This document shows, piece by piece, positions 1-64,000 of a stretch of DNA of 64,000 nucleotides. Numbering within the stretch: position 1 is the stretch's first letter; the number at the start of each line of letters is the position of its first letter. This DNA is from Anolis carolinensis (Eukaryota), in contig NC_085842.1 of the NCBI RefSeq assembly GCF_035594765.1, positions 303,475,749 to 303,539,748 of the forward strand, given 5' to 3'. The notes beneath the pieces were generated by a model. The model searched no databases, was not told the DNA's origin, and saw nothing but the letters and a program-made list of their open reading frames with translations. Position numbers and translations under genes: made by a program.

Positions 1-2494
1 CATCGAAACACCCCCTCCCCTATCATGCTGACCTCTCTCTTCTTCTTCCCCGGTCCAAACGATATTATTTGGTTTATTAATATCCTCATAGACTGGTGTG
101 ACTCGTGCACACCTACCACTGATGTACTGTGTGTAGCTTAGATCAAGCCACATCATTTTAGTTCTGAATCGGCACTGATATCCCTCAAGACAATCGTAAA
201 TGACAACAGAGGTAATACCCGATTAAAAAATGTAGACATATAACTCTAACATAACCACTTTTCTCCCCTTGTATGATTTTAATATCACTGCCTAATGAAA
301 AAGCCTGTGAAGATTCAAAAGTTTGCAAGATATATTTTGTGCTTTTTAGTAGACCCAATAAAGATATCACTCCTTTGTAGATTTTGTATTCTGATAATTA
401 GTCCTTTCTAACAATTGTCCTATATCTCCTTAAATTCTGTAATTAAAAATGATTTGTGATGCTATGTGTATATCTTACACCCTCAAATAACAAACTCAGG
501 AGAAAATTCCAAAAGCAATTAAGCCTCTGATGCCACCTATATGTTATTTTAAATTATACATTTTATGGTCACTATTCTTTTATGACTGACATTTACATTT
601 TTGCGCATAAACTACAAATGTGCAGAAATGTACATGTACAATGAAAATTATTAACATAGACAGACATTTTTTATTTAGACAAATTATAGAGATTTCCCTA
701 GCCCATTCTTTCTTACCTGATTCCCTCCAGATGTCGTGAACTGCAATTTACAGCATGGAATTTGGAGGCACCTTCAGAAAGGCAGGCTTAACGGTATTAT
801 TCATGCCGTGCAGCATCCAGACACATATTAGAAGCAGGAAAATGAAAGATACTCAGTACAGCCAAGAGTACATATCCCTAATTTCCTGTTCTTATAATTC
901 CTGCCTGACTATGCTACACTCATCTGGGTCTCAACCTCTCCATGAGTAAATTCCACCTAATTGACAGAGCAAACTGTATTCCGGTGAATGCATACAGATT
1001 CAAAACTTCAAATATTTTGGATATTCCCAATGTACTTCAGATTACAAGGGGAAACAGCACATATCACCCATCCTGGGATAGGAAATATATGCCTATGTGC
1101 CATATGCCTCCCCACAAAATCATTCAGAGGCCTATGAGATCACTCCAGCATATACCCTCAAAATGTGGTTTTAAAGTGCTCCAATCTCCTGGGGGGCAAT
1201 TCTTCTCATGGGAGTCTATTCCTATTTAGGTTCGCAAAGGTTTTTTTTCTTCTTTTTTTGTAAAAAAAAGAAGAAAAACCCTTTGTGAACCTTTTTTTTG
1301 TAAAAAAAAGAAAAAAAAAGAAAGCGAGGCAGATGCTGATATTTCTTACACTCTTTTAAAAAGGACTTTTCTGGCATTGGGGACAAAACTGTGGTAAAAT
1401 TGCCCACATGGAAAAAATACAGATACAGAATGGCCTTTCAAAGTCCTACAGAAGACCAATGTAGCACATGGACTACCTGTTGCCCACCCATACATTATGG
1501 TATAATCATCGTGGTATGTCTGTTTCTGACTGCAATTACAGTTCAATAATAATTAATTTCAATTTTTATTAGCAGATTGTAAACAATCTGATAATAGTTC
1601 ATGATTCTAGTTATAGCTTAAAACGTTTTCACACACACAAAACAGCATTAAATAGCATAAAGTTTGTGACACTAAAAGAAAAGAATACCCAGTGTCAATG
1701 CAAAGTGAGGAATCCATCAGTATTCCACTGCATTGTCATCAACTACAAGATTTCCTGCATTTTGACTTGCATAACAATTCAATCCAGTACAACAATGCTA
1801 ATTTTTCAGATTTCCAGATGCTCTGTTTTATGGTCGTGGAAATGCTATTAAATTGTACCCTCTTTCTACCAAGATCTTGTTGCAATGCGCCTTCACCTCA
1901 TTTCCAACTTATAGCATATCTATCATGGAGTTTTACTGGTAAAATTTATTCACAAGGGGGCTGCCTTTGCATTCCTTTATGGCTGAGAGAGTATGGCTTG
2001 TCTATGGTGACCTAATAGGTTTCCATGGCCAAATCTGTATTTGAACCCTGGTCTCCAGAGTGTCAACTTGACAAACTGCTAAACCACATTGGCTGTCTTC
2101 GTTTAACAAGACAAACCTCCAGATATTTAAAAGACAGCTATTACATCTCCTTTGAATTTTCTCTTGCCCAAGTTAAACATTCTAAGCTCCCTGAACCATC
2201 TCTCACACATAGGAATTCATTACCTTATTTTATCAACACTCATAATCAAGCAAAGACAGATTGGAATAACTGGGGCGGAAATAATGTTGCTCTTGGGACA
2301 TTGCTGGATTCCAACTTCCACTGTTGTTCAATACTGGCTAGTGGCTAACGAGGCCAGAAAGGGGCTACAGTTCAACAATATCTGCAGAAATGCATCAATC
2401 CCAAATTGCAACCTGTCTGTTTTTAATGGTCCCCATTCTCCAAGCATTCTGTCATATTCTAGAATAAATATGAAAATTCCTTTAAAAGTTCCAT

Positions 2495-2830
2495 ATTTAT
2501 TTATTTATTTCTCAAATTTATATCCCGCCCTTCTCACCCGAAGGGACTCAGGGCGGATTACAACAGTGGCAACAATTAGATGCCCATACGAACCAATATA
2601 AAACAGCACATAAAACAGTTAAAACTATTAAAATACATTATGAATTAAAAATATACATTTCAAACATAAAATCAGATCCGTTCTTCCTCATGCTTTGCCT
2701 ATAGTTCAGTCCGTGTCATTTTCACCATTTATTGATTAAAAGCCTGGGCACACAGCCATGTTTTTAAGGCTTTTCTGAAGGCCAAAAGGGTTGGAATTTG
2801 ACGCATCTCTCTTGTGAGGGTAAAACACCA
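2495..2830 (-). mobile_element. L2-like LINE 3' end
   Basis: (TTTA)n followed by tatcccgcccttctcacccgaagggactcagggcgg; minus-strand FRKALKTWL remnant. Confidence 0.75.
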
Positions 2831-2911
2831 GACTACAATACCAGCGCTTATCTACACGACTGGTAGCCACAGGTTCATTTATCCACTTCCAATAGAATAT
2901 AGACTCTAGAC

Positions 2912-3046
2912 CAGTGGTTCTCAACCTGTGGGTCCCCAGATGTTTTGGCCTTCAACTCCCAGAAGTCCTAACAGCTGGTAAACTGGCTGGGATTTCTGGA
3001 AGTTGTAGGCCAAAACACCTAAGGACCCACAGGTTGAGAACCAATG
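2912..3046. mobile_element. hAT (Charlie-type) MITE
   Basis: TIR CAGTGGTTCTCAACCT, palindromic body, degenerate CTCTAGAC target. Confidence 0.85.
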
Positions 3047-4429
3047 CTCTTAAAATGTTTAGGTACTCCAGCACTACTCTATGGCATTCCTGGGCCAAGG
3101 GTTCTTAATTTCAATAAGTTTTGCTATTATCCACAGTATTGTTCATTCATGAGAAGTTCGTGAATATACATGAATTGTACTGTACTACAGAGGGGAATCT
3201 CTGAGAACATGTCTGATTTGTGAAGCGATAAGAGGTGATGTTAAAGATAGGGTCTTTGGGGGGAAAGTAAAGTTATTATTACAGTATTATGTTTATGACA
3301 CTCCCCCCCCCAACCAAGGATTTGGGCTCTAAGAGGCTGACAACTTACAAAACAATACAATTAAAATACAAAAGATAAATACTAAAACAGAATTAAACTA
3401 GCCACAATTATTAAAACATTTAGTTCATATACAATGAACAATTACTAAAAGTTGATTAAAAACAATTTGACTAAAATAATGCTCTCACATCTTACTAAAC
3501 AAGTTTTGATTATGGTGGGACACAGAAGGGCATCTCACAGAAGGGCATCTCAGAGCTTGGATCAACTCATACAAGGAGATATGATCTGTTAAATTGCCTG
3601 GAACTGAGAAGTATAGAACTTTACAGGCCACAACCAGCACTTTAAATCAGTACTATAGCTATTACTCCATGAATGGCACTACCTTTCCTCAGTGTTGGGA
3701 TTGCATGCTTCTGTAAGTCAAGGGGCTATGTTGACACAGCAATAGAGCTGTCAGTAGGTTCTACCATATCAGAAAGGCTTTTACTGAATAGCCAGACTAA
3801 ATATGTCAAATAGCTACTGGCAGTAGCTGTAGTGGGGGTTACACTGGTAGAAAATCTCTAAGAGACAATGGTGCAGAAAAAGTCATGGTAAACCCATTTT
3901 GAATGTCTTTTAACCACAAAAACGCTATGATGAGATAATTTCAAAATGAAATAAAAATAGTGTCTGAAGATGAAATTCCCAGGCTGGATGGCATTCATCA
4001 AGCTATTGGGATAAAACAGAAAGAAGACCAGTACAAATAGGGATGGGGCTAGTGATGCAAGTGGAACCAAGATGAAAGGACATTAAGCTATCAACATGCT
4101 CAGAGTTGAAAGGGAAGTCCAAAGCTGCACAACATGTTACAGGACCAAGGAATGTGAGAAACATGAATCATAGTAAAACAAGGAATCAATTATATAATAT
4201 TGCACATTTAACATTAGCAGATTTAGAGGATGAAAGCCACTATGGAAGAACTAGAGATTTCTAGAGACAACTTCTCTAAGAATCTCTCGATCCTACGAAG
4301 CAAATCTATGATCAGTCTCTGTAGGACTTAGAATGAGGTATTCTCAGGTACAAAAAAGGGTGGGGTTTAATCAGAGTTTTTCCACAACCCTAACTCCCAT
4401 GAAAGTGAAGGGCCTATTGTACTTGGCAT

Positions 4430-5410
4430 AAGTGAGATCAAGTGGACATTTTGAGTCAGATATTTACATAATTTTTTACTCAGAAAATGAAAATCTAAGA
4501 ATATAAGGGGTGGCATTAATAGCAAGGAGAAACATAGTAAATGCAGTCAAAGGAAGTAATGCGAAGTCTAACTAAATCGTATCAATAAGACTTCAAGGAA
4601 GACCCATTAATACAATCTTAATTCAAGTTTATGCTCCAGCCACAAAAGAAAAAGAAGAAATTGAAAGATTATGCTGAAGTCCTAAAAGAAAATTAATTAC
4701 ACACAAAAACAGGAATTTTTGTTAATTATAGGCAAAATGCAGAAGTAGCAAGCAGATCAGAATCAAAGAGGAAAAATTAGTCTAGGATCAAGAAATTAAG
4801 TGGGAGAGTAGTTTGTTTAATTATGCAAAGCCAACTATTTGTTCATTGATGTGGAGAGCTACTATCCAGAAAAAACAAAGACAACAATTTAAAAGAACAA
4901 AAGACCTCTTGCACGTGAACTGAGAAAGCAAAGAAAAATTTAAACTAAGATTCTCAAGTGTCAAGATTTACAATTGTATATTATAGTTGGGGCTCTCTGT
5001 GTCATATTTCAGATTTCTAGACGGTTGTGAAAGCTGGAAAATTAGAAAAGCTGAAAAGGAAAAAAATGAACTCATTTGAAATGTGGTGCTGGAGAAGATT
5101 TTTAACAGATACCAAGGACTGCTAAAAAGACAAATAAATGGGTCTGAAAGCAAATTCAACCTGAAATCACCTTAGAAACCAAGATGACTAAACCAAAACT
5201 GTCATACATTGGTCATATCATGAGAAGACATGATACTTGAAAAGGCAATGTTGCTTTGTGAGACAGAAGGCAGTAGGAAAAGAGGAAGACTGCATTACAG
5301 AAGGATAGACTCAATCAATCATTCTGAAAGACAAGGGCATGTCTGTTGATGATAGGGTGACTTGGAGATTTTTAATTCACAGGGTCACCATAGGAACAAC
5401 AGTTAACAAA
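4430..5410 (+). mobile_element. Degraded, internally deleted RTE/BovB-like LINE
   Basis: Endonuclease remnant (ISIRLQGRPIN..LIQVYAP) and 3' remnant (GCESW...FEMWCWRR...YIGHIMRR). Confidence 0.8.
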
Positions 5411-6139
5411 AGTGAACAACAAAACCACAACTATTAAACTTCTTCCTCAAAATAAAATACCTATCATCTTCCTAGTATTTTCTTTAAAGTTAATTTTTTT
5501 TTTCAATTCAGCAAATAGTTGATTTGCTGTCTAGTATAATGGTGAGTGCAGGGTACTTTTTTCTTCCTGCTGCTGAAACATATGCTGTTTTCATTTTATT
5601 GCCTTTCATTGCAATGTAATACTTATGATTTAAACCACCAAAGAACATTGTTATCATGGAGTTTATAAATGTTGTAAATATATATAATACTGTGGCAAGT
5701 AACTGAGCTTTAATCTGGAACACAACTGCAAAGGGAAAACTTGTTTGGTACTTCAGATAATGAGACAACTAACCTGTCTCCTATGTCAAAATGTGAATGA
5801 AGGAGGCACTGCATTTCTGATGCTTCCATACTATGAAGCACAGGATAAAGATGCAGGAAGCTGAGAATCATAGTGAATTTTGGAAAAACAGTATGGCCAA
5901 GTCTTAAAAAGAAAACCCATCACGCTTTATTCTATCTGTGGCAAGACCCTCTAAGATGATGGGAAGACAATGAATTAATAGAAGAACATCGCAGCTCTCC
6001 ATTCTCCAAAGACAGTGTACATATTTTCACAACTGCATAATAAACTGTACCCAATGAAGTTATTTCCTCTAAACAGTTGTTAAAGATATAGGGTTCCTAC
6101 CCTCCATTAAATCTGTTCACTTTTAAAGAAAGAGAATAC

Positions 6140-6600
6140 AGTAGAGTCCCGGTTATCCAAGATAAAGGGGTGGGCCCAATCTCGGATAACCGGAACTGCT
6201 CGGATTGCCGGGAGGCCCTATTATCCCTCCCGGCAATCCGGTTTAGGGAAGCACCCATGAGCGCTGCTGCCTAGCAATGCTCATGGGCGCTTCCCAAGGG
6301 GCGAGAGCTTACCGAGGGACGTCTCCCCACATCTCCCTCGGCCAGGCCCTTGCTGGAGGAAAGAGTTTCTCCAGCAAGGGCCTGGCTGAAGAAAACCCGC
6401 TGCACGTTCCTCATTTCTCGGAGCAAGGGCCTGTCCCTCCGAGAAACACTGAGCGTGCCCCAGATCCTCCTCGGCCAGGCCCTTGCTGGAAGAAAGTTTC
6501 CTCCAGCAATGGCCTGGTCGGACATCCGGGGAGACATCCCTCGGCAACCCCTCGCCCCTCGGGAAGCACCCCACGAGCGCTGCAGCAACTCAAAATGCTG
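6140..6600. mobile_element. Tigger/pogo-like element end with GC-rich palindromic interior
   Basis: TA|CAGTAGAGTCCCGGTTATCCAAG terminus is related to the MITE TIR. Second TIR not found. Confidence 0.6.
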
Positions 6601-7869
6601 CTCGTATGTCAAAGCGAAACCTGATTTGAGCAACAGCTCTTGACTCAAAATTCAATATTATAAATACTCATAAGGCTCCTAACAGCAGGCTTCTGAGGCA
6701 GATGAAAAGGAACTAAGGGTGTAGCTGGGACGTGTGCTGGGTATGCATAAAGGGAATAGGTGAAGTAACCGCCAAAATGCTTATTTTGCTGCTCTGGAAG
6801 GTTCTGAAGCACATAATGCGCAGGCACAAATAACCCATTTGTGTGAGTCACAGAGACCGCAAAGAATCTGCCCTTCCTCTGCAAGATATCGGAGTACAAT
6901 AAATTTAGCAGCATATGAAAACAAATACAATATTACAAAATAAGAGGTACAAATACTATTCAATCAGCAAACAAACACAAAACCAACTAAAAATGTAAAT
7001 TTTAAAATGCAAGGCTAAAAAGGAACATTTTTGGATTAAGCACCAAAAAAAAGGTGAAGCTATCGTGATTTCCTTGGGAAATTTCTTCGATTCAAAGAGG
7101 ATTTCTGAAGCAGCAATCTTACAACTTACTATTATAGCCTCCCTCTTTTCAATATCACTATCTCATAAGATCCATCCTCTTTTGCTTGATGTAACATAAA
7201 ATGTACAAAAGTCAAGAATATAGTTATGTAGACATCCCCAAGCATCCTTGTTCACATCCCCAGACTGCAACATGTGTAACATATCCCAACTATAATGATG
7301 CTCTACAATTTAAAATAAAGAAGAATAGAGTAATACAAATACCTATCTATAGTCTAATCATTATACAACAGAGTATCATTTAATAAGAACACAAACAACC
7401 AGAACTCTGAAGAAACCAGGAAAAACAATCAAAGAAATAAAATCTGAATAAGAAGCATGTGTTTATAATACAGTAAAATAGTAAACTAAATTTATCTGGT
7501 ATCTACCAATCCCCATAGGTACAATAGACTCTCAGTTAACCAGTTATCAATTTTTTTTATTCCCCCCTACTAACTATAATTACAAAAAGTGCATCTAAGC
7601 TCAAATTACATTAAGGGTGCCATCAACTGGAAATTGAATTGAAAGTTTCTGAACTTCTCACAAAAAGAAAGTTGAGTGGGAGTGTGAAAGGAGGTGCTCA
7701 ACACAACTTCAAGACATTAAACAATGATTTTACAGTATGCCTTAACCAGCCTATTTGTTTATTCATTGTGAACCAGCTCTCTAATAAACAAAAGTTCTCT
7801 GAACAATGCATAGCACATTACTCATTTTTGAGAAAAGCAAAGAATATGAGAAATGATAACAATACTGAC

Positions 7870-7903
<34 letters not shown>

Positions 7904-8625
7904 GTTTATTTATATCCCGCCTCCACCTCCCCCGAACAGGATTCAGGGCGGCTTACAGCAAAATCAAAATACAAGCAATGATAAAATATAAAACATCAAA
8001 GGACAAAAACAAAAACCAATAATAAAATATACACAATAGGTGAAAAAACATAACACAGAATTAAAACATCAAATTAAAAACAATGAGGTTGCAATAGTGG
8101 ATAAGCAAGGTGCACATTATGAGTAACGAATTCGTAAATAGATAAAGTGCATTAGAATCATTTAAGGTCACATTAGGTAGGGAGGAGTCCTGAATAATAT
8201 CAAGCAATCAGGAATCAGGGGAAGAGCGACCAGTGCAAAAGGTCAAGAAGCATAATAATTGTGATGGAGAAAGGTTATCTTAACCAAACGCCTGGGTGAA
8301 AAGCCAAGTTTTCAGACTCTTCTGAAATGCCATCAAGGTGGGGGCTTGCCTGATCTCCCCAGGCAGCAAATTCCATAACCAGAGGGCCACTACAGAGAAG
8401 GCCCTCTCCCTCGTCCCCACCAACCGCGCTTGTGATGCTGGCGGAAGCGAGAGAAGGGCCTCCCCTGATGACCGAAGAGACCGTACAGGTTCGTAGGGGG
8501 AGAGACGATCCCGAAGGTAGATGGGTCCCAAACCGTTCCGAGCTTTATAGGTGATCACCAGCACTTTGAATTGGGTCCGGAAAATGAGCGGTAGCCAGTG
8601 GAGCTCCTTAAACAGGAGGGTTGAC
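7870..8625 (-). mobile_element. L2 LINE 3' fragment with (TTA)n tail
   Basis: ORF 8280-8564 TYKA.NGLGP.YLRDRL..Y...R.LRS...WN.LP...F.K.LKT.LF and a 3' stem-loop. Confidence 0.88.
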
Positions 8626-10414
8626 TAGTAATACTAGTATTACTTAGTTGTGAATGTTTAAATTAGATCTGTAGGTCTAATACTTAATTTAAATGCTGAT
8701 TATCATCTTTAAATGGTTTTGGATAAGTTTATTGGAGAAATACTGGCTTCTGTATAAACCTACCTAAGCTTAAAGATCAGACATTTAGGGCCTGATAACA
8801 TCCTCACTGTCAAGATTATCACACTGGCAGCCGTGAGAACCAGGGTCTTTTCTGTGGAGGTCCTTATCATATGAACTGGCCCTATGACCTAGTTCCCTCT
8901 TGATTTAAAATGACCCTTAAAAGCTTGTGTGGTTCCAACCCATTTTTACATAAGTGGAAATAGATTTTTAATTTAAAGTTGTTTTTACTCCTGCTGTTCT
9001 TTTAGGAAATGTTTTATGCTGCTGTTTTAATTAGATGTATTCTGCATTTTATTCTTTTATAATTTTATTTTGTAAACCATCATGAAAAAGTCCCACCTCA
9101 AAAAGACTGAAAACTGTTGATCATTATACCACTTCTATGTTTAAACACTGCCTAGCACATTGTCTCTTTCTAAAAACAACAAAAGGCATTACTTTCACAA
9201 TAACACTATCACAAGGTTTTTTTTTCAAACACTGCTGTATCATTCATTCCCTTCTATGCCATATCTAGCCAAAAGTTCCTTTATTGATCTAGCAGCAAAC
9301 TAGTTAAGGTTTTTTACTAGAAACCAGTATTCCTATCTTTGTAATCATATTTACTCATAAACAAGTCAATGAGGTACATTTTCAGATAATTATTTTCCTA
9401 CGGGTTCCCCATAGTTCATAAGGTCCCTCCTGTATCAGACTGCACAATTCTGTATTCTGTTTAACATATTAGATAACCAGATGCTCCCTAAGATGTCCAC
9501 AAGCAAGATTAATGGGCAACAACCCTCTCCCACTATTATTTTGCATCAAATGGCATTCAAGAGCATTATGATCCTGTACACAGCATCAATGTATTCACAA
9601 CAAAGAATTCAGTGACATCAACAAATCAAAGCATTGGGTTGCTTTGTAATACAGAAGCAAACACAATGATACAAAAGATTTGTACGATTGTAATTTTGCA
9701 ATACACGGTGCTGTATCACAGTCACCCAAGGTTTTGAATGGAAACAACAAGACTACAGCAAAGAGGTACAGCCATAATGAAATGCAGGCCTACATCAAGT
9801 CCTTCTCTGTCCACTTGCATTAGAATATTGATATTAGAAGACACACCACTGTGACAAGTCCTAAATGACACTGATTATATTCTGGTACACAGGCAGCAAC
9901 CTTTTACAAAAAATCAACAGAATTAGAACTATATCTGCTTAACTCAACTATTGCAACTTTTGTGAACTAGACTTCAAATCCACTTCCTTTTGAGCCTCAA
10001 GGTGCAATAGTTAAGCAATGTTTTTTCATTATTCCACAATTTGCAGACCACTGTTTTTCTTTGCATTTCCTTTGGCATGTAACTCTACAACTATTAATTT
10101 AAATCAATACCACTGCCCAAGATTCCAATATTATCCCAGTCATGAACTTACTAGGTAAGTGTGATTTACCCAGTTACAGGTTTGCTGTAAAATGTATTAA
10201 GAAAATATACATGAACAATTTTAACACACTGAAATGATACATACATTACAATACATTTTGTTAAGGAAGATGTAGTACATATGCTGTGCACATATTCAGT
10301 CACCATTATTTCTTGCCAGAACTATCAGGTAACCAAGTTAAAGACTTCTGCCCAAGACCTCTGTTTCAGCAGAAACAAATATTACTTGGCAAGATAAAAG
10401 AGTGTTTTTTTGTT

Positions 10415-10625
10415 GTTGTTGTTGTGTGCCTTCTAATTGTGTTCAACTTATAGCAAGCCTAAGATAACACTAGCACAAGGTTTTTTTTCCACAAAATCTG
10501 TTTGGGGGCGTGGGGGGTATAGTCTTCCTCTGAGGGTATGAGAGTATATGACTTGCCCAAAGACATGTGGTTTCCATGATCAAGTATGGATTTGGTCTCC
10601 TAGAGGACTATTCCAGCATTTAAAG
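10415..10625 (-). mobile_element. Degraded SINE of the same family as 13245-13455
   Basis: gttgttgtgtgccttc tail and tgacttgcccaa core. Confidence 0.6.
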
Positions 10626-10799
10626 TAATACATCATCCTGGCCCAATTTATCCTGGACAAATACTCTAAGTCAATACAGGGCCTTCCAAAATGAGACATA
10701 TCCACCCTACACTGGGCTACTGAAATATGAGTTACGTGTGGCTGCCTTTGAAGTTGGCTTAGCAATTGCTCCCTTCCTCCCCTGAGCACTGCTGTGTGA

Positions 10800-11048
10800 A
10801 TATGCCCTTCAAGTCACCTGTTGATCATACTGATCCAATGAATTTCATAAGGCTTATTCTTTGCCAAGGGTTACTCAGAAATGATTTTCCCAATTCCTTC
10901 CTCTCAAATATAGCCTACAGCACTTGGTATTCATTGGTGGTCTGTCCCGTTGTTGTCCCCCTGTCCCCCATATCCAGGGATTAACCATGGCTGACCTTGC
11001 ATACCTTCCAAGATCAGATAGAATCCAGTACCTTTAGGGTATTTAGGC
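10800..11048 (-). mobile_element. 5S rRNA-derived SINE (SINE3 / 5S-Sauria-like) with RTE-like tail
   Basis: 10912-11048 is a degraded reverse complement of 5S rRNA (agcctacagcac.tggtattc...aagatcaga...agggtat.taggc), followed by a tail ending GACTTGAAGG. Confidence 0.75.
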
Positions 11049-11261
11049 CCTCTCCACTAAGTTTCCCAAATCTCTTTCATGGTTTGGAAGGAGAGATGGG
11101 ATTTATTCTATTCACAGATTCCATTTCATCATTGGAAAACACTAGTTGATCATCCTGTGAGCATTCCAAAACACAATGATATTTGATCAAAATAAAAAAT
11201 AAATAAATTCTATCAGTAAATTTTCTCAAAAAAGGAGGAACAGTTTTTCAATATTATGGTA

Positions 11262-11582
11262 CAGTAGAGTCTCACTTATGCAAGCCTCAGTTATCCAAGC
11301 TTCTGGATTATCCAAGGCATTTTTGTAGTAAATGTTTTCAATATATCGTGATATTTTGGTGATACATTCGTAAATACAGTAATTACAACAACATTACTGC
11401 GTATTGAACTACTTTTTCTGTCAAATTTGTTGTATAACATGATGTTTTGGTGCTTAATTTGTAAAATCATAACCTAATTTGCTGTTTAATAGGCTTTTCC
11501 TTAATCCCTCCTTATTATCCAAGATATTCGCTTATCCAAGCTTCTGCCGGCCCGTTTAGGTTGGATAAGTGAGACTCTACTG
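11262..11582 (+). mobile_element. Tc1/mariner-pogo (Tigger-like) MITE
   Basis: TIRs CAGTAGAGTCTCACTTAT and ATAAGTGAGACTCTACTG with TA TSD. Confidence 0.92.
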
Positions 11583-13244
11583 TAGTATGAAAAGTACATC
11601 ACTTTAAAATTTACCCTGAAGCTATGGTTACAAATGACAAAGAATAATGTATAATATCAATCAAGGTTAACAACAACTGAGATCCAAAGAGCACATTTGT
11701 TTAAAAAATCAATGAGATTTCTCCACTCAACCAAACTGCTTAACAGTTTCTTCTGACTACAAAAGTCTTCCTTTTCAGTAACCCCTGATGTTGAAACAAG
11801 GACTGGGAGTAGGATCTGAAAATCCAAGTGTAAATGGCCCTCTGGAACTATATCAGAAGATGACTTTTAGTGTTATCAACATTTACTATTGTTTAGTATA
11901 ACACAAAAGATACTTTCCAAACATAAGCACATGTAACACTTATTTGCATGAAATACTCAGGAGCTAGTTTTCAATGCTCAACATCAAACCTTAGTGGAAT
12001 ACAACAAACATCTCAACTGGAATGAAAACAGAACACGAAATATGAGTCAGTCAAACTTGCAAACTAAATCAGCAAGGTTCAACTCCTGGGTGAAACATAA
12101 TTCACACTTCAATCTCCTCTATGGTGCTGGGTTTTCACACACTGCTCACAGTATAGGTCCCACCACAAAGAATCAGTTCTAGTGGCTTCACGGTGAATGG
12201 TGCTGTTTTTTATTGATCCATTTTTCAGCACTACATTTATCCAGTATCTAGCAATGCTTTTCCTTGATCCTTGACATTCAGTACAGCTGCTTCTGAGTGC
12301 AAAAGGAGCTACATTTCAATTTGCCATTCACTGCTGTCTGTCCCAAAAAGGACTTCTGCATTTTCCAGTTAGGTAGAATATTAGGACTGAATTGCTGTGT
12401 CTGATTTCTTAAGATTTCTTCTCTTTTTCCAAACATTGCTAACTCACAACTTGTTTTTACCCTGAGTATAATAAATGAAGACAACTATATTAGTCTGTTT
12501 TACTATGAAAACAGATAGTAGAAATAACCTGGTTACACATTTTAAAGCAAACTTATTCAAGCTAGCATGATCTTCACGGATCACAGTTCACTTCTTCAGC
12601 AGCACTGATGGAACATAAATGTCCAAGCAACAGTATTTAAGCAGAGTCATATAGTTGTGGCCATGGAATCAGAGTAGAACAGAATACAGAAAGATGCAAA
12701 TGGTTACATTGGCCATAAATCTCGAAAGGATTGAGTAAGATAATACAGGTGTATCTGTTACTGTGACCAAGGCACTATGCTGGGGAGGTAGCCTTCCACA
12801 GTTCTACCATCTCCTCAAAGCTGTGACCAGAAGAAAACAGAAAAAGGCAGTAGACCCTTCATGCTAAAACATCCCTCTGCTGCCTGGCAATGAAAGTAAA
12901 GAAAGCAGATACCTTCAAAAATGCTGTCTCCTGGAAGATAAATTACAATATGGTGCATTGTGGGTGTTAGCCAATTGAGTTTTTTGCTCATGTATGGTGG
13001 GGACAGAGAAGGAAAACAGGAGGGTGCCTGAAGTGCCAAAAATCTTTCTGCCTTTCTTCTGCAGCAAATGGACAATAACTCTTTAAGACAAGGAAAGAGA
13101 AATTTTACACATTGCTTAAAATAAGAGCTTACTACATGGCACAATGGTCAGAGTACGTGATAAATAAATCTAGGCTCTGTGAAGAGTACATCTAGTTGCC
13201 AATGAGACCTGAAGTAGCTGAATGACTTTAGGTTAAACACCTGT

Positions 13245-13455
13245 TGTGTATCTTCAAGTTATTTCCACGCTTACGACGATTCTAAGGCAAACCTGTCATA
13301 AGGTTTTCTTGGCAAGATTTTGTCAGAGAAGGTTTGAAGTTGCCTTCTCCTGAGGCTGAGAGGGAGTGATTTGTCCAAGGTCCCCCTGTAGGTTTCCAAG
13401 GCTGAACTCTCAGAGTTCTAGTCCAACACTCAAACCACGACACTATGCTTGGCTC
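13245..13455 (-). mobile_element. tRNA-head CORE-like SINE with RTE-like tail
   Basis: Matches other degraded copies at ~1950-2090 and ~10415-10620 (ggttttcttggcaagattt...tgaggctgagag...tagtccaacactcaaacc). Confidence 0.7.
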
Positions 13456-13589
13456 TGACAAAGTTATGTGAAGATGCAATGAGGAAGATGAAAACATAAG
13501 GATATAAAAATAATAAATCAATAAATACAGATCCAGCTCTCTTGAGGAATATGCATAACCAAGAGCAGTATATTTTTTCTAGTTCTGGT

Positions 13590-14368
13590 TCCGTCTGCTA
13601 CTTTTAAAGGCTTTGGGGTTGTGTTGGACTCAACGCTGACGATAGAGGCCCAAATCACTGCCATAAGCAAGCAGGCCTTTTTTCATCTTCGCTAGGCAAA
13701 GAAATTGGCATCCTACCTTTCGACAGAGGCATTGGCAACGGTAATCCATGCAACAATCACCACTAGGCTAGATTATTGTAACGCCTTATATGCCAGCCTT
13801 CCGAAGACAAAACCCCAGAAGATCCGAATGGTCCAAAATGCCAGGCTGCTAGTGGGATCATCTATAAGATCCCATATTACACCGATTCTGAAACAATTGC
13901 ATTGGCTACCAATAGAACATCGGATCTCTTACAAGATACTGATCCTGACATTCAGAGCTCGAAATGGCCAAGGACCATTATATCTTAGGGACTGCCTCAT
14001 TCTTTTTTTTCCATCAGTGGTCACCTCAATCCTCCCAGGAAAATTTCCTATATGTACTGGGCCCTAGGGAGGTACACCTGGAAGCTACAAGGCATAGAGT
14101 CTTTTCGACCTATGCTCCAATTCTGTGGAACTCATTGCCTCCATATGTTAGAGCAATGTCGGAGTTGCGACCTTTTGCAAAAGCGCTCAAGACTTGGCTG
14201 TTTGGTTGTGCATTTAAGTAAATCAGATCTAATTTGCCAAATAGTCACTGTTGAATGTTTTTATGTTGAATGTTTTTATATTGTGGAATGATATTTTAAA
14301 TTGTAAGTCGCTCGGAGCACTCTGGTGGAGAGCGACTAATTAAGAAATAAAGTGAAGTGAAGTGAAGT
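13590..14368 (+). mobile_element. L2 LINE 3' fragment (frameshifted ORF2) with (AAGTG)n tail
   Basis: RLDYCNALY...HITPILKQLHWLPI...WNSLP...LKTWLF. Confidence 0.9.
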
Positions 14369-17300
14369 ATACACACAACTAAAATGTTCACCCAGTGACA
14401 ACTACTACTCACGTCAGCTAACCAGGCTACTCTACAACTCAAATTCTCACATATTTCACACCCAACATCGTACGATACCTCTAGCAGGTATTTATTAACC
14501 TTTTTTCCAGTATGTTGGCAAAAGCTATTCCAAAAGAATGTCTAAAAACCATACTGTCCATTTACAATAAAGTATCTGTATCTTCCTTGGCACAACTATG
14601 TTCTTAACTGGCTTCAGTATCCAAAAGAGTGAGTGATCCCTAGTTCTGCAGTACAGTATTACACTATGGAAGCTAAGTACATGTTGCATGCTGACTCCAA
14701 AGAAAGAACCAATGACTATTTAATGGAAACAGAAGTACTCCACTCCCTCAGTAATACCTTAGAAGATAGATTAACAAAGCAATCTATAAATGCTAATTCA
14801 GAAATTCAGGTGCTTCCTCCTTGACAAATGTGGATAAATGTGTGGTCTTATGCTTAATCTAGGATACATGGGAAAACTACTGTCATCTGTAATAAACAAA
14901 CTTAATTAGAAAACACTTTGAACTTTCACTGTAACCCAATTCACACCAAACCAATATTCACTCAGTAACTTTCAGTTACCCAATAATCATTCAATCAGAC
15001 TGAATAATATGGTTTGCAATAAACATGCAAAAAAACAAGAATGAAAACTGCCAGCTGTATGAGGCAATAAGGCAGGGGAGCTCTTTGTTTATCTCACTTT
15101 TCAAATCGTCATGCATGCTAGTTTTGAACTTTACCATGTAGTAGTAATGTCTGTAGTGATTTTCAAAGCTAACTGAATGTACACTGTTTTAGAGCAGCAG
15201 TACTGCTTAATCAAAGAACTCCACAAGACTAATAAGTTTAAATAGAAATGTATGACAAAAAGAGACAATAAAATTGTTGTTCCAGAACATCATTAATTAC
15301 ACCCAAGCAATATTTAGATACTGACATCCATGTTAAGCATACTTTTATTGGGATGGGGGGAAACTAGTTCAAGTTCTAAGGCACATGAAAGTTTTCCAGC
15401 CCTGTTTACAGCTACCATGTTTGAGAAGTGCCCTATAATAGAAAATGCAAATTCTGACTTGAACACACAGACGTAAGCTACATCAATTTCAACAGAACTC
15501 ATTAAATGTGCATCAGACCATAATTTAAAAGTATATGGAAGACTCATTTACTTGCAGACTTAAATCCAATCTTCTCAAAGCATAAATCAGAATCCAGCTC
15601 TCTTCCAAAATTAAATACAGACCACTTCAACTGATTTTCTTCATTGCCTATGATCTTTGAGACAGACCTCAACTTAGCGTGATAAACATTAGAATTCTTC
15701 ATTAAAAAGCATGCCATTATTTCTATTAAATTGCTGATCTCTAAACACAATAATCAAAAGTACACAATTTATTTATCCCATTCAAGATATTAATCTGCAC
15801 AGCAATAACTGGTTTAGTCATATTTAGATAACATACAAAACATGAATGAGCATATATTTATGTGCTCATTCAGAATTTGAGGCGCAATGTCCTAGGAACC
15901 AGATATCAAAAAGGGATATTGTCCTTGACCTAGATTGATTGCATATAAGGCAAAGACTCCACACAATCTATGCTGTTAGAATATATGCCAATTTCATCAA
16001 AATAAATAGGGTGCAAGAGTGTACCGGCACACAATGGTAAATGCCACCATTTGTAACTGCAATATTAAAATGAAGGCCTATACTTATTTGTAAAGTATTT
16101 TCTTAAACATAACAAACTACATTGAATTGACATCAAAAATTCAGTACATCTGAGAATCTTTGAAGTTTTATTGCAAAACATTATTTGTGTATTTAAAATG
16201 TATCCTACCTCTGTTCTCTGTAGAAACATGTTCACTAGTCTCAAAAGCCCACAAAAAGTGTATTTTCAGGCAAAATATAAAGTTGGCATAACTAAGACCC
16301 TAACTATAACTGAATCTCTGAACCATGGTACACCCATTTATTTGAAGGAGATGAAATTTAGGAGAAACTGGCACTGAGAAAATTCAATAGACATTTGTTT
16401 GTTTGACAAAACATTATCTCTTACAGTACTTTATAAAAATATGATATTACAACAAATACAATAAAACTTAAAGTGTGCACCATTAGAGATCATTTAGGAC
16501 ACAAGAAAATGTTCATCCCATTTTAGCTAAGGAATATAGCCATATATATTTAACCAACAAGTGATTTAACCTTTCAGGGTATCTGAAATTTGAGGTTTTC
16601 CTTCAGCTCTTGATTATTTCTAAAGAAATAACATCAGTACTAATCATCGTATGTAAATCAAATATTAAGACATGTCATTGTGTTGCCAAAATAATGGACA
16701 AAATCACAGGTATTTCAGAAGTTTCAGAAAAAAACCTTTGTATTAAAAATGCTGAATATTTCATCCAAAATGTATCAAACAAGAACTTTTAAATGCATGA
16801 AGACTGTAAACATTTAAAAAGGGACAGGCAGGAGCATGCATACTTAAATGAAATTAGTTCAAATCAAATCTGGAACTTAAGTGAAGAACATACTGAAGGT
16901 ATAGGACAAGGGCATAAGCTTCAATGCAATTTACAGAAAATCATATATTTAACTGAAGTGACAAAAGAATAGGTTCTAGAGTCACTTTCTTACAATTGTT
17001 TTCTGCACCCTCTTTTCCTTTCTGTAAATTAGACCTATGCTTCACATTCCTAGTACAGCTTTTTTTTAAAGTCAAAATTCAGTCACCACACACAGAAACA
17101 ATTAGAAAGAACTCATGTCTCACTCTGTAATTTATAAAGTTCAGAAAATAAAAGCTGCTTTTTCAAACTGAAAATGGTTGCTCTCCGGAGCATACAGGCC
17201 TGAGGCCCTGTTGCAAACAGTGTCTAACAGGCCCAGGCAGCACAAAGACAGGAATGGCAGATTAGTGGGAGGGAGGGAGGCCGGGTTTGGGGCTCAGCAG

Positions 17301-18079
17301 GATCTTCTGGCTTTTTAAAATTCAAACCGCTGCCTGGCCAATACAAATCACAGACACAGTACTGACTACTACATGGATTTACATCATTAAAAACATGCTT
17401 TCTACGTGACAGCTATATTCACACCACCCTTTTAAAAACACAACACTACTTCCCAAGCAACAACAAAAGTTATTTTACCAAACAGGACTACTAAACAGAA
17501 GCTAGTTTAAAAAAAAAGTCAAAACACCTACAACATCAATGTGAAAGCTGAGCGCTGGGAAAGATTAATATAACTTAATCACAACCAGAAGCCTCCTTTT
17601 GGCAGTTACATAATAAGTAGGTATTAAACAGAAATAATCAAAATCACACAAATTAACTTATTCTATAGACTGTGCATATCTACTCTGAAGTGAATTCCAT
17701 TGAGTTCAAATTAAACTTATTCCTAGGGAAGAGATCTACTGTATACAGATAATTTCTTACATTTAAATTTTTTTACAACTGTTTACCTGAAAACTATTAT
17801 ATTTCCTACCAGTTGACATTAAAATACTGCTGATGAACTTTAGACATCTGTGCTAAGAGTGATCACCCAATAACATGCACACAATATGGACACAAACAGT
17901 ATCTACCTATTTGAAAGTGGTCTATCTTTACATGAAATTAAGGAAACTTAAATTGAGTTCTACAAGATTTTAAACCATTTTAACCCACTCCTCACCATGT
18001 TTCTTTATAAGGATGGGCCACCGATTTTAATGGGATTACAGGACTATGTTTAGGATTGCTGCCTTATTTACTACAATTT

Positions 18080-18945
18080 GCTTGGAGATTCCAGAGTAAC
18101 CTTTGGCATTAAAGAAATCAACTAACTTTAAGGATCATGTGATTTTAATGTTTATATTAGGTGTTTTAATTCTATGTTTTCGTGTCTAAATGTTGTTCTT
18201 ATGTTTAATGGTTTTATTGATTTTAACATAGTTATATGTCTCTTGTTTAGATATTTGATTTGGTTTACATGTATGTTAGGCATTGAATTTTGCCATTATT
18301 ATGTTGTAAACCACTTTTGAGTCCCTGCAGGGGTGAGAAAAGTGGTAAATAAATACAGTACATTAATAAGGATACTATCTCTAGCTGGTGTTCCGTTGTT
18401 ACAAACAATATTTTTTTCTGTGTTGTGATGATTATTTACTATGCACCTTTTCAAGTGCACAGAAAAGAAAACCCTTAAAAGGTTGCATACAGCAGGCCAT
18501 GTATGCCTTGTGAGTTGGACAGGTGTTTTGTGTTCTGTCAATTCTTCAGCATGGACTGGATTTATTTATCAAGTTATCAAGACAATCTGCTGGGATTTTC
18601 ACAACTTGCAATACCAATCTTTTTTTTTTGTTCCAGCCATCTACAGTTAAAATATCGTGCAATTGTGCAAAGCGAATTAATAGGCACAGTCGCTGCCAAC
18701 TACACATAGTGTCACCAAGCACTTTATATTATTAGATTCACTATTGTTTTATATCTGCAGCTATTGCTGTATTTTATTGATTTTAACCAAGAGGTTTTAT
18801 GAAGTGAGATATTTATGTTGGTTGTTATTGTTTTATGTTGTTTCTGCAATTTCTGTATTTTGTATGTTGCACCTTGAGTGCTTTGCAAGCCGCCCCGAGT
18901 CCCTCTGGGAGATGGTGGCGAGGTATAAAGTTTTATTATGATTAT
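18080..18945 (+). mobile_element. Two LINE 3'-UTR fragments (~18080-18360 and ~18715-18945)
   Basis: T-rich bodies ending in gagtccc...g(a/t)gg stem-loops with short AT tails. Confidence 0.6.
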
Positions 18946-18949
18946 AATT

Positions 18950-20450
18950 ACACGCACCAAGTGCGTGCGAGCGCCCGTCTCCTTCCCTTTCCCCCCTTCT
19001 TTTCTCCTGCCGGGTGTTTTTATCTGGGACTTTTTCTTTTTCTCCCGCCGACCCTGAAGTTGTAAATAGGGCCCAGGTCGGGCGCCCAGCCGCGGTTTTG
19101 ACTGTATTGTTTCCTCCTCCCACTCTTTGCTCTCGGGCGCCGAGCGAGGCCTGTGACAGGGAAGAAGCCACTTCGCGGCTCTAATAATCCCCGAGCTGGA
19201 GTGGAAGCGCTGTCCGCTGGGCCTGCGCCCTCCTCCGGGCCTGGCCTTCTCCAGCAACTCCGAGGCAACCATTCACATCGAGGAGGCGGAGAGAAACGTG
19301 AAACACCCCCGGCTGCCACTCATTATTATTTCCCCCCTCCCTCGCTTTTCCCACACCGGCCGAAAAGGCTAATCCCTTGCTCTGCTTCCCGACTGGGCCG
19401 CCTCGCCTGAGAGAGGCAGAGAGGAGGCCCAACGCGCCGCCTGCCTGGAGAGAAGCAACCAAAACCAGGGGAGGGGGAGCTTTTACCTGAACGAAACGCC
19501 GTCTGAATCCAACAAGGGGGGGGAAAGGCCACCCCCTCCCTCCTCAGAGGATCCGCCGCTGGGCCGCGGAGGAGGAGGAGGAGGAGGAGGAGGGGAGATA
19601 ATATAACAACAATAATCCGGGCCGGGAGGGGGGCTGGCTCCTCTTCCGCCTCCTCCTGAGTGCAGCGAACATGTAGAGAGCCGCCGAGGGGAGAGCGGCC
19701 GAAGGAAGCGAATCCCTCAAGTCGCCGTCGCCTTCCTCCTCCTCCTCTTTCTCCTCTTCTTCTTCTTGCCTCTCCTCCTCCTCCTTGCCGTCGTCCTCCC
19801 ACCGAGCCTAATTCACCACCAACATCCACACGACGCCAAGGCCGGGCCCAGCCGGATCCGATAAACACCTCCTCGCGCACAGACCGAGCGACCCCGGCGG
19901 GGAGGGGGAGGAAGAGGAAGGGAGAGAGAAGAGAGGGAAGGAAGGAAGGAGGAAGGGACGGAGGGAGGGGGATCTCCTCGGCCGCGGCGCTCGCTCCTTC
20001 TCTTCCGCCGCCGTCACCGCCGCCTCGGCCTCCGCCTCTCTCTCGCTCCCCTTCCTTCCTGGCTCCCTTGCTCGCTTCCCTTCCCTTCCTGGGCGTGCTG
20101 GGGCGGGGCGGGCAGGGAGGGGGCGCCTAGGCCACGGCGAGTCGGTCCCGGGAAGGGAGGAGGGAGGAAGCGGGGGAGAGAGAGAGAGAGGGCGGAAAAA
20201 TAGGAGCCTGCGTAAACGCGAGCGTCGCTCTCGCTCCCTCTCAGAACAAAATGCCGACCGGAAGTGCAGCTGGAGGAATGACTCCCTCCACCGGCGCCAA
20301 ACACCAACAGCCTCCCCCTTCGGCTCCTGCCTGCTTGCCTTCTCCTTTGCCCGCTTCGTTCTCTCTTTTTCTGCCGGGAGAGGGACTTCAGTCCGCTTCG
20401 AAGGATGCGATTAGCGTCGGCAGCTTAGACTTCCAACCAAAGGATCCTCC
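18950..20450. promoter_or_regulatory. CpG island / promoter of a host gene
   Basis: Abrupt GC- and CpG-rich block. GC boxes (GGGGCGGGGC ~20100), ETS/GABPA site CCGGAAGTG at 20258-20266, and an adjacent YY1-like AAAATGCCG. Confidence 0.9.
19487..20100 (-). other. Putative non-coding first exon (5' UTR) of an unidentified minus-strand gene
   Basis: Donor CAG|GTAAAA with GT at 19486-19485. GGA/GAA-rich leader. No coding exon recognised in 1-19486. TSS is approximate. Confidence 0.55.
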
Positions 20451-20559
20451 ACACTGCTTGCCACCAGACGAAGAGGAGAACATCATTGCTGTAGCCACTA
20501 CAAACAACTTGTATCTATTTCAAGGCAAAACGAACTTGGGCTATTTTTTCTAGCAGAGG

Positions 20560-20792
20560 AGTCATAGGCAAACCTGGGCCCTCCAGGTGTTTTGGACTCC
20601 AACTCCCACAATTCCTAACAGCCGGTAGGCTGTTAGGAATTGTGGGAGTTGAAGTCCAAAACACCTGGAGGGCCCAGGTTTGCCCAAACTTTGGTCCTCC
20701 AGGTGTTTTGGACTCCAACAGCCGATAGGCTGTTAGGAATTGTGGGAGTTGAAGTCCAAAACACCTGGAGGACCCAAGTTTGCCCATGGCTG
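20560..20792. mobile_element. Palindromic hAT-type MITE, partially duplicated in tandem
   Basis: Fold-back ggcaaacctgggccctccaggtgttttggac...gtccaaaacacctggagggcccaggtttgccc present about 1.8 times. Confidence 0.8.
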
Positions 20793-21007
20793 ATACAGAT
20801 TTAACCTAGCATTTTTTGTTGTCTATCCAAGTGGCTCTTTTATTCTTTTTTCTTTCTTTCTGCATTTCTTTTTCTTTCTTTTTTTTGTTTTTGTTTCGTA
20901 TCTTACTTTCTGATGTCCCCAGGAATAGCTACATTTTCAAGATAATAAGGCCGGACGTTGTGAGGAAGAAGATCCTTCGAACTGTCCAAAAGAAATAATT
21001 TTGTTTT

Positions 21008-21695
21008 GTTGTCAAAAGCTTTCATGGCTGGAATCACTGGGCTGCTGTGAGTTTTCCAGAGCTGCATGACCATGTTGCAGAAGCATTCTTTCCTGACGTT
21101 TTGCCTGCAATCTATGGTATGGCAGGCATCCTCAGAGGTTAATGAGGTATGTTGGAAACTAGGGTGGGAGCATGAAGTCTTGTCTGTTTGAGGCAGGTAT
21201 GAATGTTGCAATTGGCCACCTTGATTCGCATTGAATAGCCTTTCAGCTTCAAGGCCTGGCTGATTCCTGCCTGGGGGAATCCTTTGTGGGGAGGTGTTAT
21301 CTGGCCCTGATTGATTCATGTCTGTAATTCTTCTGTATTTTCAATAGTGTTCTTTATTTACTGTCCTGATTTTAGAGTTTTTTTTTAAATACTGGTAGCC
21401 AGATTATGTTCCTTTTCATAGTTTTGAAAATGAACCATGAAACACCAGACCTTGAAGCTGAAAGGCTATTCAATGCTAATCAAAGTGGCCAATCGAAACA
21501 TTCACACCTGCCTCAAACAAACAAGAGTTTTTTCTCCCACGCTGATACATTCCACAAATATATAAACCTCACTTGACTACTTTCCAACAAAACTCACAAT
21601 CTCTGAAGATGCCTGCCATAGATGCAGGCGAAACGTAAGGAAAGAATGCTTCTGGAACATGGCCATACAGCTCAGAAAACTCACAGCAACCCATT
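21008..21695. mobile_element. Penelope-like fragment with inverted pseudo-LTR (21008-21425 minus, ~21445-21695 plus)
   Basis: Both arms match 46750-47160, in opposite orientations. Confidence 0.85.
21600..21640 (+). ncRNA. Minimal hammerhead ribozyme motif in Penelope pseudo-LTR
   Basis: CTGAAGA core, stem II GCCTGC/GCAGGC, GAAA, palindromic ACGT stem III, 3-bp stem I. Confidence 0.7.
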
Positions 21696-24600
21696 TGTTG
21701 TTGTTGTTTCTTTAAATTGTTCCTGCATGGCAAAGGGATGGACTGGGTGGCTATTGTGGTCCCTGTCAAGTCTATTATTATTATTTGATTACCAGTAATT
21801 CTTGAAAAAATAATTGTCAAGATTCCATATAAAGGGGAGGAGGGACTCCAAGGGGAGGTGTTCTCTTAAGAAGAAATGTATCTCATTCTTTCATTAGATG
21901 AACCACTGGACAACTGTTTTTGTTGGCATCTGTTTGGATTTTTTACGTATTAAAAGCCACTTTTGTGGGTGATTTCTCAATGAAGAATATTGCTGAATTT
22001 AAAGGTGATGAAAAATGGGTCTTCACTGTGCTTCCTTGAAACCGGGCTGCCTCTTGTCTTTCTAAGTGGCTCTTGTCTTCTCTTTTTTTCCTTTTCCTTC
22101 TCTGTTTTCTATCTCACTTTCTGATGTCTTCAGGAAAACCTGGAATTCACAGGCCTGATGTTGTGAAGATAAAGAGATGCGATTTGACCAAAATAATGTT
22201 AATGAATTGTTCCTGCTTGATAGGGGGATCGATTGGATGGTCCTTGTGCTCTCTTCCAAGTCTATGATTCTAAGGAGTTGTTTTTTTAAAAAAATAATTG
22301 TCAAAATTACAGGTAAAAGGAAAAAAAACTTCCAAGGAAGATGTACGAATGTCCTTAGGAAGAAGAAATGTGTGTCTCATTCTTTCATTCCCAGAAGGAC
22401 TATTAAACAACTACTTCTGTTTGCATGGAGGTTTTTTTTTTTTACATTAATTGCCACTTTCGTACTTGTAAGCGTGTTTTTATAAGGCAAGGATATCGTC
22501 GTATTTAAAGTTGATGAAAAATCTAGGTTTCTGGGCCATACACATTTTTTCCAAAATGATGTTTTGTGAAGAAGGTAACATGAAAGGGAACTCCATGAAG
22601 GTTTCTTAGCTGGCTGATTCCTGCCTGATTTCTCACAGATAGCTTAATTATGGGTAGTGATGCAGGCTTTAGAGAAGGGGACAATGACAACCTGGAAAGC
22701 TCATCCTTTTTCTCTTCAGATAAATTGTTGTACAGTGGAGCTGAACAGAAAGTTATAATTCAGGTAAGTTCGCCGAAATGCCTGCTTTGGATTCTATTAA
22801 TTAAGCATTCCAAAAATATTTTGAATGGGCTGATCTTTAAATATAGTTGTTTCAGTCAGTTCTCCACAAAGTTGAGAACTCAGCCTTATGCAACTGCCTA
22901 AGAGCAGTAAGAATTACAAGACTGAAGTCGAGCACTATGGCTTTGAATTGAGGAGTCATATTTACAGAGATTGTTCTGAGTAAATTAGCAGTGTACAAGT
23001 ATAATTTAATTTTGTCATGTGCCATCAAGTGCATTTCTAGGTATGACAGCCCTATACATAAGAGATTGCCCAGAGACTTAGCTAGTAACGTCATTGCTCA
23101 GGTTTTTACAGATGATGCATAATAGAGCTATATACTATATAAACATAATTTCTGCAGATTTTTGGAAACTCAGAAGCATAACTACATATTTTGGGCTTTA
23201 CATGTACTTTACACATTGATTTAAGAGTTAATAATGATATCTGAGAATATGTCCTGCTAGTGATGAACTTAATCGTAAATAATTTTTGGGTGGGTTTCAA
23301 TGGGACTTAATTATTTCATTAGTTGGGTTGAAATCAAAATCTTTTAGTTGCCTTTATCCTGCAAAATGCACTACTGTTAGAAGGGACATAGATAAATAAA
23401 CATGTGAATTAGCTTAATTTTTAAAAACATACTTTTTTTCAGTGCTTCTGTAGCTATGGGTAGATTTCTTGAAAGGGTTCTGTTTCACTATAAATGTTTA
23501 AAAATTGTGATATGGTGAAAATAAAAAAATTCTGGAAAATGTTTATGTATAAAATTCTTATTTTACAAATTCTGTACATGTGTCCTGACAAAAGGTCAGG
23601 CAAATAAAGGTATAATTATAAAGGGTGGCAAGAATTAATCATATTTTATTTTATATTTTGTTTATATGGTATGTTAATTCATATTTTGCCACTCTGGCAG
23701 GTTTTTGTTCTTTAAATGTATGTATATTGATTACTTCTTATAGATTTGATACCATTTGAACTACATGTTTATAATGATAAAATACCTGCATTTAAAAACA
23801 TAGTTTTGTAATGGAAAACATCTTTAAATTAAATATATTTCATGTTGTTTGGATTTAAATATTATGCAGTTTAATTTGTCATATCTAAATAGCAGCCTTT
23901 GGCATATTTTGCTTTGTGCAGTCAAGAAACTTTTTTTAGCGTGGACTATTCAAGTCAAGCATAAATGTAAAGAGCCAAATTGTGCCCTCCTGTGGAAAAA
24001 ACATAAAAAGGCCTGAAAACTCCGAGTTATTTCTAGAAAGTCTTAGTGGGAAATGAATGTAATTCCTTTTGCATACCTATACCTACAACTTAGTGATAGA
24101 CAGTAAAATACAAGTATTTTCTTGTCAATTTGCTATTTTATGAAATAATTCAGGGACCAACACTTCTTGGAATAAGGCTGTATACACAAGCAAAATAATT
24201 TCTCCTTGTTTTGATACCGGCACTGTTTTAACGCATGATGTTTAGCTTTTTAAACCAAAACACTTCTTTTAGACATGTGAGGGTTCTAACAGAATTTTAA
24301 AAACACTGTTTTTACTTTTCATTTTCTGGGAAACTCCAGATTTTTGAACATGTGCCCTATGCACTTAATCAGGATTGGGGTAGGGTGGGGATGGAGTGAT
24401 TGGAGGGCAGAACAGGTTGATGGTTGGATAGGCCCTTGAAATGTGGATTTGCAGTTTTGAATGTTAATTTTTAAAGGTGAGAGAGTGCTCACTAGGATTT
24501 GTGTGGTAATTTAAAATATATTTATTTTATTAAATTTTATTTCATGAGACTCTGAGTCTCTTCAGCAGGAAGGGTATAAAGGGATTTGGAAGTTCCACTA

Positions 24601-26289
24601 ATCTGTCGCTGCATCTCTCACTAGGAGAGTATAAAGAGGTTGGATAGAGAGAAAAAATACACAAACACAACACCCCCCTCCAAATCTGTCACAAATCTGT
24701 TTATGATCAATAGTGATCATGATTAAGGGTGAGGGAGTAAATCTGACCCTGCAGCACTCTAGTTGCACCACTGGTTCTGCCAAAGCTTCCATAAGAGCAG
24801 CCTCTAGCACTCCTTTTTCTGCTTCCTGCCATTGCCACTTTCCTCTCTTCTAGTCCCCCCTTCCTTGTTCTGCTCCCTCTGTTGGCCCTGCATACCTGCA
24901 CACCAGCTGCACTCCCTCCTGTATGTGTGTGGGGACCTTTAAAGTTCCCTTGTTCACTCATGATCACCTACTAGGGCACAAAGGGGGAAAGGGTTGAATG
25001 AAAGTGCTATCCAGTGAGAGCGTAAATAAGCCTATTGGTTGATAGCTTTATGTATGCCAGGCAGAAAAAACCAGCTGCTGCTGCAGATCATGTGTCTGAA
25101 AATAATACAATACAGTAAACATGTGAATGTCGGGTATACTTCCTTTGGTCCTAACGGGCAGAGGGGACTGCGTAGCTGTCAATACACATTAGGACTGGAT
25201 TATAATGGGTCTATCTAACAAACAAGTCAAACCAGAACAGGATACTTCACACTGGAGCTGAATTGTTTTGCTGGTGTGGACCCATCCTAAATTCAGAATG
25301 CACAAAGTTAATGTGCAGGATCATGTAGACAATGATATCGAACCTAATTTACAAAGCGGTCTTCTAAATGTGCATACTATCTGGAGGGTGATGAGCAACA
25401 GTTGTTAGACATGTACAAATTTTTCAACAGTAAAGAATAACAATAATTTCTTGTTGAAATTGTTACTATGATACTATCACTAAGTTGGGGCAAAGTGTAA
25501 GGAAGATAGAAATACACCCATGTGTGCTACATAGTGTAACTGCTAGATGCATTGGGTTGATATACAGAAAATAGAATTTCAAAAACCGGCTTGAGATAGT
25601 AATAAGTACTTCAGCATCCCAGCTAAACTAGATATCATCAGTAAGACAAAACCTTGTCCCTTAAAAGTCTCAGTTGTGACATAAGCATTCATGCACATAA
25701 TATATTTGTTAAGCTTTGAGATTTTACAGAATTTCTGGCTTACAGACTAACACAACTTTTATTCTGGGATTTAAAGTCTCACATGATCTTAAACTTGAAT
25801 CACAATGAGGTTAGAATAATAAGATCTCTATTATGAAAAAGGGGTTTGTGACTAATTTGATGGGGTGGAGTGGGGCAGCAAAGAGCTTTCTACTTTTTTA
25901 TTCTTTAATATCTTTTAAAATTCAGTTTCCGCAATTATTTTTAATGGGAGGGGAATTAAACATGTTAAATTCAGGCTGGCATAGTTAAAAGGCTTGATAC
26001 TGGAACCACAAGTTACCAGTTTGCCCCGGAACTCATTTTATAGTCTACATCTACAGAGCTTTCTGGTAAGCTTAACGGGATTCTGGATTAAATGAGCTAT
26101 CTGTCAGTGTGGAGAAAAATCATTACAAAGCCTTATAAGGAAAAAGCTGGAATTAAAATATATTTAATTTTTTATTTAGTATCAGTTTAACCAGACTGGC
26201 AATAACTTCTCTGCTCTAAAAGTTTGTAATCACTCCAGTACCAAGCTTACACACAAAGATCTATGTTCCTGTTGTTATTATTTTCATCC

Positions 26290-26995
26290 ATAACTCACCT
26301 TTTTCACAGTAATGGTACTCAAGGTGGCTTACAACATATTAAACATACAAATAAAGATAAACAAAAGCTTCAACTAAAGAATAAATATAAAAATATTTTA
26401 GAGCCAGTTTCCATAGTTAAAACATTAAAATTCAACATAACAATGTTTTAACTTTGACAGATGAAAAATAATAATGGTGCAATCCTAGAAAGAATTCTAA
26501 AGCCTGGGAGCAGCCACCAAACGAGCCTGATAAGGTGGTGGGACAGAGAAGGGCCTCTCCAGAATAGCTTGGAGCTCTTAATGCGCTCATAAAGGGAGTT
26601 GCAGTCCTTCAAATAGCCTGATCCAAACTGTATAGGGTATACAAGTGATAACAAATACTTTGAACTGTGCTTAGAAACAGACTAGCAGCAGTGGAACTGT
26701 TGGAACAAAGGAGTTATGTGCTACCTGTTGCCAGCTCTATAAACAATCAGGCTACAACTCTTTAGGTCAGCTGAAGTTTTTTAACATGTGTCAAAGACAC
26801 CTGCATATACTGCACATTGCTGCTGTGTTTTCAAGTAATTTCGGATTTATGGCAACCATAAGACAAACCTATCAGAAGGACGTAATCAAGGCAAGCATTA
26901 TCATGGCCAAATCAGAATTCTCCAGGAACAGAGACATTTGGGACACTAGTTTTAATTACAAATTCGATCTAGATCACTTCTGAAACCTGAGCCTC
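26290..26995 (-). mobile_element. Old degraded L2 fragment
   Basis: tactttgaactg...gtggaactgttggaaca and gaagggcctctcc segments resemble 8280-8620. Confidence 0.55.
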
Positions 26996-27174
26996 TAGGC
27001 TCAAAGTTGAATGTAGATGTATGTTCAAATTGCAAGCCCACATCTTCCAGAGGTTTCATGTACTGCATATATTATTATTATTTTATTTCTTACCTGCCTC
27101 TCCTCACAGCTCTGCAAAGTAACAAAGTCTTCTAATTCACAGGGGAAAAAATCAGAGCAAAGGGAGAGGAAATA

Positions 27175-27494
27175 CAGTAGAGTCTCACTTATCCAACACT
27201 CGCTTATCCAACGTTCTGGATTATCCAACACATTTTTGTACTCAATGTTTTCAATATATCGTGATATTTTGGTGCTAAATTCATAAATACAGTCATTACT
27301 ACATAGCATTACTGCGTATTGAACTATTTTTTCTGCCAAATTTGTTGTCTAATATGTTTTGGTGCTTCATTTGTAAAATCATAACCTAATTTGATGTTTA
27401 ATAGGCTTTTCCTTAATGCCTCCTTATTATCCAACATATTCGCTTATCCAACATTCTGCCGGCCCATTTATGTTGGATAAGTGAGACTCTACTG
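27175..27494 (+). mobile_element. Tigger-like MITE, same family as 11262
   Basis: Same TIRs, TA TSD, near-identical interior. Confidence 0.92.
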
Positions 27495-28026
27495 TAGTAG
27501 GAATTCGGGGGGGGGGGGGGGAGAGATATAATTCATGTATGCTAGTTTAACATTCTTTGTCCAGTTCACTTTGTCATCGCAATGAATATATTAATCAGTT
27601 CATCAATGCTAGGATGTCTGTGTTGCAATCCAACTACTGTTTGTTAATGACACTGTTAAGGAAATGATCAATGTCTGAACTTTATGCATTTCAATTTCCT
27701 TTCAACCCACTGATTATATCCGAATGTACATAATACTCTGCCTAATGATGCAGCACTTCAAGCATTTGAAGTGGGCTACAATTCATTAACAGAGCTGAAC
27801 CTGTCATTGGACAGAGAGAAAGATAACTGCCTCTGAAAGTAAGATGGCAGTACTAGTGAGGTGCACCGCCCCCCTCCACTCTGAGAGTTTTCCACTAGTG
27901 CTGGACCAACCTATTTCCTTTCCAGTCCAACCTTACCTTATCTTGCTTTACAACAATAGAGGGAAAATAGCTATATTATATGTACACATGAATTGTAACT
28001 GAAATTGTAAGCAGCTATATTATATA

Positions 28027-28478
28027 CTAGCTGTGCCCGGCCACGTGTGGCTGTGGCAAAGTGGTGGTGGTATTGGTTAAAAATTGTTGTGTAATTTTTA
28101 TTAGATGTTATTTGCATTTTTTAATTAATTTTATTGTAAGTTATATTTTTATTTATTATATTTTATTATTTTCTTGTATTATTTTAGTTATTTTCTGTTA
28201 TTATAGTATTTTATTGTATTAATTTTTAGTGTTTGTTATTATTTTTATTGGGTTGCTAGGAGACCAAGTTGGAGGAGCTTAGCCTTCTAACTGGCAGCAA
28301 TTGGATAAAAGCAATTATTCCTCTCTCTCTAATTAGGACTTTATTTTTCTTTTCTTTTTGTTGTATCAACCTAGATCCGTGGATGATGGGTTGTGTTGTC
28401 AAATTTCGAGGTTGGGGGGCCTGTAGTTTTGTTGTTTTGTGGGTCGCCGTGATGCCATCACTCTTTTATATATATAGA
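28027..28478 (-). mobile_element. Non-autonomous Helitron
   Basis: Minus strand reads A|TCTATATAT...GCCAC..GTGGC hairpin...CTAG|T. Inserted in an AT dinucleotide with no TSD. Confidence 0.85.
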
Positions 28479-30431
28479 TACATGAATTGTAACTTATTAC
28501 CATTCTATTCAAGTTCCAAAGATATCTGGACCCTTGTTAAATTAATATTAAAGGGGCCCTATACTTTGTGGAAGCAACTGTTATGTCAGTCATTTAAACT
28601 TCCATATTTTTCTTGAAACTAGCCTCTTATTCAAGAGTACTAAAGAACATTTCTCATGATGAGCTCATAGTAAGACTTTTTGAAATCAGAAGACCCATCT
28701 TTCTTGATGATTTCTAAAAGCATTGAAGTTAAGGAAAGCAGCATTGGTAGTACTCAATTCTTTTTTGAGTGCTAGGCCATTCAAAAGTTTTTTTTCTTTC
28801 AATAAAAAGCCCCCATCAGTCATGGTTCATCTTCCAATGTTCTTGGGCCCTAGCAGTTACCCTGTCATGTGGCATACTCTTGACACTGGACCATCATTTA
28901 TCTATGTTAACCATTCTCATTCTAAGAATGAAATAAAAGTCCTTATCTAAAATTCATTTTCTTTAAGAAGCAGGCACTTCAGCTGAAGTACTACTGTAAT
29001 TTTAAAACACAATTACTTGGTTGTAAACTCTCTTTATCTCAACACAACTGTTCTATAAGTGGTTTGTCAGGACTGCGTATTTTGAGTAAAGACTATCTGT
29101 ACTGTTGTAATTTTCTACAAGTATAGAAAGCTTTCTCAAATCACTACATCAAGACGACTAGTTATCAGTATGTTATTTATGTATACTATACATATGTATG
29201 TTCCCCTACGCTTCATGTTCCATATCTGACAATCAGGCTGTCCTTCCTCTTGCCTTAACATAGAAGGATTTTCATATCTGAAGGTAATTTTTGCATAATA
29301 TAAATAAAGTAACATAAATCAAATATTGTTAGTTTCAATCATGCTAATTTCATTGAAGCAAATTCACCAAATTTCTATTGATTCAGAAGCTCACCCCTGT
29401 TCATACAAGCAACTGAATTTAGGATAAAGAAATATTTTCCCTCTTTCATTGCAATTTAGACTCATTACATTTTAGACTACTCAATGTTTTCCTCCATATT
29501 ATTGTACAATGGATGTTACATGCACGTAATATGATTTATAATCATTTATAGTTTAATTTGCTTTCTTCTAAAGTTATACTTATAGATACGTATGATTTTT
29601 TTCTTACCATTCCTTGTAAATTTCTTTTTTCATAGATCTGAGATTGTTTTCTATTTTGCACTGCAAAACAAGTTTTCAAATGATACTGTTTTAAAATAAT
29701 ATTTTTAGGTTTTCATAGCAGACAATATCTATACACATTTTGCTTAGTCAGTTACCAAGTTCAAAGAAAACCTTTAGTTTTACCCTGTGTCTGAATTGTT
29801 TTTATTGGACTTTTGATAAAGAATGTAGTCAAAATTTATGGAAGGTAATTATATCTTCTTAATGTTAGAAGTAGGAAAAACTGATAAGACAAAATGTTAT
29901 TATTTCAGAAGTTATACTAGTTTTTCTAAAGTAAGACATGCTTTCCTATACATGCTGTTGATTTTTCTCAAAAATTGTCAGGGACAGATATTGGAGGGAG
30001 AGGTCTATTGTTCTCTGGGTCTATCTATATCTCTTTTCCAGTAGCTACCTTTCAATAAGATAGGGATTCTGTTTTCCATTGTGTTGCAGATCTGTAATGC
30101 ACATTTACATTATTGGAAATGAACACTCACGCTAAAGTGATTTCTGACCTACTTTAGCTGAGTTGTGAAACTTAATCCTTTATTTTATACTATTTCAGTG
30201 TGTGTGTGCGCGCGCGCGTGCGTGTATGTATAGTATATTTCATAGATTAATTATTTTAGTTCATGGTAGAAAGTGTTTGAGATTTGAAATGTTCATCTTG
30301 ATAGCCTCATAGCCAGGATCTCAAAGGGAATCTAAAATGCAGATAGATGTTTGATGAATATCACTAAACCATGTCTCCACCAAAAATGGGGATTGGTGTT
30401 TAGGTGTTGCTGGTGTTAACCAGATAAACTA

Positions 30432-30660
30432 GGGCCCTTCCACACAGACATATAACCCAGAATAAAAAGGCAGATAATCCACAATATCTGCTTAGAACTG
30501 GGTTATCTGAGAGCCCTTCCACACAGCCATATAACCCAGAATATCAAGGCAGAAAACCCCACAATATGTGCTTTGAACTGGGTTATTTGAGTCCATGCTG
30601 CCATATATCCCAGTTCAAAGCAGAAAATGTGGGATTTTATTTGGCTGTGTGGAAGGGGCC
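30432..30660. mobile_element. PIF/Harbinger-like MITE with internal duplication
   Basis: TIRs GGGCCCTTCCACACAG and CTGTGTGGAAGGGGCC; the first ~80 bp are duplicated. Confidence 0.75.
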
Positions 30661-30710
30661 TAAGGCTTCTGAAGGAAAATAACAATTTCCCGCATGATAA
30701 AATTACAGTA

Positions 30711-31033
30711 GGAGACTCCTGGTGGCGCAGCGAGTTAAACCGCTAAGCTGCTGAACTTGCTGACTGAAAAATCAGTGGTTCGAATCCAGGGAGCAGGGTG
30801 AGCTACCACTGTTAGTCCAGCTTCTGCCAACCTAGCAGTTCAAAAACATGCAAATGTGAGTAGATCAATAGGTACCACTCTGGCGGGAAGGTAGTGGCGC
30901 TCCATGCAGTCATGCCGGCCACATGACCTTGGAGGCATCTACGGACAACACCGGTTCTTTGGCCTAGAAATTGAGATGAGCACCAACCCCCAGAGTCAGA
31001 CACGACTAGATTTAATGTCAGGGGAAAACCTTT
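30711..31033 (+). mobile_element. Sauria SINE (its tail resumes at 31347-31368)
   Basis: tRNA-like head with A box GGTGGCGCAG and B box GGTTCGAATCC, Sauria body, and (ACCTTT)n tail. Confidence 0.92.
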
Positions 31034-31346
31034 TAAAAAGGTAAATGTTTCCTCTGCCCGACTCTTGGGGGTTGGTGCTCATCTCCATTTCTAAGCCGAA
31101 GAGCCGGCGTTGTCCGTAGATACCTCCAAGGTCATGTGGCCGGCATGACTGCATGGAACGCTGTTACCTTCCCACCGGAGCGGTACCTATTGATCTCACA
31201 TTTGCATGTTTTCGAACTGCTAGATTGGCAGAAGCTGGAGCTTAACAGCGGGCGCTCACTCCGCTCCCCGGATTTGAACCTGGGACCTTTCGGGCTGCAA
31301 GTTCAGCAGCTCAGCGCTTTAACACACTGAGCCACCGGAGGCTTCT
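31034..31346 (-). mobile_element. Sauria SINE inserted antisense into the tail of the previous copy
   Basis: Reverse complement of 30711-31030, flanked by the duplication GGAAAACCTTT at 31023-31033 and 31347-31357. Confidence 0.92.
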
Positions 31347-31514
31347 GGAAAACCTTTACCTTTACCTTAAACTTACAATAAATCTGTTACAGTAAAAGAC
31401 CTACTGGGTACAAACCTAGGTTTTTTTAAAAGAAAATATCCTATTAAATGAAAGGAGAATGATCTTCCACAGATCAACTTTCATAAATCTTGTTATGGAT
31501 CAGTGTAATGATTG

Positions 31515-31665
31515 CAGTAGAGTCTCACTTATCCAACATAAACGGGCTGGCAGAATGTTGAATAAGCAAAAATGTTGGATAATAAGGAGGGCTTAAGGAA
31601 AAGCCTATTAAATGTCAAATTACATTATGATTTTACAAATTATGCCCCAAGACATGTTTTTCAAC
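31515..31665 (-). mobile_element. Truncated copy of the same Tigger-like MITE
   Basis: One TIR plus ~150 bp matching 54867-55020. Confidence 0.85.
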
Positions 31666-31797
31666 AAGTCTGCCACTTGTTTGGGAGTGTGGCTGCACTT
31701 GTGTTGTTGTTGGTCATTTTCATAGAAAGGAATCTAAGCAGCTTCAAATCATATCTGGATTGATTTGAAAGTGTCTTTACCCCTCACCATCGCAATT

Positions 31798-32605
31798 GGA
31801 TCAGTAATGTCAAAGTATAATTCTCTATATTTCTCTGAAAGTTTAAATATTTGCAGTCTATCCATTCACTATATTTCTAATCTAAGCCGTTCTCTAACTT
31901 AAAATGCCCCAAATAATGAACAACCGTTGGAAGGATCAATAATGCCAAAGTATAATTCTCTGTATTTCTCTGTAAGTTTGAATATTTGCAGCCTTTCCAT
32001 TCATTATATTTCTAAACTAAAACATTCCCTAATTTAAAATACCTCAAATCATAAACAACTTTTGGATCAGTAATGCCAAAGCATAATTCTCTGTATTTCT
32101 CTGTAAGTTTGCATATTTGCAGCCTATCCATTCATTATATTTCTAATCTAAGCCGTTCCCTAATTTAAAATACCTCAAATTGTAAACAACTTTTGGAAGG
32201 ATCAATAATGCCAAATTATAATTCTCTGTATTCCTCTGGAAGTTTGAATATTTGCAGCCTATCCATTCACTATATTTCTAATCTAAGCCGTTCCCTAATT
32301 TAAAATACCTCAAATTGTAAACAACTTTTGGAAGGATTAATAATGCCAAATTATAATTCTCTGTATTTCTCTGGAAGTTTGAATATTTGCAGCCTATCCA
32401 TTCACTATATTTCTAATCTAAGCCGTTCCCTAATTTAAAATACCTCAAATTGTAAACAACTTTTGGAAGGATTAATAATGCCAAATTATAATTCTCTGTA
32501 TTTCTCTGGAAGTTTGAATATTTGCAGCCTATCCATTCACTATATTTCTAATCTAAGCCGTTCCCTAATTTAAAATGCCCCCAAATAGTAAACAACTGTT
32601 GGAAG
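31798..32605. repeat. Tandem repeat, 6 copies of ~135 bp
   Basis: Units start GGATCA(G/A)TAATG or GGATTAATAATG at 31798, 31933, 32064, 32199, 32334 and 32469. Confidence 0.95.
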
Positions 32606-32923
32606 CCAAGCCTGTTCTATATGTCTCTTTCCTACCTCATTGTCATGAGGGAACCTTATTTCTGGATTACTTGTCAATCAGCACAACCATTTATGTCCAG
32701 ATCAAGCATAAACACACCTTCCAGATACCTACCTTTGTTTTGCTAGAAGTGGTTTTCACTGCCTGTGACGCTTCAAGCCTTGCCAGTTTTGTTGGAAGAT
32801 TTTCCCTCCTTTTTTCTTCTCCTCAGCCAACATCCAGGTTAGTCCATTAAACTTCTGCACACAAAAAGTAATATATATTTACCTCAGGTTTAGCTGTTTT
32901 ATTTCCTAAACGCACACCTTACA

Positions 32924-33988
32924 TGTCAAGGACAGAACGCCACAAGATTCAAAGTAACAGAGTTTATTAGATTACAGAACTCAAAAATGCCCGTAAAACA
33001 CAAGGGCCAGGCAGTTTTTGCCTTTAGGAGCAAAAAGGGGCAAAAGTAAATGTTCAAAAGATAAACCGGATTAAACCGGAGTTTAATCCGGGTAAAAACA
33101 AACTGCTTGCGTCAGCCTGGGTATAAACGAAACGAAAGCCAAGGAACAAAAGATACAAAGAATGCAACTAATTGGCAGCAGATTCCTCTCTGCTGCCAAC
33201 ACTGTGCTTAGAGTAACTTGCGTCGCTCCCCCACACACACAGCAGACAGGATCTCCAACACGAGTAAAACAGCCAAGGATTGTAGCAGTTGAGTAGACCA
33301 GTTCCGTTCCGTAGATCAAAGCCAGAAGCAGACGTTTGTAGTTTTTCCAAGTCCAAGAAGGGGGGAAGACAAGCCGTGGTCAGTTCAGTCCGAGTTCTCA
33401 AAGCAGGAGATGGCGTCCGTCAAGAAGACGACGGAGGGTCAAGGTCACAGCACAGGAAAGCACACAAGTCTTCAGGGAAGCGTCCCACACACACACGGAT
33501 CCCAAGCGTTTGCCCAGATTACCCTGCCCAACGCAATTTGCAATTGCTCCCAAGCCCCATTTTATGCCAGTTACAAATCTTCATCACTGTCAGCTGTCCT
33601 CCTTAACCCGGGCGTTTCCTCATCACTTTCCTCGTCAGAGCTGGAACACCTCTGACTACGCCCAACAGCATCTCCAGCTGTGGATCCCGTCCCATCCCTC
33701 CAGCTAAACCATGGGTCTAATCCTGAAGGTCCCCATTCATCTTCTGTCCCATCATGGCCAGTGGCACCCACTTCCTCCCTTACCCGAGTCCAATCCATCT
33801 CATCCTCCTCTGAGCTAACCAGCCCCTCCTCCATTCTCTCCGTAAACCCTTCGAAAGACTCCTCGTCAGAAGGTGCTGCAAATATGTCTCGCAGTCTTTT
33901 TCTCTCTCGCTCCTCGAGAGTATCTGACTCTCGAGGAGTCTTACGCCCACGTCTGTCAGTAACAGAGCCATGAGGCTCAATCATAACA
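32924..33988 (-). repeat. 3' LTR of the Gypsy element (U3 ~33988-33535; TATA-like CATAAAA 33566-33560; AATAAA 32968-32963)
   Basis: Direct repeat of 38031-39095. Promoter and poly(A) motifs read on the minus strand; U3/R boundary inferred. Confidence 0.97.
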
Positions 33989-36900
33989 CTATCCCCTCTC
34001 ACAAAGGCCTCCTCCCCCGATGGCGGAGAAGTGGCAGTGATACCCTCCGCTATAGCACCACGACGACTAGAGGTATCAAGTTTCAACAGCGAACGATGAA
34101 AGACTGGATGGACCTTTAAACTAGACGGTAAACGCAAACGAAACGCAACAGAAGAAATCTTTTTAACAATAGGAAAGGGACCCAAATACCGAGGCGCAAA
34201 CTTTCCCCCAGCCTGTTTAATATGTTTGGAAGATAACCACACCAAATCCCCTTCTTCCAACTCCTCCCCTGCCTGCCTGTGGCGGTCAGCCTGAGTCTTC
34301 TGCGTTGCCTTAGCTTCCAACAGTAAGCGACGGGCAACATCATGCAATGCAGCCATTTCCGAAGAGCGGTACACAGGGTCCGAAGAGACCACATTGGTCG
34401 ACGGCGCCACACCTCCCCGTGGGTGAAAACCATAAGTTAGCTCAAATGGCGTATGCTGACTAGACGTGTGCACCGCATTGTTGTAAGCAAATTCCGCCAC
34501 CGGTAACCACTTTACCCAAGCCGTGGGTTGATCTAAACAAAAACAACGCAGATACTGCTCTAAGAGCCCATTAACCCGTTCCGACTGTCCATCCGTTTGC
34601 GGATGGAAAGCTGAAGACACGTTTAACTTAGTCCCCAAACACTCATGGAAGTGTTTCCAAAAGCGTGACACAAATTGCGGAGCCCTATCTGAAATAATCA
34701 CCTCGGGTGCTCCGTGCAAACGATAGATGTGCTTTGTAAATAGTAAGGCCAACGTAGGGGCCGCCGGAATGGTTGAACAAGGAATAAAATGAGCCAGTTT
34801 ACTAAATAAATCCACCACCACCCAAATACAAGTATAACCCCCAGACTTAGGCAAATCTGAAATAAAATCCATGGAAATGATTTGCCATGGCCTCTCCGGA
34901 ACAGGTAAAGACGATAACAACCCTCTAGGGCGCCCAACAGGCGTCTTACTCTGCTGACAAACGGCGCAGCTGTCACAAAAGCGCAGAATGTCTTGCCGCA
35001 TCTTTGGCCACCAGTAGCTCCTGGTGATAAGCTGTACGGTCTTGAACCTGCCAAAGTGCCCAGCCATGGGTTCGTCATGGTGGGCTCTAATCACCTCCAA
35101 CCTGAGGGTCCCTACTGGTACGTAAACCTGCCCCCTACGCACCAATACCCCGTCTTGATCCTGGAGATGCGGCAGTATGGTACGGTTACCTGCAGAGAGC
35201 AGCATCAGTTGCTCCTGAGTCCACACATCATCCTTCTGAGCCTCAAGGATCTGGTCATGTAACCCAAGCTCATTATCTACAACACACAGAGAGGCAGTAG
35301 GCAAGATGGTCTGACATACTACCTGCTCATTGGTCTTAAATTCCGGCTTGCGAGATAAAGCATCGGCCCGCAAGTTTGCCTTCCCCTCCACGAACTGCAC
35401 CTTGAAGTTAAACCTGGAGAAAAACAAAGCCCAGCGGATTTGACGCTGGTTTAACTTCTTTGCTGTTTGCAAGTGCTCTAAGTTCTTGTGATCAGATCTG
35501 ACCACGATCTGGTGCCGTGCCCCTTCAAGCCAGTGCCGCCACACCTCAAACGCCACCTTAATCGCCAACAACTCCTTCTCCCATATGGTATAGTTCTGCT
35601 CGAAGGGTGTTAGTTGCCGCGAGTAAAATCCACAGGGACGCAAGGTCCCTGAGGAATCCTTCTGAGACAATACAGCCCCCAACGCGTAGCTAGAAGCGTC
35701 CGCTTCTACCACGAACGGTCTGTCAACATCAGGATGGGTTAGTATGTTGTCCGATTGAAAACTAGACTTTAGTTGTAGAAACGCCTCGTGAGCTTCCCGC
35801 CCCCACACAAATGGCTGTTTCTTGCGCAGAAGCTGCGTCAAAGGTACCGTGAGCTTTGCAAAATTCGGAATAAACTCCCGGTAGTAGTTAGCGAAACCCA
35901 AGAACCTTTGTACATCCTTCTTAGTCTTCAGCTCCTGCCATGAGTTGACGGCGTCAACCTTATGTGGGTCCATTTTAAGTTCCCTACCTGACACTACATG
36001 ACCTAGGAACTCCACTTCAGGCACATGAAAGACGCACTTGGAAGCCTTGGCGAAAAGCCCATTAGCCCGCAGTCGGTGCAGAACCTGCTTGACATGTTGA
36101 CGATGTTCTTTCTCGTCCTTAGAAAAAATCAAGATATCATCCAAATAAATCACTAAAAATTGGTCAATTAGGTCCCTGAACACATCGTTCATGAACCTCT
36201 GGAATACCGCAGGAGCATTACAAAGCCCAAAAGGCATGACTCGGAACTCGTGGCATCCGAAACACGTGTTAAATGCCGTCTTCCATTCATCCCCTTCCCG
36301 TATACGGATTAAGTTATAGGCCCCCCGCAGGTCAAGCTTGGTAAAGACCTTAGCCCCTTGCACCCTTGATAACAGTTCCGAGATTAAAGGGAGCGGGTAC
36401 CTATCCCGAATGGTGTATTTGTTTAGGATCCGATAGTCACAGACCAGCCTAAGTTCCCCAGTCTTTTTGGCTACAAAGAATACTGGTGCCGCAGTTGGAG
36501 AACTAGATGGGCGAATAAACCCCTTGGCTAAATTTTCATCTAGAAACTCCCGCAAAGCTTGCCTTTCCGGTACAGTCAAGGCATACAGCCTCCCTGCTGG
36601 CAGTTTCGCACCTTCTGCCAACTTGATGGCGCAATCATATGGCCTGTGCGGTGGTAATTTGTCCGCTTCTCTTTTACAAAATACATCAGAGAACTCCCCA
36701 TACTCAGCAGGCACTCCCTCCATATCAGAATGAGTAACATTTAGAGTGCAACAATCCTGCCTCTTTAAGATCACTTTACGTGTTGCCCAATCTACTTGTG
36801 GGTTTACTACAGCTAGCCAATCCATCCCCAGGATCACATCATATCTAGGCAAGCTCGTAATATCCCACACAAACGTTCCCGTTACTCCCTGCACCTCCCA

Positions 36901-37188
36901 CGTTACTGCTGAGGTTTCATGGTTAACCACCCCAGTCTCCAGCAGTCTCCCATCTGCTCCTTCCACCCACACGTCGCATGCCTTGCGCACTCTAGGAATG
37001 CCATGCTTCTTAGCAAACTCAATATCTACATAGGAGACCGTAGCCCCTGAGTCCAGCAGTGCCAAAGTAGAAACAAGTTCCCTTCCCCCAACAGATAATG
37101 TAATGGGTACGAAAACATGCTTCCTCCCCTCAGTTGACTGCTTGAGGAGCCCTAGTGCGTTGGACTCACGTCGCACTAGGGCTGGCCT
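33571..37188 (-). CDS. pol: Gypsy Pol (protease, RT, RNase H, integrase with GPY/F module and acidic LTR-encoded tail), expressed by -1 frameshift from gag
   Basis: LLDSGAT protease; LDLRGAY, MPFGL and YLDD of RT; EADAS, EKELLA and SDHKNL of RNase H; HHCC plus D(MDF)-D(SDR)-E(SER) integrase; YLGPF...HPVFH.SLLK. The ORF continues 418 nt into the 3' LTR. Confidence 0.96.
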   Translation of the reverse strand, partial: RPALVRRESNALGLLKQSTEGRKHVFVPITLSVGGRELVSTLALLDSGATVSYVDIEFAKKHGIPRVRKACDVWVEGADGRLLETGVVNHETSAVTWEVQGVTGTFVWDITSLPRYDVILGMDWLAVVNPQVDWATRKVILKRQDCCTLNVTHSDMEGVPAEYGEFSDVFCKREADKLPPHRPYDCAIKLAEGAKLPAGRLYALTVPERQALREFLDENLAKGFIRPSSSPTAAPVFFVAKKTGELRLVCDYRILNKYTIRDRYPLPLISELLSRVQGAKVFTKLDLRGAYNLIRIREGDEWKTAFNTCFGCHEFRVMPFGLCNAPAVFQRFMNDVFRDLIDQFLVIYLDDILIFSKDEKEHRQHVKQVLHRLRANGLFAKASKCVFHVPEVEFLGHVVSGRELKMDPHKVDAVNSWQELKTKKDVQRFLGFANYYREFIPNFAKLTVPLTQLLRKKQPFVWGREAHEAFLQLKSSFQSDNILTHPDVDRPFVVEADASSYALGAVLSQKDSSGTLRPCGFYSRQLTPFEQNYTIWEKELLAIKVAFEVWRHWLEGARHQIVVRSDHKNLEHLQTAKKLNQRQIRWALFFSRFNFKVQFVEGKANLRADALSRKPEFKTNEQVVCQTILPTASLCVVDNELGLHDQILEAQKDDVWTQEQLMLLSAGNRTILPHLQDQDGVLVRRGQVYVPVGTLRLEVIRAHHDEPMAGHFGRFKTVQLITRSYWWPKMRQDILRFCDSCAVCQQSKTPVGRPRGLLSSLPVPERPWQIISMDFISDLPKSGGYTCIWVVVDLFSKLAHFIPCSTIPAAPTLALLFTKHIYRLHGAPEVIISDRAPQFVSRFWKHFHECLGTKLNVSSAFHPQTDGQSERVNGLLEQYLRCFCLDQPTAWVKWLPVAEFAYNNAVHTSSQHTPFELTYGFHPRGGVAPSTNVVSSDPVYRSSEMAALHDVARRLLLEAKATQKTQADRHRQAGEELEEGDLVWLSSKHIKQAGGKFAPRYLGPFPIVKKISSVAFRLRLPSSLKVHPVFHRSLLKLDTSSRRGAIAEGITATSPPSGEEAFVRGDSVMIEPHGSVTDRRGRKTPRESDTLEERERKRLRDIFAAPSDEESFEGFTERMEEGLVSSEEDEMDWTRVREEVGATGHDGTEDEWGPSGLDPWFSWRDGTGSTAGDAVGRSQRCSSSDEESDEETPGLRRTADSDEDL
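33989..34000 (-). promoter_or_regulatory. Polypurine tract (PPT)
   Basis: GAGAGGGGATAG immediately precedes the TG of the 3' LTR. Confidence 0.85.
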
Positions 37189-37194
37189 TTTCCC
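37148..37194 (-). promoter_or_regulatory. -1 ribosomal frameshift signal: slippery G GGA AAA plus 12-bp stem-loop
   Basis: GGGAAAA at 37194-37188 is in gag phase, and a -1 shift enters the pol frame (AGG CCA GCC CTA GTG). Perfect stem AGCCCTAGTGCG/CGCACTAGGGCT at 37183-37172 and 37159-37148. Confidence 0.88.
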
Positions 37195-37976
37195 GAAAGC
37201 TGGGAAGGTTTCACATTACAATTTTTGGCAAAATGCCCAGCATTCCCACAGTACAAACACAAGCCCAGCTGCCTCCTACGGCTCTTTTCCTCTGTAGACA
37301 GCTTTTTAAAGACCCCAAGCTCCATGGGCTCTTCCCCCATCACCACAGGTGCCCTGGTTACATGCATGGGTGGCGCACACATTGCTTTTGAGTGTTTACG
37401 AGCCTCGAACCTTGCGTCTAAACGCAGCACCTTAGCTACTAAGGCGTCCCAGCTTTCAGCCGGCTTCAAGCGTGCTAATTCATCCTGGAGCATATCACTT
37501 AACCCGGCAGTAAATAAAAGCATGAATGCATTTTCCCCCCAATCCAGCTGGTGGCGATACAGGTTAAACTTATTTAAGTAATCCAAAACAGTCCCCTTTC
37601 CCTGTTTCAACCGATACAGAGCCCACCCAGCGTTCTCCGTGCGGAGAGGATCCCCAAAAGTATCAGTTAACAACTTTTTGAAATTATTCAAATTGTCCTT
37701 GACTGGGTCATTTCCCAAAATTAAATTAGTGGCCCATTGTCCTGCGGGACCGGTCAACAAACTCAAAATAAAGGCCACCTTGCTAGTGTCTGTAGGAAAA
37801 GCATGAACACTGAGCTGGGAAAAATAAAGCTCCACTTGTGCCAAAAAGGTTGGCAACTTGCACCTGGTTCCGTCAAAGCGTTCAGGAGTCAAAACATGTC
37901 CTTTCACAGCCTGAGCTGTTTGGCTAACGGTAAAAGCCGTTTGCAATTGGTCTACTTTGGCCCTTAACTCATCCAT
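37176..37976 (-). CDS. gag: Gypsy Gag, 266 aa (capsid-like domain plus CCHC zinc knuckle)
   Basis: PERFDG...FL.Q motif, PMELG, and CLYCGNAGHFAKNC (CX2CX4HX4C). Resembles sushi/PEG10-type Gag. Confidence 0.96.
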   Translation of the reverse strand: MDELRAKVDQLQTAFTVSQTAQAVKGHVLTPERFDGTRCKLPTFLAQVELYFSQLSVHAFPTDTSKVAFILSLLTGPAGQWATNLILGNDPVKDNLNNFKKLLTDTFGDPLRTENAGWALYRLKQGKGTVLDYLNKFNLYRHQLDWGENAFMLLFTAGLSDMLQDELARLKPAESWDALVAKVLRLDARFEARKHSKAMCAPPMHVTRAPVVMGEEPMELGVFKKLSTEEKSRRRQLGLCLYCGNAGHFAKNCNVKPSQLSGKGQP

Positions 37977-38017
37977 CGTCTTCCTGACGGGTTTATTGCT
38001 GCAATAAACTTTTTATG

Positions 38018-38030
38018 GCGTTGGGCAATC
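38018..38030 (-). promoter_or_regulatory. Non-tRNA (self-priming) primer binding site
   Basis: GATTGCCCAACGC follows the 5' LTR and lacks the TGG of a tRNA PBS. It is complementary over 10 nt to GCGTTGGGCA at 38641-38632, which starts 32 nt after the first base of the TATA-like box. Confidence 0.8.
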
Positions 38031-39095
38031 TGTCAAGGACAGAACGCCACAAGATTCAAAGTAACAGAGTTTATTAGATTACAGAACTCAAAAATGCCCG
38101 TAAAACACAAGGGCCAGGCAGTTTTTGCCTTTAGGAGCAAAAAGGGGCAAAAGTAAATGTTCAAAAGATAAACCGGATTAAACCGGAGTTTAATCCGGGT
38201 AAAAACAAACTGCTTGCGTCAGCCTGGGTATAAACGAAACGAAAGCCAAGGAACAAAAGATACAAAGAATGCAACTAATTGGCAGCAGATTCCTCTCTGC
38301 TGCCAACACTGTGCTTAGAGTAACTTGCGTCGCTCCCCCACACACACAGCAGACAGGATCTCCAACACGAGTAAAACAGCCAAGGATTGTAGCAGTTGAG
38401 TAGACCAGTTCCGTTCCGTAGATCAAAGCCAGAAGCAGACGTTTGTAGTTTTTCCAAGTCCAAGAAGGGGGGAAGACAAGCCGTGGTCAGTTCAGTCCGA
38501 GTTCTCAAAGCAGGAGATGGCGTCCGTCAAGAAGACGACGGAGGGTCAAGGTCACAGCACAGGAAAGCACACAAGTCTTCAGGGAAGCGTCCCACACACA
38601 CACGGATCCCAAGCGTTTGCCCAGATTACCCTGCCCAACGCAATTTGCAATTGCTCCCAAGCCCCATTTTATGCCAGTTACAAATCTTCATCACTGTCAG
38701 CTGTCCTCCTTAACCCGGGCGTTTCCTCATCACTTTCCTCGTCAGAGCTGGAACACCTCTGACTACGCCCAACAGCATCTCCAGCTGTGGATCCCGTCCC
38801 ATCCCTCCAGCTAAACCATGGGTCTAATCCTGAAGGTCCCCATTCATCTTCTGTCCCATCATGGCCAGTGGCACCCACTTCCTCCCTTACCCGAGTCCAA
38901 TCCATCTCATCCTCCTCTGAGCTAACCAGCCCCTCCTCCATTCTCTCCGTAAACCCTTCGAAAGACTCCTCGTCAGAAGGTGCTGCAAATATGTCTCGCA
39001 GTCTTTTTCTCTCTCGCTCCTCGAGAGTATCTGACTCTCGAGGAGTCTTACGCCCACGTCTGTCAGTAACAGAGCCATGAGGCTCAATCATAACA
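38031..39095 (-). repeat. 5' LTR of the Gypsy element
   Basis: Minus strand begins TGTTATGA and ends CTTGACA. ORF translations are identical to those in 32924-33988. Confidence 0.97.
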
Positions 39096-39524
39096 TTACA
39101 GGATTGAGGAAGGGGCTGTGAATTTATTTGGACAATTTAAGTTGTAATAATCACTTAATTTATTGATAGGCTGAAGGGACGAATGGAGCAGTCCAATCCA
39201 GTTTTCTCCTCAGCTTCAAAAATGCTGAAGTGAACCTTTGTTTCCTCTGTGTGTCACCGTATCAACCGGGGGCCATTTTCCTCAAGCAGGCTGTACTTTG
39301 TCAGACATATTAATAATATTTAGATCTAAATACTAAATTATATGTGTGTGTGTGTGAGTGTAACAATTGATGTCAGGATTTGAGGCCTAATTCTGTGCTT
39401 GATGACTGAAAAATAATGCCTCTTTATATAATGGGCCTAGCTAAGGATGCAATCCAACAGATGCTTGTTTGTGAATATTGAGTTAATGACACTTTATATC
39501 TTTGTAGATAATTATTTTAGGGAG

Positions 39525-39761
39525 GTTAGACCACACCTGGGATATTGTGTCCAATTCTGGGCACCGCAATTAAAGGGAGATGTTGACAAGCTGGAGGGTG
39601 TCCAGAGGAGGGCGACTAAAATGATCAAGGGTCTGGAGAACAAGCCCTATGAGGAGCGGCTTAAAGAGCTGGGCATGTTTAGCCTGCAGAAGAGAAGGCT
39701 GAGATGAGACATGATGAGAGTCATATATAAATATGTGAGGAAGTTATAGGGAGGAGGGAAT
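39525..39761 (+). mobile_element. CR1 LINE 3' fragment, left part (split by DIRS)
   Basis: Translates [14 protein letters not shown]...[35 protein letters not shown], the CR1 ORF2 C-terminus. Confidence 0.93.
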
Positions 39762-40011
39762 AAGGACAGGTTGCTCACCTGTAACCATGTTTCTTCGAGT
39801 GTACTCTGTGAATTCACACTAATGGAGAAGCTGCGCCTGCGCAGGTTCCGACGGAAACTCTTCCAAGCTGAAGTTCAAATTTTTGGCGGTAACCACGCCC
39901 CCCTTCCCAAGGGGCATATAAGGCAGCCCCAGGCGCCCGCTCTCCAGTTCCTACGCCGCCAAGGCAACGAGAAAGGGAGAGGTTTGCCAGAGGGGAAGGA
40001 AGGGCGGGTTT

Positions 40012-40106
40012 GTGTGAATTCACAGAGTACACTCGAAGAAACATGGTTACAGGTGAGCAACCTGTCCTTTTTCTTCGTGTACTCTGTGAATGCACACTAA
40101 TGGAGA
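40012..40106. repeat. DIRS internal complementary region (ICR)
   Basis: 40012-40069 is the reverse complement of the left terminus 39762-39819. 40070-40106 is the reverse complement of the right terminus 45784-45820. Confidence 0.93.
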
Positions 40107-40565
40107 CTAACACGCTAAGGTCCCGGATGGTGGGACAAGGCAAACTCGACAATCAGTGAATGTCCAAACACATGTTTATTAGGACATAGAAAAAATAACC
40201 GTCCCAAGGGACCAGTGCAATAAATTGTCCGAAAGGACCAGTGCAATGCAACATGAGCATCATAGAAGAAGAACATAACATGGAAGGAATTTTTCAATAA
40301 ACATGATAGAGAAAAATACACAATTGCGTAGTGCATATAAACGCTCTCCCAGGGGGAGAGGGACAAACACATCTTGGTCTTTGGCATATCCGCCAGGGCC
40401 AACGAGGCGGTACAAAGCAACAGAGCAACTGCTCAATACAATCATGGGAAAAAAAAAAAAAACATATCCCTAGAGGTAGGTATGGGGAAAAAACCCCGTC
40501 CAACTTGAAGGAGAGGTATAGAGAGTCACCTGTGGGTGAATATGAAGAGAAAAAACGTCTGAGAG

Positions 40566-43418
40566 TCAGGAGAGGCAAGATGAGAGTACTGATCTTGCAA
40601 AGGCCGAGTCTTTAAGGGCCTTACTGTCCAGCCTGTAGTGAGAGACAAACGTGAGAGGGTTTGACCAGATAGCCGCTTTACATATGGAGTCAAGCGGAAT
40701 ACCCCTAAGGAAGGCGGTCGACGCCGAGAGGCCCCTAGTCGACCTCGGGCGGATGGAAGGAGGGGGAGGTCGCTTGGCTAGTTCATAGGCCAACTCAATG
40801 GCCTGAGCGATCCAGTGGGACAGTCTTTGGGAAGAGATGGGATTACCCAACTTGTCCTGGGCATAGGCGACAAAGAGTCTTTGTGACTTACGAATGTCCT
40901 TAGTACGGTCCCTGTAGAAAAGAAGTGCTCTCCGAACGTCGAGAAGGTGCAGTTTTTGCTCGAGAGGAGAGGAGGGGTTAGAGAAGAAAGCTGGTAAGAC
41001 AATGTCCTGGTTGAGGTGGAAGGCTGACACCACCTTAGGAAGAAAGGTAATGTCCGGGCGAAGAACAGCGCGGTCATGGTGGAAACGAAGATAAGGCTCG
41101 TCGACTCTGAGGGCAGCGAGCTCGGATGGCCGTCGTGCCGACGTGATCGCCACCAGAAAGGCCAACTTCCAGGAGAGCAGGCGTAGATCGGTCGAGGCAA
41201 GCGGTTCGAAGGGAGCAGAAGACAGTTGAGAAAGTACAAGTTCGAGGCTCCAGCCCGGCGTAGGTGGTAGCGACGGCGGGCAGATGTTATTGTAGCCCCG
41301 GAGAAAGGTTTTGATCAGGTGGTGAGAAAAAAGAGATGGCTGGCCGTGGCGCTGAAAGGACCAGGAAAGAGCTGCGAGATAAGCTTTTATAGAGGCAAGA
41401 GAAAGTTTCTTCTCGACGAGAGTCATGAGGAAGTCGAGGACCACCGATACCGAGGTCGGGAAGGTGTCGACGTTACGGGATCGAAGGAAGGCATGAAAGC
41501 GAGAGAGTTTGTAGGAATAAGCCTTGGTAGTAGACGGCTTATGGGCTGCCCGCAGGACGTCTTGCAGATTCTGCGGAAGAGAGGCTAGGTAAGAATCCTC
41601 CATGCAGTGAGATGAAGGGAAGAAAGGTCCGGGTGAAGAATTTTGCCGTCCTCCCGTGAGAGAAGGTGCGGCGAGAGAGGCAGAGGGTGAAACGATCCTC
41701 TGGAGAGGCGAAGAAGGGCTGGATACCACGGTTGGCGGGGCCAGGCCGGAGCTATGAGAATCGCCGTGACCGAGATCGAGAGAAGTTTTTCGAGAACTTT
41801 CGGTATGAGGGGAATCGGTGGAAAAAGATAAAGCATCTCCGCCGACCAGTCCAGAAGAAAGGCATCCCCTAGGCAGCCGGGGAAAGAGTTCGGGGGGAGC
41901 CTCGCTCCGTAGCGGGGTAGCTGAGCGTTGTGGGGAGACGCGAAGAGATCCAGAGTAGGGCGCCCCCAGAGGCGGAACAGACCGTCGAGGACCTCGGGAT
42001 TGAGCTTCCATTCGTGAGAGGAAGAAGTCATCCTGCTGAGGGCATCCGCTAAACCGTTTTGGGCGCCCGGTAGGTGGATTGCAGAGATCTGTACGCCGTG
42101 GGCTATGCACCAAATCCAGAGACGAGAGGAGAGGAGCATCAGTTTCCTCGAACCCGTACCACCCTGTTTGTTGATGTAGAATACTGCTACTAGATTGTCC
42201 GATTGAATGAGGATGGACTTGTGGCGGATGAGGGGGGAGAATGCTTTTAGGGCTTTGAGAATGGCGAGAAGTTCGAGGAAGTTTATGTGGTTGGCCCTCT
42301 CTGACGGGGACCAAAGATTTTGAACCGTTAGACCGTTCATGTGGGCTCCCCAAGCGTAGGTGGAGGAGTCTGTGGTTATGGTTAGCGATGGCGGGGCTGG
42401 ATGGAAAGGAAGGCCCTTGCACACGTTTTGGTGAGACATCCACCATGAGAGAGACTGGCGGACGGACGACGGTACCGACAGGTATCTGGAGTTGTGGTGG
42501 TGGAACGGTTTGAAAGTGTCTATAAACCACCTTTGCAGGGTCCGAAGGCGCAGCCTGGCAAACGGGGTCGTGAGAACCGTGGAGGCCATGTGGCCTAGAA
42601 GGACCTGAATGACACGGGCTCTGACCCTCCGGGCAGATCGACAAAGGGCGATATGGTGGCGGAGAGCCAGGAATCTGTCGAACGGAAGTGACACAGTCTC
42701 TGCGACGGAGTCGAAGAGGGCCCCGATGAACCGGATTCGGGTTGACGGGGAGAGATTTGACTTCTCGGAATTGAGTTGGAGGCCGAGAGATTTTAGAAGA
42801 CGCAGCGTGAAAGAGACGTGATTTTGGAGAAGAACCGGGTCGGGCCCGACGAGAAGCCAGTCGTCCAGATAAGGAAAGACCGTGATGGCATGTAGCCTGA
42901 GGTGGGCCGCTACGGCGGCGACAACCTTGGTGAAGACCCTCGGGGCCGTGACGAGACCGAAGGGCAAAACGGTAAACTGGTAGGTTTGGTCGAGAACTTT
43001 GAAGCATAGGAACCGTCTGTGCGCCTCTCGTATTGCCACGTGGAAGTAGGCGTCTCGTAAGTCTATGGAGGCAAAGTAGTCTCCCCGCTGCAGCATCGGG
43101 AGGATAGAGGCAATAGAGACCATCCTGAATTTGGAGGGGCGAATGAATATATTGAGTGCCCTTAAGTCCAGAATCGGGCGTAGCCCGCCTCCTCTTTTCG
43201 GGACTGTAAAGTATCTGGAGAAGAAACTTAAAGGGTCCAGTTCGGGAGGGGAGGGACGGATAGCGCCTTTGGCCAGTAGCGCTTCGACTTCGGCCAGTAT
43301 CTCTGGGGAAGGATTTGAGTGGAGAACGTGACCTGTAGGAGGGAGGTCCATGAACTCTAAGGCGTAGCCGTCTTGGACAATGCGGAGAACCCATGCATCT
43401 GAAGTAATAGAGTCCCAT
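40566..43418 (-). CDS. DIRS tyrosine recombinase ORF (recognisable YR domain ~40566-41590; N-terminal part overlaps pol)
   Basis: SAM-like N domain (STTKAY...FL..L...SIKAYLAAL), ITSARRPSEL, LDVRRAL, RSTR, AAIWS, FVSHYRLD. Confidence 0.92.
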   Translation of the reverse strand: MGLYYFRCMGSPHCPRRLRLRVHGPPSYRSRSPLKSFPRDTGRSRSATGQRRYPSLPSRTGPFKFLLQILYSPEKRRRATPDSGLKGTQYIHSPLQIQDGLYCLYPPDAAAGRLLCLHRLTRRLLPRGNTRGAQTVPMLQSSRPNLPVYRFALRSRHGPEGLHQGCRRRSGPPQATCHHGLSLSGRLASRRARPGSSPKSRLFHAASSKISRPPTQFREVKSLPVNPNPVHRGPLRLRRRDCVTSVRQIPGSPPPYRPLSICPEGQSPCHSGPSRPHGLHGSHDPVCQAAPSDPAKVVYRHFQTVPPPQLQIPVGTVVRPPVSLMVDVSPKRVQGPSFPSSPAIANHNHRLLHLRLGSPHERSNGSKSLVPVREGQPHKLPRTSRHSQSPKSILPPHPPQVHPHSIGQSSSSILHQQTGWYGFEETDAPLLSSLDLVHSPRRTDLCNPPTGRPKRFSGCPQQDDFFLSRMEAQSRGPRRSVPPLGAPYSGSLRVSPQRSATPLRSEAPPELFPRLPRGCLSSGLVGGDALSFSTDSPHTESSRKTSLDLGHGDSHSSGLAPPTVVSSPSSPLQRIVSPSASLAAPSLTGGRQNSSPGPFFPSSHCMEDSYLASLPQNLQDVLRAAHKPSTTKAYSYKLSRFHAFLRSRNVDTFPTSVSVVLDFLMTLVEKKLSLASIKAYLAALSWSFQRHGQPSLFSHHLIKTFLRGYNNICPPSLPPTPGWSLELVLSQLSSAPFEPLASTDLRLLSWKLAFLVAITSARRPSELAALRVDEPYLRFHHDRAVLRPDITFLPKVVSAFHLNQDIVLPAFFSNPSSPLEQKLHLLDVRRALLFYRDRTKDIRKSQRLFVAYAQDKLGNPISSQRLSHWIAQAIELAYELAKRPPPPSIRPRSTRGLSASTAFLRGIPLDSICKAAIWSNPLTFVSHYRLDSKALKDSAFARSVLSSCLS

Positions 43419-43822
43419 TGATTGTAGAAAGGGGCTAGTCGGTCTGCAAAGACACCGAAGGGACGAGGCAGCGTGGGCTCTACAACGGTAGCGGGCGAGG
43501 AGCTTTGGCAGGGGTTGGCGTCAGGTACGCCGATTAGGCTGCGGAGGAGCAGGGGTGGATCGACCGCGTTGCTTTTGCGGATGAGGTCCCCGGCGAGGTT
43601 GGTGATGGGCTTGATTGTTCGAGCCCGAAGGCCGCCTGAAAGAATGGTGTCTGAAAGATTGCGGCGGGAAACGGCGGGAACGGTGCGGGAACCAGCGAGT
43701 GCGCTGAGGTTGAGGTTGGTCGCCACATTTAGACGCAAGAATTTTAAAGTCATGATTAGACTTGAGTTTGTCATCGGTACCGGCGTGAAACAGTCCGAGC
43801 GCGTCAAAGGGAAGGTCCTCAA
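41585..43822 (-). CDS. DIRS Pol: reverse transcriptase, RNase H and DNA methyltransferase-like domain
   Basis: RPILDLR, IDLRDAYFH, LPFGL, YLDDWL; RNase H TDSS, HINFLEL, SDN, ADALSR; C-terminal DLFAS...YLFPP...APAWPRQPWY. The true start or mode of expression is uncertain. Confidence 0.95.
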   Translation of the reverse strand: MRTFPLTRSDCFTPVPMTNSSLIMTLKFLRLNVATNLNLSALAGSRTVPAVSRRNLSDTILSGGLRARTIKPITNLAGDLIRKSNAVDPPLLLRSLIGVPDANPCQSSSPATVVEPTLPRPFGVFADRLAPFYNQWDSITSDAWVLRIVQDGYALEFMDLPPTGHVLHSNPSPEILAEVEALLAKGAIRPSPPELDPLSFFSRYFTVPKRGGGLRPILDLRALNIFIRPSKFRMVSIASILPMLQRGDYFASIDLRDAYFHVAIREAHRRFLCFKVLDQTYQFTVLPFGLVTAPRVFTKVVAAVAAHLRLHAITVFPYLDDWLLVGPDPVLLQNHVSFTLRLLKSLGLQLNSEKSNLSPSTRIRFIGALFDSVAETVSLPFDRFLALRHHIALCRSARRVRARVIQVLLGHMASTVLTTPFARLRLRTLQRWFIDTFKPFHHHNSRYLSVPSSVRQSLSWWMSHQNVCKGLPFHPAPPSLTITTDSSTYAWGAHMNGLTVQNLWSPSERANHINFLELLAILKALKAFSPLIRHKSILIQSDNLVAVFYINKQGGTGSRKLMLLSSRLWIWCIAHGVQISAIHLPGAQNGLADALSRMTSSSHEWKLNPEVLDGLFRLWGRPTLDLFASPHNAQLPRYGARLPPNSFPGCLGDAFLLDWSAEMLYLFPPIPLIPKVLEKLLSISVTAILIAPAWPRQPWYPALLRLSRGSFHPLPLSPHLLSREDGKILHPDLSSLHLTAWRILT

Positions 43823-45623
43823 TGACCTGTCTGGAAGATGAGGAGAGACCCGAAGACCTCAGCCAGGCGTGGCGGCGAATGGAAATCGCGTGGGCAATCA
43901 TTTTACCCGCAGTATCACCTGTATGCTTCGCCATTTGTATTTGGTGGTGAGCGAGCGAGTCTGCCTCCTGTTGGAGGGTAGTGAGGACGGAGCGGTCTTC
44001 GTCCGACATCTTAGCGAAGAAGGGCTGTGCCTTCTCCCAGATAATTTGTTGGTAGGCACCCATGCAGGCTCCATAATTCGCCATGCGGCAAAGCAAAAGG
44101 GCTCCGGAATAAAGTTTTCGACCCACGGCGTCGAAGCGCTTCCCCTCTCTGTCGGCCGGAGTATTCGACTGACGACCTGAGGATTGAGAGGCCTTAACGA
44201 CCAGGGAGTTAGGGTCGGGATGGTGTTTGAGCCACTCCAGGGTATCATCGTCGGTACGGTACCAAGTCTCGATCCTCTTCGAGGTCGGAGGAATGGAGGA
44301 AGGGTTTTTCCAGGAGGCCTGGATAACGTCCAACAGATAAGGCAGAAAGGGGAGTAGCGTGGCCGGCGGAGCTTGGGCCTGCACCCTTTTGAAGACTGGG
44401 TCAGACACTGCTTTGGAGGTTTGCTTGATCTCCAAACCCAGGGCGTCGGCCATCCTGACCATTTGTTCAGCGAAAGCACGAACATTGTCAGTAGGAGAAG
44501 GCGGGTCCGCCTCATACGCGTCGTGGGGAGGAGAGAGGTCGAGACCGAGAGAGACCACCGAGGCCGAGAGGACAGAGTCTGGGCGGTCGACATCAACATC
44601 TTCCTCCTCAGCCCCTTGGGGGGACTGAGGGGGAGAAGACAGCACAGTCTCGGGAGGAGGCAAGGCCTCGCGGGAAGAGAGGGCCGGAGGCCGAAGGTCC
44701 TTAGAGGCTGAGGCCTGGGCTGCCCGAGCCAGGCGAGCCGTTTGTCTGCCACGCTCCGGTGTCGAGGTGGGAGGGAAGAGCTGTTGGCGCGACGAGCGAG
44801 GCGGCGCAAGGGGCTCCGGCACCGGCACCCTGACCACCGTTTGGGTAGAGTGGTGGGGTGAGTCCTGCAGCTCCCCATCAGACAGGGGGTGCAATGGAGA
44901 CTGAGAAACATCTCTAGGCCTCTGGGCTGGTACAATAGGAGAAGACCTTCTCGAGGAAGTTGTCGAGGAAGATGGCGGGTCTTTCTTTGAGGAGGCCGAG
45001 GAGGAGGAGCGCTGAGTTAGCCGTTTCTTCGCCGGCGGTTGCTTGGATGCAACCCTCAAGGACTTGCCAGGTGTGGGAGGAACCACAGCTGAGTCGGATT
45101 GCGCTCGACGAGACTCCTCGTGAGCCCTTTTAAAGGCTATTTTGATAGCAGAGGAGGACGGAGGGGAACCGATACGAGAGCGGATCGAGGTCACCGAAGC
45201 CAGAGAGCTCGACGTCGAGGAAGGTCCCACCTTTCCGGAGCGGGTCGACACGGTCGCCGTCGTTACAGTACACGGTGGTTTGACCGGTTTAGCGGCCCTG
45301 GAGGTCTTGGACGCTCTGGACGAGACCGAGGAAGCCTTGGCTGCCGGAGGCTTAGTTGGTGGCGCCGACATAGCTCTCAAAGCTGAGGACGCCGACGTAC
45401 CCGACGTCGACGGAGTCGGTTCTGGCGCGAGAGATTTTTCGTAGAGCGCCGCTCTAAGCCTAGCGGCTCTGTTCTTTCTGGCCTGAGCCGTGAGAGCTAG
45501 GCAAAAACGGCAGGTACTGACCACATGAGCCTCGCCAAGACAGAAGAGGCACTTGGCGTGGCCGTCCGAGTCAGGAATTTTAGCAGCACACTGCGTGCAA
45601 CGCTTGAAACGAGTAGTAGACAT
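43521..45623 (-). CDS. DIRS Gag-like protein, 700 aa (N-terminal Cys/His finger, S/P-rich linker, LAP2alpha-like C-terminal domain)
   Basis: CTQC...HAKCLFC...H...CRFC at the N-terminus; RRHAWL and DLPF...LF motifs typical of vertebrate DIRS ORF1. Confidence 0.9.
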   Translation of the reverse strand: MSTTRFKRCTQCAAKIPDSDGHAKCLFCLGEAHVVSTCRFCLALTAQARKNRAARLRAALYEKSLAPEPTPSTSGTSASSALRAMSAPPTKPPAAKASSVSSRASKTSRAAKPVKPPCTVTTATVSTRSGKVGPSSTSSSLASVTSIRSRIGSPPSSSAIKIAFKRAHEESRRAQSDSAVVPPTPGKSLRVASKQPPAKKRLTQRSSSSASSKKDPPSSSTTSSRRSSPIVPAQRPRDVSQSPLHPLSDGELQDSPHHSTQTVVRVPVPEPLAPPRSSRQQLFPPTSTPERGRQTARLARAAQASASKDLRPPALSSREALPPPETVLSSPPQSPQGAEEEDVDVDRPDSVLSASVVSLGLDLSPPHDAYEADPPSPTDNVRAFAEQMVRMADALGLEIKQTSKAVSDPVFKRVQAQAPPATLLPFLPYLLDVIQASWKNPSSIPPTSKRIETWYRTDDDTLEWLKHHPDPNSLVVKASQSSGRQSNTPADREGKRFDAVGRKLYSGALLLCRMANYGACMGAYQQIIWEKAQPFFAKMSDEDRSVLTTLQQEADSLAHHQIQMAKHTGDTAGKMIAHAISIRRHAWLRSSGLSSSSRQVIEDLPFDALGLFHAGTDDKLKSNHDFKILASKCGDQPQPQRTRWFPHRSRRFPPQSFRHHSFRRPSGSNNQAHHQPRRGPHPQKQRGRSTPAPPQPNRRT

Positions 45624-45820
45624 GCGAAGAGTCCGAAGTGAACCTTGCGGCGGAAAAAAAGGAACTGGAGAGCGGGCGCCTGGGGCTGCCTTATATGCCC
45701 CTTGGGAAGGGGGGCGTGGTTACCGCCAAAAATTTGAACTTCAGCTTGGAAGAGTTTCCGTCGGAACCTGCGCAGGCGCAGCTTCTCCATTAGTGTGCAT
45801 TCACAGAGTACACGAAGAAA

Positions 45821-46205
45821 AAGCTTGTTTTCTGCTGCCCTGGAGACTAGGACGCAGAACAAATGGCTTCAAACTACAAGAAAGAAAGGAGATTCCACCT
45901 GAATATGTGGAAGAACTTCCTAACTGTGAAAGCTGTTCAGCAGTGGAACTCTCTGGCCCAGAATGTGGTGGAGGCCATTTTTTTTGGAGGCTTTTAAGCA
46001 GAGGCTGGCTGGCCATCTGTCGGGGGTGCTTTGAATGTGATTTTCCTGCTTCTTGGTAGGAGGTTGGACTGCATGGCCCATGAAGTCTCTTCCAACTCTG
46101 ATGGCCATCTGCCAGGGGGGCTTTGAATGCGATTTTCCTGCTTCTTGGCTGGAGGTTGGATTGGATGGCCCACGAGGTCTCTTCCAACTCTAGGATTCTA
46201 TGAGA
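45821..46205 (+). mobile_element. CR1 LINE 3' end, right part, with partial duplication of the 3' UTR
   Basis: Resumes at aagcttgttttctgctgccctggagactagg. The segment gtctcttccaactct occurs twice and the copy ends in TTCTATGA. Confidence 0.9.
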
Positions 46206-46369
46206 TGCATAGCTGAATCAATTTAAAACCATTCAGAAAAAAGGATTAAATTTAAAACAATGGTGAAGACTTTCAACCTTCTTAAAGCTCATTTAGCAAC
46301 AATAGTAAATTAGAACAGTTTAAAAGCTGTACAGATTTATGCAAAGCTATTACCATACATCTAAGGAAC

Positions 46370-47165
46370 CACTGACCGCATAGGGAAGCTGATGAAGAAA
46401 CACTACATACAAAACTATCTACACTAAGAAAATCCAACAAATGTTACATTCAGCAAAGGACAAGAGTGATCTCACCTCTGCAGGAGTCTACCGTATACCA
46501 TACATCTGTGGACATAGGAACCACCAAACGCAGCATCATTGGCCAAACATGAATCAAGGAACATGAAAGGCCCTGCAGACTAACTCAACCAGAGAAGTCA
46601 GTCATAGCAGAGCACTTGATGAACCAACCTGGACACAGTATATTATTTGAGAACACAGAAATGCTGGACCACTCTAACAACCTCCATGTCAGACTACACA
46701 GAGAAGCCACTGAAATCCACAAGCATGTGGACAGTTTCAACAGAAAGGAGAAAACCATGAAAATGAACAAAATCTGGCTCCCAGTATTAAAAACTCTAAA
46801 ATCAGGTCAGTAAATCAAGAACACTAAAAAACGGGAATTCCAAACAGGAAACAATCAGGGCCAGGTAACACCTCCCAGGCAGGAAACAGCCAGGCTTTAA
46901 GCTGCAATGCTATTCAGTGCTAATCAAGGTGGCCAATTGCAACATTCACACTTGCCTCTAATAGACAAAAGTTCTTTCTCCCACCATGGTCATTCCAGAG
47001 ATATATAAAGTACACTTGCTTAGTTTCCAACAGACCTCACAACCTCTGAGGATGCTTGCCATAGATGTGGGCAAAACATCAGGAGAGCATGCTTCTGAAA
47101 CAGGCATACAGCCTGGAAAACTCACAGCAACCCAGTGATTTTGGCCATGAAAGCCTTCAACCACA
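46370..47165 (+). mobile_element. Penelope-like element 3' part (GIY-YIG endonuclease remnant plus pseudo-LTR)
   Basis: GVY.IP...IGTTKR remnant and AEHLMNQPGH.ILFENTEMLD...RLHREATEIHKH...FNRKE. Confidence 0.88.
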
Positions 47166-47734
47166 AAATTTATTATTGAAGGAAGGTGTGTGAGAAAATA
47201 ATAATATTTCCTAACACTTGTAGCATTAGTAGTAATTTGGAAGATTCCAATCATGCTCACAACTCTTGCAAATGAGCAATGATAGCAAGAATTTAAAAAG
47301 AATTTCAAAACATATGCTATATGCATACACACACACACACACACACTGTTCTACAATTCTTTATAGGTCTTGCTTTGGCTGAATCACCATTGCTTGGCAA
47401 CAAAAATGTGTTTGGGTCTTCCGATTATTTTTTGTTCAACTGTTTGAATTATCATGTGATATATGCACATTACTATAAAAAACAGTTATGTATATAACAT
47501 TTAGAAAGCTGTGGCAGTGAAGTGGTAGTGGGTCTAAAAGGAAGCTTTAAAGCACAATTCCCTGCTACAATGTCAGGCAGATAAAGATGCTTGTTTTCTG
47601 TATTTATGATGCACTTCTGTTTGAAGATATGCAAATTGCTGAATTATAGAAATTATACTTTTGGTCCCACACTTGATGTCTCAAGTGGGCCCTTCTGGTG
47701 TTAACTAGGCGAATTACCCCTATACCCTATGCTA

Positions 47735-47864
47735 AGTATGGACAACCTCGGCTCTCCAGGTGTTTTGGACTTCAACTCCCACAATTCCTAACAGCTGATA
47801 GGCTGTTAGGAATTGTGGAAGTTGGAATCCAAAACACCTGGAGGGCTGAAGTTTGCCCATGCCT
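47735..47864. mobile_element. Palindromic hAT-type MITE, same family as 20560
   Basis: Same fold-back sequence. Confidence 0.8.
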
Positions 47865-48307
47865 GTATCCTGGGATTTGCGCATGATTTTAATACCTCCT
47901 CATGAGGGCAATTGGGGGCGGCTTTCCCTGCAACCTAACTCATCTGTCTTATCTATTCCTCAATGAGGACTATAAACTTGTGCAGGATGTGGTTGAGTTC
48001 CTGCATCTAGGAGACCAGGGTGACTTTGGGTAAGTCCCACTTTCAGAAGAAATCTTGTATCATAACCTGGAGTCAATATTAAAACAAAACAACCCAAAGA
48101 TTTCAGGACTTGCCGAGGATGTGAAGCAGAAACACCACAACTCATCATTATACTCTTAAAATGCTTCACTAGTTCAGTACTACACTTTTGTCTGATATAG
48201 CAGGAATAAGCAAAGTCTAGCCTTCTGGAGATTGGATTACAATCCCCAAAATTCCTAGCCCATATAGCCACTGATGAATACTGGGAGCAAACTGGAGGAG
48301 TCTCTTT

Positions 48308-48459
48308 GGCCCCTTCTACACTGCCATATAAAGTCCAGATTATCTGCTTTGAACTGGATTATATGGCAGTATAGACCCATATAATCTAGTTCAAAGCAGA
48401 TAGTGTGGATTATCTGCTTTGATAATATGGGTTATATGGCAGTGTAGAAGAAAGGGGCC
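48308..48459. mobile_element. PIF/Harbinger-like MITE
   Basis: GGCCCCTTCTACACTGCC ... GGCAGTGTAGAAG(AAAG)GGGCC; related to 30432. Confidence 0.72.
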
Positions 48460-49235
48460 TCTGTCCACCCTCTGTGAAGGGATAATGATGTCACAATTAG
48501 AGGCAATTGTCGTGAATCTTTCAATACCTTTGCCAGCTCTTCCCTAAAGATTGGCCCAGTGTGGTAACTTTACAGACCTAATTTTGATAAACTGTTGAAC
48601 CAGAATGGGAAAGAGGTAGATTCCCTTTTCAGCCACAAAACCACTGCATCAATATTGCTTTGGATGCTTCAATCCCTAGCCTACCTCATATAATTGTCTT
48701 GGAGATAAAATGGGATATATTGTTTTGCATGGAAAGACGTGAGCAATGATATTACTAGCTATTCTGTAGGCAATCTCTCATGTATAGGGCTGTCATACCT
48801 AGAAATGCATTTGATGGCATATTACAAAATTTTGTACACAGCTAATTTACACAGAACAATCTCTGTAACTATGCCTCTTTTATTCAAAGTCATAGTGCCC
48901 GACTTTAGTCTTGTAGTTCGTACTGGTCTTGGGCAGTTGCATAAGGCTGAGTTCTCAGCTTTGTGGAAAACTGACTGAAACAACTATATTTAAAGATGAG
49001 CACATTCAAAATATTTTTGGAATGCTTGATTGGTTAATAGACAGCAGGAGAAAAAAGAGATATGGAGTTATCTCAATCCTTTAACTCTTGTTGGTTGCCG
49101 TAATTTATTTTAGGAGTAACTTAATGAAATACATATTCATATAACAACAGTGGAATTACATTTAAATTATTTATTTGAATGAATTAAGACTGGATAAATC
49201 TTCCAAAGTGTCAAATCTATTTAGATCATGGATAA

Positions 49236-49680
49236 CACTGGCAAACACACATTTTGGTGCCTCAGATGTTAGCCCTATTTCTGGGTATATTTGATCTGCT
49301 GATTCCAAAAATGGCACCGGTTTCCCCCGATCAGCTCTAGTTTCTGAGATAAGGAATATATGCCATATACCATTCTTCACTCTGCTCACCGATAAAAGAT
49401 CAGTATATTTTAATGTAATGTTTAAATTGATATTTTTTAAGCATGAAGGAAACATACTAAATATTACAAGAGAAAAGTGTACCATATGAAAGTCTTATTT
49501 CACACCAAAAGCATAGGTTTATGATAGAAACATTCCAGTGATGCGACAAACCATATCTAAGAAATTAGACTTGATGTGGTTTATCCAATGCAATTTTCTA
49601 AATCAGCACCCCAAATAACCTCAAGAACAGGCCTAAAAATCAAGACACCAAAAACCCCCACACTTTTTTATTGGGCTGTG
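49236..49680. mobile_element. Chapaev3-like non-autonomous DNA transposon
   Basis: CAC...GTG ends flanked by TAA/TTA, with subterminal inverted tgctgatt/aatcagca motifs. Confidence 0.6.
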
Positions 49681-52600
49681 TTATAGCTATGAATATGGAA
49701 AACAAAGGATGGTTTTACACTGCAGTGGATACCTGTTTTTGTACTTCCTTCCCCTGTCAGGTGTATCTGAGATGAAATCCTTTATGCCTCTGTGTTGCAA
49801 AATATTCTGAGATATGTTCTAGACAGTGAATGTGCCAACAGAGCTAGTTGATATTATACTAAAAATGAGAGCTTGTACTAAAGTGAATTCCTCGCTTCCC
49901 AAAAGCAGTGAAGTATAGGGGAAGAACAGTCGTAGTTGGCATGATATTTTTCTGACATCGCTGCTCTACACGCAGAGAATGGCATGAAATAATTTTGGGC
50001 AATCATAAGACTCCTATGAACAGTTTGAAAACCATTAATTTGACAAGCTGTGGTGTACCATTTCTGAATCAGTGAATTTTTCACTATTCACTCAAGTGGT
50101 GCATATTCTTTCTTTCATATATGTTTTCAACCATTGTGCCTTCAAGATCCTGAACTCTAAATGAACACCTGATATTTCTGGCATTGAGAATCATATATAG
50201 ATGATTATGGAACATGGTATAAACAATAAATGCAGTAAAGTCAACACCGCTGAAAATAAATCTGCTGAATTGCAGCAAAAGATAATATATTAAAATATAC
50301 AGATTATCGGTCCTCCTTAAAATCCTATTTCAGTGTTACTTCTTCATTGGAAGTAATTAAGCATTTCTATACCAAGGCCCAATAGTTAAAGGAAACTGGA
50401 CTTTTATCAGCTTTTTAATTATTCTATATATGAAATGTATCCCAGTGAAATTTAAGAATTGTACAAATTGTACATTTATTGTTTTCAGTGGCTTTTCCTG
50501 TCATTATAATTGGACATTCTGATGAATAGTGGCATCTATTACACCTCATATTCCTTTAAGGAAAAGTGATTGAAAGAAGACTATAAAATGTTGACAGTCA
50601 TATTTCCAATAGTCATAGCTCTGTAGTGACTTTGCTTGGAAGTAATTTTTATTTGTTCAGAGACTGCACTGGGAAAATAAGGCACATATAATACTGACGA
50701 CTATTTCAAAACCCTTGTGGAAATATGGAGTTTTACTTTAATCTAAACAGAAATATAAAAAGCTTACTTATTCTGAGTTCATCCGTTCTGACCCATTGTG
50801 ATTTGAAACTGACTTTAGTACCTGTAAGGTGCTTCAGGCAGGATTCTCTCTTAACCCTATTCTATAAAATACTGCTGTAATATTTTCTTGCAGATCTTAT
50901 TTGTTTTTATATTTATTTTCTCCTTTTCAGCAACAAAATAATTCAATGGTGGTATTTACATGCAATCACTGACTAGAAGTAGACTGCCTTAGCTTTAATA
51001 AATTTGCTCCAGATTATGCGCTAGATGCCAAATGTTCTATGTTGATGGAAGTCCTTCTAAGAGCCTGTTCTTATACTGCACATTATCTGGTAGAGTGGAA
51101 TGAGAAGTGGCTTAAAGTTGTCCAATCATATCAGGCTGACAAAATAATGATTCATAACATTTAGTTTTCATTACAGATGATGCAATTGTATTTGAAATAT
51201 GATTGTTATTTTAAATATTAATTTGGGCAGTGTAAGTGACAGATTTTATGTTCCCAAGTGGAAGAGCAATCAGTTCTACAAGTATTACATCTCTTGTTTG
51301 TACAAAATTAAAAAGTCAAACTGCACATACTGAAAACAATGTCCAACCGTAGACATTTCAATTGAATACTGTTGATGAGGATGTGCTTTTAAAAGTGTTA
51401 TTTATTGATTATTGAAGATTTGCATAGTTCCATGAGCACAATGTCAATTTGGCACTGACAAGTAGTCAACAAATGCAAATTATTAGATCAATTATGGCTT
51501 CTAGGGCAGAAGACCTATTAAGCGACTGGAGGAAGTGTGGGGACTGGCTGTTGTGAATATGTGTTCTTGTATCTGGCCCATGCATTTCATCTGAGACATT
51601 AGGGACTTCATTCCACCAGCCTCTTGTCTCACCACAATTATGTGGGTGAATTGAAACATACAGGTTCAGCATTGTATCTTTGTATGGCTGCCAATGTCGG
51701 AACAGAAATGGAAAGGACTTACTGCACTGAAGAAAGTAATAGGAAGGCAGTGTCATTGGAAAGTAATTGAAGCTGTATTATAGGCAATGTTTGCAAAACA
51801 TGCTCTGTAAGCTAATTTCTGCAAAAATTTCTGTCCTGAAATTTTCTATTATGAACAAAACCACCACAAATTTTTATCAATGCCAAGAACTTCATAGACA
51901 CATCAACATGATTTAAATTGCAGGTAATGTAATTTAAATTGCAGGTAATATATTTAAATCTAATAATGATTGAAGAACCACCTTCAAATTCTGTTCCCGC
52001 AAAATGTGTAGATTATAATTATAATGGAGCATCTTTAGACCAGATAGGTTTTCAAAATCTGTATTTTCAGATCTTTTATCCAGACATTTTAAACTCCCGC
52101 TGGATTGTCATGCGACGATTGTGAAGTTAGAGAGTAAGGTTTGGAAGCTCAGTACTTCATAGAATTGTGAGCATTAAAATATATTTTTCAAAGTTGCTTT
52201 GTCATTTTAGGGTCTGTGCTTTTGGTTCTGTGAAACATAGTTGCCAGTTGCTGTCATAAATACAGTCCAGATTTAGGATAACCGTTACAGTAAAAATCAC
52301 AAATATAATACAGTAGTTCAAATTTTCAGAGTGTGAGAAGGAAAGGATTAACAAAACTCTTCTAATATTTATGAATAATTGTGAGAAACTGTAAGCATTA
52401 TAGTGAATCTCCCTTATGTTTATAAGGTCCAGTTAAGCCAAAATATTAACATTATCTTTCAACATGAATCTGAAAAGATGTCTAAAATTAAAAGTATCCT
52501 AATATATAGCCAGGCTTGGAATTTCAAAATCCCCAATTCTAGTTTGCTTTAAAAAAGTGCTGATGTGGAATCATTCCTATTTTAAATCAAACTATAATAA

Positions 52601-52771
52601 AAAGCTTGTCTACACTTTCATTAAGAGAAAAGGAGAGATAAATATTTCAAATATTTAAGAAACAGATAATCACACACTTCAATGTTATGTCTCTCCTTTA
52701 ATAATTTCTAGAATTTGTAAATGTATACTTTTGTATGGAGTATATACCACTTTGGTTGTAACTTTGCCAAT

Positions 52772-53030
52772 ATGAGCTGAATATCCATTATCCAGAAATC
52801 TGAAACATTCCAAAATTGTCTATATTTGGAGACTGAGACCTTTGCTTTCTAATTTATTGTACACAAACTTATTCTCAGGCAAAAAAATATTAAAATGCTG
52901 TGTATAAAATTATCTCCAGAGTATGTGTATTTTTACCAACATATCTCAGTATGTATGTACACACAAATATAATCCAAAAGTCAAAACACTTCTGGCCTCA
53001 AGCATTTCAGATAAAGGATACTCAGTCTGT
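52772..53030. mobile_element. Older Tigger4/MER46-like non-autonomous DNA transposon
   Basis: Degenerate TIRs (ctgaatatccattatcc ... gataaaggatactcagtctgta); opposite orientation to the 54775-55320 copy. Confidence 0.65.
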
Positions 53031-53993
53031 ACAGTATGGTTTGTTATAGAGATTTCTTGCTTCAGGCCTCCCACCCTCCAATTTGAATGACAGTATTGTT
53101 TTCAAAATATAGAAACTGGCTATCTCTCTTTTAGATAAGCTATTATATCTTTTATAACTTAAAGAGTCATTTTTAAGATTAGGCAAAACATTTAATATTT
53201 ATTGCAAAACCAGACTCACAATAAATAGCTTATATATAAAGAGAAATAATACAGTGACCTATGTGAAACGCAAATGCTATTAGTACAATAAATTAATTCT
53301 CAAAAGACACATTGATAGATCTGTATGTCGCAGGTTTGTGTAAACAAAGTCATGTGAATTTGAATGCTTAATAAAGACTAGAGGGAAAGCATTCATCTGA
53401 TAAGAAGAACAAAGCCAAGTTATATTTGGATGTTCAAATAATACAGTGTATTTGTTCAGCTAATCATTTGAAGAGTAGGAAGGACAGTGAATTAAAAGTG
53501 TACACAAGGAGAGCTAGATTCTAGATGATAATTTGCTAGACATAAAATGTGCAAGAAACATTACAGATAACAGTTTGCTTTTATCTGGAAAGAATACTTT
53601 GGTTATTGGGGATACCGAAAAGATACCATCATTACAAATCAGTGCTCCCTCTTGGAGACTTCGATTACTGAATTCTTATGCTCTTGATAGCATGGTAGTT
53701 CATTTTTATTGTTCTTCCCCTGAAGACTAATGGAGCCAATTAGACTCTAAAACTTAGTAATGGGACCCATCATTCAAGAAGTATCAAGAAAAATTGGAAA
53801 AGGCTCAGAGGAACATTGTAAGAATGACAATGGACCTAAAAAGGCCAATAGTTAATGAATACTAAAACCAATAAACAGAGAGAGGGGGGGGAGCTATATA
53901 TTCAAAGCTATAATCTTCAAACTACTAAATGATGGTAGGATGAGGCCAAAACAACAGCAACAGATTGTTTCTAATTGTGTCCATCCTCTAGAT

Positions 53994-54114
53994 CAGTGGC
54001 TCTCAACCTGTGTTTTGGCTTTCAACTCCCAGAAATTCTAACAGCTGGTAAACTGGCTAGGAGTTTTGGGAGTTGTACGCCAAAACACTGAGACCCATAG
54101 GTTGAGAACCACTG
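53994..54114. mobile_element. hAT (Charlie-type) MITE
   Basis: Same family as 2912, with a perfect 8-bp TSD CTCTAGAT. Confidence 0.9.
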
Positions 54115-54866
54115 CTCTAGATGCAAATGTCTAGCAGAACAGACAGTGATGCTAGAAACATTTTTCAACCCTTTTGAGTAGATTTAGGGGACATGTAGGA
54201 GAGGAAAGTAATACTGAACAAGGAGAAATTTGTTTATAAATTGTTGGATCTAGGCATGTAAGCCTAAAATGCTAAAGGTTACAGTCAAGTTTAGAACACA
54301 TACTAACTAATTAGTAGTTCAGGAAATGGAAAAACATTAATGAAAGTTGAAGATCAGGAACAGATTGTTGCTGTATTCCAATTGTGAACTGGCTAACTAT
54401 TGGATAGATATTTTGCAACAGCTAATAGTTTCTGATTTCCCATTCTCAATATATCACTTACTCATAGGTGTATTATTACAATTTTTGCAAATGCAGTTCC
54501 TTCTCCAGAGAGATGTGCAATCAGCTTGGAGTACCTCACCCAACTTTGCTGTGTTGATGGCATTAGTTATATCCTCAGAAAAACTGCAACTAAGTCTAGT
54601 TATGCATATTTATTGAGAAACACTAAGCTTGATATTAATAGAGTTAGAATTGATTGGAACAAATAATTAGGTTATCATGTACAAATTAACAACTGCCTTA
54701 GCTTCAATGGCAAAAATATCTTTGGACATAAAACTAAGTCTGGTCCAATGAACTTGATGGATATTGGCGATGTAATACACTATCCTGTTTCTGAAATGCT
54801 TGGAAGCAGAAGTGTTTTGTATTTTGGAATACAGTATTTGTATTTTCATTGATATGAATAATAATA

Positions 54867-55189
54867 CAGTAGAGTCTCACTTATCCAACATAAACAGGCC
54901 GGCAGAACATTGGATAAGTGAATATGTTGGATAATAAGGAGGGATTAAGGAAAAGCCTATTAAACATCAAATTAGGTTATGCTTTTACTAATTAAGCACC
55001 AAAACATCATGTTATACCACAAATTTGACAGAAAAAATAGTTCAATACACAGTAATGCTATGTAGAAATTACTGTATTTACGAACTTGGCACCAAAATAT
55101 CACGATGTATTGAAAACATTTACTACAAAAAAGCGTTGGATAATCCAGAATGTTGGATGAGCAAGTGTTGGATAAGTGAGACTCTACTG
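54867..55189 (-). mobile_element. Tigger-like MITE, same family, nested in an older Tigger4/MER46-like element (~54775-55320)
   Basis: Same TIRs and TA TSD. The flanks join into gaaatgcttgg..cagaagtgtttt...tgggaccca.gtctaaa...aattttgtgca. Confidence 0.9.
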
Positions 55190-58100
55190 TATATTGGAAA
55201 TGGGACCCATGTCTAAATATAAGATGTACCTTCAGACACACAGTCTGAAGATAATTTTATATAATATTTTCACTAATTTTGTGCACAAAACAAGGTTTGT
55301 GTACACCGAACCATCAAAAACATGCTAATGCTCGATTTTTGTTTTTCCTTCATGGGTTATTATAAAATTGTGTTAAGGATGTAATTTACTATGTTTTATG
55401 TATTGGGTGCTTCCTGCACATTACCACAACATACAAATACTGCTAGTTACCTGAAGCTGAGTTTAATTTAAGCTTTAAAGTAAATATTGAAGATAATAGC
55501 ATATTTAAAGTTTAACGTAAACGTGCATAGCATTGTGCAACATGTCCCACCGAACTCAGTTGTAATTGTTCAGTTAGATAATTAAAGAGAAAATATAATC
55601 TTGATAGATAATCCTGCTAAAGAGGGAAATTGCCAAGTGTTTAAAGCAACCTGCCTGATACTAATAGCTTGTTCAATAGGATTAGATCTAAGATTAATCT
55701 CAGCATTAAATGACAGAACATTCTAGTATAATGACAGTAAGTAACTCTTCTGTGATCCTGTTGACCTTGTGCTCTATACTTCTGTGAATGGAGTTATTTC
55801 TCCAGCAAAATAGTAGCAAAAACATCTGATTGTTTTTTCACAGAAATGAAAGAAGGGAGCAATAGTTTAACTTTGGCATCTGTTGAGACCTGTGCTTCTG
55901 TAGGGGGCTGCTGACAATACCTGGGACTTCCTGACTCTAGGCCTTTCCCTTCTTGTTGAAATGAGGATCAAGAAACAACAACTGAATAATATATGTTGTC
56001 CCAACAACATACATTCCAAGGCCCTAACATGGCAGGAATAATTCCAATTAATGTTCTCTCACCCCACTTTTTCAGCTGCTTTTAAAATATCCCAGTGTTT
56101 CTCTTTTTTATATAGTTCCTCAGTGCATTGCTATGCAGCTATGCATTCTGTTTCTCATTTTACGGTTTCATGTTTCTCATATTCCATGATCATATTATTA
56201 TGTGTTTCATAACTCTGGACTTTTCTTTTACCTATGAATATGACAACTGCTGATTGTCCTTTTGGCCTGAGTTTAGCTGCATTATTCTCTTCTCTTCCTT
56301 AGTAGGCTATTGATCCACTTCTGATGGGAGTCTCAGCTTTTCGATGCCCCTTCCCTTCATACTTTTCTGTCTGTCCTTCTTGTACGCTGGAACACCAACA
56401 AAAACATGGCTGCCTCTATTCCATCTATTTTGGCTATAAGACAGAAATGATAAAATGGTGTTCAGATATATAATCTATTCCTTTTTCAACCATTCCGGAA
56501 TTGAGTGGCCTCACCCTCAGGGTACTACCTTTCTTTCCAAATGCTCAAATGTGAGAAGGCAGAGCAGGGAGTGTTAATAGTTTGGGCTGGGTTGGGGTCA
56601 AATGTATTAAGAGTCATCACAATGGAGATGAAGAAGAAGTCAGCAGGTCAGGTGCCTGCTTGCCTCTGTAAAAGAAAAAGAGGATTAAGGGAAACCATCT
56701 GCACCTGTCAGGTGTGTTTCCCCAGGCAACAGGTTACAGGCTGTCCCTTACCAGGTGAAGACACAATTCCAGATGACAGGTGCTATGTATGTATAATAAA
56801 ATAGATCTAGTGTTTGGAACAGATTAAAAGACTGTCTTTGAAGTATCTTCTCATACCGTATTTGTGCACTATCAGAGTACTTTACACTGGATTTAGCCAG
56901 CATAGAACTATTACAATGAGGGTTAGTTTGCTTGTTACATTTATAATTTCCATCTATAGTGCATGCTCCTGTATTTTTTAAAAATTAATTTAGCAGGTAT
57001 GGCTCCTGGGACAGGAGTGGAAATCCTGTGCCCCCCCCCCCATCTGCAGTGAGACTGCAAAACCCAGCATTCCTCACCATGGGTTATGCTGGCTAGAGTT
57101 GATGGGATTTGTTGTCTAAAAGCATGATTCCTACTCTTGTTCTATGATTACCTGACATCCTACTAGAGTTAACAGGCAAAATACAGGACATGATTCCTGT
57201 TCCTTTAATGATTGTGTAGACTGAATTTCAGCAGGTGTTGCCTGTGTAGCAATGTGTTCTCCTTCTAAATTTCTTTTTCTTTACAATTGTTTTAGGGACA
57301 GAAGTCTTCCTCTTTTTTTCACCTGACAATTCCATCAGGAATAGGCAACTTGAGACCTTCCAGATGTTGCTGGTCCACAGTCAGTGTCAGTTCTAGCCAA
57401 CCTAGTAAATAGCGAGAACTGAAGAAAATAGCAGTTCAACAAATATCAGGAGCCTCATCAGTTGCCCACTCCCTGTTTTTCATGTTTCTATATTAAGCTA
57501 CTGTTAATGAGCAAGGTGAAAGGCACTAATTTTAATATCTTTTTACCTGCCAAGCATAACATAACTAAGTCTATAACTGAGCATAGAGCTTTCTTGCTTC
57601 TGCTGTTGTAGTTATGATGCAGAGATTCTTGAGTAAACTTCTGACTAATTTGCTTTTGTTTCTTCAAACTGCAATTTAATCTGCAGTCTACAAGGTAAAG
57701 CATTTCAGAGAGTGAAGATAAACATGATCATTCCCAAGGTCCCTATAGCCAACTACTGTCCGATCAAGGGTCACTAGAAAGTCTGGCGATCCTATGTGTA
57801 CTATATAAGATGTTAATATCCACACTGCCCTATTATAGGTTTGATATCATTTTCACAGCCAGATGTCTATCCTACAAAATCCTTTATATTTAGATGAAGA
57901 ACTCAAACTCTACTAGATAGCCCTAATGCTGTAGTTTAGAGAGGACACTAGGATTTTCTTGCACAGATGCCATTCACCAACTACAAATTCTTGGATGCCA
58001 CTTTGTAGAACTGAGAAATAACAGTCCAGTTTTTTTTTATCACTGCAATATTATAGGTACTTAATATTTATCACACTATTTAGACTAGAATCAACATTCT

Positions 58101-61100
58101 AAAAATATCTCCGAATGTTTCTGTTACTATCAATATTTTGTGTGATACTTAAGGAATTGAGCAAAAATTCAGGCAGCTGGGCTCTAAGTGTCTTGGAAGT
58201 TTCTGTCTGATCTGGATATGTGTTCATGAAGAGAGATTTTCATGTATTTTGTCTTGTGTGCTGTTTAATTTCTATTGCACTACTAGAATTATCCAGTCAT
58301 GGGCACAAATCTTTGGGATTCTGCTCCAATCACTGAAAAGGTTTATCATTTTTATAGCAATGGGACATTTTATATTGTTAGCTTTTGCACTTAATATGGT
58401 TTCACCTACCCCCACCCTCCCCATCACATAAACCAGTGGAACTGAACTGTTAAGTAGTTTAAGCAACTGGTTTCAAATATTCAGCTACTGCCGACATTAA
58501 TGAACGTAGCTCTACTCCATGTTAATGAATACAGTGCATCAAGGGACTGAAAACTACAGATCAAAAAGCCATTTTGTAACATTAATTTTAATAGCAAAGC
58601 TTGTTCCCAACCATTTTTAAACTAATTAAAACCTATGTTCTTTTTAGAATTAATGAAACATAATTACGTTTACAAGGTAAGAGCCGGTGTGGTGTAGTGT
58701 TCTAAGCATTGGACTGCAAACCTGGAGACACCAGCTCAAATCCCTGCTTGATCATGGAAAACGGCTGGCCAAGATTTTCTGGGATGTCCAAGGCAGTTAT
58801 CCCCTAAAGATGCTTGATATTTTCCCAAAATAAGGGGATGTCCCTTAAATCCAGGACTCCTGACAAGCCTGTACACAAGCTGTATATAGAAGGGATCATA
58901 AACTGGATTTTTTTAAATGGAAGGATGCTTTATAGAATGTTTAATTTCCAAATAGATTTAATTTGAAATATACTTCATGTGGTATACTTGCAAATGAAAT
59001 ATATTCAGCAGTATTAATGTATCACCTAATAAGATACGTTTTGGAGCAGATAATGTCAATTTTCATTTATTTTTAACTGGTGGACCAGCTGGGTAGTGTT
59101 CCACCTAAAAACAGATATTTGGATGCATAGACCTAACTTAAATAGAAAGCATGGTTTGTTGGCAGAACCCATGCTTTGAATCCACATAATCCCAGGTTCA
59201 GTCACTGACATCCCCAGATTTCTAGTTCATAAAAAGGATCAGGGATCACCTGATATGAATATCCCTTGCCAAAGATTCCAGGAAACCATGGTTATCCAGA
59301 GTGTCTAATACTGAGCAAGATAAAGAATACATTTACCTGGAGTAAGGCAGTTTCTTACATGCTATGGGTGCATATCCAATCACCCAGATGTTGTTTGATG
59401 ACTCCCATAGTCTGACCACTGGCCATGTTGACTAACGCGATGAGAGCTGTAGTGTGGCACCACCTGAAGGCGGGGTATATATAAGGTGTAATTAGTCCTC
59501 CACAGACCGCAGCACTCGTGCTGGTTTGTACACGGAGATGCGGTTTTTCAAATAATCTGGGTCTGAACAAATACAGGTACAGAGTAACAAAAACATGTAA
59601 TGGTATCCCCTCAACATAATGGCGAACAGGTCTGGTTTTACCAAGGACAAATATCAGAAAACTAGAACTAACTCTACTAAATAGAAATGGGATATAATAA
59701 AGATTAAAGTAGTAGGGCCAAGTTACCAAGCCAGAAAGAAACAGAATGGAACAAGTTGGACAATCAGTTAATATAGCTTTAGTATTCTCTGTGCTAACTG
59801 ATGATGGGTTTTCTTGGTTTTAGACAAGTCTCTCTCAGATGTAGAGGGGAAACAAAACAAATTCCACAAAAGTACTAGAGGAAGATGCAAGTGATTTAAT
59901 TTTTTTGCATGCAAAGCAAGTGTTTTATCAAGGAGAGCTTTTAGACTTGTGTTCTGATGATTTACATTTTTTATTGTTTATCTAATTGAATGGAATGTGT
60001 ACTTGTGTGTTTAAAATGCTAATTGTAGCAATGTTTGTGTTGTGTTTTATTTCCTTGGTTTTATTTATTTTAACTGACTGGGAACATTAAAAAATGGAAA
60101 ACATCATACCAGTGAGAAAATCAATCAGTCTTAAAAATTCTATGTGGTAAACAACCAAAATAAATAATTAACAGGCCAAATCAAAGAAGATGCTATGCTG
60201 GTTGCTTACCGTCCTGCACCTTTGCTTTTATAACTTTTTTGGCACTCTAGTTTACCAAGTAAAACTATTCTGATCAATTACCTCTGTGATGGGAGTAGCA
60301 GGGAATTAATTTGCTTTCTTGATTTTTTTTTCATACTTGGCTGAGAATTCAGGAAACTGGCTACTTAGATGGAGGTGAAAAGAGTAAATGTTATAGATAC
60401 ACAGCAAAGAATAAAAGCAACACAGAATGAGAATCTCTGAGAACTGGTAATAAGCTAATCAAAGGCTGAATCAACGGCTATCAGAAATGAAGTTAAAGAA
60501 AGTGATGCTGCTTGGCTGCATCTTTCCTAACTCACACTTTCCTAAGGGGCAAAGTTTGGAAAATCTCTTTGCAAGGGCTTCCTATAGCCCCTAGGCTTTT
60601 TGAGTTACTTAATCTTCTCAATACCTGATTAGTTCTGGAAGCAAAATCAGTGATTAGTGAGGTATATCGCAAAGGAAGGAACTGGCAAAACCACCTCTGA
60701 ATGTTCCTCAGCAAAGAAAATCCTATGCAATTCATGGGGACTGTAAGTCAACAAGCGACTTGAAGGCACTCATACATATACAGTACATATATCTTCAGGA
60801 GTGCCATAGCCTTGCAGCTTTTAGGACACATAGATTTCCATTCTCCTGCTTTTCAACTCTGTATATCTGAAATGTACCTGGCAACCTGTTCCCTGCTCTC
60901 TGTAGTAGTGACTAAAGGTGACCCATCAATTAATTGAACTGAGAAAATACTGAAGATTAAGAATTTCTGAAGTTAAACTCAATTTGATTAAAAATGAAGA
61001 TTCAGTATTGCCCTCTGGTGGTGCATGTTGGTAGTTTGAAAGTGATTTTTAACAAATTGAAAGAACTTGCTTGAAAAGCAGAAGGAAAGTGACACCAGGT

Positions 61101-61124
61101 AAGTAAAGCCCATTCAACCAATTA

Positions 61125-61442
61125 ACATCTCCCCAGCACACTAGTTGCTTTTCAGTACTAAGAAGACAGTTTTTCCAGTGAAGAGGATGAGTGTCTCTTC
61201 AATAATACGGAATCTACGGTTGGGTTGGTTGCATGTTGCAGACCAATTACTACAAAGCGGTCTGAACCCTGCCACATGCACAATGGAGGATCTTCTTGCA
61301 GTGACACCAGGAGCACTCCAAGTGGCCAGATTCTGGTCAAAGGACATGTAGTATAATGCCAAGTTTTAAACTTTGTTTGCTTTTTTAAAATACATTACAA
61401 CTGTACCCTCGGTTTCGCTTTTGATATGGTAGATAAATAAAG
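61125..61442 (+). mobile_element. Vingi/Ingi-like LINE 3' end
   Basis: C-terminal peptide LLQSGLNPATCTMEDLLAVTPGALQVARFWSKDM* followed by a short 3' UTR ending in AAATAAA. Confidence 0.65.
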
Positions 61443-64000
61443 ACTGTTGGGTTTTCATTTAACATATGGGCAAATTGTGGGAATGCACCAATATACCCTG
61501 AAAGCCAGGAAAGTATGCATACAGTATGACATACAAATCTTTGGTGTACAAAAGTGCACAGGTATCCTGTATGAATGAAATGTTAATAGTATGTTTATGA
61601 GTTGTGTTCTATCTATTTCACTTTTGGAAGAAACCTTATCCATTATCAAGTTGGGAGAGAAGGCAAGATATTTCCAATTTATTTACATTGTAAAAATGAA
61701 ACAATTGGGGAGGGGAGATACATTTCATACAGGTATTTTTTCTCCTAGGGCTGCCATATTAGATATCTATATTTTCAAAGGGAATGGGGACTGAGACTGG
61801 CTCTACACTGTAAAATTATGGCGGATTGACACCACATCAACTGCTTGGCTGAATGCTGTGGGATCCTGAGAGTCGGTGAGGTATCAGCACGCTTTGGCAG
61901 AGAAGTCCAAAAACCTTATAAAACTACAACTTCCAGGATTCTAAAGCAATGAGCCATTGCAGTTAACATGACACCAATCCACATTAATTTTACAGTGTTG
62001 ATGCAGCCAAGCAGAAAGAAATTGGGATGGGATGTTGATTTAGATATGGCAATCTGGGGTCACTTTGACAGGGGTTTTCTACAATATCCCATTTAAAAAG
62101 TTAACAAAGTGACAAAGTCTTTCTTAATGGGAATGCTTGTGCTGGCTAAGGATCTTGCTATTAGCCTGGGTCACTGCCATTATTATGGTTTGGAGAGCAA
62201 CTTTCAAACCATCCTCATCTACTCCATTCTGAAACTGGAAGGCAGACCTGCATTATGCCATTTTATATAAGGGGTATAATTTTACTCTGCCACTGTATAT
62301 AATGGGACTTGAGTATCCACAGATTTTGTTATCCATGGTTCCTCGAACCAAACCCCAAACAATGCCAAGGGCCCTTTATAGTTGCTATATCCATGTGGGA
62401 AAGCCTCACTTAAACTGTTCCTCCCTTTGTAAATCTTGAGCTACTATTTTGCTTTACTTCTCTTATAGAATCTGAGTAAAACCACTATCAAACACTGGAA
62501 AATATGAGAGTGGGAAAATAAACTGTAGAATGAAGGTAGCTACATGTTTTATTATGAGGGTTTAGGGAGCATCAAGCATGCAACATTGGACTTGGGACTA
62601 TAGATTTTTAGTTTGCTAAGTAACGGGATGGGGATGGAACTGAATCTGCCTAGACTCTATACTTTTGCAAAGATGGAGCATATGCCCATCATGAGTTCAT
62701 TCCTTATTAAGTGCATGTAATAGATCTGATTATGCTTGTAACACAAGCATGAAAAATAGCTCAATACCTCCAAATGCCATCTAGTGGTAGAAAATAGGTT
62801 CCTGTCCTATAATAATCCAGAAAAAAATGATTTGCCTGAAAGTGAAGATCAAGATTTTAAAAATAGCCCTGTTCGTATGTACCTATGTATTTGATTTCAT
62901 TTATCCCACCTTTATAAGATATCAGGGTGGCCAACACACAAAACAATTCAAACAATTCCAAATTACAATTGATAAATAATTGAAACAAGGTAAGAATATA
63001 TTACACAATTCAAACAAGTTGAAAGAGCTTATGAGCTAAAAGAGTCAAAACCATGTGCACGAGACTAATAAAAAATATGGCAAGCTTAATGTGCCTAATA
63101 TTTGTATTGCACCTTCTGGTTATTATATAAGCATGCTGTTACATATGTGAAACATCACTTTCTCATGGCTGATGTTTTCACTGCCTCATTCAAGTTTCAC
63201 CTTCTTTTGATCTACCTTCTGTTTGTAGACTTTATTTTAGATTCTTGCTCAGTGCCTATCGATCATCCCTTTCCCAAGCCTTATCCCGGCTTTGCTCCAC
63301 AATTTCAGTTTCTTATGCCTTTTCTTTTCTTCCTCTCTAACATCATGGCTGTGTTTCTTACCTCATGGTGCAGGCATTTCGTCTGCTAGGAGCTAATCCT
63401 TTCTATATATGGTCTTCCTGTAGCTGCATCTGAGCACTGCATACATTACCTAGGATGATAGCACATTAGCGTTTTAAAGCAGAGGTGCCTGCTTTGCTAT
63501 CGTCCACTTTGCTATTGCCTGCTGTAGAATTTTGGGAAATATAGCTTAGGATGGGGCCTTTGGGATTATTAGCCAGAGAGGTCCTGTTTTACAATTCTAA
63601 GGTGATATTGTCCATAGCGGCCAGTAGCTGATCCTTTCTATCTATACACTGCTCTCTGATATTTACATTTTTACCGGATGGTTGTCCACAAAAATGAAAA
63701 CATCTTGCAACAAGACAGATCCTAAGACAGTCCCTAACAGAAGCATGTAGGAAGGCCTTGAAGAATCATTCTTCTGAATGGTGTTCTGCAGAATATATTC
63801 CACTGTGACCACTTCAAGTACTGGATTTATTTTAATATAGACAATATTATCAGCTAATCAGATGTGGAAACATTCTAGTAAGTGATAAGGAGACTCCAGA
63901 TCTCTATAAGAAAGGTACTTCATGCACTTAACCATTGTGGAAGTTTTGGTCACCAACATTTGAATCATGTTTTACTGTGCATGCAGTGTATTCTTTATTC

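What the first reader, a model, noticed from the sequence alone, without database searches (positions are those of the whole stretch)
33571..34080. Chromodomain absent: pol reads through the PPT and nearly all of U3, giving a ~170-aa acidic tail
Seen: no chromodomain follows the GPY/F module (...HPVFHRSLLK). The ORF crosses the PPT and att site and runs 418 nt into the 3' LTR, stopping at 33571, just before the TATA-like box at 33566. The tail is low-complexity and acidic, with CK2-like clusters (SSEEDE, SSSDEESDEE, DSDEDL) and spaced Trp motifs (EMDW, DEWG, DPWFSW). Established: sushi-type chromoviruses usually place a targeting chromodomain here, and coding U3 regions are known from retroviruses (HIV nef, MMTV sag). 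Inference: one targeting module was replaced by a tail of short linear motifs, and U3 is under dual coding and promoter constraint.
Basis: partly seen in the sequence, partly recalled or inferred. Interest (0 to 1): 0.8.

Follow-up and report, generated by a model that had tools for sequence, protein, structure and literature searches.

The report
Lizard retrotransposon mimics LEDGF-binding motif
A young, abundant lizard jumping gene lacks the usual chromodomain, and its integrase reading frame runs on into its terminal repeat to encode a conserved tail with a near-copy of the short motif that host proteins use to grip LEDGF, the chromatin tether that HIV exploits, so it likely uses the same tether to reach active genes.

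Summary
Observation confirmed. An intact sushi-type gypsy element (identical 1065-bp LTRs) has no chromodomain, and pol runs 418 nt into the 3' LTR. The U3 frame is under purifying selection across three subfamilies: dN/dS 0.16-0.22, no indels in 418 nt against 13-41 in the rest of the LTR. The 'replacement' idea needs correcting: a chromodomain-bearing family of the same genome also reads 296 nt into its LTR under selection, and plant CRM elements are a published precedent. At 33844-33894 the tail holds a hydrophobic-acidic-FxGF motif, 11 of 17 identical to the host's JPO2/CDCA7L-type motif. A 26-aa peptide, chosen after I recalled the motif, hits one PDB sequence only: the LEDGF IBD-JPO2 complex (E 0.038). 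Complex prediction gave weak support (0.54, best control 0.02), possibly from memory of that structure. Related motifs follow the chromodomain in other reptile elements. Best reading: integrase is tethered to LEDGF/HRP2 and so to transcribed chromatin, convergent with lentiviruses. Binding and insertion bias are untested. I found no such report in print; this scan had not noted the motif on other DNA.

The parts
38031..39095 (-). 5' LTR, 1065 bp, identical to the 3' LTR
38018..38027 (-). [quoted passage not shown]
   Evidence: pairs with 38641-38632 in MFE and centroid folds; self-priming in Tf1/sushi elements from PMC6317226 passages
37176..38012 (-). gag ORF (capsid, CCHC knuckle)
37188..37194 (-). 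GGGAAAA in the gag/pol overlap, likely -1 frameshift site (mechanism recalled, not tested)
33571..37215 (-). pol ORF: protease, RT, RNase H, integrase, SH3/GPY-F, tail; no chromodomain
34081..34251 (-). SH3_Tf2-1 (GPY/F) module
   Evidence: aa 989-1045, E 1.6e-16
33571..34080 (-). 169-aa acidic tail of pol plus stop codon
33989..34000 (-). Polypurine tract, translated in frame; synonymous change is suppressed around it
32924..33988 (-). 3' LTR; its first 418 nt are coding
33931..33954 (-). Basic patch RRGRKTPR, followed by RKRLR at 33903-33889: possible nuclear localisation signal (recalled pattern, untested)
33844..33894 (-). TND-interacting-like motif LRDIFAAPSDEESFEGF (hydrophobic segment, acidic linker with an S-x-x-E site, FxGF), close to JPO2/CDCA7L motif 1
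33790..33816 (-). Acidic cluster plus Trp (SSEEDEMDW), largely kept between subfamilies; partner unknown
   Evidence: no meaningful PDB hit
33649..33702 (-). 18-aa block unchanged at the protein level in three subfamilies despite synonymous changes; function unknown
   Evidence: no PDB hit
33560..33566 (-). TATA-like box CATAAAA directly after the stop, kept in three subfamilies
33525..33534 (-). Likely start of R (self-primer sequence)
   Evidence: inferred
32963..32968 (-). AATAAA close to the LTR end
   Evidence: this position is typical of Sushi LTRs, PMC3601003 passage
32919..32923 (-). Target-site duplication TGTAA (also 39096-39100)

Best explanation
This sushi-type gypsy family lacks the chromodomain and translates most of its U3 as a conserved tail of pol that carries a JPO2-like acidic-FxGF motif, which likely binds the integrase-binding domain of host LEDGF/p75 or HRP2 and would tether the integration complex to transcribed, H3K36-methylated chromatin. 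Shown: anatomy, family-wide open frame, purifying selection, motif similarity, and that the host encodes LEDGF. Inferred: (1) the tail stays on the mature integrase after proteolysis; (2) the motif's hydrophobic segment and FxGF fill the two pockets of the TND, with CK2 phosphorylation of the SDEE serine raising affinity as in JPO2; (3) the PWWP domain of LEDGF/HRP2 brings the complex to gene bodies or simply to open chromatin; (4) read-through into U3 is older than the loss of the chromodomain and gave the raw material, since U3 is present at the 3' end of the genomic RNA and is copied to both LTRs. My odds: the motif binds LEDGF/HRP2, about 0.65; it also steers integration, about 0.45.
For: Motif: the 26-aa peptide 33826-33903 matches 1 of 177,635 PDB sequences at E<=10, 6EMO LEDGF IBD-JPO2 M1 (E 0.038, 12 of 20 identical). 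The host's own exon upstream of a zf-4CXXC_R1 domain matches the same chain (E 1.7e-4) and is 11 of 17 identical to the element's motif. Score against the host motif is 59; 0 of 3000 tail shuffles reach it (max 32); the best of the other window positions in six frames (127,900 scored) is 23. The pattern [DE]x[DE]xFxGF arises in 0.075% of 100,000 tail shuffles. The motif has the three parts listed in PMC9987994 (parts 1-2 of 6 and passages read), which states that FxGF is found in all known LEDGF/HRP2 TND partners. Conservation: 36 of 37 subfamily B/C copies keep the pattern; within the 16 motif codons dN/dS is 0.05-0.07 where it can be computed (few sites). Independent lineage: chromodomain-bearing reptile elements carry one or two acidic-FxGF motifs after the chromodomain (P0005, P0019, P0030, P0314), one of them with the same DEESFEGF. 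A strict pattern hit 7 of 87 tree rows, all within one 16-row clade, and 0 of the other 71 (these are two lineages, not seven events). Complex prediction of host IBD (P0166, 401-490) with 40 tail residues: weak support, 0.54 against best control 0.02; runs agree in at least 56% of contacts, partner pLDDT at least 56.
Against: No binding or insertion data. The PDB hit is marginal and post hoc: I cut the peptide after recalling the motif, and the whole tail did not find 6EMO. The two-motif stretch of P0314 found nothing in the PDB. The complex score is in the band reached by only 5 of 78 solved complexes and by all 4 mismatches that passed (of 180); the mark as such was reached by 51 of 78 solved and 2 of 108 mismatched pairs; peptides and disordered chains are untested, and the pass may come from memory of 6EMO. 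The likeness to JPO2 is lower in subfamilies C (51) and B (46). The abundant chromodomain family of the same genome has only a degenerate acidic-LGF, so the motif is not needed by every relative. The whole tail, not only the motif, is conserved (dN/dS 0.18-0.27 without it), so other functions exist. The motif sits before the likely PPT in the lacertid-type elements but inside U3 here, and they are not sisters in the tree. A TND partner could serve nuclear retention or stability rather than site choice.
Confidence: 0.55

Rival explanations
1. The motif does bind a TND protein, but not to choose insertion sites: it holds integrase or the whole pol product on chromatin, protects it from degradation, or binds another TND factor (IWS1, TFIIS, PNUTS) to help expression or nuclear access.
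For: TIMs bind many TND proteins (PMC9987994). In flies the FxGF partner JIL-1 is unstable without its LEDGF-like partner (10.1101/624023 passages). No insertion bias could be shown. Motifs coexist with chromodomains, which are thought to aim at the opposite chromatin.
Against: The review ties FxGF specifically to the H3K36me readers LEDGF and HRP2, whose known role for integrases is tethering and site bias. The motif stands where relatives have the targeting domain.
Confidence: 0.22
2. The tail is a selected but generic acidic, disordered extension (nucleic-acid or histone chaperone, solubility, nuclear import), and the JPO2 likeness is coincidence in an acidic sequence.
For: Acidic tails without FxGF follow the chromodomain in several relatives (P0003, P0006, P0020, the Anolis chromodomain family), and that family's tail is under similar selection (0.23-0.31). 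A plain FxGF arises in 1.2% of tail shuffles.
Against: 0 of 3000 composition-preserving shuffles come near the JPO2 score; both phenylalanines and the glycine are kept in 37 of 37 listed B/C copies; similar motifs recur, doubled, in a second lineage.
Confidence: 0.17
3. One reading: the chromodomain was swapped for a newly recruited U3 tail, and U3 is under strong dual coding and promoter constraint.
For: Chromodomain absent, U3 frame selected, stop fixed just before the TATA-like box in three subfamilies. dS in U3 is below dS in the integrase core (0.74 against 1.27; 0.43 against 0.67; 0.50 against 0.87).
Against: Read-through with selection also occurs where the chromodomain is kept. In that family dS in U3 is higher than in the core. 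Synonymous suppression is confined to the PPT/att zone.
Confidence: 0.06

Closest known systems
Tf1/sushi-group (V-clade) chromoviruses of vertebrates
   Same: gag-pol order, SH3/GPY-F module, PBS complementary to the LTR (self-priming), AATAAA near the LTR end; sits in a clade of chromodomain-bearing reptile elements.
   Different: No chromodomain; 138 codons of tail are encoded in U3 and hold an FxGF motif.
Plant CRM group A centromeric retrotransposons (CR motif), PMC3059260, passages read
   Same: [quoted passage not shown]
   Different: CRM uses a tRNA-Met primer and is centromeric; the CR motif's partner was not known in that paper; no likeness of sequence tested or claimed. Here the motif points to a named euchromatic reader.
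TND-interacting motifs (IBM/TIM) of JPO2/CDCA7L, IWS1, MLL1; PDB 6EMO; PMC9987994 (parts 1-2 of 6 and passages read)
   Same: Hydrophobic segment, acidic S/T-containing linker, FxGF; 12 of 20 identical to JPO2 M1 in 6EMO, 11 of 17 to the host's motif; tandem motifs in relatives as in JPO2.
   Different: Encoded by a mobile element, in an LTR; binding not measured.
Lentiviral integrase tethering by LEDGF/p75 and HRP2
   Same: Predicted host tether and predicted bias to transcribed genes (PMC9987994 'Viral mimicry' passage).
   Different: HIV integrase uses a structurally prearranged site, not an unstructured motif (PMC10854676 passage); this element would copy the cellular motif itself. PogZ is a listed LEDGF partner; that it derives from a transposase is recalled.

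Membership tests
Tf1/sushi-group Ty3/gypsy LTR retrotransposon | LTRs with TG..CA and TSD; PR-RT-RH-IN order | tested here: met
Tf1/sushi-group Ty3/gypsy LTR retrotransposon | Self-priming PBS complementary to the transcript 5' end | tested here: met
   10-bp pairing in fold; start site itself not mapped
Tf1/sushi-group Ty3/gypsy LTR retrotransposon | Phylogenetic placement with named V-clade references (Sushi-ichi, Amn) | tested here: inconclusive
   Quick IN tree groups it with chromodomain-bearing reptile elements (SH-aLRT 96, long branch), but no named reference element was in the tree
Chromovirus in the structural sense | Chromodomain at the integrase C-terminus | tested here: not met
TND-interacting motif (LEDGF/HRP2 type) | FxGF | tested here: met
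   FEGF at 33855-33844; kept in 30 of 30 and 37 of 37 listed copies
TND-interacting motif (LEDGF/HRP2 type) | Acidic linker with S/T open to CK2 | tested here: met
   AAPSDEES between the phenylalanines, S-x-x-E at tail residue 71; phosphorylation itself not tested
TND-interacting motif (LEDGF/HRP2 type) | Upstream helix with hydrophobic anchor | tested here: inconclusive
   Hydrophobic residues align with JPO2 M1; no interface was returned by the prediction
TND-interacting motif (LEDGF/HRP2 type) | Measured binding to a TND | not testable with these tools
   Prediction only, weak support 0.54 against 0.02
LEDGF-tethered integration (lentivirus-like) | Insertions enriched in transcribed gene bodies | tested here: inconclusive
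   No gene annotation on hand; proxies do not decide
Plant CRM group A | CR motif, tRNA-Met PBS, centromeric location | tested here: not met
   PBS is self-complementary; copies are spread along all large contigs; CR-motif likeness itself not tested

The most novel reading that the evidence does not exclude
Reptile chromovirus-type retrotransposons hijack the LEDGF/HRP2 tether by copying (or once capturing) the JPO2/CDCA7L linear motif. Some lineages carry it beside the chromodomain; this family dropped the chromodomain and relies on the motif encoded in U3, switching from heterochromatin reading to HIV-like targeting of active genes. It would be the first retrotransposon, and the first integrase of any kind that I could find, to use a true FxGF motif for LEDGF tethering, and the genome holds hundreds of young insertions of both types for a direct comparison.
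Probability: 0.4. Interest if true: 0.88.

Novelty: new variant of a known kind. Interest (0 to 1): 0.72.

Why it matters
How vertebrate LTR retrotransposons choose insertion sites is largely open (own knowledge). LEDGF tethering is described as a lentiviral trait. A JPO2-like motif on a gypsy integrase frame names a host partner, a binding surface and a kinase switch, all testable with a 17-residue peptide. The genome offers a natural experiment: a motif-bearing family without chromodomain and a chromodomain family, both with many young copies. It also shows that U3 of these elements is a long-lived protein-coding space in which targeting motifs can arise, in parallel with plant CRM elements.

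Tried and rejected
Private read-through or assembly artefact: rejected. Hidden or frameshifted chromodomain: none. Whole tail against PDB: one chance hit, E 0.96; two other tail segments: nothing meaningful. Tail homologues outside this family: none among 14 hits or the best 150 of 12,558 representatives, where only P0015 and P0016 matched the tail fully. Recent capture of the motif from the host gene: DNA identity 27 of 51, 9 of 11 shared residues use other codons, local DNA score not above shuffles; because synonymous sites are near saturation and the protein likeness runs a few residues past the motif, an old capture is not excluded. Insertion bias: copies on contigs C7-C19 (assumed to be the small chromosomes) 9 of 190 against 5 of 240 for the chromodomain family, hand counts without removing duplicates, Fisher p 0.17; flanks of 47 against 18 copies: GC p 0.067, CpG o/e 0.20 against 0.35 p 0.026, repeat cover p 0.19, three uncorrected tests on short flanks: not decisive. 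One search gave 150 tied hits and was not used for distribution. No Pfam match in 102 of 102 stop-free stretches of 72 aa or more elsewhere in the window, so I cannot say whether this copy lies in a gene. Expression: no RNA holder listed; four runs laid were contigs of unrecorded type; no conclusion. The protein atlas gave no answer. The careful tree did not finish; the quick tree is used, and rows with under 190 residues before the GPY/F end (among them P0019, P0020) were left out. The primary motif papers were not held, so the definition rests on a review. Literature searches that found no report of an FxGF/TIM motif on a retrotransposon integrase (listings and abstract starts only): LEDGF+FxGF+retrotransposon, Gypsy+integrase+LEDGF+chromodomain+vertebrate, Anolis+Gypsy+chromovirus, retrotransposon+integrase+TND-interacting+H3K36me3, FxGF+transposase+LEDGF, CDCA7L+retrotransposon+integrase, 0 papers. 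Subscription journals and repeat-database entries are not covered.
Full report
Anatomy. The finding lies at the 3' end of an intact LTR retrotransposon on the minus strand. The LTRs (38031-39095, 32924-33988) are 1065 bp and identical, with TG..CA ends and a TGTAA duplication. gag (37176-38012) overlaps pol (33571-37215, 1214 aa). Pfam finds protease, RT, RNase H, integrase zinc finger and core, and SH3_Tf2-1 ending at aa 1045, and no chromodomain. A chromodomain taken from a sister family finds nothing in six frames of the region. The remaining 169 aa cross the polypurine tract (34000-33989) and run 418 nt into the LTR. Proteins 89-99% identical over this region are labelled Anolis carolinensis.

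U3 boundary. The sequence right after the 5' LTR pairs with LTR bases 38641-38632 in both the MFE and the centroid fold. Self-priming is described for Tf1/sushi elements (PMC6317226 passages), so the transcript likely starts there, about 30 nt after CATAAAA. The ORF thus covers about 92% of U3 and stops five bases before the TATA-like box, a layout kept in three subfamilies. The start site is inferred, not mapped.

The frame is family-wide and selected. The first look of a DNA search found 2107 candidates, of which 40 were scored; 30 of the 30 fetched, this copy included, keep frame, stop and motif, but they are 99-100% identical. Two diverged subfamilies (B: L055, L068; C: L110, L116) are the better test. 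In five pairwise comparisons of natural copies dN/dS is 0.16-0.22 in the 138 U3 codons and 0.03-0.04 in the integrase core; for window against L055, differences fall 24/13/53 on codon positions 1/2/3. In four DNA alignments the coding 418 nt have no indel, and the LTR after the stop has 13-41. 35 of 37 B/C copies stop at the same place (picked by protein similarity). Synonymous change drops clearly only around the PPT and att site; in the rest of U3, 38 of 92 codons differ against 149 of 280 in the core. Dual constraint is therefore real but local.

Read-through is not tied to chromodomain loss. A large chromodomain-bearing family of the same genome continues past its PPT (30 of 30 listed copies, 27 with the full tail). 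A 5'/3' LTR pair shows 296 coding nt inside the LTR, with dN/dS 0.23-0.31 in four comparisons. Other reptile elements have Pfam-confirmed chromodomains followed by long tails; for them the LTR overlap is inferred from the protein only. In a quick integrase tree of 87 rows the family is a long branch beside 12 rows, most with a chromodomain (16-row clade, SH-aLRT 96), so loss in this family is the simplest reading. Plant CRM group A elements, whose CR motif is encoded in the 3' LTR, are the published parallel (PMC3059260, passages).

The motif. The tail reads LRDIFAAPSDEESFEGF at 33894-33844. I recalled the LEDGF-binding pattern and then tested it. A 26-aa peptide matched 1 of 177,635 PDB sequences at E<=10: 6EMO, LEDGF/p75 IBD-JPO2 M1 (E 0.038, 12 of 20 identical). 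The whole tail had not found it, and the peptide was cut after the idea. In the host genome an exon upstream of a zf-4CXXC_R1 domain reads LADVFNAPSDDEDFFGF and matches the same chain at E 1.7e-4; I take it to be CDCA7L/JPO2. It is 11 of 17 identical to the element's motif. Against it the tail scores 59; 0 of 3000 shuffles reach that (max 32), other window positions reach 23, and among 166 stored retroelement proteins the next best after this family are P0314 and P0313 at 30 and 28. A review (PMC9987994; parts 1-2 of 6 and passages) defines TND-interacting motifs as helix, acidic linker and optional FxGF, says FxGF is present in all known LEDGF/HRP2 partners, that CK2 phosphorylation of the linker raises affinity, and that lentiviral integrases hijack these domains to integrate in active genes. 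The host encodes LEDGF. A predicted complex of its IBD with 40 tail residues gave weak support: 0.54 against a best control of 0.02, at least 56% shared contacts, partner pLDDT at least 56. The mark was reached by 51 of 78 solved and 2 of 108 mismatched pairs, but at 0.60 or under by only 5 of 78 solved and by all 4 passing mismatches (of 180); peptides are untested and memory of 6EMO is possible.

A second lineage. P0005, P0019 and P0314 carry two acidic-FxGF-like motifs after an intact chromodomain, P0030 one; P0314 has the same DEESFEGF. A strict pattern hit 7 of 87 tree rows, all in the 16-row clade, and none of the other 71; these are two lineages. They are not sisters, the motif's place relative to the PPT differs, and the P0314 stretch gave no PDB hit. 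One old origin with losses and repeated mimicry both remain open. DNA shows no trace of recent capture from the host exon, but cannot exclude an old one.

Mechanism. Shown: layout, selection, motif likeness, presence of the host partner. Inferred: the tail stays on integrase, the motif binds LEDGF or HRP2, phosphorylation tunes it, and the PWWP reader brings the complex to transcribed chromatin. I put binding at about 0.65 and targeting at about 0.45. The main rival is binding for retention or stability without site choice; a generic acidic tail is less likely given the shuffle controls. My proxies for insertion bias did not decide, and no expression evidence could be drawn.

Novelty. The element is a Tf1/sushi-type gypsy, not a chromovirus in the structural sense. 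An LTR-encoded integrase tail is known from plants. An FxGF motif on a retrotransposon integrase frame was not found in six searches (listings only, open-access library), and the word FxGF occurred in no earlier finding of this scan (no look-alike by sequence or place).

Noticed in passing
window 40566-45719 (-): A second, apparently intact element with three long overlapping ORFs: RT/RNase H (41585-43858), a recombinase-like ORF with weak Phage_int_SAM hits, and a 732-aa ORF without Pfam match; likely a DIRS-type element (name recalled).
   Followed up: partly
L155 and L161; L080-L109: An abundant chromodomain-bearing family also codes 296 nt of its LTR as a selected tail (dN/dS 0.23-0.31, in-frame 5-codon indel), with a degenerate acidic-LGF and a basic end; 27 of 30 listed copies have the full tail.
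   Followed up: yes
P0005, P0019, P0313, P0314, P0030, P0089: A second lineage (three labelled Podarcis muralis, others unnamed) has one or two acidic-FxGF motifs between chromodomain and the likely PPT; P0089 has an FxGF after a decayed chromodomain that Pfam no longer finds. DNA not examined.
   Followed up: partly
L031:1474-2049: An intronless, stop-containing copy of the LEDGF IBD region, likely a processed pseudogene.
   Followed up: no
P0016, P0299-P0301: Host gene models that include sequence of this family, among them an 'opioid growth factor receptor-like protein 1 isoform' clustering with P0001; P0016 ends in the U3 tail. The in-frame ATG near the LTR start could let solo LTRs add the motif to host transcripts; may be annotation artefact.
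   Followed up: no
window 33524 / 38631: This copy differs from 26 of 29 close copies at the base next to the self-primer, where the others extend the pairing with the PBS by one Watson-Crick pair.
   Followed up: no
flanks of 47 family copies: Weak target-site preference: T at the third base after the duplication in 31 of 47 flanks (set not fully cleaned).
   Followed up: no
window 31798-32605: Six-copy 135-bp tandem repeat 320 bp from the element's 3' end.
   Followed up: no
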